A stretch of 64,000 bases of DNA from Octopus vulgaris (GCA_951406725.2 OX597820.1:93248001-93312000), one strand, 5' to 3'; shown: positions 1 to 64,000, counted from the first letter of the stretch. Notes: a model not told the origin generated them from the sequence alone. Numbers and translations: made by a program.

Positions 1-394
1 CAGTGCCCTATCAGTATTTTCAAAGAGAAGTTATCTTTCCCATCTCCAGCTTGACATGATACACATGGACCCGAGTTGCTGGGTATTGACCCGTAATCAG
101 TGTATGACAACCACCGGCTGGTGATGTGAAGTGGTTCCTAACATATACATATATATATATATGTGTGTGTGTGATTATGTAAATATATAGGTGTGGTTAA
201 GAAGACCTAGGCCAACTAAAACCCTTGCAATAGAAACTGAAAGAATCCCATTGTATGTGTGTGTGTTTACCAATGTCCTAACATCATGTGATGATTGCAA
301 ACATGCATCACCATCTTCCATAAAATATATGTCTGGCCATGAGAAAGTATTACCTTTCATTTTCTTATTAATAATTGCATTGTTTCTTTCCAGG

Positions 395-1248
395 TAAACT
401 GACTGTTCAAAAAGACTTCAAAAGTAACTAGTAGTAACTTCTCTTTAAAATAAACGAAATTTGGCATTATCGTATATTATCAAATATCTGCAGAAAAGGG
501 GTTTAGCCCCCCCCCCTGACATGACATACTGACATGGTTGCTAAATTAGGGTATGATGCTCCAGTTTTATCAACAGTGCAAAAGTGAGCAAAAGAATTTA
601 GCAGGCAAAGAGAGAATCTTGAAGATGACCCAATGTCTGGACATCCTGCAATACCACCACTAAGGAGAACATTGATTGTGTTCACCACATGGTGATGGAT
701 GACATGTGATTGACTATAAATTACATAGCCAATGTTACTAGCATATTCCATGAGAGTTGAGAATATTCTGCACAATGAACTTGGCAAGTTGAAGGTTTCT
801 GCTCACTGGGTGTCACATCTTCTGACACCTGATCAAAAGTGCACCAGGTTGATAACATCATGGAAAGCTATCAAGACCAAATACCCAGGAAAACTGATAA
901 AATGCCTCTTGTTCCATTAGGGCAATGCTCCAGCACACAAGTCCTCGGTTTCCATGTGTGACTGTGGCTTTGAACTGGTTGATCACTCCCTATTCTCCTG
1001 ATCTGAACCCACCCGACTATTAACTGTTCCCTGACAAGAAAAACACTTGGCTGGGAACCAGTATCGCAGTGATGATGACATTTTTGACCAACAGGATAAA
1101 AGCTTCTTCACCAATGAGGTCCAAGCATTGCAACACCAATGGAAGAAGTGTGTGGACCGCAAGGGAGCTATGATGAAAGATAAACCTCATTTGGTCACAT
1201 TCCAAGAGAGTATGTTCGTTAGCCTATGAACTTTTCAACCAATCCTCG
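395..1248 (+). mobile_element. Degenerate mariner transposon remnant
   Basis: Transposase fragments (LEDDPMSGHP, NILHNELGKLKVSAHWVSHLLTPDQK, HSPYSPDLNP, QALQHQWKKCVDRKG) with stops and frameshifts; right TIR ...gcctatgaacttttcaaccaatcctcg. Confidence 0.85.
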
Positions 1249-1308
1249 TGTGTGTCTGTGTGCATACATACACCCACAAATATACACACACACACATATA
1301 TATATATA

Positions 1309-1350
<42 letters not shown>

Positions 1351-3134
1351 CCACTAGTCATTATCACAACAATCAAAACTAACTTTGTTAACATGTTAGG
1401 GATTGTCCAAGTACTCATCCAATAATTATTTTATTCATCAAGGATAATTTTGTAACATTTTAGGTTCCCTTCAGTACTCCAGTTTTAGCTACCATATACT
1501 CCAGTAAAATGCAATTCTAGTTACTATCATATACTACAAATAAACCTTAGTTGTAGTTACCATATACCATAAATACAACACAATGGAATTCTATATTAAC
1601 GTCAGTTTATTTAAATAGAATAACTTAACAGTCATGTTCTTCCCTTTTCATCATCATGCACATCTGCTGGCGTGATGAGGACCATCACAAATAACAAGGA
1701 TGGCTTATGGCTTGCATGTGACTTTGTTTAAAGTGAAGAAGGGATGCATACCGTCAACTTCACTCTCTCATCCATGACCATCTTCTATCCAGTGGTAAGA
1801 CCAAGTTAAGACAATTGAGGATGAAGACGGATGCAGTGGATGACAAAGATGTTTCACTTGCTTCATTTTATTCTCTGCACTTCACAATACATTACTGCAG
1901 CCACCTTCCTCTCAGTTGAACCATGAACGTTTCTTCTGCAGAGTCTATCAAATCCATCTTCACAGCCCTAATATGCAAGTTAATCCATAGCTGGGACCCT
2001 AACTGGTACTACTACTCTAGCTCAGAGCAGACCAGGAGTACTAGTGGTCAAGAGGTGGTTCCTCAAAACCCTTGGAACCCCAAAATACCAGATGCAGTTT
2101 CAAGCCAAACCCATGGTTAATACTGAATATTAAACTAATGCTGATTAGCTTCTTTCCCTTCACAACGCCACACACAACATAACAGCTGTACATCACACTC
2201 TGGACACACAACAACACATTTTTTTTTTTCAAATGATGAGAGAAATATTCTTTATCAAAGATTCTATTCACGTCATATTCATATTGTATGCTGTTAGTGG
2301 CTGTATGCATGGCAAGCAGAAATCCTCTACTTTAGCATTGCTTCATTACTACAGTCCCATTAACATTTAGTGATAGGATCGGTATAAAAGCAATAGCACT
2401 ACCAAGATATTTCTACAATGACACTAAGGTCACATTGACCAAAAAATGCTCTCTACATCTTTAACTTTAGCATAAAACCTCTCCCTGGGTGCTTCATTAT
2501 AAAGTTTTATTAATACATTTAAGTGTTGACAGTGAAATTGATAAAGTGCAGTCGAGACAGCTAAGATATTTTAGTCACCAAGTCTAAATCGATTGGCTGT
2601 AAGTTATAAAACATATATGACAGTTTAAAACAGCAATAATCTAGATAGGTGGTCAGGCAGCTTCTGACTCAACTAACTAAGGTCTGAGTCATAGCACCAT
2701 GATTGTGTATTAATTTTCTAGATGCTAATTTGATTTGTCATGCCATTCTATTCAAATCAATCATTATTTTCTTTGTAATCCTTGGGAAATTGCGTCACTC
2801 ACTGTGGGGTATTTGGAACACTTTAGTGTCTCTTGTCAGTTATTATAGCTTATCTACATATTTCTTTCTTCCACACTTTACAGCCCTCAGTTTTGCATTT
2901 TGTCTACTCTACTAGTTTGAAGAGAATGCTGAATCAGTTACAGTCATACTCCTTCTATGTGGTTTCTAACAAACTCGACATTTTAGATACAAAGCATTTC
3001 CATAATGCAATGAAAATATTAAGAGGCTGTTTCAGTAAGGAGCTAAAAGCCTACTGAAAAACCAAGATGCCAGCAAACATACCAGCTTCACTAGCTGGTA
3101 TTATAATTGCTAAATCAAGAACTCAAGAGGAAAA

Positions 3135-3305
3135 TGGCTTGATGGCAGAATTGTTAGCATGCTGGGCCAAAATGCTTAGTGACATTTCATCCATCCTTAC
3201 ATTCTGAGTTCAAATTCTGCCAAGGCCAACTTTGTCTTTCATCCTTTTGGGGTCAATAAAATAAGTACCAAGTGAGCACTAGGGTCGATATAACTGGCTT
3301 ACTCC
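3135..3305 (+). mobile_element. SINE family B copy, old and CpG-decayed
   Basis: ttctgagttcaaattctgccaaggccaactttgtctttcatccttttggggtcaataaaataagtacca matches the young copies at 57575 and 61797 with CG>TG/CA changes. Confidence 0.75.
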
Positions 3306-3986
3306 TGGTCAATTTTGGCTACCTGAATAAAGTCTAACTGCTACACTTCTCAGTCCAACACCACTGCCTCGAGGTCCTGGATACATTTCAGACTAGTATC
3401 TGCAATTGAGTTACTGATGCAAGTATGACATTTTCCTCTTCTTACATCCCTATGAAGTGGGTTCCACAATACTAATTTGGATGCTTCCAGTTCAGGCTGA
3501 TGTTGCTGCCATTTCACATTTGGGGCCATTCGTGGCATCCTTGAGTAGCAGCCAATCTAGCCAAAAAGATAGGATGTTGCTTAACTGGGTGACAGATTAA
3601 GTCTACTATCCCTCCAGGTTATGGCGGGATTTAAATTCAGAAAGCTATGAACCAGAACAAATACCACAGGGTATCTGGAGCAATGTTCATACACTTCTGC
3701 CAATAGAGGATCAAATGCAAAGTTAACTTTGGTGGGATTTGAACACAGAGTGCAGCAATTTGAAACAAATACCAAAAAGCATTTAAGCCAATGCTGCAGA
3801 AACTCTACCAATTTGCTGCCTATTTCGTTTTGTATATTTTCAGGTCCATTTAGTTATTTTATGGCCCTTCCACATTATTCCAAGGAAAATGCATTTGTGA
3901 ACATGATGAGATGCTCTTTTGTCAGGTTCTATGTTTTTCCCTCGTAAGAAATTGTTGAAATGAAGAATTGATTCTAAGATGGACTT

Positions 3987-4210
3987 TTAACCCTTTAGCA
4001 TTCAGATAATTCTGTCAAATGTACTGCTTCTTTATTTACATTGTTTTGAATTAAACATGAATTATCTTGTAGCATCAAGATTTAATGATATAACTGTTTA
4101 GTTTTAGAATGACATTGTAGGTTAAATACGAAAGGCCAGATTTGGTCTCTTTGAACATAAAACAGGCAGAATATTTTAGCTGGATAAGGCCAATTTACAT
4201 GCTAAATAGT
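3987..4210. mobile_element. TTAA-type (piggyBac-like) MITE, degraded
   Basis: Starts ttaaccctttagcattcag; internal sequence related to 4646-4864 and 23830-24046. Confidence 0.6.
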
Positions 4211-4645
4211 TATGGCTTAGAGGTATTTTGCTGTAAAAAAAAAATGGAACTTACTCTCCCAAAAGTTTACTGCATGTGGCTCATTAGAAATGCACTAACA
4301 CAATCTACTTTATATAATAACTGAGGAGTCCTGTTCATATACTTTCCCAACTAACAGTATCTAATTTCAATATCAATAAATTATTTAACACTATTACCTT
4401 CTGCATTGCTTTATCAAGTATATATTATTGTATGATATCAACTGTTTTCTTTTTTTTTATTTTTTTTTTTTTTATAGCAAGCCTGTCCACCTATTTTAAT
4501 ATTTTTTTGTTTATTTTAGGGGATATTTTCCATTCTAGAATGGATTGGCAAGTACAGGAATGTAAGAAGATATATTTTCCTTTCAATCAGTGATACAATA
4601 TGCTTAGGGTTGACCTAATTATCTCTTTTTCTCTGTCTCCCTTAA

Positions 4646-4864
4646 CCCTTTAGTATTTAAAGCGGCCATATCCGGCCAAAATAGTTCATCTGCTTTATGT
4701 TCAAACTGACCAGATCCAGGCTCTCACACCTACCCTACAATGTTATTCTACATTAAGTAATTACACCATCAACATCTTGAAGATATGACACAATGCATGA
4801 TTAATTCAAATCAATGGGAATCAATAGGCATTATGTTTGATTGAATAATCTGAACACTAAAGGG
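4646..4864. mobile_element. TTAA-type (piggyBac-like) MITE
   Basis: TTAA|CCCTTTAG ... CTAAAGGG|TTAA termini; near-identical reverse copy at 23830-24046. Confidence 0.85.
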
Positions 4865-5772
4865 TTAATGTGATTCTTGTTCTGGTATGAAAAGATATCC
4901 TTAATCCAAGCTGATGACCTTTATCAAACAACAATATCTACCAACGAGAGAATAGAAGTTGCGGCAGTATATATATATGTACCCAGAGGATATTACATGA
5001 GTAAAAAGTCTACGTGGGAGCAAATTTGCATCACAGAAACAATTTTCTGGGAGCTAATTACTAGTGCTAAATACTTGTTGGTTTATATAAGCAAAAACAA
5101 TAGAGCTGTACTTAACTGGTGTTTTTATTTTTTTTTATTGAGCCCAGAAGGATGAAAGGAAAAGTTGACCGTGACAGGATTTGAAACCAGAACCATAAAG
5201 AGCTGAGACAAATAACACAAGACATTTTGTTTGAGGCTCTAATGGTTTTGCCAATCCATCAGCCTCTAATTTATTTGCAATAACAAAAATTGTATCTAAG
5301 ATTGGCATCACAGGATTGCAGATTTGTGAAAGAGTACACAACTGCTACGATTGATTCCCTCTCAGAAGAGAGGGATTCAATCTTAACAACAGCTTCAAGA
5401 ACAACCTACTTTGGAGAGATTTTCTCTTTGGAAGGGTTCACTTTCCACTGTATGTCACACTGACCCACCTGAGAATTACATTAAGGTTGCACCTATCTGT
5501 GGAAAGCTCAGCCACTCACAAACCAATTCAATGGCAGATAATTTAATGGATCAAACAATTGAATTCTCAACATCAAATCCAATAGAGTTCTATCCAAATA
5601 CTATGTAAGACATTAATATGTAACATGTATAAAGCTTAAAACCTTTGGAAGTCAGCGAACAGGAGAATCCTGCAAGAAGTTAGAAAATACTACAATCTGA
5701 GAAACTAACTTTATTAATACATAGAATATTAATAATGAAAGAGTTGCTAGAAGAAGCTCAGGACATCTGTCC

Positions 5773-5878
5773 TTATCCAAGAATTTCTGCCAATCGACAA
5801 AATTTTGGCAACATGGAGTAGATAACATTTGATGCTGAGAGGATGCATAATGCATTTTCAAGACATAAGTTTAGTTTG
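5773..5878 (-). CDS. Possible alternative terminal (truncating) exon: KLNLCLENALCILSASNVIYSMLPKFCRLAEILG*
   Basis: Good acceptor tttccttgtttatttag, and the only open frame is the phase-2-compatible one. No resemblance to the expected UXS1 KYPxVKFL..KRIL segment, so it may be cryptic or chance. Confidence 0.25.
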
Positions 5879-6559
5879 CTAAATAAACAAGGAAATATCA
5901 GATGTCTTCAAAAAAAGTTTTCATTCAAAACGGTTTTGAAAATATTTTTGAAACCAAAAACAAAATAAATAAATATATAAGAGGTGATGCTAAAAAAAAA
6001 TCTGAATTTTGAGCAATTGTAATATTTTATATTTTAGAAAATGAGATAACTATCGAGAAATTTTAAACATTGAAAGCTTAGACGGCAGTTGATGTCTAAA
6101 CATTAATTACAAAGAAAAAAAAACTAAAATATCAGCTTCCTACAAATCTTTTCCACACTGTATTTATATTTTCACATATTCTTTTAGTTTCATTTTCAGA
6201 TTTGTCAGTAGCTTTTACTATGTTATATTTTTCTTTATTTTAATAATGATAATTGTTTCTGATATGGGCACAAGGCATTGGAGCCAGTACAAAAGTGAGA
6301 ACATAGAAAAGATAATGAGCAAGAAACCACAAGGGATTTACATTGAGAAAAACAGGTGAGATACAACAATAATGGTAAAGATACATTAAACAGATAGAAA
6401 ATGATAAACTAAACAGCAAAGAACAAAATAAGAACAAGAAAAGGATTCCCAAAATGAAGGGGATTACTGCTCAGAGTGATTTGTAATACTCTACACATAA
6501 TCCAAGATTACCCTGATACAGTTAAATCAAATACCTTCTCTCAGTTCTTGTCACCCATA

Positions 6560-7000
6560 GTTACAGCAAGATCAATTTCCCCAATGTTACCCATCTATCA
6601 TAATATTTGCTAGAAGCCAGCAGCTTCTTCTCTACTCTCACCCTTCTACTCAAATTGTACTTAAAGAAGTTGATGAAGACTTGACCTGAGTGGTACAGCT
6701 CTGTCCTCAAATCCCTCAACCGCAGCCACTACCAGAAGAAGACTACCATTTCTTCCTTGCTAAAGGAAGAGAGTGGTTCAATCTTTCTCATAGACTTGGC
6801 TGACAGCCAGACCCATTTCACACATGATAACAGTTGTTCGACAAAAACCTAATTACCAGTTATTCACAGACAATGAGCATATGCTGGATTGTTTTGTCAC
6901 CCTGCATACACATGAGAGAGGTTTAGTTGCTAACAAAACCAACTTGGTCAGGTCCAGATAGTTTATACCTAGCGAGCAATCAATGCCTTCCATTAGCAAC
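6560..7000 (-). mobile_element. L1/Tx1-type LINE ORF2 C-terminal remnant
   Basis: Minus translation gives FINFFKYNLSRRVRVEKKLLASSKYYDRW, resembling the Tx1/L1 ORF2 C-terminus, with stops nearby. Confidence 0.45.
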
Positions 7001-7976
7001 TGTTGGATCAAAGATTTTTAGAAACTATCCCCAATGCCCAACTTGAAAATACAGAGCAGAGAAAAGAAGATTAACAGGACCCTTTAGTTTGGTTCTGTTG
7101 AAAACACACCCATCTCTCTAGTGCTGGTGCCTCAATGAAATCCACCAAGTACACTTTGTAAGGTGATTGGCGTTGGGAAGGACATTCAGTCATAGACACC
7201 AAGCCCAAAATAAAATGTATGAGTGAGACATGATCCTCCAACCTATCTGAGAGGACAGTAACTTGAAATAAGAACCTGACTCAGAGCATTATGACCTGAT
7301 CAACCCATACCAATGGAAAATGGATAGGAGGAGGAGGAGAAGAAGAAGAACAACAACAACAACAACAAATGACAGTGATGATGGTGGTGGTGGTGGTGGT
7401 GGTGATGATCTTCCCAGACATAATGAAAATAGCTTAGTATTTAATTCTTCATATAGTTTATTGCTAAATTATTTCAGTAAAATAGACATCAGGTGTGATA
7501 AACCCAAGAGATTTTAATTAATGAATTACACACCTTTAATGATGAAAACAAAAATCGTTATAATGATAACCAGCTTCAGTTTAAAAGAAAGAGGTTACCA
7601 GAGAAGACCACTACAAAAATATGAATGAATAAAAATGAATTACATGTGGAATTCAAAAGGAATGAATCTAATACTTGGCAGTACAGTAACATTAACAAAC
7701 TTGTTCTGTTCTTATAAGACCTCATAAGTGAAATCTAATCTAACCATAATCATAAAAATTAAGAAAGTTAGTTTTCATAAATAAACATACAGTAGCATAA
7801 TCTAAAGAAATGAATAAAGGAAAAAAATATGTAGTAATATTAGCTGCATATCTTAAGTAAAGATTACAGAAAATAAAGCTGTAAATATTGTGAAGATCTT
7901 GAATATTGGAAACAAATTTGTAGACATCCCTACCATTACTCTGAGAAAATGCAGAATAAAAGGCTTTGAAACTTAC

Positions 7977-8051
7977 ACATATTCCAAATGGTTAACTCGG
8001 CTTTTTAATTTCCTTATTTCAGATTGGACCAACAAATTTTCTGAAAGATCC
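7977..8051 (-). CDS. UXS1: Internal 75-nt exon, phase 2 to 2: DLSENLLVQSEIRKLKSRVNHLEY(V), luminal coiled-coil stem
   Basis: Acceptor ttctttctcttattaacag and donor GTAAGT. Open frame with a heptad pattern resembling the UXS1 stem (EPLREKIRDLEKS). Confidence 0.78.
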
Positions 8052-8329
8052 CTGTTAATAAGAGAAAGAATAATAAATAGAAAGGAATAATTAAATGCCC
8101 AATGCTAGAGTAATCTTCTTGTAATATACTACCTGTGTTTTTCCTTGCATAGTGCCTCTCATTGTTAGAGGATTTCATTCAGGTGGATTTGGCTCTACAA
8201 TAAATATGTCAAAAGCCAAAATACAAGCATAACATCACAAAAAAATAGGTGTATATCTTTTGCTGGCAGAGCAAAATCAAAGTGATGTCCCTTTTTTTTT
8301 TTTCTTTTCTCCTTGTTGGGTTGGGAGGA

Positions 8330-8990
8330 TGGACCAATGCCTATGGCCTTCATAGCCCTCCAAGACAAGCAAAATTGATGCCATTAATGTTTCCCTGAAA
8401 ACTTCAACAACTTAAAAAAGAAACAGAACAGAGAGGGAATCAACATCTTGCAAAGACAGGACAGGCTACAGAGAGCAGTGCAAGGCTTGGGGTAGAGAGG
8501 GGAGAGGCTGAACACAACAAAAGTGATGGTGGGAGGAGGAGTAGATAAGTACATCAAGAATTCCTGAGTAGAGATGGCATGAGCCCAGCCAGCTCTAAGG
8601 AGTAGCGGTCATTATAGTAGTTGTAGAAAATCAGAGAAAAAGACTGCACACCATGGATCAGGGGCAAGAGCATGTGTGAATGATTATATACCAATCAGTT
8701 GGGTGGCCCTTTTCTAGACACAGTTTAAAATGTCTTTATGTACAGTACCAGCAATGTCCCTGATGTGTCAGTGATATTCCATTGTGGGCCACACTGAGCT
8801 ATCAATAATTGTTGAACTATCTCCTGGTCCTGAAGAGAAAAACCAGTCATTGGGATGCTATCCTTACTATGCTAAGGACACGTTGTAGCTAGGAGAGATT
8901 CTCAGTGATACTGGGATCTCTGACAAAGTGCTGCGTATGACTAAGAAGGGGTGTGGTGTGATGATGTTCTCTTGATATGAGAAGCATTTA
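8330..8990 (-). mobile_element. Degenerate CR1/Jockey-like LINE RT C-terminal remnant
   Basis: Minus translation VWPTMEYH*HIRDIAGTVHKDILNCV*KRATQLIG resembles the RPxMEYCSHIW...LDRVQKRAxRLIG motif. Confidence 0.5.
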
Positions 8991-10469
8991 TGTATATTTT
9001 TCTTTTCTTTTTTTTTCTATTGAAAGAAACAAAATTGGCATATCTCTTTTCTGATTATGCTTAGAATGTAATACCTTTATTAGATGGCTAACCAACCCAC
9101 ATCATTCTAACTCCCAACAACCCCACCTGATTAATCCATGAACAAAAGTACAAAAGTGCTTTATGTTGCTTAGGCTATGTGATATACAGAACCTGATTTT
9201 AAAATACAGTATAATAATACATAATTATATCTGACAACGATTCCTTGTGTTCCACAAATGAGTGTATTGAAAATATGTCAAACAAATCAAAGCATATATT
9301 CAGAAAAGTTATGAAGAGGTAATTATTATAATAATTATAAGAGCTAATCGTATGATTCCTGAAACAGCGACAATGTCATGTGAAACAAATGTCTAAATGG
9401 AAAAGGTAAAAAAAAGGTCTTACAACAACAAGGCTATGGAGGGGCAACAGTTAATTAAACCAACCCAGGCACTTAAATGGTGAATATTATATCGACACTA
9501 GAAAGACGAAAGGCAAAGTTTATCTGAGTAGAATTTGAATGTAAAATATAAAGGGATACAAAGCATAGCATTTTGTCCCTCACTTTATGATTTTCACAAC
9601 CCATAATAATAATTTCTTCCCTTCTGACTTTCTTTTTTTTTTCTTCTTTTTTCTTTGTACCCCAGCACACTAGCATAAGTCCACAAATAAGGTGTAGAAA
9701 ACAATCACTTATGTCATGTGAACTCCAATACTCTTCATTTTTACATATTTTCTCATACTAACATAGGTTAAATGCATTAGATCAGTGGTTATCAACTAAG
9801 ATCTATATGGGGTCCATATAAGAGTTTGCTGCTAAAATTTATGTAAAGTGGTTATACTTCACCAATACACTAAATATTTTAACAATTATTTTTATATAAT
9901 TCCTAATAATATTTAATTATAAAAGTATAATAGGATTTTTTAAACATCAACTGGCTATAGGGATCCACTTGAGGAAAATAGGTATCAAAGGGGGTCTATA
10001 CGGAAAAAATAATTGAGGATCCTTGCATTAAGATGAATATACATTAATGAGACATCCGTTTACAGCAGAATGCCTGTTACCAACTCTTATCCATTCTTCT
10101 GGTAAGGATCACTTATTCCATAAGCCAGCAAATAATTTCTTGACAGAGAAATGAAAATATTAAGATTTGAAGCTCAGTGATTTTTCAAAGATGTGTAAAC
10201 ATAAACATTCACACAGACATGCATGTGTACACATACACACACACATGTATGCATACGTGTATAAAAAGATATGGTGGTCATTGTGCAGTTGCTGTCCACC
10301 AAATCCACTTGCAAGGCACTGGGTTATTTAAATGACATGAAAAAGATAAGAAGTAGAGCCATGACGGAATTTGAACTTAAAAAAAGACTATCAGTAAATT
10401 TCACACAGTATTTTTGTCTATATTGCTATTGATTCTGCCAAGACCTCATCCTTTTGTAATAGCGAAGAC

Positions 10470-10985
10470 CTATTGAAGTAAGTGTAAACAAGTCAAAATT
10501 GCTGACATGGTCGATGACAGTACCGCCTGATTGGCATTCGTGCCAGTGGAACGTTAAAAGCATATCCAAGCACAATCGTTGGCAGGGCCATGGATTGGCT
10601 CCCATTCCAGTGACATGTGGAAAGCACCATTCAAGCGTGGTCATTGCCAGTGTCGCCTTACTGGCACATGATATTAGCGTGTGAAAAACAACATTCGAGC
10701 ATGGTTGTTGCCAGTGCCACCGGATTGGCTCCCATGCAGGTAGCACGTAAAAACACCTTTTGAGCATAGTCATTGCCAGAACCACCTGACTGGCCCTCGT
10801 GCCGGTGGTACGTAAAAAGCACCCACTACACTCTTGGAGTGGTTGGCGTTGGGAAGGGCATCCAACTGTAGAAACATTGCCAGATCAGATTGAACCTGGT
10901 GCAGCCTCTGGCTCACCAGTCCTCAGTCAAACCATCCAACCCATGCCAGCATGGAAAGTAGACGTTAAACAATAATGATGATGAT
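10470..10985 (+). mobile_element. RTE LINE 3'-end-related repeat with internal tandem subrepeats and (GAT)n tail
   Basis: gcacccactacactc...ggttggcgttgggaagggcatcc...ccaacccatgccagcatggaa...gatgatgat; same 3' end as the RTE at 21238-22748. Confidence 0.8.
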
Positions 10986-11339
10986 AACATAAAATTTGTA
11001 CACAATAAAATTGGTTTGTATTTTTTACACTTCACATACAAACAAGATGACATAGCATTTTATACCACACTCTATCAACTCAACCCACCAACCTACTCCA
11101 TAAAAATTTTTAAATTAACCCATGAGAGGTGCCTACAGACATACAAGAATTTCGAGGTCATTCTATTCATTGATTAACAATAATTTTACCTAAAGGCTTT
11201 TTATGTTTGAACCACCAGTTTAATAATGAAAGATTATTTTCTTAAAGAGCTATTGCGTGCAGGTGGTGGAGGTGTGTGTGGGTGGTGGGTGTATGGGTGT
11301 GGTGTATAATGTGTTTTACATGCGCTTCCCAATACATTT

Positions 11340-11620
11340 CTGGGTTCGGTCCCATTGTGTGGAACCTTGAGTAAACGTCTCCTATTATAGCCTTGGGCTG
11401 ACAAAAGCCTTGTAAGTGGATTTGGTAGATGGAAACTGAAAGAATCCCCTTTGTGCATGTATGTATGTATGCATGTTTGGATATGTGTATGTATGTATAA
11501 ATATATACATACATATACATGTCTTTGTGTCTGTGTTTGTTCCCCATCACTGCTTGACAACCAGTGTTGGTTTGTTTATGTTGCTATAACTTAGAATAAC
11601 TACCAGGCTTTAAAAAAAAG
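11340..11620 (+). mobile_element. SINE family A, degraded copy
   Basis: gggttcggtcccattgtgtggaaccttgag...gtggatttggtagatggaaactgaaagaa...ttgacaaccagtgttgg. Confidence 0.7.
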
Positions 11621-12684
11621 AAAAAGAAAAGACTATGGTCAATTCATCACCTATTGTTGGTGCCATTGTTTGACTCAATGCAGATCAAGCAGTCATATAA
11701 TCAAAGGCAGTCCAGAAAGCATAACTGTGACACCCCTAACTATAGTCTTACCCTTGCTATAAATAACCTCAAGATATCCCACATAAAAAGTTAACCCAGC
11801 AATTATCTTGAGGCATAATTAGAAATGACTTAATATATAATGTCATCAGAGTTATGAGTCATCTATCAATACACCTTATTGTAATTATCTTTGCCCAATT
11901 GATAAATCATCTTGAGTATTATCATATAAGCCACTGTGGTTAACTGCAGGTCAGCTTTGATCAAGATCTTTTATCAAAGACACTGTAGCTATCACTTCAC
12001 CACCTTTTATTGGGACATGCATCTGGGATTGCAAGATCTCATTTGATAGTGATTTGGTTACTATTTCCAGTAAATCAAATAACCACACGGTGGTTCTCTC
12101 ACTTTCATAAGTGCAGGAATGAAATTTGCTTAGAGGGTGCAAACTTAAATCTAAATTTTTTTTTTTTTTTACAAGCAAAGTCAATATTTTTACTATCTCA
12201 ATATCAAAATAAACACAAGTATAATAATAGTAATTATTATTATATTTGTACATCAAACAAATCAGATAAACACAATAATAGAAAAGTGATGTTTGAGATC
12301 AGCGCAAAAATGTTTCTATGCTTGTTCATTTTGGCAATGAAGCTTTTCAGGACGCTGTTCAAGGCATTTTCATTGCCCCCACCACAAAAATTTTAGTGGG
12401 TGCGCTGGCACTCCCTGCATCCCCTGTTCCTGATTCTACAATCATTTTAAATACACAGCTGCTATGGATCAATATAGTAGAGATTTATAAGCACTGTATC
12501 ATTGATCGTTCTCACTGCAGTTGTTAAAACATTAGCTAATGATACAGGAGTCAGCAGATATCCATATATCATTAGCTTATGATAATGATGACATTTTTTA
12601 AGATTTATAAAACTAAAAACACAAATTTTGTTGATTATATGTAATTTGATGCAGTGAGTTGATAGATTATATATATATATGTAT

Positions 12685-13081
12685 AGGCGCAGGAGTGGCT
12701 GTGTGGTAAGTAGCTTGCTTACCAACCACATGGTTCCGGGTTCCGTCCCACTGCGTGGCATCTTGGGCAAGTGTCTTCTGCTATAGCCTCGGGCCGACCA
12801 ATGCCTTGTGAGTGGATTTGGTAGATGGAAACTGAAAGATGCCTATCGTATATATGTATGTGTGTGTGTGTGTGTGTTTGTGTGTCTGTGTTTGTCCCCC
12901 TAGCATTGCTTGACAACCGGTGCCGGTGTGTTTTCGTCCCCGTCACTTAGAGGTTCGGCAAAAGAGACCGATAGAATAAGAAGTACTGGGCTTACAAAGA
13001 ATAAGTCCTGGGGTCGATTTGCTCGACTAAAGGCGGTGCTCCAGCATGGCCACTGTCAAATGACTGAAACAAGTAAAAGAG

Positions 13082-13085
<4 letters not shown>
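12685..13085 (+). mobile_element. tRNA-derived SINE family A, full length
   Basis: A box (TGGCTGTGTGGTAAG) and B box (GGTTCxGTCCC) head, internal (TA/TG)n, and tail gactgaaacaagtaaaagagtaaa; many near-identical copies in the window. Confidence 0.9.
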
Positions 13086-13134
<49 letters not shown>

Positions 13135-13649
13135 TATATATGTTACTTCTAATTTGTAATGGTTTTACTAAGTCACAAGAATTTAATATACACACAACTT
13201 AGTCTTCTGTTCTATTAACATCTTAGATGTATTTTAGAAATCAGCCTATCTGACCAGTGCTTTATTGTATTAACCATGTAAAGGTAAAAGGCAAGTTGGT
13301 TTTAGCAGGGTTTGACCTCAGAACAAACAGTTTCGTTCTGTCTGACACTCAAATGATTCACCCATTTCACTGCATAGCATTTTGAGAAAATGTAAATTCA
13401 TAAATAATGAAAGAATTTTGGTGTGCTTTCATGAATTTACATTTCATTTTACATTTTGACAAAGCAGTAATTTAAATAGCAATAAATTTGACCATAAGCC
13501 TCCGAGCCATCTGGCTGTTCTGAATTTAATTATTTTGTGCAAGAGCACAGCATTATTTTCTGCCTACACAGCTTTCGGAATCAATGTGTATGCATCAGCA
13601 TAAGCAGCATAGATACTAACATGGAAAACCTAAATCTGAGAATAATATC

Positions 13650-14920
13650 ATTATCGTTTAATGTCCGGTTTCCATGCTGGCATTGGTTGGACAGTTTGAC
13701 TGAGGTCTGGAAAGCCAGCGGCTGCACCAGGCTCCAATCTGATCTGGCAATGTTTCTACAGCTTGTTGCCCTTCCTAACGCTAACCACTCTAAGAGTGTA
13801 GTGGGTGCCTTTTACATGCCACTTGCACAAGAGCCAGCCTGGCATTGAGCCAGTCAGGTGGGCACGAGCCACAACTACAATTTTGGTTTTACTTGACTCA
13901 ACAGGTCTTCTCTAGCATATCATATTGCCCGATGCATCAAGGGTACTTTTAAATGGGCCAAACATGGTTGCAATCTCACTTTAGTTGCCAGGTCTTCTCA
14001 ATCACAGCATATCTTCAAAGGTCTCAGTCTCCTGTCACTGCCTCTGTGAGGCCCCCAACACTCAAAACATCATCCTTCACCACCTCATCCCATGTCTTCC
14101 TGGGTCTACCCCTTCCATTGGTTCCTTCCACAGTTAGGGTGTGGCACTTCCTCACACAGCTGTCCTCATCAATACATAACACATAACAATACCAGTAGTC
14201 ATCTCTCTTGCACACCACATTTGATGCTTCTTATGTCAGCTTTTCTCTCGGGGTACTCACACTCTGTCATGTATACACACTGACATAACACATCCAGTGG
14301 ATCATACTAGCTTCGTTTCTTTCAAGCCTATGCATGTCCTCAGCAGTCATGAATCCTGTTTCACTGCTGTGTAGCATGACAGTTCGCACACATGCATCAT
14401 ACAGTTTACCTTTCATCTTGAGCAAGAGGCCCTTAGTTACCAGCAGAGGTAGGAGCCCCCTGAACTTTGCCCGGGCAATTCTTATTCTAGCCACTACACT
14501 CTCAGAGCAATCACCCCCACTACAGACTCGGTCACCTAGATAGCGGAATCTGTTTTCTGTACATCTTCAGTGTTTATTGCCCCTCTGCATCTGCCACACA
14601 CAAAAACTATCTTCCCAGTTAACCTTCCTTTGATATTGCTGCACCTTTTATCTGCCCATAGCTTACACCAGGTACATCATATGGAGTTTCTGCCCATGTC
14701 TTTTCTACAGATCAAGCAGGGCCATCTACCCTAAGAAGTTTGCGATTTGTCAGCCTTCCTACTTACTAAGACTTTAGTTTTTGCTAGGTTAACCCTAAGG
14801 CCCTTCGATTCTAGACCTTGCTTCCACACCCTAAACTTTGTCTCTAGTTCTGGCAGTGACTTAACTATTAGAACAAGGTCATCAGCATCGAGGAGCTCAC
14901 AGGGGCAGCCTGTCTTGAAT
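13650..14920 (-). mobile_element. RTE LINE, 5'-truncated and degenerate
   Basis: RIARAKFRGLLPLLVTKG...KGKLYDACVRTVMLHSSET and GRGRPRKTWDEVVK; homologous to 21848-22744. Confidence 0.9.
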
Positions 14921-15229
14921 TATATACTATAAAAGTGCCCAAAGTTTTCATTGCAGATGTATAACCTGATTACTGACATGATTATTCTGATTGAGTGTGT
15001 ATATAATATTTACAAATATTTATGCTCTAGATTTAAAATGAGATAATTAAATCAGTCTACATATTAAAGTACAAGCCTAGTCTTAACTGTCAATGCGAAA
15101 ACATCAGTGTCTGTAACAATAAAATCCTATTATAGCTAGAAATACAGATTGAATACTAATTCAATATTCTAATTTTGCTCAAGGAGAGGTGATTTATACA
15201 AAACCCACATTGTTTTTGTTACTACATAA

Positions 15230-15800
15230 CTCTCTCCCTCTCTCTGGCCAGGTAACCATGTATCTCCTCTATAGCAAGACACCCGTTTCTGCCTCTCTGT
15301 TTCTGTCACATTCTAACCTTTCATCACCTGACACAAGATCTCCTCCTCCTATTTCCCGTCCTCTATAGAAAGATACCTGTCTCTACCTCTCTCTCACACT
15401 CTAACCTTTCATTATCTGACACAAGATCTCCTCCAATGTCACCTCTCCTCTCAAAATTCCTTATCTTGTTAATTACTTGGTGACTCTGCTGGTGCTGGTG
15501 CCACATGGAAAGCATCCGGTCCACACTGTAAAGTGGTTGGCATTTGGAAGGGCATCCAGCTGTAAAAACCATGCTAAAACTGACCTTGCTCGTGCTGGTG
15601 CCATGCAAAAGCCACTCAGTCCACTCTGCAGAGTGGTTGGTATTAGAAAGGGCATCCAGTTGTAAAAACTCTGCCAAAACACACAGTTGCCTGGGGTAGT
15701 CTTCTACCTGACTGGCCACTATTAAACCATCCAACCCATGCTTGCATGGCAGGCAGGCGTTAAATGATAGTGATGATGATGATGACAATGACAGTGATAA
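15230..15800 (+). mobile_element. RTE-3'-end-bearing repeat (SINE-like)
   Basis: Two tandem ggttggcatttggaagggcatccagctgtaaaa modules and a ccaacccatgcttgcatgg...gatgatgat tail. Confidence 0.7.
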
Positions 15801-17338
15801 CGATGACTACAGTAAAGGTCCAGGGGCCTATTGGTAAGGGTATTGTTCTCACGATCACAAACTAAATCCCTAGACTGAGTAACATATCTTAAATAAGGCA
15901 CATAATTCTCTGTTGTTCAAATCCACTCTGCTGAAAATGATTATTAATGCATTCCTCTCCCCTTCTAGCTATAAAAGTACTCAATGCTCTATTTAACCAA
16001 GGGCAGGACAGCCCATGAAAGTGTCAAAGAAATCAGTGAAAGCATCGTACAAGCTATTGGCTCATAGTCATCTGTACATGACACCTGAGCTATAAGCTTT
16101 TCCACGTCATTACACAATTATAAATCCAGAACCACAAAAGTTTTGTTATTTGTTGTCTCTACTAAACAATACCAACAAAAAGTACTTTTATTCTATCTTC
16201 CACAATCTTTTCAATTCTTTCATTGTGTGTGATCTTAATCCCTAAACACTGCAAACTAGCAAGGGATACGATACAATAAAACTAGATTTCTAAATGTAGA
16301 TCAAATATTTGAGAAGCATTTACCTATTTGGAATTTTGCTTACCTAACTTTGAAAAGCAAAATTTCAGTGTAACAAAGCAACATTCAACTGACAAATTCA
16401 GGCAATTTTTACAGTATTCAAATAGACATCATAAAAATGTGAGCATAATGGTTTCGGTTTCATTTCAGTTATGATCAGATGGCAAGGAGGAGGTTTTGGT
16501 GGTGGTGGTGGTGGAGGAGGAGGAGGAGGCCATTTAGTCCTGCATCAGTCCCAGTCAAGCGACATGATTCTGAATATAACAAACTGAGGCAGGAAGAACA
16601 GAGCCATTAAAGCATGAAATGAAATGAAATGCATCACAGCATTTATTCTGGCATCTTTTGCTCTGAATTCTAATCCCAACAAGGTCAACTTTGCTTCCTG
16701 CAATTTGTTTCACCTTTTTACAATCTGAGCTCAAATCCTACTATGGCCTCCTCAAGTGATAGTCTTAATCCATTACCCAATTTAACGCAACCACCTAGCA
16801 CCTCGGGCACCCTTTAGCAGAGTCCACTCTGTTGCAAGCATTCAGGCCAGCTCTCTCTCCCGTTTATCCTTTCTCCTGCCAGTCTTGGAGGTCATGTAAA
16901 GGATCACAGGTACTGGTCTTCCTTCCTAACTAAAAGATGAATAGAAAAAGAAACTGACTACATGCAGCTACCACAAACATCCAATACAGAGATTCTAAAT
17001 CGCAATTTCAACAACGACACATTATATGTGAGAAGCAGAAAACTGATCCGAAATCTGTCCACCTCGATGTTTATGTCATCTGGGGAAGGGCTCTGGTATG
17101 ACTGCATTGTGAATAAGTTTTCCCTGTGGTTCAATAATGTGCATGACCAAACTAACAAAGATACCTTTTTGAGCAAAAAGCTGTCGAAAGGAATTAATTT
17201 TTATTTTACCAACTGATCAAAACAATTAAAACTCCACTATGACTGATTGTGTGATGACATTAGTTGGTCAACTAAGGTTTCGTTTTGATCTGTTTTTTTT
17301 TTTCTCAGTTGAATATTTGTAAAAGAAGTAATACTTAC

Positions 17339-17375
17339 AAAGAATTGGAAGCTTTTGAGAGAGTTCCATAAGAAA
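17339..17375 (-). CDS. UXS1: Internal 37-nt exon, phase 1 to 2: (V)SYGTLSKASNS(L)
   Basis: Strong acceptor tttatgtttctttttaatattgcag and donor GTAAGT. Phases join both first exons to exon 8051-7977 without a stop. Confidence 0.75.
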
Positions 17376-17529
17376 CTGCAATATTAAAAAGAAACATAAA
17401 TGAATTTATTAAATTACTACATGGGAACATAAATACAATTTTATACATGTTAGAATTCTGATTTAAAAATGAACCTGTATATGTCGGACTAAATAGAATA
17501 TTTTTCCAGGTGACTGAATATCACTTTCA

Positions 17530-18060
17530 AATACACTGTGTGATAGGAATTTTGTCCTTGGGTAGAAACTGTTATTTCTTATTTGCTTACCCCTAGAAAA
17601 TATGAAAAATGGGTAATATTTCCTTTAAACATTGCTTTTGTTACATTTATTCAAACCCCAAAAATCCCTCTCAACACATGACTGATGCTCCCCCACTATT
17701 CCTGCTCACCATCAGAGATGCACATATTGTTAGTTACTAAGGGACATGCTCAAGTGGTTAAAGTCAAGCAACTTACAAGCAAATTTGTGGCACTTTGTGG
17801 TCTTTTATTTGTTTCAATTATTTGACTGCGGCCATGCTGGAGCAGAATAAACAGTATATAAACTGGCAGGAGGCAACAGGAAACCACCATTCTATCTTAC
17901 CCAAGAAATATTTGCTATTAGCAACTCAGCCTTGAATCTGACTTAAATGTAATGGAAAATAGGTCAGTTTCAAAGTATTGATATCCAGGTCACAAAAGCA
18001 ATATTTCCTTTGCCTTCTAGAGAGATGCAATGAGAAAATAGCACTTACTGACCAAAGACA
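17530..18060. repeat. Dispersed repeat, second copy at 40620-41055
   Basis: Shared blocks, e.g. caacacatg..tgatgctcccc..atcagagatgcacata..caagcaaatttgtgg..aaatgtaatggaaaatagg..cacttactgaccaaagaca. Confidence 0.7.
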
Positions 18061-19443
18061 AGAAAAAGTAAAAAAATTTTTACAGTATTATAGAAAGATT
18101 TGCTACATCATTGAATGAAACAGCACCATTTCAATTGATTCAATGACCCTACATGAGATCTCATTCCTCATTTGCTACCCACAACTCTATAACACTGTCA
18201 CTATCACCACTCAGTCAAATGACAATGAAAGAAATTAAATTACCCACACATGACATAGCCAAACCTTTCAGACATAGGTTTATATGTCATTCAAGCAAAG
18301 ATATTTTACTATTCATAACCAATTTCATGGTTCAAGTAGGATTTTTTTTTACCAGTACAAGCTTAACCTGGAAAATATATACATTTCTAGCAAGTAACAC
18401 AAACTGCAAGAAATAGCAGCCAAATTTCTGCCAAATCACACTTTATCATCTAGAAAAAGGAAGGATGGAAAATGTTGGATAAAATGTTAGATAGGATATA
18501 TCAAAAAAGAAATAAAAAAAGAAAAGACAAGATATTCATGTCTAGAAAATTTGATCTTAGACTAGCTCTATCAGGGTTGACCTGGGGCTGAATAACAACA
18601 ACATCTCTTCAGAAGAAGTTGACCAAAATATGGTCAGGTTTACAGTACAAAAACTAAATAAGGTAGCATTAGAGCAGATATTTACTACTAAACTGCTTCC
18701 CCTTTTCAAAACATTTAAACTACATTGAATTGTGAAACTCCAGTTCAAAAGTTCAGGAATTTAGGGGAATATGAAGTTACCCCTTGGTCACGACTACTCC
18801 TAAGATCTGCTATAGTCTGGAGTGGTAGTAGCTGTCAGGGGCTCAGTTATGGGTCACATAGCAGAAGATGGTCCTGTGGCTAAGGCATACAAGATTCAGA
18901 GGGATGGCCCCTAACTAAGTGTCACATGGGCTCACCAGTGTGTGGACATATCCTAATGTCACGTGAACTAGTCCCTCCATAAAAGGGCTAAATAGGCCTG
19001 GTACTTCAAGAGTAAGTTCAGGTAAATTGAAGATTAGCAGAATAAACAGTATATAAACTGGCAGAAGGCAACAGAAAACCACTTCTCTATTTTACCCAAG
19101 AAAATTGACAAATCTCCAGGTTTTACATCAAGGTCCAGGATTATTGACACCTGTGGGCATGGCTCATAAACAGAGAAGAATGAACTAAACTGTTCATTTC
19201 ACAGGTAAATATATTAACCATAGACACCAAGCAATGTTACAGAGAGCTAATCTTATTTCTATATTGCAGTCATCTAAATTATAGGATTTCTAATGACACA
19301 CACACACACACACATAAATACTTATTTTCTTTTTAAGCCTTATACTTATTCTAACACTCTTTTTGGCAAACCGCTATGGTACTGGGACATAAACACACCA
19401 ACACCAGTTGTCAAGCAGTAGTGGGTGACAAACAGACACAAAG

Positions 19444-19475
<32 letters not shown>

Positions 19476-19777
19476 ATACTAATATAAAGAATATTTTCAA
19501 GATAAAAAGACTTTATATAAATTGCAGAAGAAATCGTACTATGACCTATATAGTAACAAACCAAGTAAGAAGAGAGACAAATAAGAACTAAAAAAATAGA
19601 GCAATTAACAAGCAACTGATTAAAATACTTAAGTAGATTAATTGTCCATGAAATTATGAATGTGAAAGATTTATAAGAGTGTAAATTTTATCTTTTGATG
19701 TACAAAAACAGTAAAAAGGTATTTAATTTAATTGGACCAAAACTATGAAATTCCACACGGTATCATTGATAATATTT

Positions 19778-20105
19778 TCCTTACCTCAATGATGCCAGTG
19801 ACATATATTGAAAGTCCCCTTCTAGAACTATATTCATAAAAAAGTATAGAACTATATTATCACCCTCAAATTTGAGAAACAAACACTCATAACTCGTTTC
19901 TTTTAGAACTTCATTGTATGAGATTGTTAATTGATACACAAAAGCAATAAAAAAATATTTAGTGTCACTGATAATTTTTTTCCTAGCCTTAATGATGCTA
20001 GTGACAATTCATAAAAATGTATATAGAACTATATTATCACCTTCAAATTTAAGAAACAAACACTCATAACTTGTTTCTTTCAGAACTTCATTGCATGAGA
20101 TTGAT
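19778..20105. repeat. Diverged local tandem duplication (~180-200 bp unit)
   Basis: aatgatgc(c/t)agtgaca...tagaactatattatcacc(c/t)tcaaattt(g/a)agaaacaaacactcataact...agaacttcattg(t/c)atgagattg occurs twice. Confidence 0.8.
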
Positions 20106-20353
20106 ACCATGAAATTCTTCAAATTGAGCTCTATCATTTAAGTTTAATTAAAATATAGTTTGGTTTTAAAATAAAAAAGTTAAGTATACTTGAATCCAAT
20201 TTTTTACCTTATTTTTTCATAATATTTTACCTCAACTTTTTTTTTATACAAATTTTTGTTGCATGGGACTAAAACTATGAAATTCTTCATGCTTTCTTCT
20301 ATCATTGAAACTAAGATAGATATATTTTGCTTTTAAAATAAAAAAAGTTATTT

Positions 20354-20765
20354 AGGCGCAGGACTGGCTGTGTGGTAAGTAGCTTGCTAACCAACCACAT
20401 GGTTCCGGGTTCAGTCCCACTGCGTGGCATCTTGGGTAAGTGTCTTCTGCTATAGCCCCGGGCTGACCAATGCCTTGTGAGTGGATTTGGTAGACGGAAA
20501 CTGAAAGAAGCCTGTCGTATATATGTATATTTATGTATATGAGGGTATGTGTGTGTTTGTGTGTGTGTCCCCTAGCATTGCTTGACAACCGATGCTGGTG
20601 TGTTTACGTCCCCGTCACTTAGCGGTTCGGCAAAAGAGACCGATAGAATAAGTACTGGGCTTACAAAGTCAAAAGAGCTTGTCCCTGGGTCAATTTGCTC
20701 GACTAAAGGCGGTGCTCCAGCATGGCCGCAGTCAAATGACTGAAACAAGTAAAAGAGTAAAAGAG
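20354..20765 (+). mobile_element. SINE family A, full length
   Basis: Same head, body and tail as 12685-13085. Confidence 0.9.
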
Positions 20766-21237
20766 ATCTAAACTTGACTGGAGGCATTACTTACTCTCCT
20801 ATAATGTTGCTACAAATTTTGATGTAAACTTTTTTTCTTCTGGACCAAATCTCAATTTTTTTTTATGCCAAAGTCTAGCTAGGCACCAGTCCTCTTCAAA
20901 AATGTCAACAGTTTTCAATTTGGTCAAGGACTGAATTAGTGACAAGCGCTGAAAGATGCAGCATGTGAGTAAATTGTGGCCTACTAATGTAGTTGAATGA
21001 TAAAATTATTCTCCATAGAAACCAACCAGAGAGGAAAATGTGAACATTGTTCTTTTATAGGGCATTCAATTTATTAATACAGCTAATTCTTCTTTCTCAC
21101 AGTTCTTATATTCATGATATTTAGTAATGAATTCAACTGATTAACTCTTTCAGTACCATATTTCTAATGAAACAAACAGTTTGGCTTCAGTTAAGTTAAA
21201 AAATTATGAAAATTAGTAAAATAATCATGTCATTATT

Positions 21238-22748
21238 CATCATCATCATCATCATCATTTAGCGTCCGTTTTCCATGCTAGCATGGGTTGGACGGTTCTG
21301 CTGGGGTCTGTGAAGCCAGAAGGCTTCATCAGGCCCAGTCAAATCTGGCAGTGTTTCTACGGCTGGATGCCCTTCCTAACGCCAACCACTCCGTGAGTGT
21401 AGTGGGTGCTTTTTACGTGCCACCCGCACTGGTGCCAGACAGAGCTGGCAAACGGCCACGAACGGATGGTGCTTTTTATGTGCCACCGGCACGAGGGCCA
21501 GGCGAGGCTGGCAACGGACACGAAACGGGGCGGTGCTGGCAACGGTCGCGAAACGGAAAGTTCTCTTACATGCCACCGGCACTGGTAACACATCTGCAAT
21601 TTCCATTGATCGATTTCCATTGATCGATTTCGATTCTGATCCTCACTTGCCTCAATGGGTCTTCACAAGCAGAGTTTCGACATGCCACCGGCACTGGTAG
21701 CACATCCGCAATTTCCATTGATCGATTTCGATTCTGATCCTCACTTGCCTCAACACGTCTTCACAAGTAGAGTTTTGTGTCCCAAGAAGGGAAGGTATGC
21801 ATACGTAGGCTGGCTCCATCCCATGTAGAAGGCCACGGGTTGTGGACTCACTTGTCCTGCCGGGTCTTCTCGCGCACAGCACACTTCCAGAGGTCTCGGT
21901 CTCTAGTCATTTCCTCAGTGAGACCTAAAGTTCGAAGGTCGTGCTTCACCACCTCGTCCCAGGTTTTCCTGGGTCTGCCTCTTCCACAGGTTCCCTCAAC
22001 CGCTAGGGCGTGGCACTTTTTCACACAACTATCTTCATCCATTCTCGCCACATGACCATACCAGCGCAAACGTCTCTCTTGCACACCACAACTGATGCTT
22101 CTTAGGTCCAGCTTTTCTCTCAAGGTACTTACACTCTGCCGAGTGTGAGTACTGACATTACACATCCATCGGAGCATACTGGCTTCATTTCTAGCGAGCT
22201 TACGCATATCCTCAGCAGTCACGGCCCATGTTTCACTGCCATGTAGCATGGCTGTTCGTACACACGCATCATACAGTCTGCCTTTCACTCTGTGCGAGAG
22301 GCCTTTTGTCACCAGCAGAGGTAAGAGCTCTCTGAACTTTGCCCAAGCTATTCTTACTCTAGCAGTTACACTTTCAGCACACCCGCCCCCGCTGCTGACT
22401 TGGTCACCTAGGTAACGGAAACTATCAACTATTTCTAGTTTTTCTCCCTGGAAAGTGACAGAAGTTGGTCTCAGAGCATTTTCAGTGTTTATTGTTCCTG
22501 AGCATCTGCCACATACAAAAACCATCTTCCTAGTTAGCCTTCCTTTGACATTGCTGCATCTCTTATGTGTCCATAGCTTACACTTGGTGCATCTTATAGA
22601 GTTTCTACCTACACCTTTTCTACAGATCGAGCAGGGCCATCTACCTGAAGGTGTTTGTGATTTGTCAACCTTCCTACTGATTACGACTTTGGTTTTAGCT
22701 AGATTGACTCTAAGGCCCTTCGATTCTAATCCTTGTTTCCACACCTGA
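21238..22748 (-). mobile_element. Young 5'-truncated RTE LINE: 298-aa open RT C-terminal ORF plus 3' UTR and (ATG)n tail
   Basis: ORF 22744-21848: GLRVNLAKTKV, Cys-rich PHD-like insert (CSICRK..CTKCKLWTHKRC..CGRC), FRYLG, LHGSETW, RRLRWYGHV, GRGRPRKTW. Internal duplication in the 3' UTR (~21569-21770). Confidence 0.95.
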
Positions 22749-22773
22749 AGCTTATTTATATATATATACTTAT

Positions 22774-22816
<43 letters not shown>

Positions 22817-22819
22817 TGA

Positions 22820-23090
22820 CAACAAAAGAATGAATGAGACCTCGATATTATGTAAATAGAGGAACTTATCTATAAATATAATATAGGACAATCAGTTAGT
22901 CATCGTAATAAAACTCAGAGTTTCAGATGTCAGGACTGAAGTCTGCTCTGGCATTATATCAGCTATTAAGACAAAAACGCTATGAAAAAAACCGTTCCCC
23001 CCCCCCCCCCAACACAGATAGAACCTGCGATTAAAAGATCCCCGACATCCAAAACTCTGAGTTTTATTATGACAACTAACTGATTGTCCT
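22820..23090. mobile_element. Penelope-like element end with ~47-bp inverted repeat
   Basis: 22885-22931 and 23044-23090 are reverse complements with few mismatches; GAAACTCTGAGT hammerhead-like stem III on the minus strand. Confidence 0.5.
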
Positions 23091-23111
23091 GTATTACGTA
23101 TATATATATAG

Positions 23112-23144
<33 letters not shown>

Positions 23145-23159
23145 TACACACATATATAT

Positions 23160-23502
23160 TATTCTTTTACTTGTCTCAGTCATTTGACTGTGGCGAGGCT
23201 GGAGCACTGCCTTTAGTTCAACAAATCAACCCAAGGACTTATTCTTTGTAAGCCTAGTATTTATACTATCGGTCTGTTTTGCCAAGCCGCTAAGTTATGA
23301 GGACATAAACACACCAACATTGGTTGTCAAGCAATGGGGGGAGGGGGGACAGACACACAAATATATGCATATATATATATATGACAGGCTTCTTTTAGTT
23401 TCCATCTACCAAATCCACTCACAAGGTGCCACACAGTGGAATTGAACCCGGAAGCATGAAGTCAGGAAGCAAGTTTCTTACCATACAGCTATGCCAGTGC
23501 CT
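23160..23502 (-). mobile_element. SINE family A with internal deletion
   Basis: ttttacttgtctcagtcatttgactg...ccaaatccactcacaaggtgccacacagtgg. Confidence 0.8.
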
Positions 23503-23503
23503 A

Positions 23504-23541
<38 letters not shown>

Positions 23542-23829
23542 CAACAATAATTATCAGTGTTATAAAATTTCTTTCAGGTACTGTTCTTTTCGATCAAGAT
23601 TTAAGTTCAAGATCAGTAATTTTAATGGGGATAAGGTTGTCAATTACAGTGATATAATAATCAATTGGTATTTTATTGAATCTGAAAGCAGGAAAGATCC
23701 AACTGACTTCAGCTGGATTTGAACTCCTAAATTAAAGAGGTTCTTCTAATCAAGAGATCTAGCTCCTGCTTGTCCAGTTTATGGATGTCTCACAAAGCTG
23801 CAGCTGACGATGCTTGTGTATTATCTTAA

Positions 23830-24046
23830 CCCTTTAGCGTTCAGATTATTCTATCAAACAATGCTTATTGATTCCCATTGATTTGAATTAATCATGCATT
23901 ATCTCATATCTTCAAGATCTTGATGGTGTAATTACTTAACGTAGAATAACATTGTAGGGTAGGTGTGAGAGCCTGGATCTGGTCAGTTTGAACATAAAAC
24001 AGATTAATTATTTTGGCCGGATATGGCCGGTTTAAATACTAAAGGG
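23830..24046. mobile_element. TTAA-type (piggyBac-like) MITE
   Basis: TTAA|CCCTTTAG...CTAAAGGG|TTAA; reverse complement of 4646-4864. Confidence 0.85.
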
Positions 24047-25447
24047 TTAAAGCCACAATCTATACAAACCAAATTAGAATATATATTAGCTGGTCTGTAG
24101 TGAAACCCCTGTGACCACATCTCAGTCAGTTCAAACTGGACTTAGTGTTCAGCTGTTTCTCGGTAAAGTGCAAGCTCTTTTGACCTTAATTTAGTCAACA
24201 CTAAATCAGGTTTCATCAATCTTCTGCTCTAGTTTCTGAATTTTAAGTCACTGAAAGGCCATTTATTTATACACAAAACCTTATGCTTTGGTTTAATTTC
24301 TCAAAATGATTTTCCTTGCTGTTACTGAAGGTAGTTTTATATTGTTTGTGACATATTCCTCGCATTAATTTTCTGTTAATGTCCTTTAGGCATTCATTTA
24401 CGTGTAGTTATGTCTCACTCATAGTAAAATCATGAATATAAAAACTCTGAGGAAGAAGAGTTAACAGTCTTAATCAACTGAATGCCTTAGTAAAAATTAC
24501 AAAGAAAAGTTAACTATCTTTTACTAGTTTTAGTCAATGGACTGAGGCCATGCTGGGGCACTGTCATGAAGTGGTTAATCAAACAAAGTGGCCCCACTAC
24601 ACATGTTTTTTTTTCCCCAAAGTTTGTCACCTGTTCTACTGATCTCAAAATTACTGACCATAAACTTAAATCTCGGTTAAAAGGACAGTATGTGAAAAAC
24701 ATTTTATCACAATGATAGTTATTATTTTGATATCTATTTTCCCAACTTCAAAAATGTATGAACAAATCATTCATTGTCTGCTTACAGAATATTATGGCAG
24801 TTGTTAGACTGGTTTGTAATCACAATCAAAAGAAATTTTGAAAAAAGAAAGTTCTAAAATTACTTTTAAAAGCAATGAAAGTGAAATACAACCATCAATA
24901 AAGAGAAGTTATTATGCATCAGCAGAGATAAAAATCGGCAAAAATGAAATAATAATCTTTTCTACCGTGGGCACAAAGCTTGAAATTTTGGAGAAATAGG
25001 CTAATTGATAACACTGATCCCAATACTCAACAGGTAAATCGGCCTAGAAAAGTTGAAAGTCAAAGTTGACTTCATTGGAAATTGAACTCAGAATGTAAAG
25101 ACAGATGAAAGGCTGCTAAGCATTTTGTCCAGCCTGTTAACAATTCTGCCAGTTCACCACCTACATAGTAATAAAAATAATAATAATCCTTTCTAATATA
25201 GGCACAAGACCTGACATTTTGAGGGAGGGGACTAGTTGATTACATCAACCCCAGTGGTTCACTGGTACTTAATTTATCGATCCTGAAATGATGAAAGGCG
25301 AAGTCAATCTTGTATGTGTATATACATACATATACACATACACACACACACACATATATATATATATTTATACATACATATACATACATAAACACATACA
25401 TAAATAAAACACATACATACATATATATATACATACACATATGTATG

Positions 25448-25497
<50 letters not shown>

Positions 25498-25555
25498 TGC
25501 ATATACATATGCATATATATACACATATACATATGTATATACATATAAAAAAATG

Positions 25556-25800
25556 TTCCTTCTCAAGCCATGCCAGGCTCATAAGGGCCGGCTTCCCAGT
25601 TTCAGTGACGTAGAAATTTCCCACCTAGATGGGATGCCGGCACGTCGCAGGATTACTCATTCTTGCCAGCTGAGTGGACTGGAGCAACATGAAATGAAGT
25701 GTTTTGCTCAAGAACACAACACATCACCCAGTCCAGGAATCGAAACCACAACCTTACGATCATGAGTTCAACACCCTAACCACTAAGCCATGCGCCTCCA
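25556..25800 (-). mobile_element. tRNA-derived SINE, V-SINE-like
   Basis: Minus strand: tggcttagtggttagggtg..ggtttcgattcc..gtgttcttgagcaaaacacttcatttc..gaaactgggaagccggcc; related copy at 60648-60900. Confidence 0.7.
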
Positions 25801-25803
25801 CAT

Positions 25804-25837
<34 letters not shown>

Positions 25838-26001
25838 GTATTTATATATATATATATGTTCCTGCGCCTCCACATATATATATATGTATATATAAAAATT
25901 CAGGGTGAATACTTGATAATTGCAAGCACCTGTATATACCATTTGGTGGTGTAAGTGGTAGAGTATATTAATCAAAATGAAAACATGATGCCAAGGATTC
26001 A

Positions 26002-26079
26002 GCGGTACATATGTTTCGGGCCTTTATTAGACGGATTTATAACAATGCATAATGTGTGTCTATGGCCTTCTTCAGCCGC
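26002..26079 (-). ncRNA. Minimal type I hammerhead ribozyme motif of Penelope-like element type
   Basis: Minus: GCGG CUGAAGA aGGCC(...)GGCCc GAAA CAUAUG UA CCGC. Intact core, 4-bp stem I (GCGG/CCGC), 4-bp stem II, palindromic ACAUAUGU stem III, GUA cleavage triplet. Confidence 0.7.
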
Positions 26080-26581
26080 GCACAATTACTACTTCAAGGA
26101 CATGTATTACATCATAAATTCTACGTTGGGGATGCAAATCCTCACAGTTGCGTACGACAGAGTGGGGCACCAGCACAAAAACGAAACGTCCATCCCGTCT
26201 TTCACTCAATGTAGAATGAGGAAGTTTGGATGTTGAGGTAATATAAATAAATAAATAAATATATAAATACACATAGACATGGAGAAACCCCGGTAATATA
26301 AATAAATAGAGATAAAGATAAAGGAGCGAGAATTAAGGACCAAAGATAAAAAAATATAAAACTCGGTTAATCTTTACTCGATTACCTTTATGTTTTATTT
26401 TATTTTTTATTTCTAATTTTTAACTTTAACCTTATTTTTATTTCTATTTTTACCTCTATTTTATCATTTTTTTATCTCTATGTATGTCTATTTTTAGTTC
26501 TATTTCCTTATATGTTTATTTATGTATCTGTATGTATATGTGTACGTGTGTATGAATATGTATGTGTGTGTGTATATGCCT

Positions 26582-26612
<31 letters not shown>

Positions 26613-28367
26613 TCTGTGTATACATATATATATGTATATACATATATAGACACATATCTATGTGTGTGCGTGTGTATGTGCATGTATATATATATATGTG
26701 TGTGTATATTTGTGTATATATATATACATATATATACGTGTGTGTGTGTATATATATATATATTCATATTCTATTATATTTTCTTACTCTCAGTTTTTTG
26801 CACCTTCAGGTTTTTTACTTTCATGTCTATCTTTTGTGCCCATTATAATTCCGTAACCTCCACTCATTCTAGCCAGTGCTCAATTTATTGTACCCTATTT
26901 TACCTTTATCTTTGTTTTCTATTTTTCATTTTTTTAATTTGCATTCTTATTTTATTTTATTTTATTTTATTTAATTCTCGTTTTTATTTTTATTATTATT
27001 TTTTACTTATGTTTTTACTTACTTTTGTTCTTATCCCTTCTCAATTTTTTTTCTTTGCCTCTTAATTTCTTCTTTTTGTCTCTTTCTTTTCTGATTTACC
27101 CGTACACCCCTGTAACCTGCTAATTACCCTACCCACTTATAATGTTATTACAATGGTTTGCAACCGTCACGCCACTCTAAGACAGACATTTTGAACATGT
27201 GGGTCCATCTTGCCTGTGTGCGGGAATGGATCTACTTGCTATACCTGTGTCTGTGCATATGCATATATGCATATTTTTGTGTATATGCATAGGGATTCAC
27301 TCCCCCATGTGTGTGGGTGTGGGCGTGAGTGTGGGTGTATGCATATCTTTGTCCATAAGCATAGAGATTTTTTCCGTATGTATGTGTATAATGAGATATT
27401 TATGTATGTGAGCATATACGTATATGTATATACATATATACATATGTATATACATATATACATACATATACATATGCATATATATGTGTGTGTGTTTATA
27501 CGGATACACACACACATACACGCACGCACGCATATATGTACGTCCACATGTCACAGATGCTTATAACTTAGTATGTTCTATTTCCTTACAAAAACATCTG
27601 TTTTCTTTGCAGATCAATCAATACTAAACTACTGACTGGAAATTCCTTTGTGTAATTTTAAACTAAATAAACAAAGAAAATCAGAAATTTAAAGCTTCCA
27701 ACTTTCTTAGCAAACAACCCCAACTGATACCAAATCATTTCAAATTCTGGCAGGATAAAATAACAAAGATATTTTGAGCAAATAAGAGATAAATCATATG
27801 CTAGATCTGTGAGAAATAACTGTTAAAATTCCACCTAATTACATCCTAGTATCTTAAGAAAATGAAAGGTAATGTTACATAAAAAAGAGAGATCATGAAT
27901 GAGATGGCTGTGATTTTTCTATGGGTCTATAGATCTGTTTGATTGTGCTTGACACCTGGCTACACAATAAATACACCATATTGCAAGTCAACAAGAGAAT
28001 ATGTTAGTTGTTGATTGACATGCTAGAAATAGCAGCCAAATTTTCCTGAAACAACACCTTACAGTTTTATAAAGGGATATAGATCTGGATACATAGTCAG
28101 AGAAAATATGGGATGGTCATATCTGTATTGACTTTGGGTGTAGTTCCTTTCGATCTGGGCTGACCTGTGACTAAATAACTAGATGCATCATTGGATTTGC
28201 GAGAAATAGCAGCTGATTTACTGTCAATCATAGAAAAAGAATTGGTTAAAGCCAATCCCTTTGATCATGAAGTTATAATGATACTAATTAACTGCAATCA
28301 GCTTAGGTGACCCAAATCTCTCTTTCTCTTGCTGTCACAACTTACTTTTGAAATTTAACTTTACAAT

Positions 28368-28533
28368 AGGCGTAGGAGCGGCTGTGTGGTATGTAGCTTG
28401 CTAACCAACCACATGCTTCCGGGTTCATTCCCACTGCGTGGCACCTTGGGCAAGTGTCTTCTACTATAGCCTCGGGCCAACCAAAGCCATGTGAGTGGTT
28501 TTGGTAGACGGAAACTGAAAGAAGCCCGTCGTG

Positions 28534-28574
<41 letters not shown>

Positions 28575-28768
28575 TTGTTATTGCTTGACAACCGATGCTG
28601 GTATGTTTATGTCCCCATAACTTAGCAATTCAGCAAAAGAGACCAATAGAATAAGTACTAGGCTTACAAATAATAAGTCCTGAGGTCGATTTGCTCAACT
28701 AAAGGCAGTGCTCCAGCATGGCCACAGTCAAATGACTGAATCAAGTAAAAGAGTAAAAGAAAAAGAAT
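28368..28768 (+). mobile_element. SINE family A
   Basis: Same consensus as 12685-13085. Confidence 0.9.
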
Positions 28769-29289
28769 AATTCAATACAATTGGTTGTTACTGTTCTTTA
28801 ACCCTAGGCTGGCCCTAATTAGACATATTATGCTCAACTGAAGCATTCCAATAACAACTATCACATTTTACCCATTCATTTGTTTTCTTCTGTTTCTATT
28901 GTCCAATATATCATTCCAAGAATCAGGGTTTCAATTTAATCCTTGGCCTGTCCAAAGCATTTTCATATGTCTGTCCTAAACACTCATGCTTGTTTTCAGA
29001 CATTTAGCTACCCCTAGTTTCATATGATGCATGGATGCTAGAGGGGGTTAAAGGAAGAGGGAGAGATTGTATAGAAGTACACTAAGTTGGGTCATTCCAA
29101 ATGGTCCAAAGTGTAAGGTCTTCAAATGGAAATAAGGTACGGTAGACAAAGAAATACTTTTTTAAATGGTGCAGTCCATTTTCCAAAAATTGCAGGAATC
29201 TCAGTGTCAACAAACTTCCTTATTACTATTTTACATTCATTTGCGAAACAAAACAAAAATGTATGTATGATATACAGCTGGTCCATCAG

Positions 29290-30815
29290 AAGTAAGTGTG
29301 GAAATGATAACTGCAAGTGGAGTGATAGGGATTGTTGGGCTGATGGGCACTAAGTGTGGTGGTACCAATCTTCAAGGGAAAGGGGGATGCAATGAGTTGT
29401 GGGGTGTATAGGAGAGTGAAGTTATTGGAGCATACAATGAAGATTGTGGAAAAGGTGTCGGAGAGGAGAAATCGGAAAACGGTGGATGTGGATGAGATGC
29501 AATTTGGTTTTATGCCAGGAAAGAGCACAATAGATGCAGTGTTCATTGTAAGGAGATTGCAAGAGGAATACTGAGATAAGGAGAAGGAGTTGTACATGTG
29601 CTTCGTTGATCTGAAGAAGGCATTTGATAGGGTTCCAAGGAAGGTGATTGAGTGGGCATTGATTGAGGAAGAGAGGTGTACTAGAGGTAACAGTGAGGGA
29701 AGTAATTAGTTTGAATGAAAGGGAAAAAAACAAGAGTTAGAGCTGGATTAGAGCTGCCGGAGGAGTTTTCAGTGAAAGTTGGCATGCATTGTTGTTTGCA
29801 ATAGTGGTTGATGTGGAGATACTGTATGCGGATGACCTTGTTCTGATGAGTGAGATGATGGAGGGATTGAGGGAGAAGTTTCGGAAATGGAAGATGTTTG
29901 AAAGTAAGGGCTTGAAGGAAAACCTCAAGAAGACAAAGGTGATGGTGAGCAGGGTGGAAGGAAAAATGTTAGTGAGTAAGGTAGATCCATGTGGTGTGTG
30001 TGTGGGAGGAGGGTAATAGCAAATGTGATGTTGTGTAGGAGACATGGGAAATGGATTCATGGTAGAGGTACGAAAATGAAGAAGGTGACCCCAAGACTGG
30101 CAAGAGATTTTATTCGTGGAAGATGAGAGAAAGGAGCTGAAGAGCTAGCGGAACCAGAGGAAATGCAGTGTGATGAGGGGGAAACAGTGAGAGGGTTTCG
30201 TTATTTGGGAGATAGGGTGGATGTAAGTGAGGGATGTGAAGCAGCTGTGACAGCAAGAGCAAGATTTGGTTGGATGCAGTTCAGGGAATGTGGAGCATTA
30301 TTATATGGGAAAAGGTTCTCCTTGAAGTGGAAAAGAAGTGTTTATCGGAGTTGCATGAGATCTGCAATGCAGTATGGGAGAAAGCAAAATGGCAATTTTG
30401 AGAAGGACCAAGAGAGCAATGGTGGGAGCAATATGTGGTGTAAAACTATTGGATAAAAGGAAGGCTGAGGACTTGATGGGGATGCTGGGGTTAAAGGAAT
30501 CAGTGGAACATCTGACAAGGGCAAATGGAGTGTGGTGGTATGGACATATTTTGAGGAGGGATGAGGATCATGGTCTGAGGAGAGTGCTTAAGTTTTAAAG
30601 TGAATGAACAGTGAAAGCAAGGTTGACCAAAGAAAATGTGGAGGGAACAGGTGAAGGAGGAGATAGGGAGGATTGGCTTGAGGAGAGATGAAGCCCAAAA
30701 CCAGATGAGATGGCGAGATGGTGTGAGAGCAGTTGCTGTAAGAGTGAGGTAGATCTGGCCACAACCATTAACAGGGACAAACCCGGATTTAAGATACTGG
30801 AATTCATCATCATCA
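29290..30815 (+). mobile_element. Old RTE LINE RT remnant (second subfamily)
   Basis: VVPIFKGKGD, YRRVKLLEHTMKIVEKV, QFGFMPGKSTIDAVF, FVDLKKAFDRVP, LYADDLVL, FRYLGD and WYGHILRR, broken by stops and frameshifts. Confidence 0.92.
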
Positions 30816-30847
30816 TAATCATTTAACGTCTACTTTCCATGCTGGCA

Positions 30848-30896
<49 letters not shown>

Positions 30897-30919
30897 TACA
30901 TAATTCATATATATACATA

Positions 30920-31108
30920 ATTCTTTTACTTGTTTCAGTCATTTGACTGCGCGCCATGCTGGAGCACCGCCTTTAGTCAAACAAATTGACCCCAGGACTT
31001 ATTCTTTGTAAGCCTAGTACTTATTCTATTGGTCTCTTTTTCGAACCACAAAGTTACGGGAATGCAAACACACCAACACAAATATATACATACATATATG
31101 TATATACG

Positions 31109-31157
<49 letters not shown>

Positions 31158-31315
31158 TGGCTTCTTTCAGTTTCTATCTACCAAATCCTTCACAAGTCTT
31201 AGGTTGGTCTGAGGCTTTAGTAGGAGACACTTGCCCAAGGTGCCACACACTGGGGCTGAACCCAAAACCATGTGCTTGGAAGCTAGCTTCTTGTCACATA
31301 GTCACACCAATGCCT
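30920..31315 (-). mobile_element. SINE family A, diverged
   Basis: Reverse-complement match to the family A tail and head. Confidence 0.8.
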
Positions 31316-31652
31316 ATATACATAGACAAATCAAAATAAACGTGTGAGTGATTAATGGTGTCTACCAGTACCAAAGGAATGGTAGACAACATTAATTACC
31401 CACAAAAGTACCATGTAGTGGGACTGAATTCTAAACTATGCGGTCAAGAGGCAAGCTTCTTACTACACAACATGCCTTACATATATTTTCTTACTGCCCA
31501 GTGTCCTTGATTTTTAAAAATTATATATAATGCATAAACAGAGCCTGAAAGATTGCTTTGAAATACACAGTATAGTTTATAAATATGCCTGTTTAAGTAT
31601 CATAATAGCATGAAATTATTAGTAGCTCTTTCAATTGTGCATTTAATTTTAT

Positions 31653-32047
31653 AGGCGCAGGAGTGGCTGTGTGGTAATTAGCTTGCTTACCAACCACATG
31701 GTTCCGGGTTCAGTCCCACTGCGTGGCATCTTGAGCAAGTGTCTTCTGCTATAGCCTCGGGCCGACCAATGCTTTGTGAGTGAATTTGGTAGACGTAAAC
31801 TGAAAGAAGCGTGTCGTATATATGTATGTATGTGTGTGTGTATATGTTTGTCCCCCCTAGCATCGCTTGACAACTGATGCTGGTGTGTTTACGTCCCAGT
31901 CACTTAGCGGTTCGGCAAAAGAGACCGATAGAATAAGTACTGGGCTTACAAAGAATATGTCCCGGGGCCGATTTGCTCGACTAAAGGCGGTGCTCCAGCA
32001 TGGCCGCAGTCAAATGACTGAAACAAGTAAAAGAGTAAAAAGAGAGT
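31653..32047 (+). mobile_element. SINE family A
   Basis: Full-length copy, tail-to-tail with 32161-32571. Confidence 0.9.
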
Positions 32048-32160
32048 AACCATTATTTACTTTTTTTTGCATCCTTTCTAAACATGGTATTTTGAATACG
32101 AAACAACTATAAGTCTCCCCTTATATGCTTTGCATTTATATATTTCTAGCCATGCTATAT

Positions 32161-32571
32161 ACTCTTTACTCTCTTTTACTTGTTTCAGTCATTTGACTGT
32201 GGCCATGCTGGAGCACCGCCTTTAGTCGAGCAAATCGACCCCGGGACATATTCTTTGTAAGCCCAGTACTTATTCTATCGATCTCCTTTGCCGAACCGCT
32301 AAGTAACGGGGACGTAAACACACCAGCATCGGTTGTCAAGCAATGCTAGGAGGACAAACACAGACACACAAACACATATATATATATATATATATATACA
32401 TATATACGACAGGCTTCTTTCAGTTTCCGTCTACCAAATCCACTCACAAGGCATTGGTCGGCCACGGGGCTATAGCAGAAGACACTTGCCCAAGATGCCA
32501 CGCAGTGGGACTGAACCCGGAACCATGTGGTTGGTTAGCAAGCTACTTACCACACAGCCACTCCTGCGCCT
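32161..32571 (-). mobile_element. SINE family A
   Basis: Full-length reverse copy. Confidence 0.9.
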
Positions 32572-32675
32572 ATATGTTTCAAATAAGTAAAAGAAAGGAC
32601 TACAGACCTCCTCACTAGACCTGTCCTACCACAAACCCATTAAGCTAATAACCACGAAACAATGAAATAAAAATA

Positions 32676-33230
32676 TTGGGTTGTCCGGAAAGTTTGTGCC
32701 GATTTTCAAAGGTCAATAAATACTTGTCAGTACATTTTTAATCAACTAAATATGAACCATTTTGTTGCAAAATGCGTCTATATTTTCCTTTAACTTGAAA
32801 ATACCCTCTTCCCAGAATTGAGGTGGTTTCATGGCAAAGAATTCATCAAGGTATCTTTTTTATGTCATCCAGGGAATTGAAATTTTTACCATTAAGACTA
32901 TCCTGCAGAGACCTGAATAAGTGGAAATCCGAAGGAGCAATATCTGGTGAATATGAAGGGTGGAGTAACACATCCCAGCCAAGCTGCGGCAATTTTTGAC
33001 TGGTTCCCAAAGCATCAAGTGCCGAGAATGAACTTTCTTATCTTCCATTTTAAAGGGTTACAAAATTAACACAGGTTATAGGAACAAAAATCTTCTTCCA
33101 CGAAAAGATAGCTTAAACTGTGCTCTAAATGGATGTGTAGTCAAATCCTATTTTATGGACTCAACTATGTTCTAAAATAAGTCGAAAGGTAAGATACTAT
33201 AAATCGGCATGAACTTTCCGGACAACCCAA
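32676..33230 (-). mobile_element. Internally deleted mariner element with both TIRs
   Basis: TA|ttgggttgtccggaaagtttgtgccgattt ... aaatcggcatgaactttccggacaacccaa|TA (~30-bp TIRs); transposase bits MEDKKVHSRHLMLWE and HPSYSPDIAPSDFHLFRSL. Confidence 0.92.
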
Positions 33231-34838
33231 TAATTACATGAGCAGGTTAGGATTACGTTCATAAGACTTGTTAGCAACTCAGGCATACCAACACAAGTAG
33301 CAACACACATATGGGGCTTGTAACATTTGTTATTGAAGAAAATAAATATTCTAGATATGATTGGATCCACTATTCAGATTACTCAGTCAAATGTGTTGCT
33401 TATTTATTCACATTGTTTTGAATTAACCATGCAGCAAGTTCACAGCTTCAAGATTTCGATGATGTGATTTTTTTAGTTTTAGACTGATATTCTATGGTAA
33501 GGTATGAAAGGCCAGACCAGGCCAGTCTGAATATATAACAGGCACAATATTTTGGCTGGAATGGCCGGTTTAAATGCTAAAGTCTTAAAAGCACAAATGA
33601 CTTTGAGCTACTACAAGATCTTTCTCAGGATCGGTCATTCAAAATGTAAGAAACCGCAGCTGTATCTCTCTTAAATCACACAAGACCCAGAGATAAATAA
33701 TTACCACTACCATTGCTGAGACTCTATTCTATGCATGGACAACCTCATACAAGAAGCGAACAGCCACACTACAAAAGAGATTCAAAGTAAATTTTCATTA
33801 GGCTTAACATTCACAAAGCCCTTCTGGCTACAGTTAGCTGTCACTGGATTTGCTAGAAATAGAAGCCAAATCTTCTCAAATCATGTTCTACTACCATCTT
33901 GAAAAAGCGATAGACACATTTACTCAGGTAGTCACAGGTACAGCTTCGCAAAGTAATTTTTTGTTCGAAATCAAGGTGAGATAGTCATGGCTAGAAACAA
34001 CTTCAATATTAGGTGTGTTAGACTATTGTTTCCCAGCCTATTTTCCTCCAGGCCCCACTATAACTTTCCAGAAAAATACCCCACCAGTGATTGGAAAAAA
34101 AAGTATAGGTGTAGTATGTTACCTGTGAAAAAAAAGATTTTCACAATTCCACTTAGGAAACAAACAAAAAAGGTAAGAAAAAATTTTGGATCTTACACCC
34201 TACCAGTGAGGCACATGCCCCACGTTGGGAATCACTGAGCAAGATGCTAAACAGAAACATGAATTCTCCAAAACACACTTCTTCAAAACAATCAGACTTC
34301 TTTAAGGATAAATACACAAATAGATAAGCAGATTAAGCAGGACTCGTTAAAATAAATATCGATCTTAAATAATGATGGATTCTCAACCAGTTAAGGAAAA
34401 ACCGTTTTTGGGTTGCATCACAAATGTAACTGTAAACACCTCTGGTCAAAGCATTTTAGCTATGACAGACTGGTCATGAACAAACTGCAACCCAGAGGAC
34501 TTACCGATTGGCACACCTAACAAAAAATTAAATTGAATTTGTTAGTTGTGCACCCAACATAATGATGAGCCATGTTTCAGGTGTCAAGCTCCTCAAAAAA
34601 AAATGTTGGCCGTGCCTAGGTTGTACAATATATCCAAATAGTGTCATTTATTAAATTGTTTGTTTTTTGGTCGTTTTGTCTTTTGTTCTTGCTTTGTTTG
34701 TTTTTTAAGATGATGATTTGGTTGCAGGGCCAAGCATCGCCCTCACCATGTTATTCACAAAACGAGCAAAGATTCGAAATTAACTACCAGACAAAAAAAA
34801 AATCTAATTAATAAATTATAAAGAAAAATTAATCTTAC

Positions 34839-34932
34839 CTAAACTCAGAGCTCCCAAAAATAATGAAGTACAAATTATTTGCATTAGTTTCTTACAGCGG
34901 AGGAAAAACAAGATATAGGCAAGCATGTTCAT
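34839..34932 (-). CDS. UXS1: Alternative first coding exon B (proximal) of the same gene: MNMLAYILFFLRCKKLMQIICTSLFLGALSL + phase 1
   Basis: ATG at 34932 (second ATG at 34926), 31 codons plus 1 nt, then a GTAAGA donor. Its last 20 residues align without gaps to exon A (8/20 identical, RCKKxMQ..T...L), with the same phase. Weak acceptor (tttgatgcag) ending at 34958. Confidence 0.65.
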
Positions 34933-34982
34933 AACGCTATGGTGTTTTTAAATGAACCTGCATCAAACTAGATATACGTGAG

Positions 34983-35019
<37 letters not shown>

Positions 35020-35380
35020 CAACACTATGTGAGTGTGTGAGTAATCGGAGGGGAATGAACGTATGGGCGTGTACTGTAGGGTGATTTCAAAATATGGAGG
35101 GAGGTAACTTCTACAAAAAAAATAGGTGTTCCGGCAAAGGCATTCGAGCTGCTAGAAATAGCAGCCAAATTACACTTACTTTCCTTTCATTTGATTTATT
35201 AACGCACTTAGGAAATTCCAATGTATACAAACAAAGCAGACGATTTACGACAAAGGCTAAAATCTCATTCTATCTTCAATTGTAGCCTGACACACAAAAC
35301 ACTTTATACATATATATTTATATGTATATATATATATATACATACATACAAATACATGTGTTTATATATATATATATATA

Positions 35381-35521
35381 TCATCATCATCGTTTAGCGT
35401 CCGTTTTCCATGCTAGCATGGGTTGGACGGTTCTACTGGGGTCTGTGAAGCCAGAAGGCTTCATCAGGCCCAGTCAAATCTGGCAGTGTTTCTACGGCTG
35501 GATGCCCTTCCTAACGCCAAC

Positions 35522-35556
<35 letters not shown>

Positions 35557-35568
35557 CAAATACATGTG

Positions 35569-35612
<44 letters not shown>

Positions 35613-35698
35613 TACAAATACATACATATATGTATACTTACATACAAATACATACATATATGTGTACTTACAGACAAATACATACATACAAATGCATT

Positions 35699-35739
<41 letters not shown>

Positions 35740-35858
35740 TGCTAGATCAGACTGGAGCCTGGTGCAGCCTACTGGCTTCCCAGACTCCGGTCGAACCATC
35801 TAACCCATGCTAGCATGGAAAACGGACGTTAAACGATGATGATGATATACATATATAC

Positions 35859-35898
<40 letters not shown>

Positions 35899-36349
35899 AT
35901 ACAAATATATATTTATATATACATATATATACATATATATATACCTACAAATATATATTTATATATATATACATATATATAAATATAGGAAGGGCATCCA
36001 GCCGTAGAAACACTGCCAGATTTGACTGGGCCTGATGAAGCCTTCTGGCTTCACAGACCCCAGTAGAACCGTCCAACCCATGCTAGCATGGAAAACGGAC
36101 GCTAAACGATGATGATGATGATGATATATATATACAAATATATATATTTCGTTTTGGGATTTGGTTTGCAAGGTTCTTTATGAGAGTTCGTATGTTGAAG
36201 CATATTCTGTTGTGTCTCAGGAGAGTCATTTTCCTTTTGTGCGTTATAATTTAACACACTGACCAGTAAAATTTCTACTTAATGAGTGTGTTAAAGTGTA
36301 AGGCACAAAAAGGAAATGACCCTCCCCAGACACAACAGTACATACATAA

Positions 36350-36396
<47 letters not shown>

Positions 36397-36411
36397 CATA
36401 CATATATATAA

Positions 36412-36442
<31 letters not shown>

Positions 36443-36640
36443 CATATATACGTGCAGGTGGCACGTAAAAAGCACCCACTACACTCACAGAGTGGTTGGC
36501 GTTAGGAAGGGCATCCAGCTGTAGAAACACTGCCAGATCAGACTGGAGCCTGGTGCAGCCTTCTGGCTTCCCAGATCCCCGGTCGAACCGTTTAACCCAT
36601 GCTAGCATGGAGAACGGATGTTAAACGATGATGATGATGA
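35381..36640. repeat. Cluster of four short RTE-3'-end copies (35381-35520 minus; ~35740-35845, 35988-36123 and 36453-36640 plus) embedded in (TA)n/(TACA)n
   Basis: catcatcgtttagcgtccgttttccatgctagcatgggttggacgg and its reverse complement repeated. Confidence 0.85.
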
Positions 36641-36652
36641 TATACATATATA

Positions 36653-36693
<41 letters not shown>

Positions 36694-36871
36694 ACATACA
36701 TATATATATACATATACATACATACATACATATATACATATACATACATATATACATATACATACATATACATATATACATACATATACATATATACATA
36801 CATATACATATATACATACATATATACATACATATACACATACATATATACATACATATATACATACATAT

Positions 36872-36916
<45 letters not shown>

Positions 36917-36961
36917 TACACATACAACACAGTTGCATGGAGAATTACAATTACAATGGAG

Positions 36962-37011
<50 letters not shown>

Positions 37012-37020
37012 TACACATAC
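36640..37020. repeat. Compound (TA)n/(TACA)n/(TACATA)n microsatellite
   Basis: Directly visible; source of the YI/IH low-complexity ORFs. Confidence 0.95.
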
Positions 37021-37967
37021 AACACAGTTGCATGGAGAATTACAATTAATGCATTTTATCAGAGAATACATTTTAAGCATAATTTTAGTGATAAATAACA
37101 ACATAGTGAAACAACTTGTACAGTCACTTTTGGTCTTTCGTCCCTTATTTGAATTTGGTCCGAATAACTTACAATATATAATTTTAACCATATATTACCT
37201 GTATGATTTAGTAAATATACAAATGATTTCCCTAATTAAACAGATACAAGTATTATTATATATTATTTTTTAACAAATTTGTAATTACTCATCTTTCATA
37301 TGCAGTATATTAAAACCTCCCCATAGTAATATCACTTTAACCTAAAATAATAAATATATATATACACACACACACATACACACATATATATATAAATTCA
37401 TTCACATTTTTCTTATATATTACATAATTTAACATACAATAGTCAAGTCCCTATATTAATTTCTGTATTGACTTTTACCATCCTACATACTAATAGTTAA
37501 TCTTGGATTATTTGTTTGATTTTTTTTTTTAGTTATATATATATTTTTTTATATATATATTTCTGCGTAATTTAATATTTATGTTTTCCGGTCATCCATT
37601 AACCAACAACCATAACAAAGTCACGGCCTTTCAAAACAACAGATGACCAATGAGGATACAGGACAGACCATAACCCTTGCCCCACTTCCCATAGGATTTC
37701 AACTACTCGATAAACAAAAAGTAATGGAAAATAATAAAGTAACTTGATTAATACCTGGAAATTTATAACTTTTAGTACTGACTAATATCACAGGTATTAA
37801 TATAAACTCTAACCCACTTATTGAGGACCTTGACCTCAAGCCCTCAATAGAAAACATACCGCATGTTTATATGTGTCTCCTTCTTCCCTTCTTTCCTGAG
37901 CGTCCAATAATACTTTATTTGTTCCACGTCCTTGCGTTGTTGTCATTTTGTTTTCTTGTTTGGATTA

Positions 37968-38015
<48 letters not shown>

Positions 38016-38170
38016 TGTGTATAGTTATAATAATTATATAAAAAGAGAAATACAAACTACTACAGTAATGCTCCCTTCTCAACACAGGAAATATGTATGT
38101 TCCTATGGGTATGTTTGTACATAAATATATATACATATGCATATATGTAAGTATAGATGTATATATATAT

Positions 38171-38568
38171 ACTCTTTTACTCTTTTACTTGTTTCAGTCA
38201 TTTGACTGCGGCCATGCTGGAGCACCGCCTTATAGTCAAGCAAATCAACCCCAGGACTTATTCTTTGTAAGCCCAGTACTTATTCTATCGGTCTCTTTTG
38301 CCGAACCGCTAAGTGACGGGGACGTAAACACACCAGCATCAGTTGTCAAGCAATGCTAGGGGGACAAACGCAGACACACAAATACACATATATATACATA
38401 TATACGACAGGCTTCTTTCAGTTTCCGTCTACCAAACCCACTCACAAGGCATTGGTCGGCCCGGAGCTATAGCAGAAGACACTTGCCCAAGGTGCTACGC
38501 AGTGGGACTGAACCCGGAACCATGTGGTTGGTTAGCAAGCTACTTACCACACAGCCACTCCTGTGCCT
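38171..38568 (-). mobile_element. SINE family A
   Basis: Full-length reverse copy. Confidence 0.9.
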
Positions 38569-38570
38569 AT

Positions 38571-38601
<31 letters not shown>

Positions 38602-41273
38602 GTATTCCACATTTAATACACCTTTTGATTCCTGCAATAATCTTAAGATATATTGATCATTTAAATTCCACTATTATTTCTCTTTTGATAATTTTTCTTT
38701 CCTATGTTTATACTTTATCTAATAAGAATAATATAATACACCTAATAATAATAATTGATTCCTTTGTATGCATATACATATACATGTAAATGTATAGATA
38801 TATATTTATGTAAATGTAAAAGTGTGTATATATGTATGTATTTATATTTATAACTTATCTTATGAACTTTCTAAACTCTCTGACAAAGCCCAGAGGCACA
38901 CCCAAGTACCTTAATCTTATCTACCAAATACTTCAGTTCACTGAAGAGATGGAAGTAATATGGGGTACTATAGCCTCCTGAATGAAACAGCTGTTAGATA
39001 CTACCCTACCTTGTATGCTCTACGTTATATATTTTAATAATCACTGGTATTTTTATATTTTATATATTATATATGGAAAGTATAATATGTTATACATGTA
39101 TGTATATTGCTATAATTGATTTTTTTAAAAATAGACATATAATGTCTAAAAGTTGATGAATACCATATCTTGATTCCCTCCATTTTCTTATTGCTGTGTA
39201 TATATATATATATATATACACATACATAAACATATATATATATGTGTGTGTGTCTGTATATGTATATATACATATATATGTATACATATGTGTGTCTATA
39301 TATGTATATATACATATATATGTATACATATGTGTGTCTATATATGTATATATACATATATATGTATGTATACATATATATATACATATATATATATACA
39401 TACATATAAATACATTCATACATATATATACATTCATGTATATATACATATATATATAAAGTCGATTTCAGATGTTAATCTCTAATTTCTTACCCCATCG
39501 GTTTTTACCTCGGTACTCTTTTTCTACTGAATGTTTTTGCATATAAGTAACATGGATAGATTCCTCTGGCCGAGATTCATCATATAAGCTAAAATAAAAT
39601 ACAGATTGCCTTTAAAAAAAATATATATTTGCACTCAAAGTCGATTTCAGGCATTATTCTCCTGTTTTTTGACTTCACATATTTTGCTGAAACACTTTTC
39701 TTAACTGAAACAATTCTCAAATTTTGTAGCTGAAAAGGTAATTTGGATGTGACCAATCTAAAAATGTAAACATCATTTAATTTGGTTAGTGACAAAGCCC
39801 TAAAAGTGGTCATCATAAGTGAGTAAATGTTGACCTCAAGAATATTACTCACACACTATTGTGTGAGAATGATTACTTCTTTTAAGAAAAAAATCTCTCA
39901 GCTACAAATGGTGACATTGTTGTCATTTCCTTCCCTACAGATTATCTACTGCTTGTGCTTTCAAAGTTATGTGGATAAGACATTCCTTACTTGGAAAACA
40001 GGTAACAGCCAGCAACTGGAAGGGTATCTAACTTTAAAACAATATCCCAATATATATCCATCTAACCCAAGCCAGCATGGAAAAAAATGGACATAAAGTG
40101 AATGATAGAAGCATAGAAGAAAAGTAATGGCAGAATTATTAATTGGAATGAAACCTCTACTGAAATCTAAAATTTTTACAATCCTTCCCTAAGTTTTTTT
40201 TTTTTATTCTTTGATTTTTTTTTTAATCAGTTTAAAATACAGACAGTTCGAATTCCTGACTTAAATCACAGTAATAGACCATTAACCATATTTATGGGGA
40301 GAAAAATATTTGAAAAATATCAATACATCAGACTGGCAAACAAACAAGGATGATATAAGGTGGTAGCGACATGTGCTAACAATAACAGCTATATAGCCCT
40401 TAAATCATGCAACAAAAGTTCGTTTTTTTTTGTTTTTGTTTTTGCATAGCTGTATCAATTCTTGTGTGTAAAACACAAATTCACAAAAGTTTTCTGGAAA
40501 TTCCCCCAAAAAAACGAAAAAGTTATGAGGGGTTATACAGCGCGCTTAAACAAAAATTCTGTCAGCACTTCTATATGCAAATGCATAAAATTACAAAGGT
40601 GCTTAATATGTTGCATAATGTGATTTTTGTCCCCAGGTAGCAACCATTATCTCCTATTTGCTTGTCCCAAGAAAGTATGAAAAATGGCTGATATTTCCTT
40701 CAAACTTGCTTTTATTACAAATATTTATTCAAATACCAAAGAATCCCACTCAACACATGGCTATGATGCTCCCCAACTAATTCTGCCCATGATCAGAGAT
40801 GCACATACTATCAGCCTCAAGTAGCTGAGGTCAAGCAACTGACAAGCAAATTTGTGGTATTGAGCAAAATATTTGCTATAACGATATTTGTGCTTCAGCA
40901 ACTCAGCACTGAATCTGTCTGAAATGTAATGGAAAATAGGTTAGTTTCAAAACATTGATGTCCTGTTCACAAAAACAAGTTTGAAAGAAATATTAGTCAT
41001 TTCCTTTGATACAAAAATTAAAAATAGGAAATAACACTTACTGACCAAAGACACCAAAAATTTTATTTTTATTTTGTTACATAGTGCTATTTGTTATTGA
41101 ACCATTTGATATGTACTAAACTGCTATTCTAAGATGCATGCTTCACACAATCTTGACAAACGTTGATTTCTCAGTTTGTAGGTTACAAATGAAGAGACTG
41201 CCACATCCTTTTGCTCCCAACTATAAATGTAACAAGTGGATAGTACTATGTAAAACTTGATATGCTTTATGCA

Positions 41274-41596
41274 TTCATCATCATCATCATCATCATCGTT
41301 TAATGTCCATTCTCCATGCTAGCATGGGTTGGACGGTTCGACCAGGGATCTGGGAAGCCAGAAGGCTGCACCAGGCTCCAGTATGATCTGGCAGTGTTTC
41401 TACAGCTGGATCCCCTTCCTAACGCCAACCACTCTGGGAGTGTAGTGGGTGCTTTTTATGTGCCACCGACACAGGTGCCAGGCGAGGCTGGCAACATCCA
41501 TGATCAGATTGGTGCTTATTACGTGCCACCAGCACGGAAGCCAGTCAAGGCGGCGCTGGCATCAGCCATGTTCAGATGGTGCTTTTTATGTGCCCT
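41274..41596 (-). mobile_element. RTE-3'-end repeat inserted into an older dispersed repeat
   Basis: The flanks (41165-41275 and 41596-41640) are contiguous in the uninterrupted copy at ~44570-44735. Confidence 0.75.
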
Positions 41597-41833
41597 TATG
41601 TAAATTGTAAGTGACACTGGTCAGAATTTCCAGCTGGACACCATACCAGTGTGTATATAGTATTAAGTATAATTATCACAATTTCTAGTTTTGTTATCAA
41701 AATGTAGGCTCTAAGCATCGATGATTTGCAAAACCTACGATAAAAATGAGAATATATAAATACCTGGGTGCGAACAGCCATGTTACATGGCAGTAAAACA
41801 GGCTGTGACTGTGACTATATATATATATATATG

Positions 41834-42140
41834 TGGAGGCAATGGCCCAGTGGTTAGGGGCAGCGGACTTGTGGTCGTAGGATCGTGGTTCCGATTCCCA
41901 GACCGGGAGTTGTGAGAGTTTATTGAGCGAAAACACCTAAAGCTCCACGAGGCTCCGGCAGGGGGTGGTGGTGATCCCTGCTGTACTCTTTCGCCACAAC
42001 TCTCTCTCACTCTTTCTTCTGTTGGCCTGCTCGCTTAGCCAGTGGGGTGGCATCATTTGAAGGCTAAAACAATGCGAAGCGCATTGTGACCAGCGATGTG
42101 TAGCAACATCTGATAGCCTGGTCGGTCACGGTGGCGGTGA
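41834..42140 (+). mobile_element. tRNA-derived SINE (third family)
   Basis: tggcccagtggttagg A box, ggttccgattcc B box and a GC-rich body, flanked by (TA)n. Confidence 0.75.
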
Positions 42141-43359
42141 TATATATACATGTGAAGGCTTGAAAGAAATGAAGCTAGTATGCTTTACTAGATGTACAAT
42201 GTCAGTGTGCACATACGACAGAGTGTAAGTGTCTTGAGAGAAAAATTGGGCATAAGAGGTGCAGATGTGGTGCACAAGAGACTGATAGGATAAGTACCAG
42301 GTTTTTAAAAAAAAGTACTAGGGCTGATTTATTCAACTAAGAATTCTTCATGCTGGTGTCCCAGGATGGCCACAGTCTAAAGACAAACAAGTAAAAGAGT
42401 ATAAAAGATAAAAAGATATATATTCTACATTAGAAATATATTGAATTAAGATAATGATATTAAACACATTTATCATTGTCGTGAAGACTAACTAATACAC
42501 ACCCACATCAATATTAATATCAATAAATCAAGGCCTCTTCAGAAATAATAAGCAACATCCTGTGGGTGGAAGAGGCAAAACTAGAGTGGCCGGTTCAACA
42601 CAACAAAAAATAAAGAAAAAAATAAGAAAATTTAACGTATTTCATAAGAATGAATGTGGTTTTTGTGATGTTATTTCTTTTATTTATTTTTCTTGTCGTT
42701 AGATATTTTGTGAACGGAAATATTTATTAAACCGCCCAGATTAATTTTCCATTTGAACTAGTTCTGACTGATTATGTTACTTGTTGTCACAGCAGATGGG
42801 CTATTTAGCGAAGAAGATAAAAAAATTTTCCATTCAAATCTTATCATTACCATCATTATTGTTACTATCGTGGACTTACATGCTGGCCTGTCATTCCCAT
42901 CATAATGTTGTTTGCAGCAGCTTTCACAAGTAGAAGGGTCTGAGCAGCAGCAGCAGCAATAACAACCACCACCACCACCACCACCACAACATGCATCAAC
43001 CATGCACCAGTGTCTTATGCCAACACTTTGTCAAAATATTTCATGATGTTTGCAACATGAGTATGTTTTTATAGAGCTTTACTTAAAATTGTTCCAGTTT
43101 AAAAACCGGACACCTTTTTTGTTGTAAGCTACCACAAAAGAACAGACTAGAAACGTTCAAAGTGGAACACCATTAGTATAAGATAAATTCTCTTTCTACT
43201 GCAAGAGTTTTCTCCACACTGATGATGCACTATGCTTAATCTTCAAGTCAGGAAGGTCTCTAGCTGAAATACTGTCAAAGATAATTCACCTCAAATACAC
43301 CCACAAATGTTAACACACGAGGCAATATTTAAAGACTCGTGCAACACAAATTGGCATAT

Positions 43360-43760
43360 AGGTGCAGGCATAACTGTGTGGTAAGAAGATTGCTTCCCAA
43401 TCACATGGTACCAGGTTCAGTCCCACAGTGTAGCACCTTGGGCAAATGTCTTCTACTATAGACTTTGGGCTGGCCAAAGCCTTGTGAATGGATTTGGTGA
43501 ACTGAAACTCAAAGAAGGCCATCGTGTGTATGTGTGTGTGTTGTCATGTCTGTGTTTGTCTTCCACCACCACTTGACAACCACTGCTGGTGTGTTGACAT
43601 TCCTGTAACTCAGCAGTTCGACAAAAAGAGGCCGATAGAATAAGTACCAGGCTTAACAAGGAAATAAGTACTGGAGTCAATTCATTTGACTAAAAATTCT
43701 TCAAGCTGGTGTCCCAGCATGGCCACAGTCTAATGACTGAGACAAGTAAAAGATAGAAGA
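43360..43760 (+). mobile_element. SINE family A, older subfamily
   Basis: ctgtgtggtaagaag..ggttcagtcccacag..ccttgggcaa..gactgagacaagtaaaaga. Confidence 0.8.
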
Positions 43761-46700
43761 TATGAAAAGGAAAGTTACAGAAACTACTGAATAGAAATTT
43801 AGAGAAAAATATATTTGAATAAATTTTATTTTCAACAAGGAAAATTCAATATGAGAAGCAAACTTGTTTACAATTTGCTTTTCATAACAAAGCAAAATCT
43901 GTTTGCCATTTGTCTAAACTGTGTAGTTACACATTGTAGCAAGGATATGTACAGGTTATGACAAGTGTCAAGATATATGATTATACAGAACAGCAAGAAT
44001 GTAAGTAGTGATATAAGTAAAGATAAACTGTAACACAGTACAAGAAGGATGCGTGTGTGTGGGATCAGTGATATTTTAACTATACTATTGACAATTTATT
44101 AGAGATAATGTTGGTTAGTAACCCTTTTGTTACTGTATTTATTTTGAAATGCTCTGTATTTCTTTCAACTACTTTAAATATAACAAAGAATTTAGTAAAA
44201 TAATTTAGTTATCATTAAGCTGGTGTTAGGAACATAAATTGTGACTAAGGTTTGGTGGGAGATTTTAATTCAAAACAAGAGCCAGAGCCGGTTTCAGCTG
44301 GGTTGGTAACAGAAGGGCTGTGTTAATCAGTGATTGCAGCTGCCTAACTAAAACTGATGTCTAACACAGACAGACAGAAAGGATGCATATTTTGGGGGAA
44401 GGGTATAGTTGATTAAATTGCTTTCTATGCTTGACAGGTACTTATTTCACCAAAACCCTAAAAAGTTAAAAGGTAACACGGACCTTGTGAGGGTTTGAAC
44501 TCAGAACGTAAAGGACCACAACTAAATACCATAAAGCATTTTATTGCCTAAAAGATAGACAGATTAATTCCTCAGGTTGTAAATTACAGATGAGGAAACT
44601 GCAACATTCTTTAACTCTCAACTATAAACATAAGTGGATGATTACTGCCTACGTAAAACTTGATATGCTTTGCACATTCATAGAGAATATTATGTAAGCT
44701 GTATGTAGCATTTGTCAGAATTTCTAGGTGGATAGCTTACACAAGTTTTGGAAAGTAGGTTTTTAGAAAACAAGGGCAATGCATGAAAAGAGACACAGAG
44801 ATCTGCTCAATTAAGGTTAACTTGGTGGTGAGCAAAGTGTAGAAGTACCATATATTGAATACTTAGCATGCCTGCATGTTCGTATATTAGAGTAACTCTA
44901 AGCTAGTGTACACCAAAAATCCTGCCATCTGTTTTTAAATATGCACATTTCAAAACAAAAACAGATCTTGCTGAGCCCACATAGTCACTCAAATTCCTAG
45001 AAACAGCAGCCAAATCTTCATAACAGTATATCCTAGTATCTAAGAAGAAAGGATACTCTGATTAACGGAGTTACAGTGAAGGGTGGTACTCTGTTCACAA
45101 AATGAATTGAAGAGAAAAAGCAACCATGATGCAGGAAGAAAGACAATCAGTGCTACTATATAGCAAGCAGTCTATGGCAGTATCTATAATCTACATACTG
45201 TAATGTGTAGTTTACCAAGACCTCCACCAAACACAGTTACTAAGGCCAATCAACAAATTCTCTCATATCCTTCATACATTTTACCCTTTATAAATCCTCT
45301 GAAAGACATCCACATGAAAGTCATCTCAAAAAAAAAAGGGAGTGCCTGTTATTACTATTAATCCATGAAGTAAAATTTTGCTTTTATTCTTATTAAGGGC
45401 TACGATCGATCGCTAATACATTCTATAATAAATGCTTCTTTTTATCTTGTAATGTAAACACTCAGGGTAGACAGCATGTTATAATAAAAGTGTCTGTAGT
45501 CATACATCATCATTATTGAGAGGTAATATTAATCCCCACTTAAACATACTCTATTGGATCAAACTTTACTGCAGTAGATACCATGAGAGAAACTTCCATA
45601 TTGTCTTTTGGTGCAAAATGCCCTCTTGTTTAAATCACTAGCAGGGAGCTAAATCCCTGCCATCTCCAGCACTGAGACCATCAGATAATGTAATTTCAAC
45701 TTTCCTTGGTCTTATTAATGATGAACACTTTAATAAGTTCAGGCATGTAAAGAGAAAGTGTCAAGACTAAATGTATTAGGATTACTCTTAGTAATATCGG
45801 GATTCAGTTCAATACATTAGTAGTCCATTTAGTAAAACACAACTATGTGGATGCCCAATCAGATGTTGAACATTTCAGTATGTATTCCATCTTGGTATGG
45901 AAACCAATGTCCCCACTGGTATCTTCATTCTCTGAAAAGGTCCCCATCATACTCGATGGTATGATTTTTGAAGATGTTGATCAATTTTAAGCATCTTTAT
46001 GCATCTTTCACATTGACCATACATGTGGTACATTCTGTCATTTTCAACCTCAGCTTTGATCTAGATCTAAGATCCATATAGCCACAAAAGTTTACATGTG
46101 AAGAGTATATGTTTACACTAGTCAGTTATATACAGCTGCAAAACATATCCAGGCTGGAAGTATTTGAGCTACTTTCACTTTTAGCAAGATTTTTTTATGC
46201 TTACACTTAGGATTTTGTATCAACCACTGAAGTCTGTAATCTTTGATTTGCTTCAAAGACTTAAGGTACTCTTTGTTGGTTTGGGCATGCACTCCTTTGT
46301 CTATGGAACAAACTCATCTGTGATGCAATCATGTCCGAACTGCACTTAGGATGATGTAGAAAGCAATTGAAAAGGTGAATGAAAATAAGTCAGATCTTGA
46401 ATCAACATCTGCAAATATGATAACAGCTGTTCAAATCAAGACTGGCTGATGTGTTCTCCATCAGACATTTATGACCAGGTTCATGCAACTGTAGGCTCAC
46501 TGGCTGGAGGTGGCTCAACCTATGCCAGGTGAACACTAACACAAGTACAAGTGTTTGATCATAAGAAAAAAAAATATTGCTTGCTGTTATTTAGTTCCAG
46601 GCTAATCCTGTGCAAACTGAGTTATAATCAAAGGCATTCTTTACCAGTACAATCCCACCTATCTTAAAATTTTATTTGTAGAGTACAGTTTGAAGGAGAT

Positions 46701-48903
46701 TTGACTGTTATTTCTGAAAGGTTGAGGAACCATGTAGAGGTTGCCTTGACTGTTTCTTTGTAAACGTAACCAAGTAACAGAGAGTGCTGCTACTTCGCTT
46801 CAATGCTAATATGAATTAAACCAGAAATCAATAACTATTGCATATGCTCGCTCGTCAATACATATTATTATATACATACACATAGTAACTGAACACATGT
46901 GATAAGAACAGATCAATGAGTCATCAATATAACGACTTTTCTATCATTCGATCAGCTTTCCAACCACAACCGTGCGTCATCTATTGCAATATAATGTCTC
47001 CTTTCTAAATAAAGTTAGGGGTGATTGGAGGGAGATTTAGTTGAACAGATCGAGTAATTGAAATTGCAGATGTTGGAATAGAATATACCCAATATGCTGA
47101 TTCTGTGGATTGCAGCACGACCTCTGACCTGCTTTCAACGGGTCATAGGGCATCTTGAATAGGACAGACCGAGATTACAGATTAACAATAATAAGCTTTT
47201 CTACATAACGCGACAAGGTAGAATCCAAATCTCCCTGCAACTGCAGCTAACAAGCTTAAAAAGGGAATAACACATTATATATAACACTAAAAAAAATACG
47301 TTTTGCTCAAGAATGATGAGCGAGAATGCTGGTCAAGACTAACCAGAAACTAAATGATGGTAATAAAAAGAGGGGCAACATGAAGAAGTATAGACTAAAT
47401 ATCCAAAATTAGGAGGGAGGAGAAACCTTCTCAATGTGACTTCTTTTTAAATTTTTGTCAGAGAGAGAAGGATAACGCCAGTGACCGTTTATTTTTCTGT
47501 CCAGGGCTACCGGCACTCGCAAGCCCGAATGCTTACAACAGAAGTGATCCCCACAGAAGTCACCCAAAAAAAAAGGACCAGATGGATAGTGATGTTAAGT
47601 CTACCTCCCCAAAAGTTTTAATTTAAACGCTCGTTAATAATTTATACTAGAGGCGGCGATCTTTCGTCTGAATGATTGCCCTAGAGGCATTTTGTATGCC
47701 TTCATATGCAATACCAATCTGATTAAGACAGATAAACATTAATATCGCTCCAACACTGATTTTAAAATGTTTTTTTTTTTTTTTTTTTTTTTCTCGCTCT
47801 AACTTTTGTAAAATATGCTTTTTTTCACAGAATATTTTAATTAAAATGTATTTTGCACTTCATCATATAATATATTGGGACAATTCAATAAACTCTACCC
47901 TTTCACTACATGCAGATTTCTATGCGGGTTTTCAAGTGGATGATAGCACAAAATATAAATCAATATTTGAAATTTAGACTTCCAATCAATAGTTTTTGTA
48001 AATAACCTTAAAAGAAACAGTTCAATGGTGTTCGTACAAAAATCTTTGTATAAGCTGTATGTATATGAATGAAAGAGGTAACAGAAGTGGGATGCATCTG
48101 TGAATGTTATCGACTGAGCAACAGTTGCAGTTAAAAAAGATATTTTGACAATGACAAGGTCGTTGCTACTATCAACTATCTTTTTCGACTAACACACACC
48201 TGTGTCTATATCCAGTTTAGAAATAGCAGCCAAATCTCTCTCAGATCATATCGTTCCATCTTTAAAAAAAAAAAGATAGAACGGATGAAAGATTAATTAA
48301 TCTGGTCCTTGGTACACAACGGTCTGGCATTATTAAAATATATAAAACGATAAGGTTGTAGTTGGAATATCTTTGAATATAGGATTGCTAGATCACAGTA
48401 AACTACGGGTAAACAATAACTGAGAAACTTTCAGGGCACTAGTTGATATCAGATGAAAATAAAAGTTAGGGAAACTTTGATGAGAAAAGCAATCTCGTAG
48501 ATACTTAGAGATTATCAATATAAGTGTCTGTGTGTCTGTTTGTTTATCGTCATGTGATATTGCTGTTATAATTAGCTTGAGTTCGCAGACTCTTTTATAT
48601 ATATATATATATATACCTATATATATTATATATTTGGTCCGAATTTTTAATTAACTGACACGATAAAACAAATACCCATACCTATATATTTCCGTAAAAT
48701 ACCTTTGTATTAAAAATAAAATAAAATAAATCTAACAATCAGGCATTTAAAATCTATTACTACTAAGATATAAAAAAAAAAGTTCAGTAGTAAATAGAAA
48801 GCAAGTAACTGAATTCCGGATTTATGATTTGATGCAAGCAGGGCAGAGAGATTTCTTAGTGAGGACAATATAAAAATAAAGTATGCGATCCAAAAGAACT
48901 TAC

Positions 48904-48985
48904 CATAAGCTATGATAGAAAGCAATCCTAAAGTGATGAAAACCTGCATTTTTTTCTTACAACGAGGAAGAGGAAAAATCGTCAT
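48904..48985 (-). CDS. UXS1: First coding exon A (distal) of a type II membrane protein, probably UDP-glucuronic acid decarboxylase 1 (UDP-xylose synthase): MTIFPLPRCKKKMQVFITLGLLSIIAY + phase 1
   Basis: ATG at 48985, 27 codons plus 1 nt, then a perfect GTAAGT donor (48903-48898). Basic cluster followed by a hydrophobic TM segment, recalling vertebrate UXS1 RRRMKLLLGIALLAYVASVWG (from memory, not a database search). Splices in frame to 17375-17339. Confidence 0.75.
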
Positions 48986-49009
48986 TTGCTTTGCCTCGGG
49001 AACATGCCT

Positions 49010-49100
49010 TCTACAGAACCTATCAACATCCGGTGTCTATATTAATAATGGCACCAAGGGAAGTAACTCGGTCGTTTTATTTCAATTGGCTGTTTCGCTG
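49010..49100 (-). promoter_or_regulatory. Putative core promoter of first exon A
   Basis: Just upstream of the ATG: ETS-like CCGGATG (49033-49027), GGAAGT (49059-49064), YY1-like ATGGC/GCCAT (~49048-49052) and CCAAT on the minus strand (49089-49085), in CpG-retaining DNA. Confidence 0.4.
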
Positions 49101-49503
49101 ATGAGCTGAATCAATCAATAGACGTTTGGGGAAATGGGTTGTGGTAGGTACTTATACTCCGATTTTATATGTCCCAACTCCAAATCCCGTTGGAGTCAAC
49201 TTTGCTTTTTATCTCTTAGCAGTTGATATAATAAAGTAACAGTTAAATATTGTGGTTAGTTTTTATTTATTTTACTTACTAACACCCTTAACACAAATTT
49301 TTGACATTTTTACTTGGATTGACAGTATCATTAGTGTCTGACAAAATACTTTGTGATATTTATTCCGGCTTTTTACGTCCACTGTTTAGTTCCCGCTGGG
49401 GTGAACTGTGTATTTCATATCTCTGGGGTTGATGAAATAAAAAGGTCAGTGTAATCGACTAAGATCTAACAAAATTATTGACTTTGTGCTAACAATTATT
49501 ATG

Positions 49504-49504
49504 A

Positions 49505-49595
<91 letters not shown>
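49504..49595. repeat. (CT)n microsatellite ~0.5 kb upstream of first exon A
   Basis: Directly visible. Confidence 0.95.
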
Positions 49596-49597
<2 letters not shown>

Positions 49598-52086
49598 AGC
49601 GATTTTGCCTAGAAGTTGTGATAATAGATAGATCCGCTAAACAAGTATCTTGTCTCTAAGAATCCGATTAAATTAGGTACAAATATTCTTGATAGCAGCT
49701 ATCGAAATGAGTGGTAAACTTTCGTTTGTTTCCTACGAAACAAAATGAAATGAAGGGACACTTTTATTTGAATTTTCATACTTCTTTATCAGATTTATTT
49801 GAAAAAAAAAAAAATTAAAATTCTTCAGCGTAACGAATTGACAGGCTTGACGTTTATAAGAAAGCAGACATATTCCTAACCGAATGACCATGCATGACTG
49901 TTGTCAATGACCATGCATGACTGTTGTCAAGCTTGTAAAACCATAAAAATAAGTTAATTTTCATTTGGCTTGAGGTGGGATGAGTTCTGATATTTTAGGC
50001 TGCGTCTTTCTTTGTTGTTTATAAGTATAAGAGGGCGTTGTGTGAAAACACGAGAGAAAGAGACACGCGGAGATTGTGTTTATAGATAAACTGGTATACA
50101 GAGAGCGCAAAGCAACCAAGAAAGAAACAATGCACCAAGAAAGACAAAGGCACCAAACAGGAAAAAATATTCCTAGAAAAACAGAGCACTCACTCAACTA
50201 GGTAACAGACATATCGACTAAACCGCCCTAGCACCAATGATAGTCCTGATACGATCACAGAAGCAATTACGAGACAGTCATGTGACCCCCTGCCCATTGT
50301 ACCTGTAACGACAGCGCTTAACGAGTCCTTGACCTTTTGTAGCCAACCGTCGGTCTTCTCTCCACTACACACCCGGTGCAATGCACCCAACGCCATGTGA
50401 CCGCGTGACCTCCAAGGTTACATGGCGTTGGGTGCATTATATGATGTCATGGTTTGCCCAGGTCTTGCTGCTCGCGAAATACGTTCTCGTCATCATGTAG
50501 GACTTTTGCTTGATGTCTTCGTGCACCGCATATCTGCATAGTGGACAATGATGCACCTTCAGATTTACAGTGATACACTTATCTAGAAGTTCCCCTCTAA
50601 CATTATTACAAATTAGAACCCATCTAGATTATTCTGAAGCATCTCCACGATGGGCTTGTGCTCCGCCGGGGTTGTCGTTGATGATATCCTGGATCTGCTG
50701 GACGAACAACGCTGTCCTGACGACGTCTAACTAGCGAAAATTTTTCATACTTTCGTCATGTCATCCGTGGCCCAAAATCTCCAACTTTTTCCCGACCCTG
50801 AACACAAACGACCCGGTCGCGTTTAAAGAGCTAATGATTCTGATTACGTGTGGATGACAACTAGAGCTTCAAGCAAGGCGTGCGTTTTAATTTCCTATAA
50901 CAGATTGGAACCTTCCATACTGAAATGTTTCAAAGAGAAATGAGAAAGTTGAAATTTGTTAAGTTAAGTTAATTTTTGGGCTCAAAAAGCGAAAAGCAAG
51001 GCCATGTAGGGGGTATACCATGTAGCATTACGTTAGATCTCTTCAAGTCTTTTCAAGAATACCCGGCGCTCCATGGCAGAAATTATTTTATTTATGCGCC
51101 CTCTTCAAGCCTAGCCAGGCTCATGGGCCCGGTTACCCGGTTTCTCTTTTGGAGAGTGTTTGTGGACGGATGAGTGAATTTGATGTTGCTCAAAGGGGTA
51201 CAGAATCAGCATGATGCGGCGGGGGTAAACCAGCATATGCTGTCGGGCTCCGCTGCTGAAACTGGGGGTTGCGTTCTGTTCCTTGACCCGAGCATAGAAC
51301 GGGGCTCGCCTTTTTGAGCTGGGAAATGAATGGAATGCCTGATGTGTGTTTTGTTGTGGCTACCCACTCCTAAAAGAATGGGAAACAGGATCTGGTCAGG
51401 CCTGCTTAAAATTGCACAGATTGCTAAAATCTTTGAAAATGTGTAAAATAGATTTGAGAGCTTAAGTAAGTTTTTTATGTTTTTCACAGCAAGGCAACCA
51501 TTCCATGGTTCATATGTTTGGATATGCTCTCAGAAGTTACTACACACATTTGTACATATTGACTTTGTCATAAATGAATAAATGTAATACATGTACCACA
51601 AAACTGTATAAGACTTTATAGACACCTAGGACATCTTGTGATATAGATTGAGGTTATATATCTCTGCTACTGTGATTTGAGAAAACGTTTGTCAGTCTAC
51701 ATCGATGGTTCGCTCCTTATTTCATAAAAGTGCAGACCTTTTCAAACCCGGTTTCGGTTTATCAGAAGCAATGTCATTATTCTTTTAGAATGCAGTGAGC
51801 TAGATGTTTAGTGGCATTTCGTTTGTCTTAACGCTCTGAGTTCAAATATAGCCGAGGTCGACTTTGCGTTTCATCCTGTCGGAGTCGATGAAATGAGTAC
51901 CAGTTGAGCACTGGGGTCGATGTAATTGACTTACCTTCTCCTTCGAATTTGCTGGCCTTGTGCCGAAATTTGAAATCAGTATGACTGTTCTTTACCTTAC
52001 AGTAAAAGTAAAACTGATGAACGCTAGGTTTCCCGTGAACAAGAAATATGTAATGTTTAGTCTCGAGCTATTTATAAGGATCTATA

Positions 52087-52322
52087 CAATAACCCCTCGT
52101 CGTATCGCGGTTCACCTATCGCGGTTCACCTATCGCGGTTTATCATTTAATCTTACGTCGATTTCTCTATGGTGTTGTTTTGCATTTATAATAAAATAAA
52201 TATATACAAATTATAAAAATAATTTTAATAAAGGACTGCACAGTACTGTTTCTACTTCGCGGATTTTTACCTATTGCGTGGGGATTTGGAACGTAACATC
52301 CGCGATAGTCAAGGGATTGCTG
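52087..52322. mobile_element. Tigger/pogo-like MITE
   Basis: TA|caataacccctcgtcgtatcgcgg ... ccgcgatagtcaagggattgctg|TA imperfect TIRs; internal tatcgcggttcacc subrepeats. Confidence 0.7.
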
Positions 52323-52459
52323 TACTCGAAAGCGTACATATTTTTTTCTCTTCACATCTTAACATACTGCAATTTTAGCTTTTGCTATATGAGACGTTGT
52401 CTGTATAGAGTAGCAGAAGTTTTGAGAATTCTAATATTCATATTCTATTAACTTGCCTG

Positions 52460-52900
52460 ATAGTCATCATCGTCATCTGATCTGGTGATTTGTCCCGACT
52501 TCCATAGCAGTCTTCATATCCTATCTTCCATATGTTGATCGATATATGCTCTTCTTGGTCTGCCGTTACCTGTGTGCCCATGCGCAGATTTCCAGAGAAG
52601 GAGATCTCTGAATATTTTATCCTTGCTTCTCCAGCAGTATCTTGCATAATGTGTTCATTTTCTGATTACTGAGGTGATGGTAGGAAGACTGCCATACAAT
52701 CACTGTTCTATAGGGTGTTGTTGCCAAGAAAGAGCGACAACCGCACGAAGCATTCTCGTGTATGTGCTATCAAGTTTCTTTTCAGGTCTCTTATTCAGTG
52801 CCCATGCTGAAGAACCACTGAGAAGTATTGATTGAACATCTTTGAGAAAATCCCTCTTCGTGTTGTCTGAAAAGGTGTCCAAAGTGTTTCGTGTTTTTGC
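52460..52900 (-). mobile_element. RTE-clade (RTE-X-like) LINE 3' remnant
   Basis: SILLSGSSAWALNKRPEKKLDSTYTRMLRAVVALSWQQHP, then LYGSLPTIT and GRPRRAYIDQ in another frame. Confidence 0.75.
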
Positions 52901-54616
52901 AAACCTTACCTGCAAGCCTTTTTGCGTTTCGTCCTTTCGGAGTCGATGAAATGAGTACCAGTTGAGCACTGGGGTCGATGTAATTGACTTACTTCCTCCT
53001 TCGAATTTGCTGGCCTTGTGCCAGTTGAAGCAATGTTAGTAGCAATGCCTTCTAATAAGCTATATAATTTTCGTGTCCTTAATACATAGACTTTAATTCT
53101 GATAAGGTAATCTTAGTGCTAGGTGTTGAACGGATTACTGCAAAGCCGAGAAAACGTGGGTAGATGGTGGTCTTTCTGTGTAGTGGTGTCTTCAACTCCA
53201 TGGCCTTGAGGATTGGTTCACCTTTTTGGGCCACTTGTCCCCAAATTCACAAGACGGTGGAATGGAACCGTCGCTTGGGGGTCTTGTTAAAAGGGAAAGC
53301 CATTTTTATTAGTCTGTGCACCACTTTCGAGGCCATTAGTGCTGAAGATGAGGTCTGAAGACCGTTTTTGATTTGATTCCTTGCTGTCTGCATCCCATGA
53401 ACCTGGTGCTATAATTTTCTTTCTCCTGTTAGCTTTTTTGGCCACAAAGCTCTTGGATAGTTGTCGCGATATTCTCACACATACACATATATACGCATAT
53501 TTTCCCGTTGACAACATTCCACACTCAAAGAAGATCACTGGAATTTATTTTACTTATCTCGATAGAATGAAGAGAGTAAAGACAATACCAGAATGATATG
53601 AAAAGCAACATAAAGTAACAAATATCGCAAGGCATTATCCAACGATCTACTGATCTTAACACCAATCACCCAAATAATCTTCAACATTTCTAACTTAAAC
53701 CCGACTTAACAAATTACTGCCTTTTCAAGTTTTTTATTTACGTGTTTATTGATGTTAACTTCCTTCGATAAAATACTGAAACTTGGTTCAGAAGTTAAAA
53801 TCATGGGGTCTCAACATTGAATTTTTAAAATATAGAAAGTTTCATTTTCTATTTTATGCAGATTATGGCTTTTGGAAAAGTAAGAAACTGCATGTTGATG
53901 GGTTTTGTTTCATATGTTTAGGATTGTTTTCTTTTCACTTGAGGGAAAAGAAAGCTTCAAAACTTCCATACTTTGCTAATTTCTTTGACATTTTCATCAG
54001 CCAAATAATACTTCTATATTTTCTTTTGGGGAATAGCAAAGCTGTGCAGTTCAGCGCAGGAAACTTTCTGATTTTTTTCCTCCTCTTGTTCATGAATAGA
54101 ATTAGAATCACATACAAACATTTCACTTAAAATAAATCACATATGCTATTTTAGCAAGAAAATATTTGTTTTTCTTTTCATAAATCTTTAAAACCAAAAT
54201 GGTTGGTATATTTTCATATATCTTATCATCTCTTCGAAACATCAAGATCGTATTCTTTCAAAATATTTTCACAACTAGATTTCTTGTTTGTGTTTTAGTA
54301 TAACTTCGTTATTTTACTTTTCGTGTATAGTTAAAAAAAATATTGGGATATTATCTTATATTACATGACTTTCTCGAAATTCAAACACATTCTACTTTCT
54401 TCCAATTTACAACTTTGCATCTGGAAATACAATTTCATTTCCATTTGAAGTTTGCTTTTGCAATCTGTCGTTTTGGGTTCGATTTGATCCTGTATCTCCT
54501 ACCAGATACTTAGCTCAGCCCTAGCATTTATGATTGAACTTGGATAAATGGAACGTGGGCGGTTAGAGTTTTACCTACCTTTGAACGGTAGACTCAATCC
54601 CTCGCTCTGTTTACTT

Positions 54617-55702
54617 TGTAGCGCTTAACAAAATACATCCCCTCTCTCTGAGATATATAACACAAATACGGACGTAGCAGATAACAGATAGCTTTCGGCC
54701 CCTTAGGCCCAGTTGTGTCCACTACTCTGATTGGTTGGTTTTGGTGCAGTTTAACTCTTGCTTTATTTCGCGCCAAAGTGCAAACCAACCAATCGCAACC
54801 TTCTGATAAGGTCCCGTGACACTGTTTTTCTAAAGCTCGTTTGAGCCTCTAGTTTCTTATAAAACCCAGCGATTCATTGAATTGCTTGTCTTTGGTTCTA
54901 GTCCTTCTAAGAACTAACATCTGACCACAGAGCATCCAACGACACACAACCAGTTTCAGTTCTAGCGACCGCGACACCAACACTAGCAGCATTTCAGGAC
55001 CTTTCACCACCTTCACCTTAACGTCGCCTCCACCACCGTCGCCTTTAGGCTTATTGACACCACCAACATGTCTACGTACACACCCAGCAACATCACCCAG
55101 GTTTAAACTTCACGCTGTTTGCGAATACTCACCAAGGTTAACAGCAAGTCTACCTGCGAGAACCTTCTGTACCAAGTAACCCGGCACAGCATAGAAGCCA
55201 CAACCGCTTACTCGATATGAGTTTCAATCGGCTCTGCAATTTGTAGCATCAACCTCTTGTACAGAATCCCTACTATTGCTTTCATTACTACGAACTGGTA
55301 TTTAACTTCATTATGTGTTTGATCTTCTTCTAGCATCCTGATAGACTCATTTCTATGCTCTGTATTTTATCTCACACGCATACACCTTGTTTGTACACAC
55401 TCACACATTATTGTATGCTTTGACAGCCTGTCTATATTATTATTATTATTATTACGTATGTACTTATGTCAAACACACAGACACACACTTATGTCGCACT
55501 CACGGACACACACTCCGCTACCCACATGTCAACACCTGAATAAAACCTTTCTCTTAACATATCGGTTGTGTCGTCTTCTCCTTATTCCTTTCTGGCACTT
55601 GTATTCATTTATCCATATTTTGACTTTTATTGTAAGGCGACCGTGCGGTGTTTAAAGGAGTCATTTATTTGTCACCATTTCCTTTCGCACGGTCGTTCTA
55701 CA
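54617..55702 (+). mobile_element. Solo LTR (~1.09 kb), probably Gypsy-type
   Basis: TGTAG...CTACA inverted termini flanked by identical 4-bp ACTT (54613-54616 and 55703-55706); CCAAT ~54789, TATAAAA ~54858 and AATAAA 55539-55544 in plus orientation. Confidence 0.82.
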
Positions 55703-55994
55703 ACTTGCACCGTCTGACTTGTGGTTGGCTTTAGCGGTGTTCATTTTGCTGCAAATATTTGAATCACTTGGCAATTTGATCAGAAATTCTTCAGACATTT
55801 GCATACGTAAAAATACATGTTAGTTTTGTCAACCCATTTTATATTGCAGTGAATACTTTCTGGAGTTGTTGGCGTCGAAGAACGTAGGCTCGAAACGTTA
55901 AAGACTTTTTCACTCCCCGAGCGTTAAACTAATACATTTGTTTGTTGTCTACACTACCTATCTTCGTCTTTTGTTTTTTCCTGAACTCTCCCCA

Positions 55995-56039
<45 letters not shown>

Positions 56040-56105
56040 TTTATTTAAAGCAGCAGAAAATTCAACAAAACCTGTTACTCTGAGTTTCCCGTTGCCGTTC
56101 ATCGG

Positions 56106-56166
<61 letters not shown>

Positions 56167-56169
56167 GTA

Positions 56170-56585
56170 AGTGCAGGCATGGCTGTGTAGTTAAGAAGCT
56201 TGCTTCCCAATCACATGATTTCGATTTCACTCCCACTTCGGAGTACCTTGAGCAAGTGTCCTCTACTATAGACCGGGGCTAACTAAAGCCTTGTGAGTGG
56301 ATTCAGCAGATGATAAAGAAGCCACACACATACACACACACACGTGTGTGTGTGAGAGAGAATATATCTGTATGAATGTGTGTATCTTTGTGTTTGTATC
56401 AGTAACCCTACATCACTTGTCAACTGGTGTTTGTGTGTTTACGTATCCGTAACTTAGCGGTTCGATAGGAGACTGATAAAGTAAGTACCAGACTTTCAAA
56501 AAAATAAGTACTGGGATCGATTTGGTCGGTTAAAACACTTCAAGACGATGCCCTAGTATGGCCGCAGTCCAATAACTGAAACTGG
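56170..56585 (+). mobile_element. SINE family A, diverged
   Basis: ggcatggctgtgtagttaagaag..ccttgagcaagtgtc..aacttagcggttcg..ggccgcagtccaataactgaaac. Confidence 0.8.
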
Positions 56586-56753
56586 AATGACAAGACCATC
56601 AGCCGAGCTGGGGGGGGCTGCTGTGGCTGTTCGTAAAAGTGAGGGCATGTCTGAAAGAGCTTTTCTCTGGGTAACTTCATTTCGAAAAAGGAGACCCACC
56701 CATTCTCCTTATATTTATTTATTTATTATTTTATTTTTTTAATTAACAGCTAT

Positions 56754-57172
56754 AGGCGCAGGAGTGGCTGTGTGGTAAGTAGTTTGTTTACCAACCACAT
56801 GGTTCCGGGTTCAGTCCCACTGCGTGGCACCTTGGGCAAGTGTCTTTTACTATAGCCTCGGGCCGACCGAAGCCTTGTGAGTGGATTTGGTAGACGGAAA
56901 CTGAAAGAAGCCCGTCGTATATATGTATATATATATATGTGCGCGTGTGTGTTTGTGTGTCCGTGTTTGTCCTCCTAGCATTGCTTGACAACCGATGCTG
57001 GTGTGTTTATGTCCCCGTTACTTAGCGGTTCGGCAAAAGAGACCGATAGAATAAGTACTGGGCTTACAAAAGAATGAGTCCTGGGGTTGAGTTGCCTGAT
57101 TAAAGGCGGTGCTCCAGCATGGCCGCAGTCAAATGACTGAAACAAGTAAAAGAGAAAAGAGAAAGAGAAAAG
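56754..57172 (+). mobile_element. SINE family A, young, possible AGCTAT target-site duplication
   Basis: Full-length copy; agctat precedes the head and follows the tail. Confidence 0.9.
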
Positions 57173-57526
57173 AGCTATGCTTAAACGAAGGAACTTATAA
57201 ACTCAATATCCCATCATCAACTTCGTAGAAGAGTTTCGCAAAATTGAGAGATGTCTTACAGGTTCTGCAGCTGCATCAATATCCTGTTGTGATGCTGCGC
57301 AAAACTATGCGAGGCTGCGTCTGCACGGGCGGAAACCATGCTGGGTGTCATTTTGCAGCCCATTTCCCTCTGGGTTGGTAACGAATTTCATTGACATAGT
57401 TGATATATGAAATCAGAGAGATGGGCCTGCAATTTTTTTGCATCTGCTCCACTTCCTTCCTCATAGATTAGACATATATCTTCCTTGAAATTTTGGGATA
57501 TTTGTGAGTATCGATGTCTGTAAATC

Positions 57527-57568
<42 letters not shown>

Positions 57569-57574
57569 GAAAGA

Positions 57575-57804
57575 AGGCGGCGAGCTGGTAGAAACGTTAG
57601 CACGCCGGGCGAAATTCGTAGTCGTATTTCGTCTGTCGTTACGTTCCGAGTTCAAATTCCGCCGAGGTCGACTTTGCCTTTCATCCTTTCGGGGTCGATA
57701 AATTAAGTACCAGTTACGCACTGGGGTCGATGTAGTCGACTTAATCCCTTTGTCTGTCCTTGTTTGTCCCTCTGTGTTTAGCCCCTTGTGGGTAGTAAAG
57801 AAAT
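57575..57804 (+). mobile_element. SINE family B, young
   Basis: ggcggcgagctggtagaaacgttagcacgccgggcgaa..gagttcaaattccgccgaggtcgactttgcctttcatcctttcggggtcgataaattaagtaccag..gccccttgtgggtagtaaagaaata; the central segment resembles a domain shared by many animal SINEs (Meta-type). Confidence 0.88.
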
Positions 57805-57941
57805 ATATATGAAAGAAGGTTTGAAAATGCAATTTTAAAAGATGTTTATTAAAGCGAATAAACATCTTTTAAAATTGCATTTTCAAACCTTTTTTCATAT
57901 ATATTTCCACTCGTGCGGTACCTTACAACTTCACTTTGTTT

Positions 57942-57972
<31 letters not shown>

Positions 57973-58011
57973 TTACACACACACACACATACATTTTCTC
58001 TTTCTCATACA

Positions 58012-58104
<93 letters not shown>

Positions 58105-58117
58105 GTATATGTATATG

Positions 58118-58150
<33 letters not shown>

Positions 58151-58557
58151 GTATGCCTGTATGCATGTATGCATGTATGTATGTATGTATGTATGTATGT
58201 ATGTATGTATGTATGATGTATGTATGTATGTATGTATGAATGAATGTATTTATGTATTTTTTTTTTTGTGTGTACGGTTCGATACAACTACCCTAACCTC
58301 CTGTGTCAAAGCCAACCTCTCTTTCATTACTTTACACTGAACATGTCTGCTGTGATGCAATTTGAGAGATTGTGCTAGTTAAAAATTCATATGAAAGGGG
58401 TGAGGTTAGACCCTGTATGCATTTACGAAATGCATTCAATAGTGGAGTTATTGAAGCAGGGCTTGATTAACTTTACATTCTACCATTAAGTTTTACTGGG
58501 AATCCCGATACATGCTCGAACAAACACAAACACTCTATAACATGTGTGCACTGTTTC

Positions 58558-58972
58558 TTATTTCTTCATTGCCCACAAGGGGCTAAACATAGAGAGGACA
58601 AACACGGACAGACAAAGGGATTAAGTCGATTACGTTGACCCCAGTGCGTAACTGGTACTTAATTTATCGACTCCGAAAGGATGAAAGGCAAAGTCGACCT
58701 CGGCGGAATTTGAACTCAGAACGTAACGGCAGCCGAAATACCTATTTCTTTACTACCCACAAGGGGCTAAACACAGAGAGGACAAACAAGGACAGACAAA
58801 CGAATTAAGTCGATTGTATCGACTCCGGTGCGTAACTGGTACTTAATTTATCGACCCCGAAAGGATGAAAGGCAAAGTCGACCTCGGCGGAATTTGAACT
58901 CAGAACGTAACGACAGCCGAAATACCGCTAAGCATTTCACCCGGCGTGCTAACGTTTCTGCCAGCTCGTTAC
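58558..58972 (-). mobile_element. SINE family B tandem dimer
   Basis: Two consecutive reverse copies, the second complete to the tRNA-like head. Confidence 0.88.
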
Positions 58973-59071
58973 CTTAATGTGCACTGTTTCCATCCCTCGG
59001 AACTCTACGTTGTTTCCGCCTAGAATTCCGATTGAAAAGAATATCAAGAAGACATCCTTGTAGGCAACATA

Positions 59072-59680
59072 CAGGGTGTCCCAGAAAGATTTTACCCATT
59101 GATATTTCTTAATTATTCAAAATAAACTTAAGGTAGGATAACGAAACTTGGCACACATATTCTAATGTAAATTGTCAATCCATTGCAGTAATTACATTTC
59201 AAAATGACCACCTTTCGCCTTGATCATAGCCTGTAAACGAGTGGTCACTGAGTTGCATGAGCACCGTACGATCTCTTCATCCAACTTGACCCATGAAGAC
59301 AGAAGAGCTTTCTTCAGATCTGACACATTTGAATAGGAGCGAGCAGAAACATTACTCTCTAAGATGGATATCAAATAGCAAAGTCCATGGGATTGATGTC
59401 TAGACTTGAGGGAGGCCATATCGTCTTGTCCCCAAAACTGCTGAAATACTCTTTGCACCACCTCTTTATCAAACTGGATGTGTGGGCCGGAGCCCCGTCT
59501 TGAGTAAAGATGTAACGATCACCAAAGGTTTTTGTGACCCAGAGTAACCCAACGTTTCCATATAACCTTCACTGTTGACCTTGACGCCAGCATCGATGAA
59601 AATCAAGGGAGACTAGTACCCACCAGATGTAACTGCGGCCCACACCATGAGTAAAGCTGGCTTCTGGCGGCGTAAATCAC
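59072..59680 (-). mobile_element. Tc1/maT-type transposon 3' half
   Basis: TA|cagggtgtccc TIR; minus-strand motifs RRQKPALLMVWAAVT, FTQDGAPAHTS, WPPSS.DINPMDF and RLQAMIKAKGGHFE. Confidence 0.85.
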
Positions 59681-60647
59681 GTACATTTACATGCATGATC
59701 GTATATGATTTAAAGGTGAGATTTATTATTAAGTAGCAAATATTTGAATTGATCAGATGTCACGAGCATATCAGAGAATGGTAAAAAAGAAAAAGTTTGC
59801 TCGCATACACAGTCGAATTGATTCCATCATATCACCAGAGTTTAACGACCGCAACGGGGAGATCTCTCTTTTATATTGTTAAAATTCAAATCGTGCCCTC
59901 AGCAGGATTTCATCTTGCATGGAATAAACAAATGCATGAAATGATTTCCAAGACCTTTTGTCGAAGATACTCAAGCAAGTGAAGTTAAGTACATCCCATA
60001 TCTTGTGTGGCAGTTTGGAATTTACAACAAATTGAGAGTTTCCTCCTGCTCACTCCAGACGACTGGTACTTAGTGGAATGCAGTATTGTCAGAAGTTTCT
60101 GAATCTCAAGCAGCCAAAAGTCATGGGATTGTTTTTTTTTTTATCATGCTATTAAAATACTGTGATCTATCCAGTCGCCTTCAGCTCAAGTTCAAGTATC
60201 TTGATGACCTCGATAGAGAGTTCAAGCATCAAGCGGAATAGATTTAGGTCGGTATGGATGTAGGGCACAGAGAATAACTCTACATTTCTGCCTTCGTCGA
60301 CATTGGGAACAAGTGGCCAAGAACTTCATAAATAGAGCTTTTTTCAACATATCTATATGTAAGCCAATAAGCTATCAACGAAAGATTCGAGAGAAGCATG
60401 ACACAATACTAACACATTAAGATCATACATACATCAATGATTATAAACCCAAATTTACTACAGATAATAATATGGTTTGTTAGTCTCTCTAAGTAGGGAT
60501 GGGTGGCGAGAAGCTAAAATTTGCTTCCTTGGAGTCCAAATGGAGTTGGAAAAGCATTCTTATTTAGGCTATTGCTTACCAAAGTCTGACAATACAAAGA
60601 TATAACTACTGAAGTTGCTTTATGAGGTATTCAGCTATACTTCTTTA

Positions 60648-60900
60648 TGGAGTGAAAGTGTATGGCCAAGTGGTTAGGGCGTTGCACTCACGATTGCAAG
60701 ATCGCCGTTTCGATTCCATGACTTGGTGGTGCGTTACGTTGTGGTCTTGAGCAAAACACTTTATTTCTCGTTGCTCCAGTTTATCCTGCTGTAACATGTT
60801 ATTGTAAACCTTGTGATTTCAGTCACTTATACGTCGTATAAACCGGGGTAACCAGCTATGTGAGTCCTATGACTGAAGACAATGATGCCTAGGAGGCTTA
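60648..60900 (+). mobile_element. V-SINE-like tRNA-derived SINE, degraded
   Basis: tggccaagtggttagggcg..gtttcgattcc..gtcttgagcaaaacacttt..ttgctccagt. Confidence 0.6.
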
Positions 60901-61069
60901 CTTCTTCATAGAAGCTGTACAGTGTATTCTGCCTTCAAGTATCTGGACCAAATTTTGCACCTGTTTGCAGTATTACTAAGAATCAGGAACAGAAAAAGGA
61001 ATTCGGAATGACTGACTGAGATGAAAGAGCAATGGCACTCGGGAAATTCCTGGAGCCCTGAAATACCTA

Positions 61070-61760
61070 AACGATAAACTTCTTGAAAGTTTTACAAATT
61101 TTTAGAGTTCCAGTAATGGCTTGGATCTGTAATCCTCGAATCAGCTTTCTCTTTTCTGGTTTTGAGAAGCCTAATTTCTCAAGATCGGTATTTAGGCAGT
61201 GTTTTACATATCCTAATTTCCCGATAATCACAGGTAATAAACCTGAACTTGTGATCTGGGTAGAGTAACTGTAGAATTCTCAATACTTCAATGTAAATAT
61301 TTTCTTTTCGGTGATTTTTAACATTATGTTAACATCCTCTGAGCTGCTAATTCTCACTACTGTACGCAGTTTCTCTTCTCAGTCCTAAATCACTATTTCA
61401 GGTCTATTATGTTTACATTTTATTGAAGTTTTCACTGGGACATTCCACCCATACTCGTTCTTATTATGAGTGGTTATGGCCTCTAACATACTGTGGGATC
61501 TTATTTCTTTGGCCTCGGGATTTTACAGTGTCGTAGCAACAATATCATATTCCATTGACAAACAATACTGCGATGGCATTTTTGGATAACTGCTTATGAC
61601 CTGGGTGATAATATCTTCGGTGTTGACTCCACAAAGTCTGCCTTGATTATCACATTTTTGTACATCTCCTACATCACTGTCCCTTGCGTGCATTAGGTAT
61701 TTGTAGATATTTTCTGTTCCCGAATTGCAGACGCACGCTGGAAGGAGTCTGATGGAAACA
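61070..61760 (-). mobile_element. R4/Dong-clade LINE C-terminal remnant (Zn knuckle plus restriction-like endonuclease)
   Basis: Minus translation KCDNQGRLCGVNTEDIITQVISS, HNRPEIVI, PVIIGKLGYV and LQIQAITGTLKICKTF. Confidence 0.75.
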
Positions 61761-61796
61761 GTGAGACAGAGGGGTAGTTAAGAGGCAAGGTAATAA

Positions 61797-62025
61797 AGCG
61801 GCGAGCTGGCAGAAACGTTAGCACGCCGGGCGAAATGCGTAGCAGTATTTCGTCTGCCGCTACGTTCTGAGTTCAAATTCCGCCGAGGTCGACTTTGCCT
61901 TTCATCCTTTCGGGGTCGATTAAAGAAGTACCAGTCACGCACTGGGGTCGATATAATCGACTTAATCCGTTTGTCTGTCCTTGTTTGTCCCATCTGTGTT
62001 TAGCCCCTTGTGGGTAGTAAAGAAA
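61797..62025 (+). mobile_element. SINE family B, young
   Basis: Near-identical to 57575-57804. Confidence 0.88.
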
Positions 62026-62027
62026 TT

Positions 62028-62423
62028 TTTATATATAAAAGTCAAGTTGTGTGTCTGTCTCCTACGATTTAGATTCCTAACTACTCCCACGTTTTGCGGT
62101 GCAGTTTAACCAAAACCGGGTATCTTATAGTCGTGATTCATATCGAGGCCTTCTGGGTATTAGCGCGCGTCTACGATGAATCTACGATTTAAAAAAAAAA
62201 TTACCATCATTTTTTTCCATTTCAATGCATTTTTTCGCTATTATATAAGGGAAGTAACTCTCTAAAAATGTCTACGATGAGTCAACGATTTAAAAAAAAT
62301 TTACCATCATTTTTTTTCCATTTTTAATGCATTTTTTTTCATATTTTTTTGTTATAACTCTCTAAAAATGCTTATATAGTTATTTCCCTTACAGATCCGA
62401 GCAACGCCGGGCGATACTGCTAG
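62028..62423 (+). mobile_element. Non-autonomous Helitron
   Basis: 5' tatatataaaa start, internal tandem duplication (ctacgatga..cgatttaaaaaaaa..ttaccatcattttttt), GC-rich subterminal ccgagcaacgccgggcg and 3' CTAG|T. Confidence 0.7.
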
Positions 62424-63062
62424 TAGGTAATAAGAACAATCCCGTAAAGATAAGATATAAAGAACAAAAACAAGAAGATAAAGTTAAAGGCTAGCTTGAT
62501 AAAAGCATGGTCAAATAACTCACATAGTACCGAAGAGATATTTTTAACAACACAGTCATACTTACACTCGTTCATTAGTAGCTAATGAGAGGAGATGGGA
62601 AGTACTTAATGAGGAGATGGGAAGAATGATGGACGTGTATTTAGATCTATCATAGGACGAACTGAATATATTGTTTACAGGAAAATAATACGAGATTTTA
62701 CAATTTATTTCATTTGGAATGTTATAAACTCTCTTTACATTACAATTTTCTGTAAACAGAAGGAAATTCCTTTGTTTCAAGGAGAGGCATTTTTCTAAAA
62801 GTTATGTGTTAAACGAAATCGCGCAGAAGACTTCCTGTTATAACATACACACTCGGAGCACAAACATTCATGCGCGCGAGCATTGGTGTTTATTTTTTAT
62901 AGGAAATGACTTATAAAGACAATTTATCATTAAATACCTTTTAGTGGAATACATAATTTATTCATGACGGCTGGTAATCTGTAACTTATGAATGAGTCAC
63001 TGTCAACCTTTTCCTTGAAAAAAAAAAAAATGAAAACAAGCATACAAACACATTTATACAGA

Positions 63063-63488
63063 TACATACATACATATATACACACATACATACATACATA
63101 CATACATACATACATACATACATACATACATACATACATACATACATACATACATACATACATACATACATACAAAATTACCTTGTTAATGTTGAAATTC
63201 CAATGAAGGAGCCTTGGATCTATGTTGGAAACCAACTCTTTCTCTATTGGCAAGAAATCTCTATATAAACGGCAGTTTGTCTTGAAATAAAACTGAACAA
63301 TGACATACATACATACATACATACATACATACATACACACGCATACATACATACATACATACACACGCATACATACATATATACACACACATACATACAT
63401 ACATACATACATACATACATACATACATACATACATACATACATACATACATACATACATACATACATACATACATACATGCATACAT
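63063..63488. repeat. Two (TACA)n microsatellites
   Basis: Directly visible; source of the MYVC/HTYI ORFs. Confidence 0.95.
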
Positions 63489-63489
63489 A

Positions 63490-63920
63490 AGGTAGTCTAT
63501 CATAGGCCAAAACCCAGATTACTAACTCCCACTTTGAGGGGTATGCGTTTGCAATCCAGGAATAGTAAGTATCCACCAAATATCTGATGAACAAAACGGA
63601 CGGAGATGCAGGTAAAGCACCAAAATGTGATAACCGATGCAGACATTGTGGGGTTAACACCGAAGATATCGCTCACATCATAAGCAGTTGACCGAAAACA
63701 TCATTGCGGTATTATCTACCGATGAGACATGATGCTGTGTAGTTAGGACACTCTATAATGAGATCGGTCGGTAGTATAATCCCGAGGCCAAAGAAATAAG
63801 AACCCTCAGTATATATGAGGCCATAGCCACTCATAATAAGAAGAAGGACTGGTGAAATGTCCCAGTGAAAATCTCAATAAAATCTAAACACAACAGACTT
63901 GTAGTTCAGAACTACACCTT
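63490..63920 (+). mobile_element. R4/Dong-clade LINE remnant, inverted relative to 61070-61760
   Basis: FEGYAFAIQE, KYLMNKTDGDAGKAPKCDNRCRHCGVNTEDIAHIISS and YYLPMRHDAV (CCHC knuckle plus RHD motif). Confidence 0.8.
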
Positions 63921-64000
63921 ACCAAAATAAATAAATAAATGTATGATAGCAATATATTCTAAATATAACTCAAAGAATATAACTAAAAGAGAAAGGAAGG

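Follow-up and report, generated by a model that had tools for sequence, protein, structure and literature searches.

Background

UXS1 is the UDP-glucuronate decarboxylase that makes UDP-xylose. Genes with variable first exons of the GCNT2 or UGT1A type place part of a catalytic or substrate-binding domain in the variable exon, and in GCNT2, a type II enzyme of a glycan pathway, the first exons each include a large part of the catalytic domain as well. Tandem exon duplication-derived N-terminal substitutions were catalogued in the human genome by Martinez Gomez et al. (2021), who listed 39 N-terminal events (PMC8373072). Their table includes GCNT2 with three interchangeable 5' exons, which by gene names is the only glycosyltransferase among the 39 rows. 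First-exon choice also changes the cytoplasmic tail and the localization of a Golgi enzyme in the long and short forms of B4GALNT2, according to the portion of that report consulted (PMC9959560). Human UXS1 acts in the lumen of the ER and Golgi and is found in both, and the position of UXS1 between them matters because the lumenal NAD+ supply limits the human enzyme (PMC12488480).

The UXS1 gene of Octopus vulgaris was analysed in a window of 64,000 nt, the whole stretch of DNA studied (GCA_951406725.2 OX597820.1; G000:C7:93248001-93312000). Two homologous first coding exons, A and B, substitute for each other in frame on the same downstream exon, as in the catalogued human class, with a homology signal limited to 7 codons. 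In contrast to variable first exons of the GCNT2/UGT1A type, A and B end before the stem, and everything downstream is common to both forms.

Gene structure and exon layout

UXS1 is a single locus in the genome, with all 10 matches of a genome search lying on the same stretch, and exon B was likewise found in one copy. The catalytic exons lie outside the window, from G000:C7:93234614 down to 93223458, on the same strand and downstream of the anchor exons. Their match to P0002, together with named records and the tree, identifies the gene as UXS1, and the encoded NAD-dependent catalytic domain is orthologous to that of animal UXS1. The original prediction, which had assigned this glycan-pathway enzyme from the window, was therefore correct on its identity, and a re-check of the sequence reproduced the coordinates, the peptides, the separate ATGs and the phase-1 GTAAG donors that it gave. 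The features of the window are as follows.

48904..48985, minus strand: coding part of exon A (MTIFPLPRCKKKMQVFITLGLLSIIAY), phase-1 donor GTAAGT; first coding exon of ancestral type
48986..49027, minus strand: 5' UTR of exon A, with a cDNA 5' end at 49014; another contig reaches 49027
48982..49005, minus strand: out-of-frame upstream ORF of 7 codons, predicted from the sequence
34839..34932, minus strand: coding part of exon B (MNMLAYILFFLRCKKLMQIICTSLFLGALSL), phase-1 donor GTAAGA; likely derived duplicate
34983..35018, no strand assigned: (TA)18 tract, 35-70 nt upstream of the 5' end of the B contig
17339..17375, minus strand: shared exon 2 of 37 nt, of which the first 30 form the loose end of the A and B contigs
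7977..8051, minus strand: shared exon 3, 75 nt, stem; exons 2 and 3 together make 112 nt

Exons A and B are separated by 14,065 nt on the minus strand, and both join 17375-17339 in frame and without a stop. As had been proposed, tail and anchor are the only differences between the isoforms in this part of the gene. The stop of the upstream ORF overlaps the main ATG of exon A (ATGA).

Splicing

Contigs were examined from 6 of the 24 listed runs, for exon A in runs X2, X3, X4 and X15 and for exon B in runs X2, X4, X9 and X12. In two of the four runs for exon A (X3 and X15), a contig matches as far as 48904 and then runs into exon 2, of which it carries the first 30 nt. In one of the four for exon B (X4), a contig covers 34948-34839 with no differences and continues with the same 30 nt. 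The runs were only guessed to be RNA, but these junctions, which remove 31.5 and 17.5 kb within a single-copy gene, are as expected from spliced RNA. The loose part of the X15 contig is 112 nt, the same length as exons 2 and 3.

The two predicted junctions, 48904>17375 and 34839>17375, are thus both present in public contigs, and the joining of either exon to exon 2 in frame is borne out by sequence and contigs alike. The original prediction would have failed if A and B appeared together in one mRNA, and the A contigs splice directly to exon 2, leaving B out. No contig for exon A was found in runs X2 and X4 and none for exon B in runs X2, X9 and X12, missing cover proving nothing. The presence of B without A in run X4 and a 1561-nt contig of run X3 that passes unbranched through exon 2 are hints of sample-specific exon use, not evidence for it. 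In run X2, a 191-nt contig at 35038-35228 could be the UTR of B or intron RNA.

At 49014 the X15 contig has 23 additional letters, which were absent from 214 kb (5 mismatches allowed) and from the genome (1 mismatch allowed). They match the NEB 5' template-switch primer in the methods of two preprints (bioRxiv 10.1101/2021.03.29.437610 and 10.1101/2023.02.05.527185, methods passages). An upstream exon for A, considered on account of these loose letters, was rejected, the letters being library primer. Since the primer is attached at 49014, a cDNA 5' end lies inside exon A, making A the 5'-terminal exon in this one run (X15).

Homology of the two exons

The original prediction aligned A and B without gaps over their last 20 codons. 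The last 61 nt are identical at 32 of 61 positions and the last 20 codons at 8 of 20 residues. Anchored at the donor, B scores 38 against A (BLOSUM62) and the next best site scores 17 among 24,793 GT sites, counted over 214 kb and both strands; of 100,000 codon shuffles, 2 reached 38. DNA identity by itself does not single out B, as two other GT sites match A at 32-33 of 61 nt, both with stops. The similarity is confined to the motif RCKKxMQ, where 17 of 20 nt are identical. Over the 13 anchor codons 14 of 39 nt match, a level reached by 47% of shuffles for DNA and 18% for protein, and a gapped register is no better (reached by 21% of shuffles). The proposed alignment therefore holds for its first 7 codons, while the 13 anchor codons are at the level of shuffles.

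In the 14-kb blocks around each exon, only interspersed repeats are shared, none of them collinear with the donors. The proposed duplication of an exon or promoter is consistent with the donor-anchored similarity, but the flanks, sharing only repeats, do not add to it. At the sequence level, homology between A and B is well supported, though what carries it is a short motif whose distance from the donor is fixed. A candidate third copy (L021), which resembles the motif through RCKKK and lies about 35 kb upstream of A, was rejected as a poly-A run without a matching donor, and no other donor among the 24,793 GT sites in 214 kb scored near B.

Relatives and age of the probable duplication

The 90% cluster has 8 members. 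Those of A type are P0002 and P0004 (O. sinensis, O. vulgaris), P0005 (O. bimaculoides) and P0003 (Argonauta hians), and those of B type are P0001 and P0007 (O. sinensis models X2 and X1) and P0006 and P0008 (O. bimaculoides). Exon A forms the N-terminus of P0002, P0004 and P0005, and exon B that of P0001 and P0007 and, with 5 changes, of P0006 and P0008. Among RefSeq models, O. sinensis X1 and X2 are B-type and X3 and X4 A-type, and O. bimaculoides X1 is B-type and X2 A-type. The A and B peptides of the window are identical to the O. sinensis/O. vulgaris records, and both isoforms are already in automated annotation. Conservation of exon B in related cephalopods, proposed as a check, is borne out by its presence in gene models of a second Octopus species, O. 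bimaculoides.

In a tree of 25 rows hand-picked from the hits, built with the first exon left out, the sister group of the octopod sequences is P0009 plus P0010 (100/99 support), which are probably squids or cuttlefish. P0009, P0010 and P0128 begin like A but show Arg in place of the octopod Cys. Since the Cys is common to A and B and absent in the sister-clade proteins, the duplication is most simply placed later than the Arg/Cys change. The O. bimaculoides lineage split ~34 Mya, as given in the section of the preprint consulted (bioRxiv 10.1101/2023.05.16.540928). Together, the sequences suggest a duplication in the octopod lineage before that split. The old duplication originally envisaged is weakened, in that the event appears confined to octopods in this sample.

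A second homologous anchor exon was not seen in 20 further clusters, a thin sampling; the alternative N-termini of Crassostrea gigas X4/X5 and Liolophura X2 are unrelated. B-type N-termini elsewhere were found only in the O. sinensis cluster (1/1, then 13 candidates), such searches being weak with about 30 residues, and a further match was rejected as one unrelated repeat protein. Among the proteins sampled the duplication appears confined to octopods, which does not imply its absence from squids, cuttlefish or Argonauta.

Change and possible selection in the anchors

Compared with O. bimaculoides, 0 of 27 residues are changed in A, 5 of 29 in B and 5 of 376 in the shared part. The rate of change is higher in B than in A (Fisher p 0.052 for 5/29 vs 0/27), which fits relaxed constraint. 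All 5 changes in B are hydrophobic to hydrophobic (p 0.004-0.007 for random non-synonymous point change, in a test chosen post hoc) and lie outside the motif, although motif sparing alone is not significant (p 0.23). The pattern of change suggests selection on hydrophobicity. The idea that B was retained under selection is accordingly favoured by the kind of change that it shows and disfavoured by its faster rate.

The uncharged run comprises 22 residues in A and 23 in B, and the best 15-residue Kyte-Doolittle means are 2.26 and 2.13, respectively, both lower than in the other animals measured (2.6-3.7). Anchors equal in length and hydrophobicity but scrambled in sequence are as expected from selection for a working anchor, and both exons are candidates for one, each contributing a start codon, a basic motif and a hydrophobic run to the same downstream exons. 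B has a hydrophobic tail (LAYILFFL) and a second Cys in its anchor, two features that O. bimaculoides retains, so the A and B forms may not be equivalent. The claim of two different membrane anchors is therefore true of their sequences, which are as unlike as shuffles, but not of their length and hydrophobicity, which are nearly equal. The juxtamembrane Cys, put forward as a plausible palmitoylation site, is absent from P0009, P0010 and P0128, which weakens that idea, and among the proteins seen it is not conserved outside octopods.

Proposed explanation and alternatives

We lean, with slightly more confidence than doubt, towards an explanation in which A and B are alternative start exons produced by an octopod duplication, with a second promoter as the main gain. 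The single UXS1 gene splices A or B onto identical downstream exons. B likely arose in the octopod lineage by copying of exon A with its upstream DNA, probably being retained to serve as a second transcription start. The start codon, basic tail and predicted signal-anchor all lie in the first coding exon, so a duplicated promoter would need a usable copy of it. Selection would hold RCKKxMQ, the motif-to-donor distance and hydrophobicity while the anchor letters drift, and both forms would be type II membrane enzymes making UDP-xylose in the ER/Golgi lumen. Separate expression control would be the chief benefit, with anchor differences secondary; a second promoter is the likelier gain because the anchors match in length and hydrophobicity. 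Both junctions, the unbroken frame, the 5'-terminal position of A and the occurrence of B in two Octopus species support this explanation. Against it, anchor codons and flanks show no detectable homology, B changes faster than A, and B is documented by one run plus automated gene models, its contig beginning close to a possible acceptor and the TA repeat.

With the same gene structure, B may instead have been kept since its anchor behaves differently, the mechanism of the original prediction, with ER/Golgi distribution, retention, acylation or cleavage shifted by the hydrophobic tail and extra Cys, a possibility that we consider real but unlikely. The shuffle-level dissimilarity of anchors of preserved length and the conservation of B's hydrophobic tail and second Cys in O. 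bimaculoides are compatible with this, as is the precedent of B4GALNT2, whose alternative first exons alter localization via the cytoplasmic tail (PMC9959560). In addition, location could matter, since human UXS1 is present in the ER as well as the Golgi and its reactivation is limited by the scarcity of NAD+ in the ER (PMC12488480). However, the near equality of the anchors, the basic motif that both have beside the membrane and the lack of the Cys in the three sister-clade proteins argue against it. Somewhat more doubtful is the idea that octopods duplicated only the targeting module of UXS1 and that promoter choice shifts UDP-xylose synthesis among secretory sites, or acylation or release, thereby tuning proteoglycan priming per tissue.

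Exon B might also be a start-codon exon spliced after an unseen non-coding exon, its use being set partly by splicing. At 34958/34957, 25 nt before the ATG of B, there is a candidate acceptor, and the X4 contig stops short of it, with its 5' end 9 nt inside the possible acceptor (34957) and near the TA repeat; this contig is too short at its 5' side to exclude an upstream exon, and the (TA)18 tract hides the true start of exon B from contig data. However, the pyrimidine tract of this acceptor is poor, run X15 shows A as 5'-terminal, and joining A to any of the 5 AG acceptors tested upstream of B introduces a premature stop; the arrangement would thus call for another exon, farther upstream and with a promoter of its own, and is improbable. 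Least credible is that B is an exonised intron resembling A by convergence, or a non-functional decaying copy spliced as noise: homology does rest on about 20 nt (17/20, when one unrelated site in the window reaches 16/20 by chance), flank homology is lacking and B changes faster than A, but the motif stands at the same distance from a donor of the same phase, the score is far above that of other GT sites, and frame, ATG, motif and hydrophobicity are kept in lineages ~34 My apart.

Significance and comparison with known systems

Octopus UXS1 offers a clean natural experiment in which one catalytic domain is combined with two equal-length anchors unrelated in sequence, and two Octopus lineages ~34 My apart have retained both. 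A comparison of the two forms would reveal which features of tail and anchor set the ER/Golgi position of UXS1. The locus also illustrates how far a duplicated first exon can decay, here down to 7 motif residues with their spacing conserved. Should the anchors be equivalent, B would be an ordinary second promoter, already in automated annotation.

The A/B start-exon pair is real, lineage-restricted, present in gene models and apparently undescribed. No paper on alternative first exons of UXS1 was found in the literature consulted, and a long-read octopus annotation (PMC9699675) may contain the isoforms and the 5' end of B. The original suggestion that the arrangement is new thus appears to hold for UXS1, but not for its class, as duplicated 5' coding exons are already catalogued.

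Among the systems compared, plant UXS families likewise show UXS activity with different N-termini, in the sources consulted; there, however, the forms come from separate paralogous genes, anchored versus soluble, whereas the octopus has one gene with two predicted anchored forms. The two forms of B4GALNT2, as described in the part of that report consulted, have one common transmembrane domain, whereas octopus UXS1 swaps the anchor itself and its alternative exons are homologous. GCNT2 resembles octopus UXS1 in having duplicated first coding exons spliced to common exons, but in octopus UXS1 the exchange is limited to some 30 residues, those of tail and anchor, and both forms have an identical catalytic domain. 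The closest likeness is to the class of PMC8373072, in which duplicated 5' coding exons give homologous, interchangeable N-termini via alternative promoters. That catalogue is human, with 0 occurrences of UXS1 in the text and supplement consulted, and compared with its class the octopus event appears young and lineage-restricted, its homology decayed to a 7-residue motif.

Start codons of the alternative exons

Each of the two alternative UXS1 start exons contains more than one ATG.

49005-48982 and 49029, minus strand: ATGs of exon A that precede the main start codon and are out of frame with it
34932 and 34926, minus strand: two neighboring in-frame ATGs of exon B

The uORF of exon A ends in a stop codon that overlaps the main ATG, where position -3 is occupied by C, versus A at Met13, and a tail-less exon A form could arise through leaky scanning. 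In exon B, the second ATG is the start of the O. bimaculoides model.

Repeats in the window

18408, 28024, 33854, 35153, 44998 and 48218, all on one strand: an 18-nt motif belonging to a short interspersed repeat, present six times
58559-58926: a 184-nt unit repeated once in tandem, its two copies matching at 91%

The repeat copy at 35141-35178 is matched by many contigs from other loci, and the 184-nt tandem unit is probably derived from a repeat element.

Stem microexon and N-termini in other animals

G000:C7:93242918-93242929 (genome coordinates, same contig; L009:4918-4929), minus strand, outside the window: 12-nt microexon between UXS1 exons 3 and 4

This microexon inserts the residues TCLR where the stem ends, and protein comparison placed it in three of the eight members of the octopod UXS1 cluster, occurring with exon A as well as with exon B. 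UXS1 isoforms of Haliotis, Mytilus, and Crassostrea carry inserts of 4-9 residues at the same position, suggesting that this site is alternatively spliced across molluscs. Further animal UXS1 models, namely protein records P0172, P0174, and P0182 (Crassostrea cluster), P0111 (Liolophura X2), P0186, and P0194, have unrelated or anchor-less N-termini, possibly representing soluble forms. The land snails Bradybaena and Candidula harbor two UXS1 genes on separate contigs with differing anchors (P0013, P0015, P0018, P0131, and P0132), whole-gene duplication thereby reaching an end similar to that of the two-anchor UXS1 of octopus.
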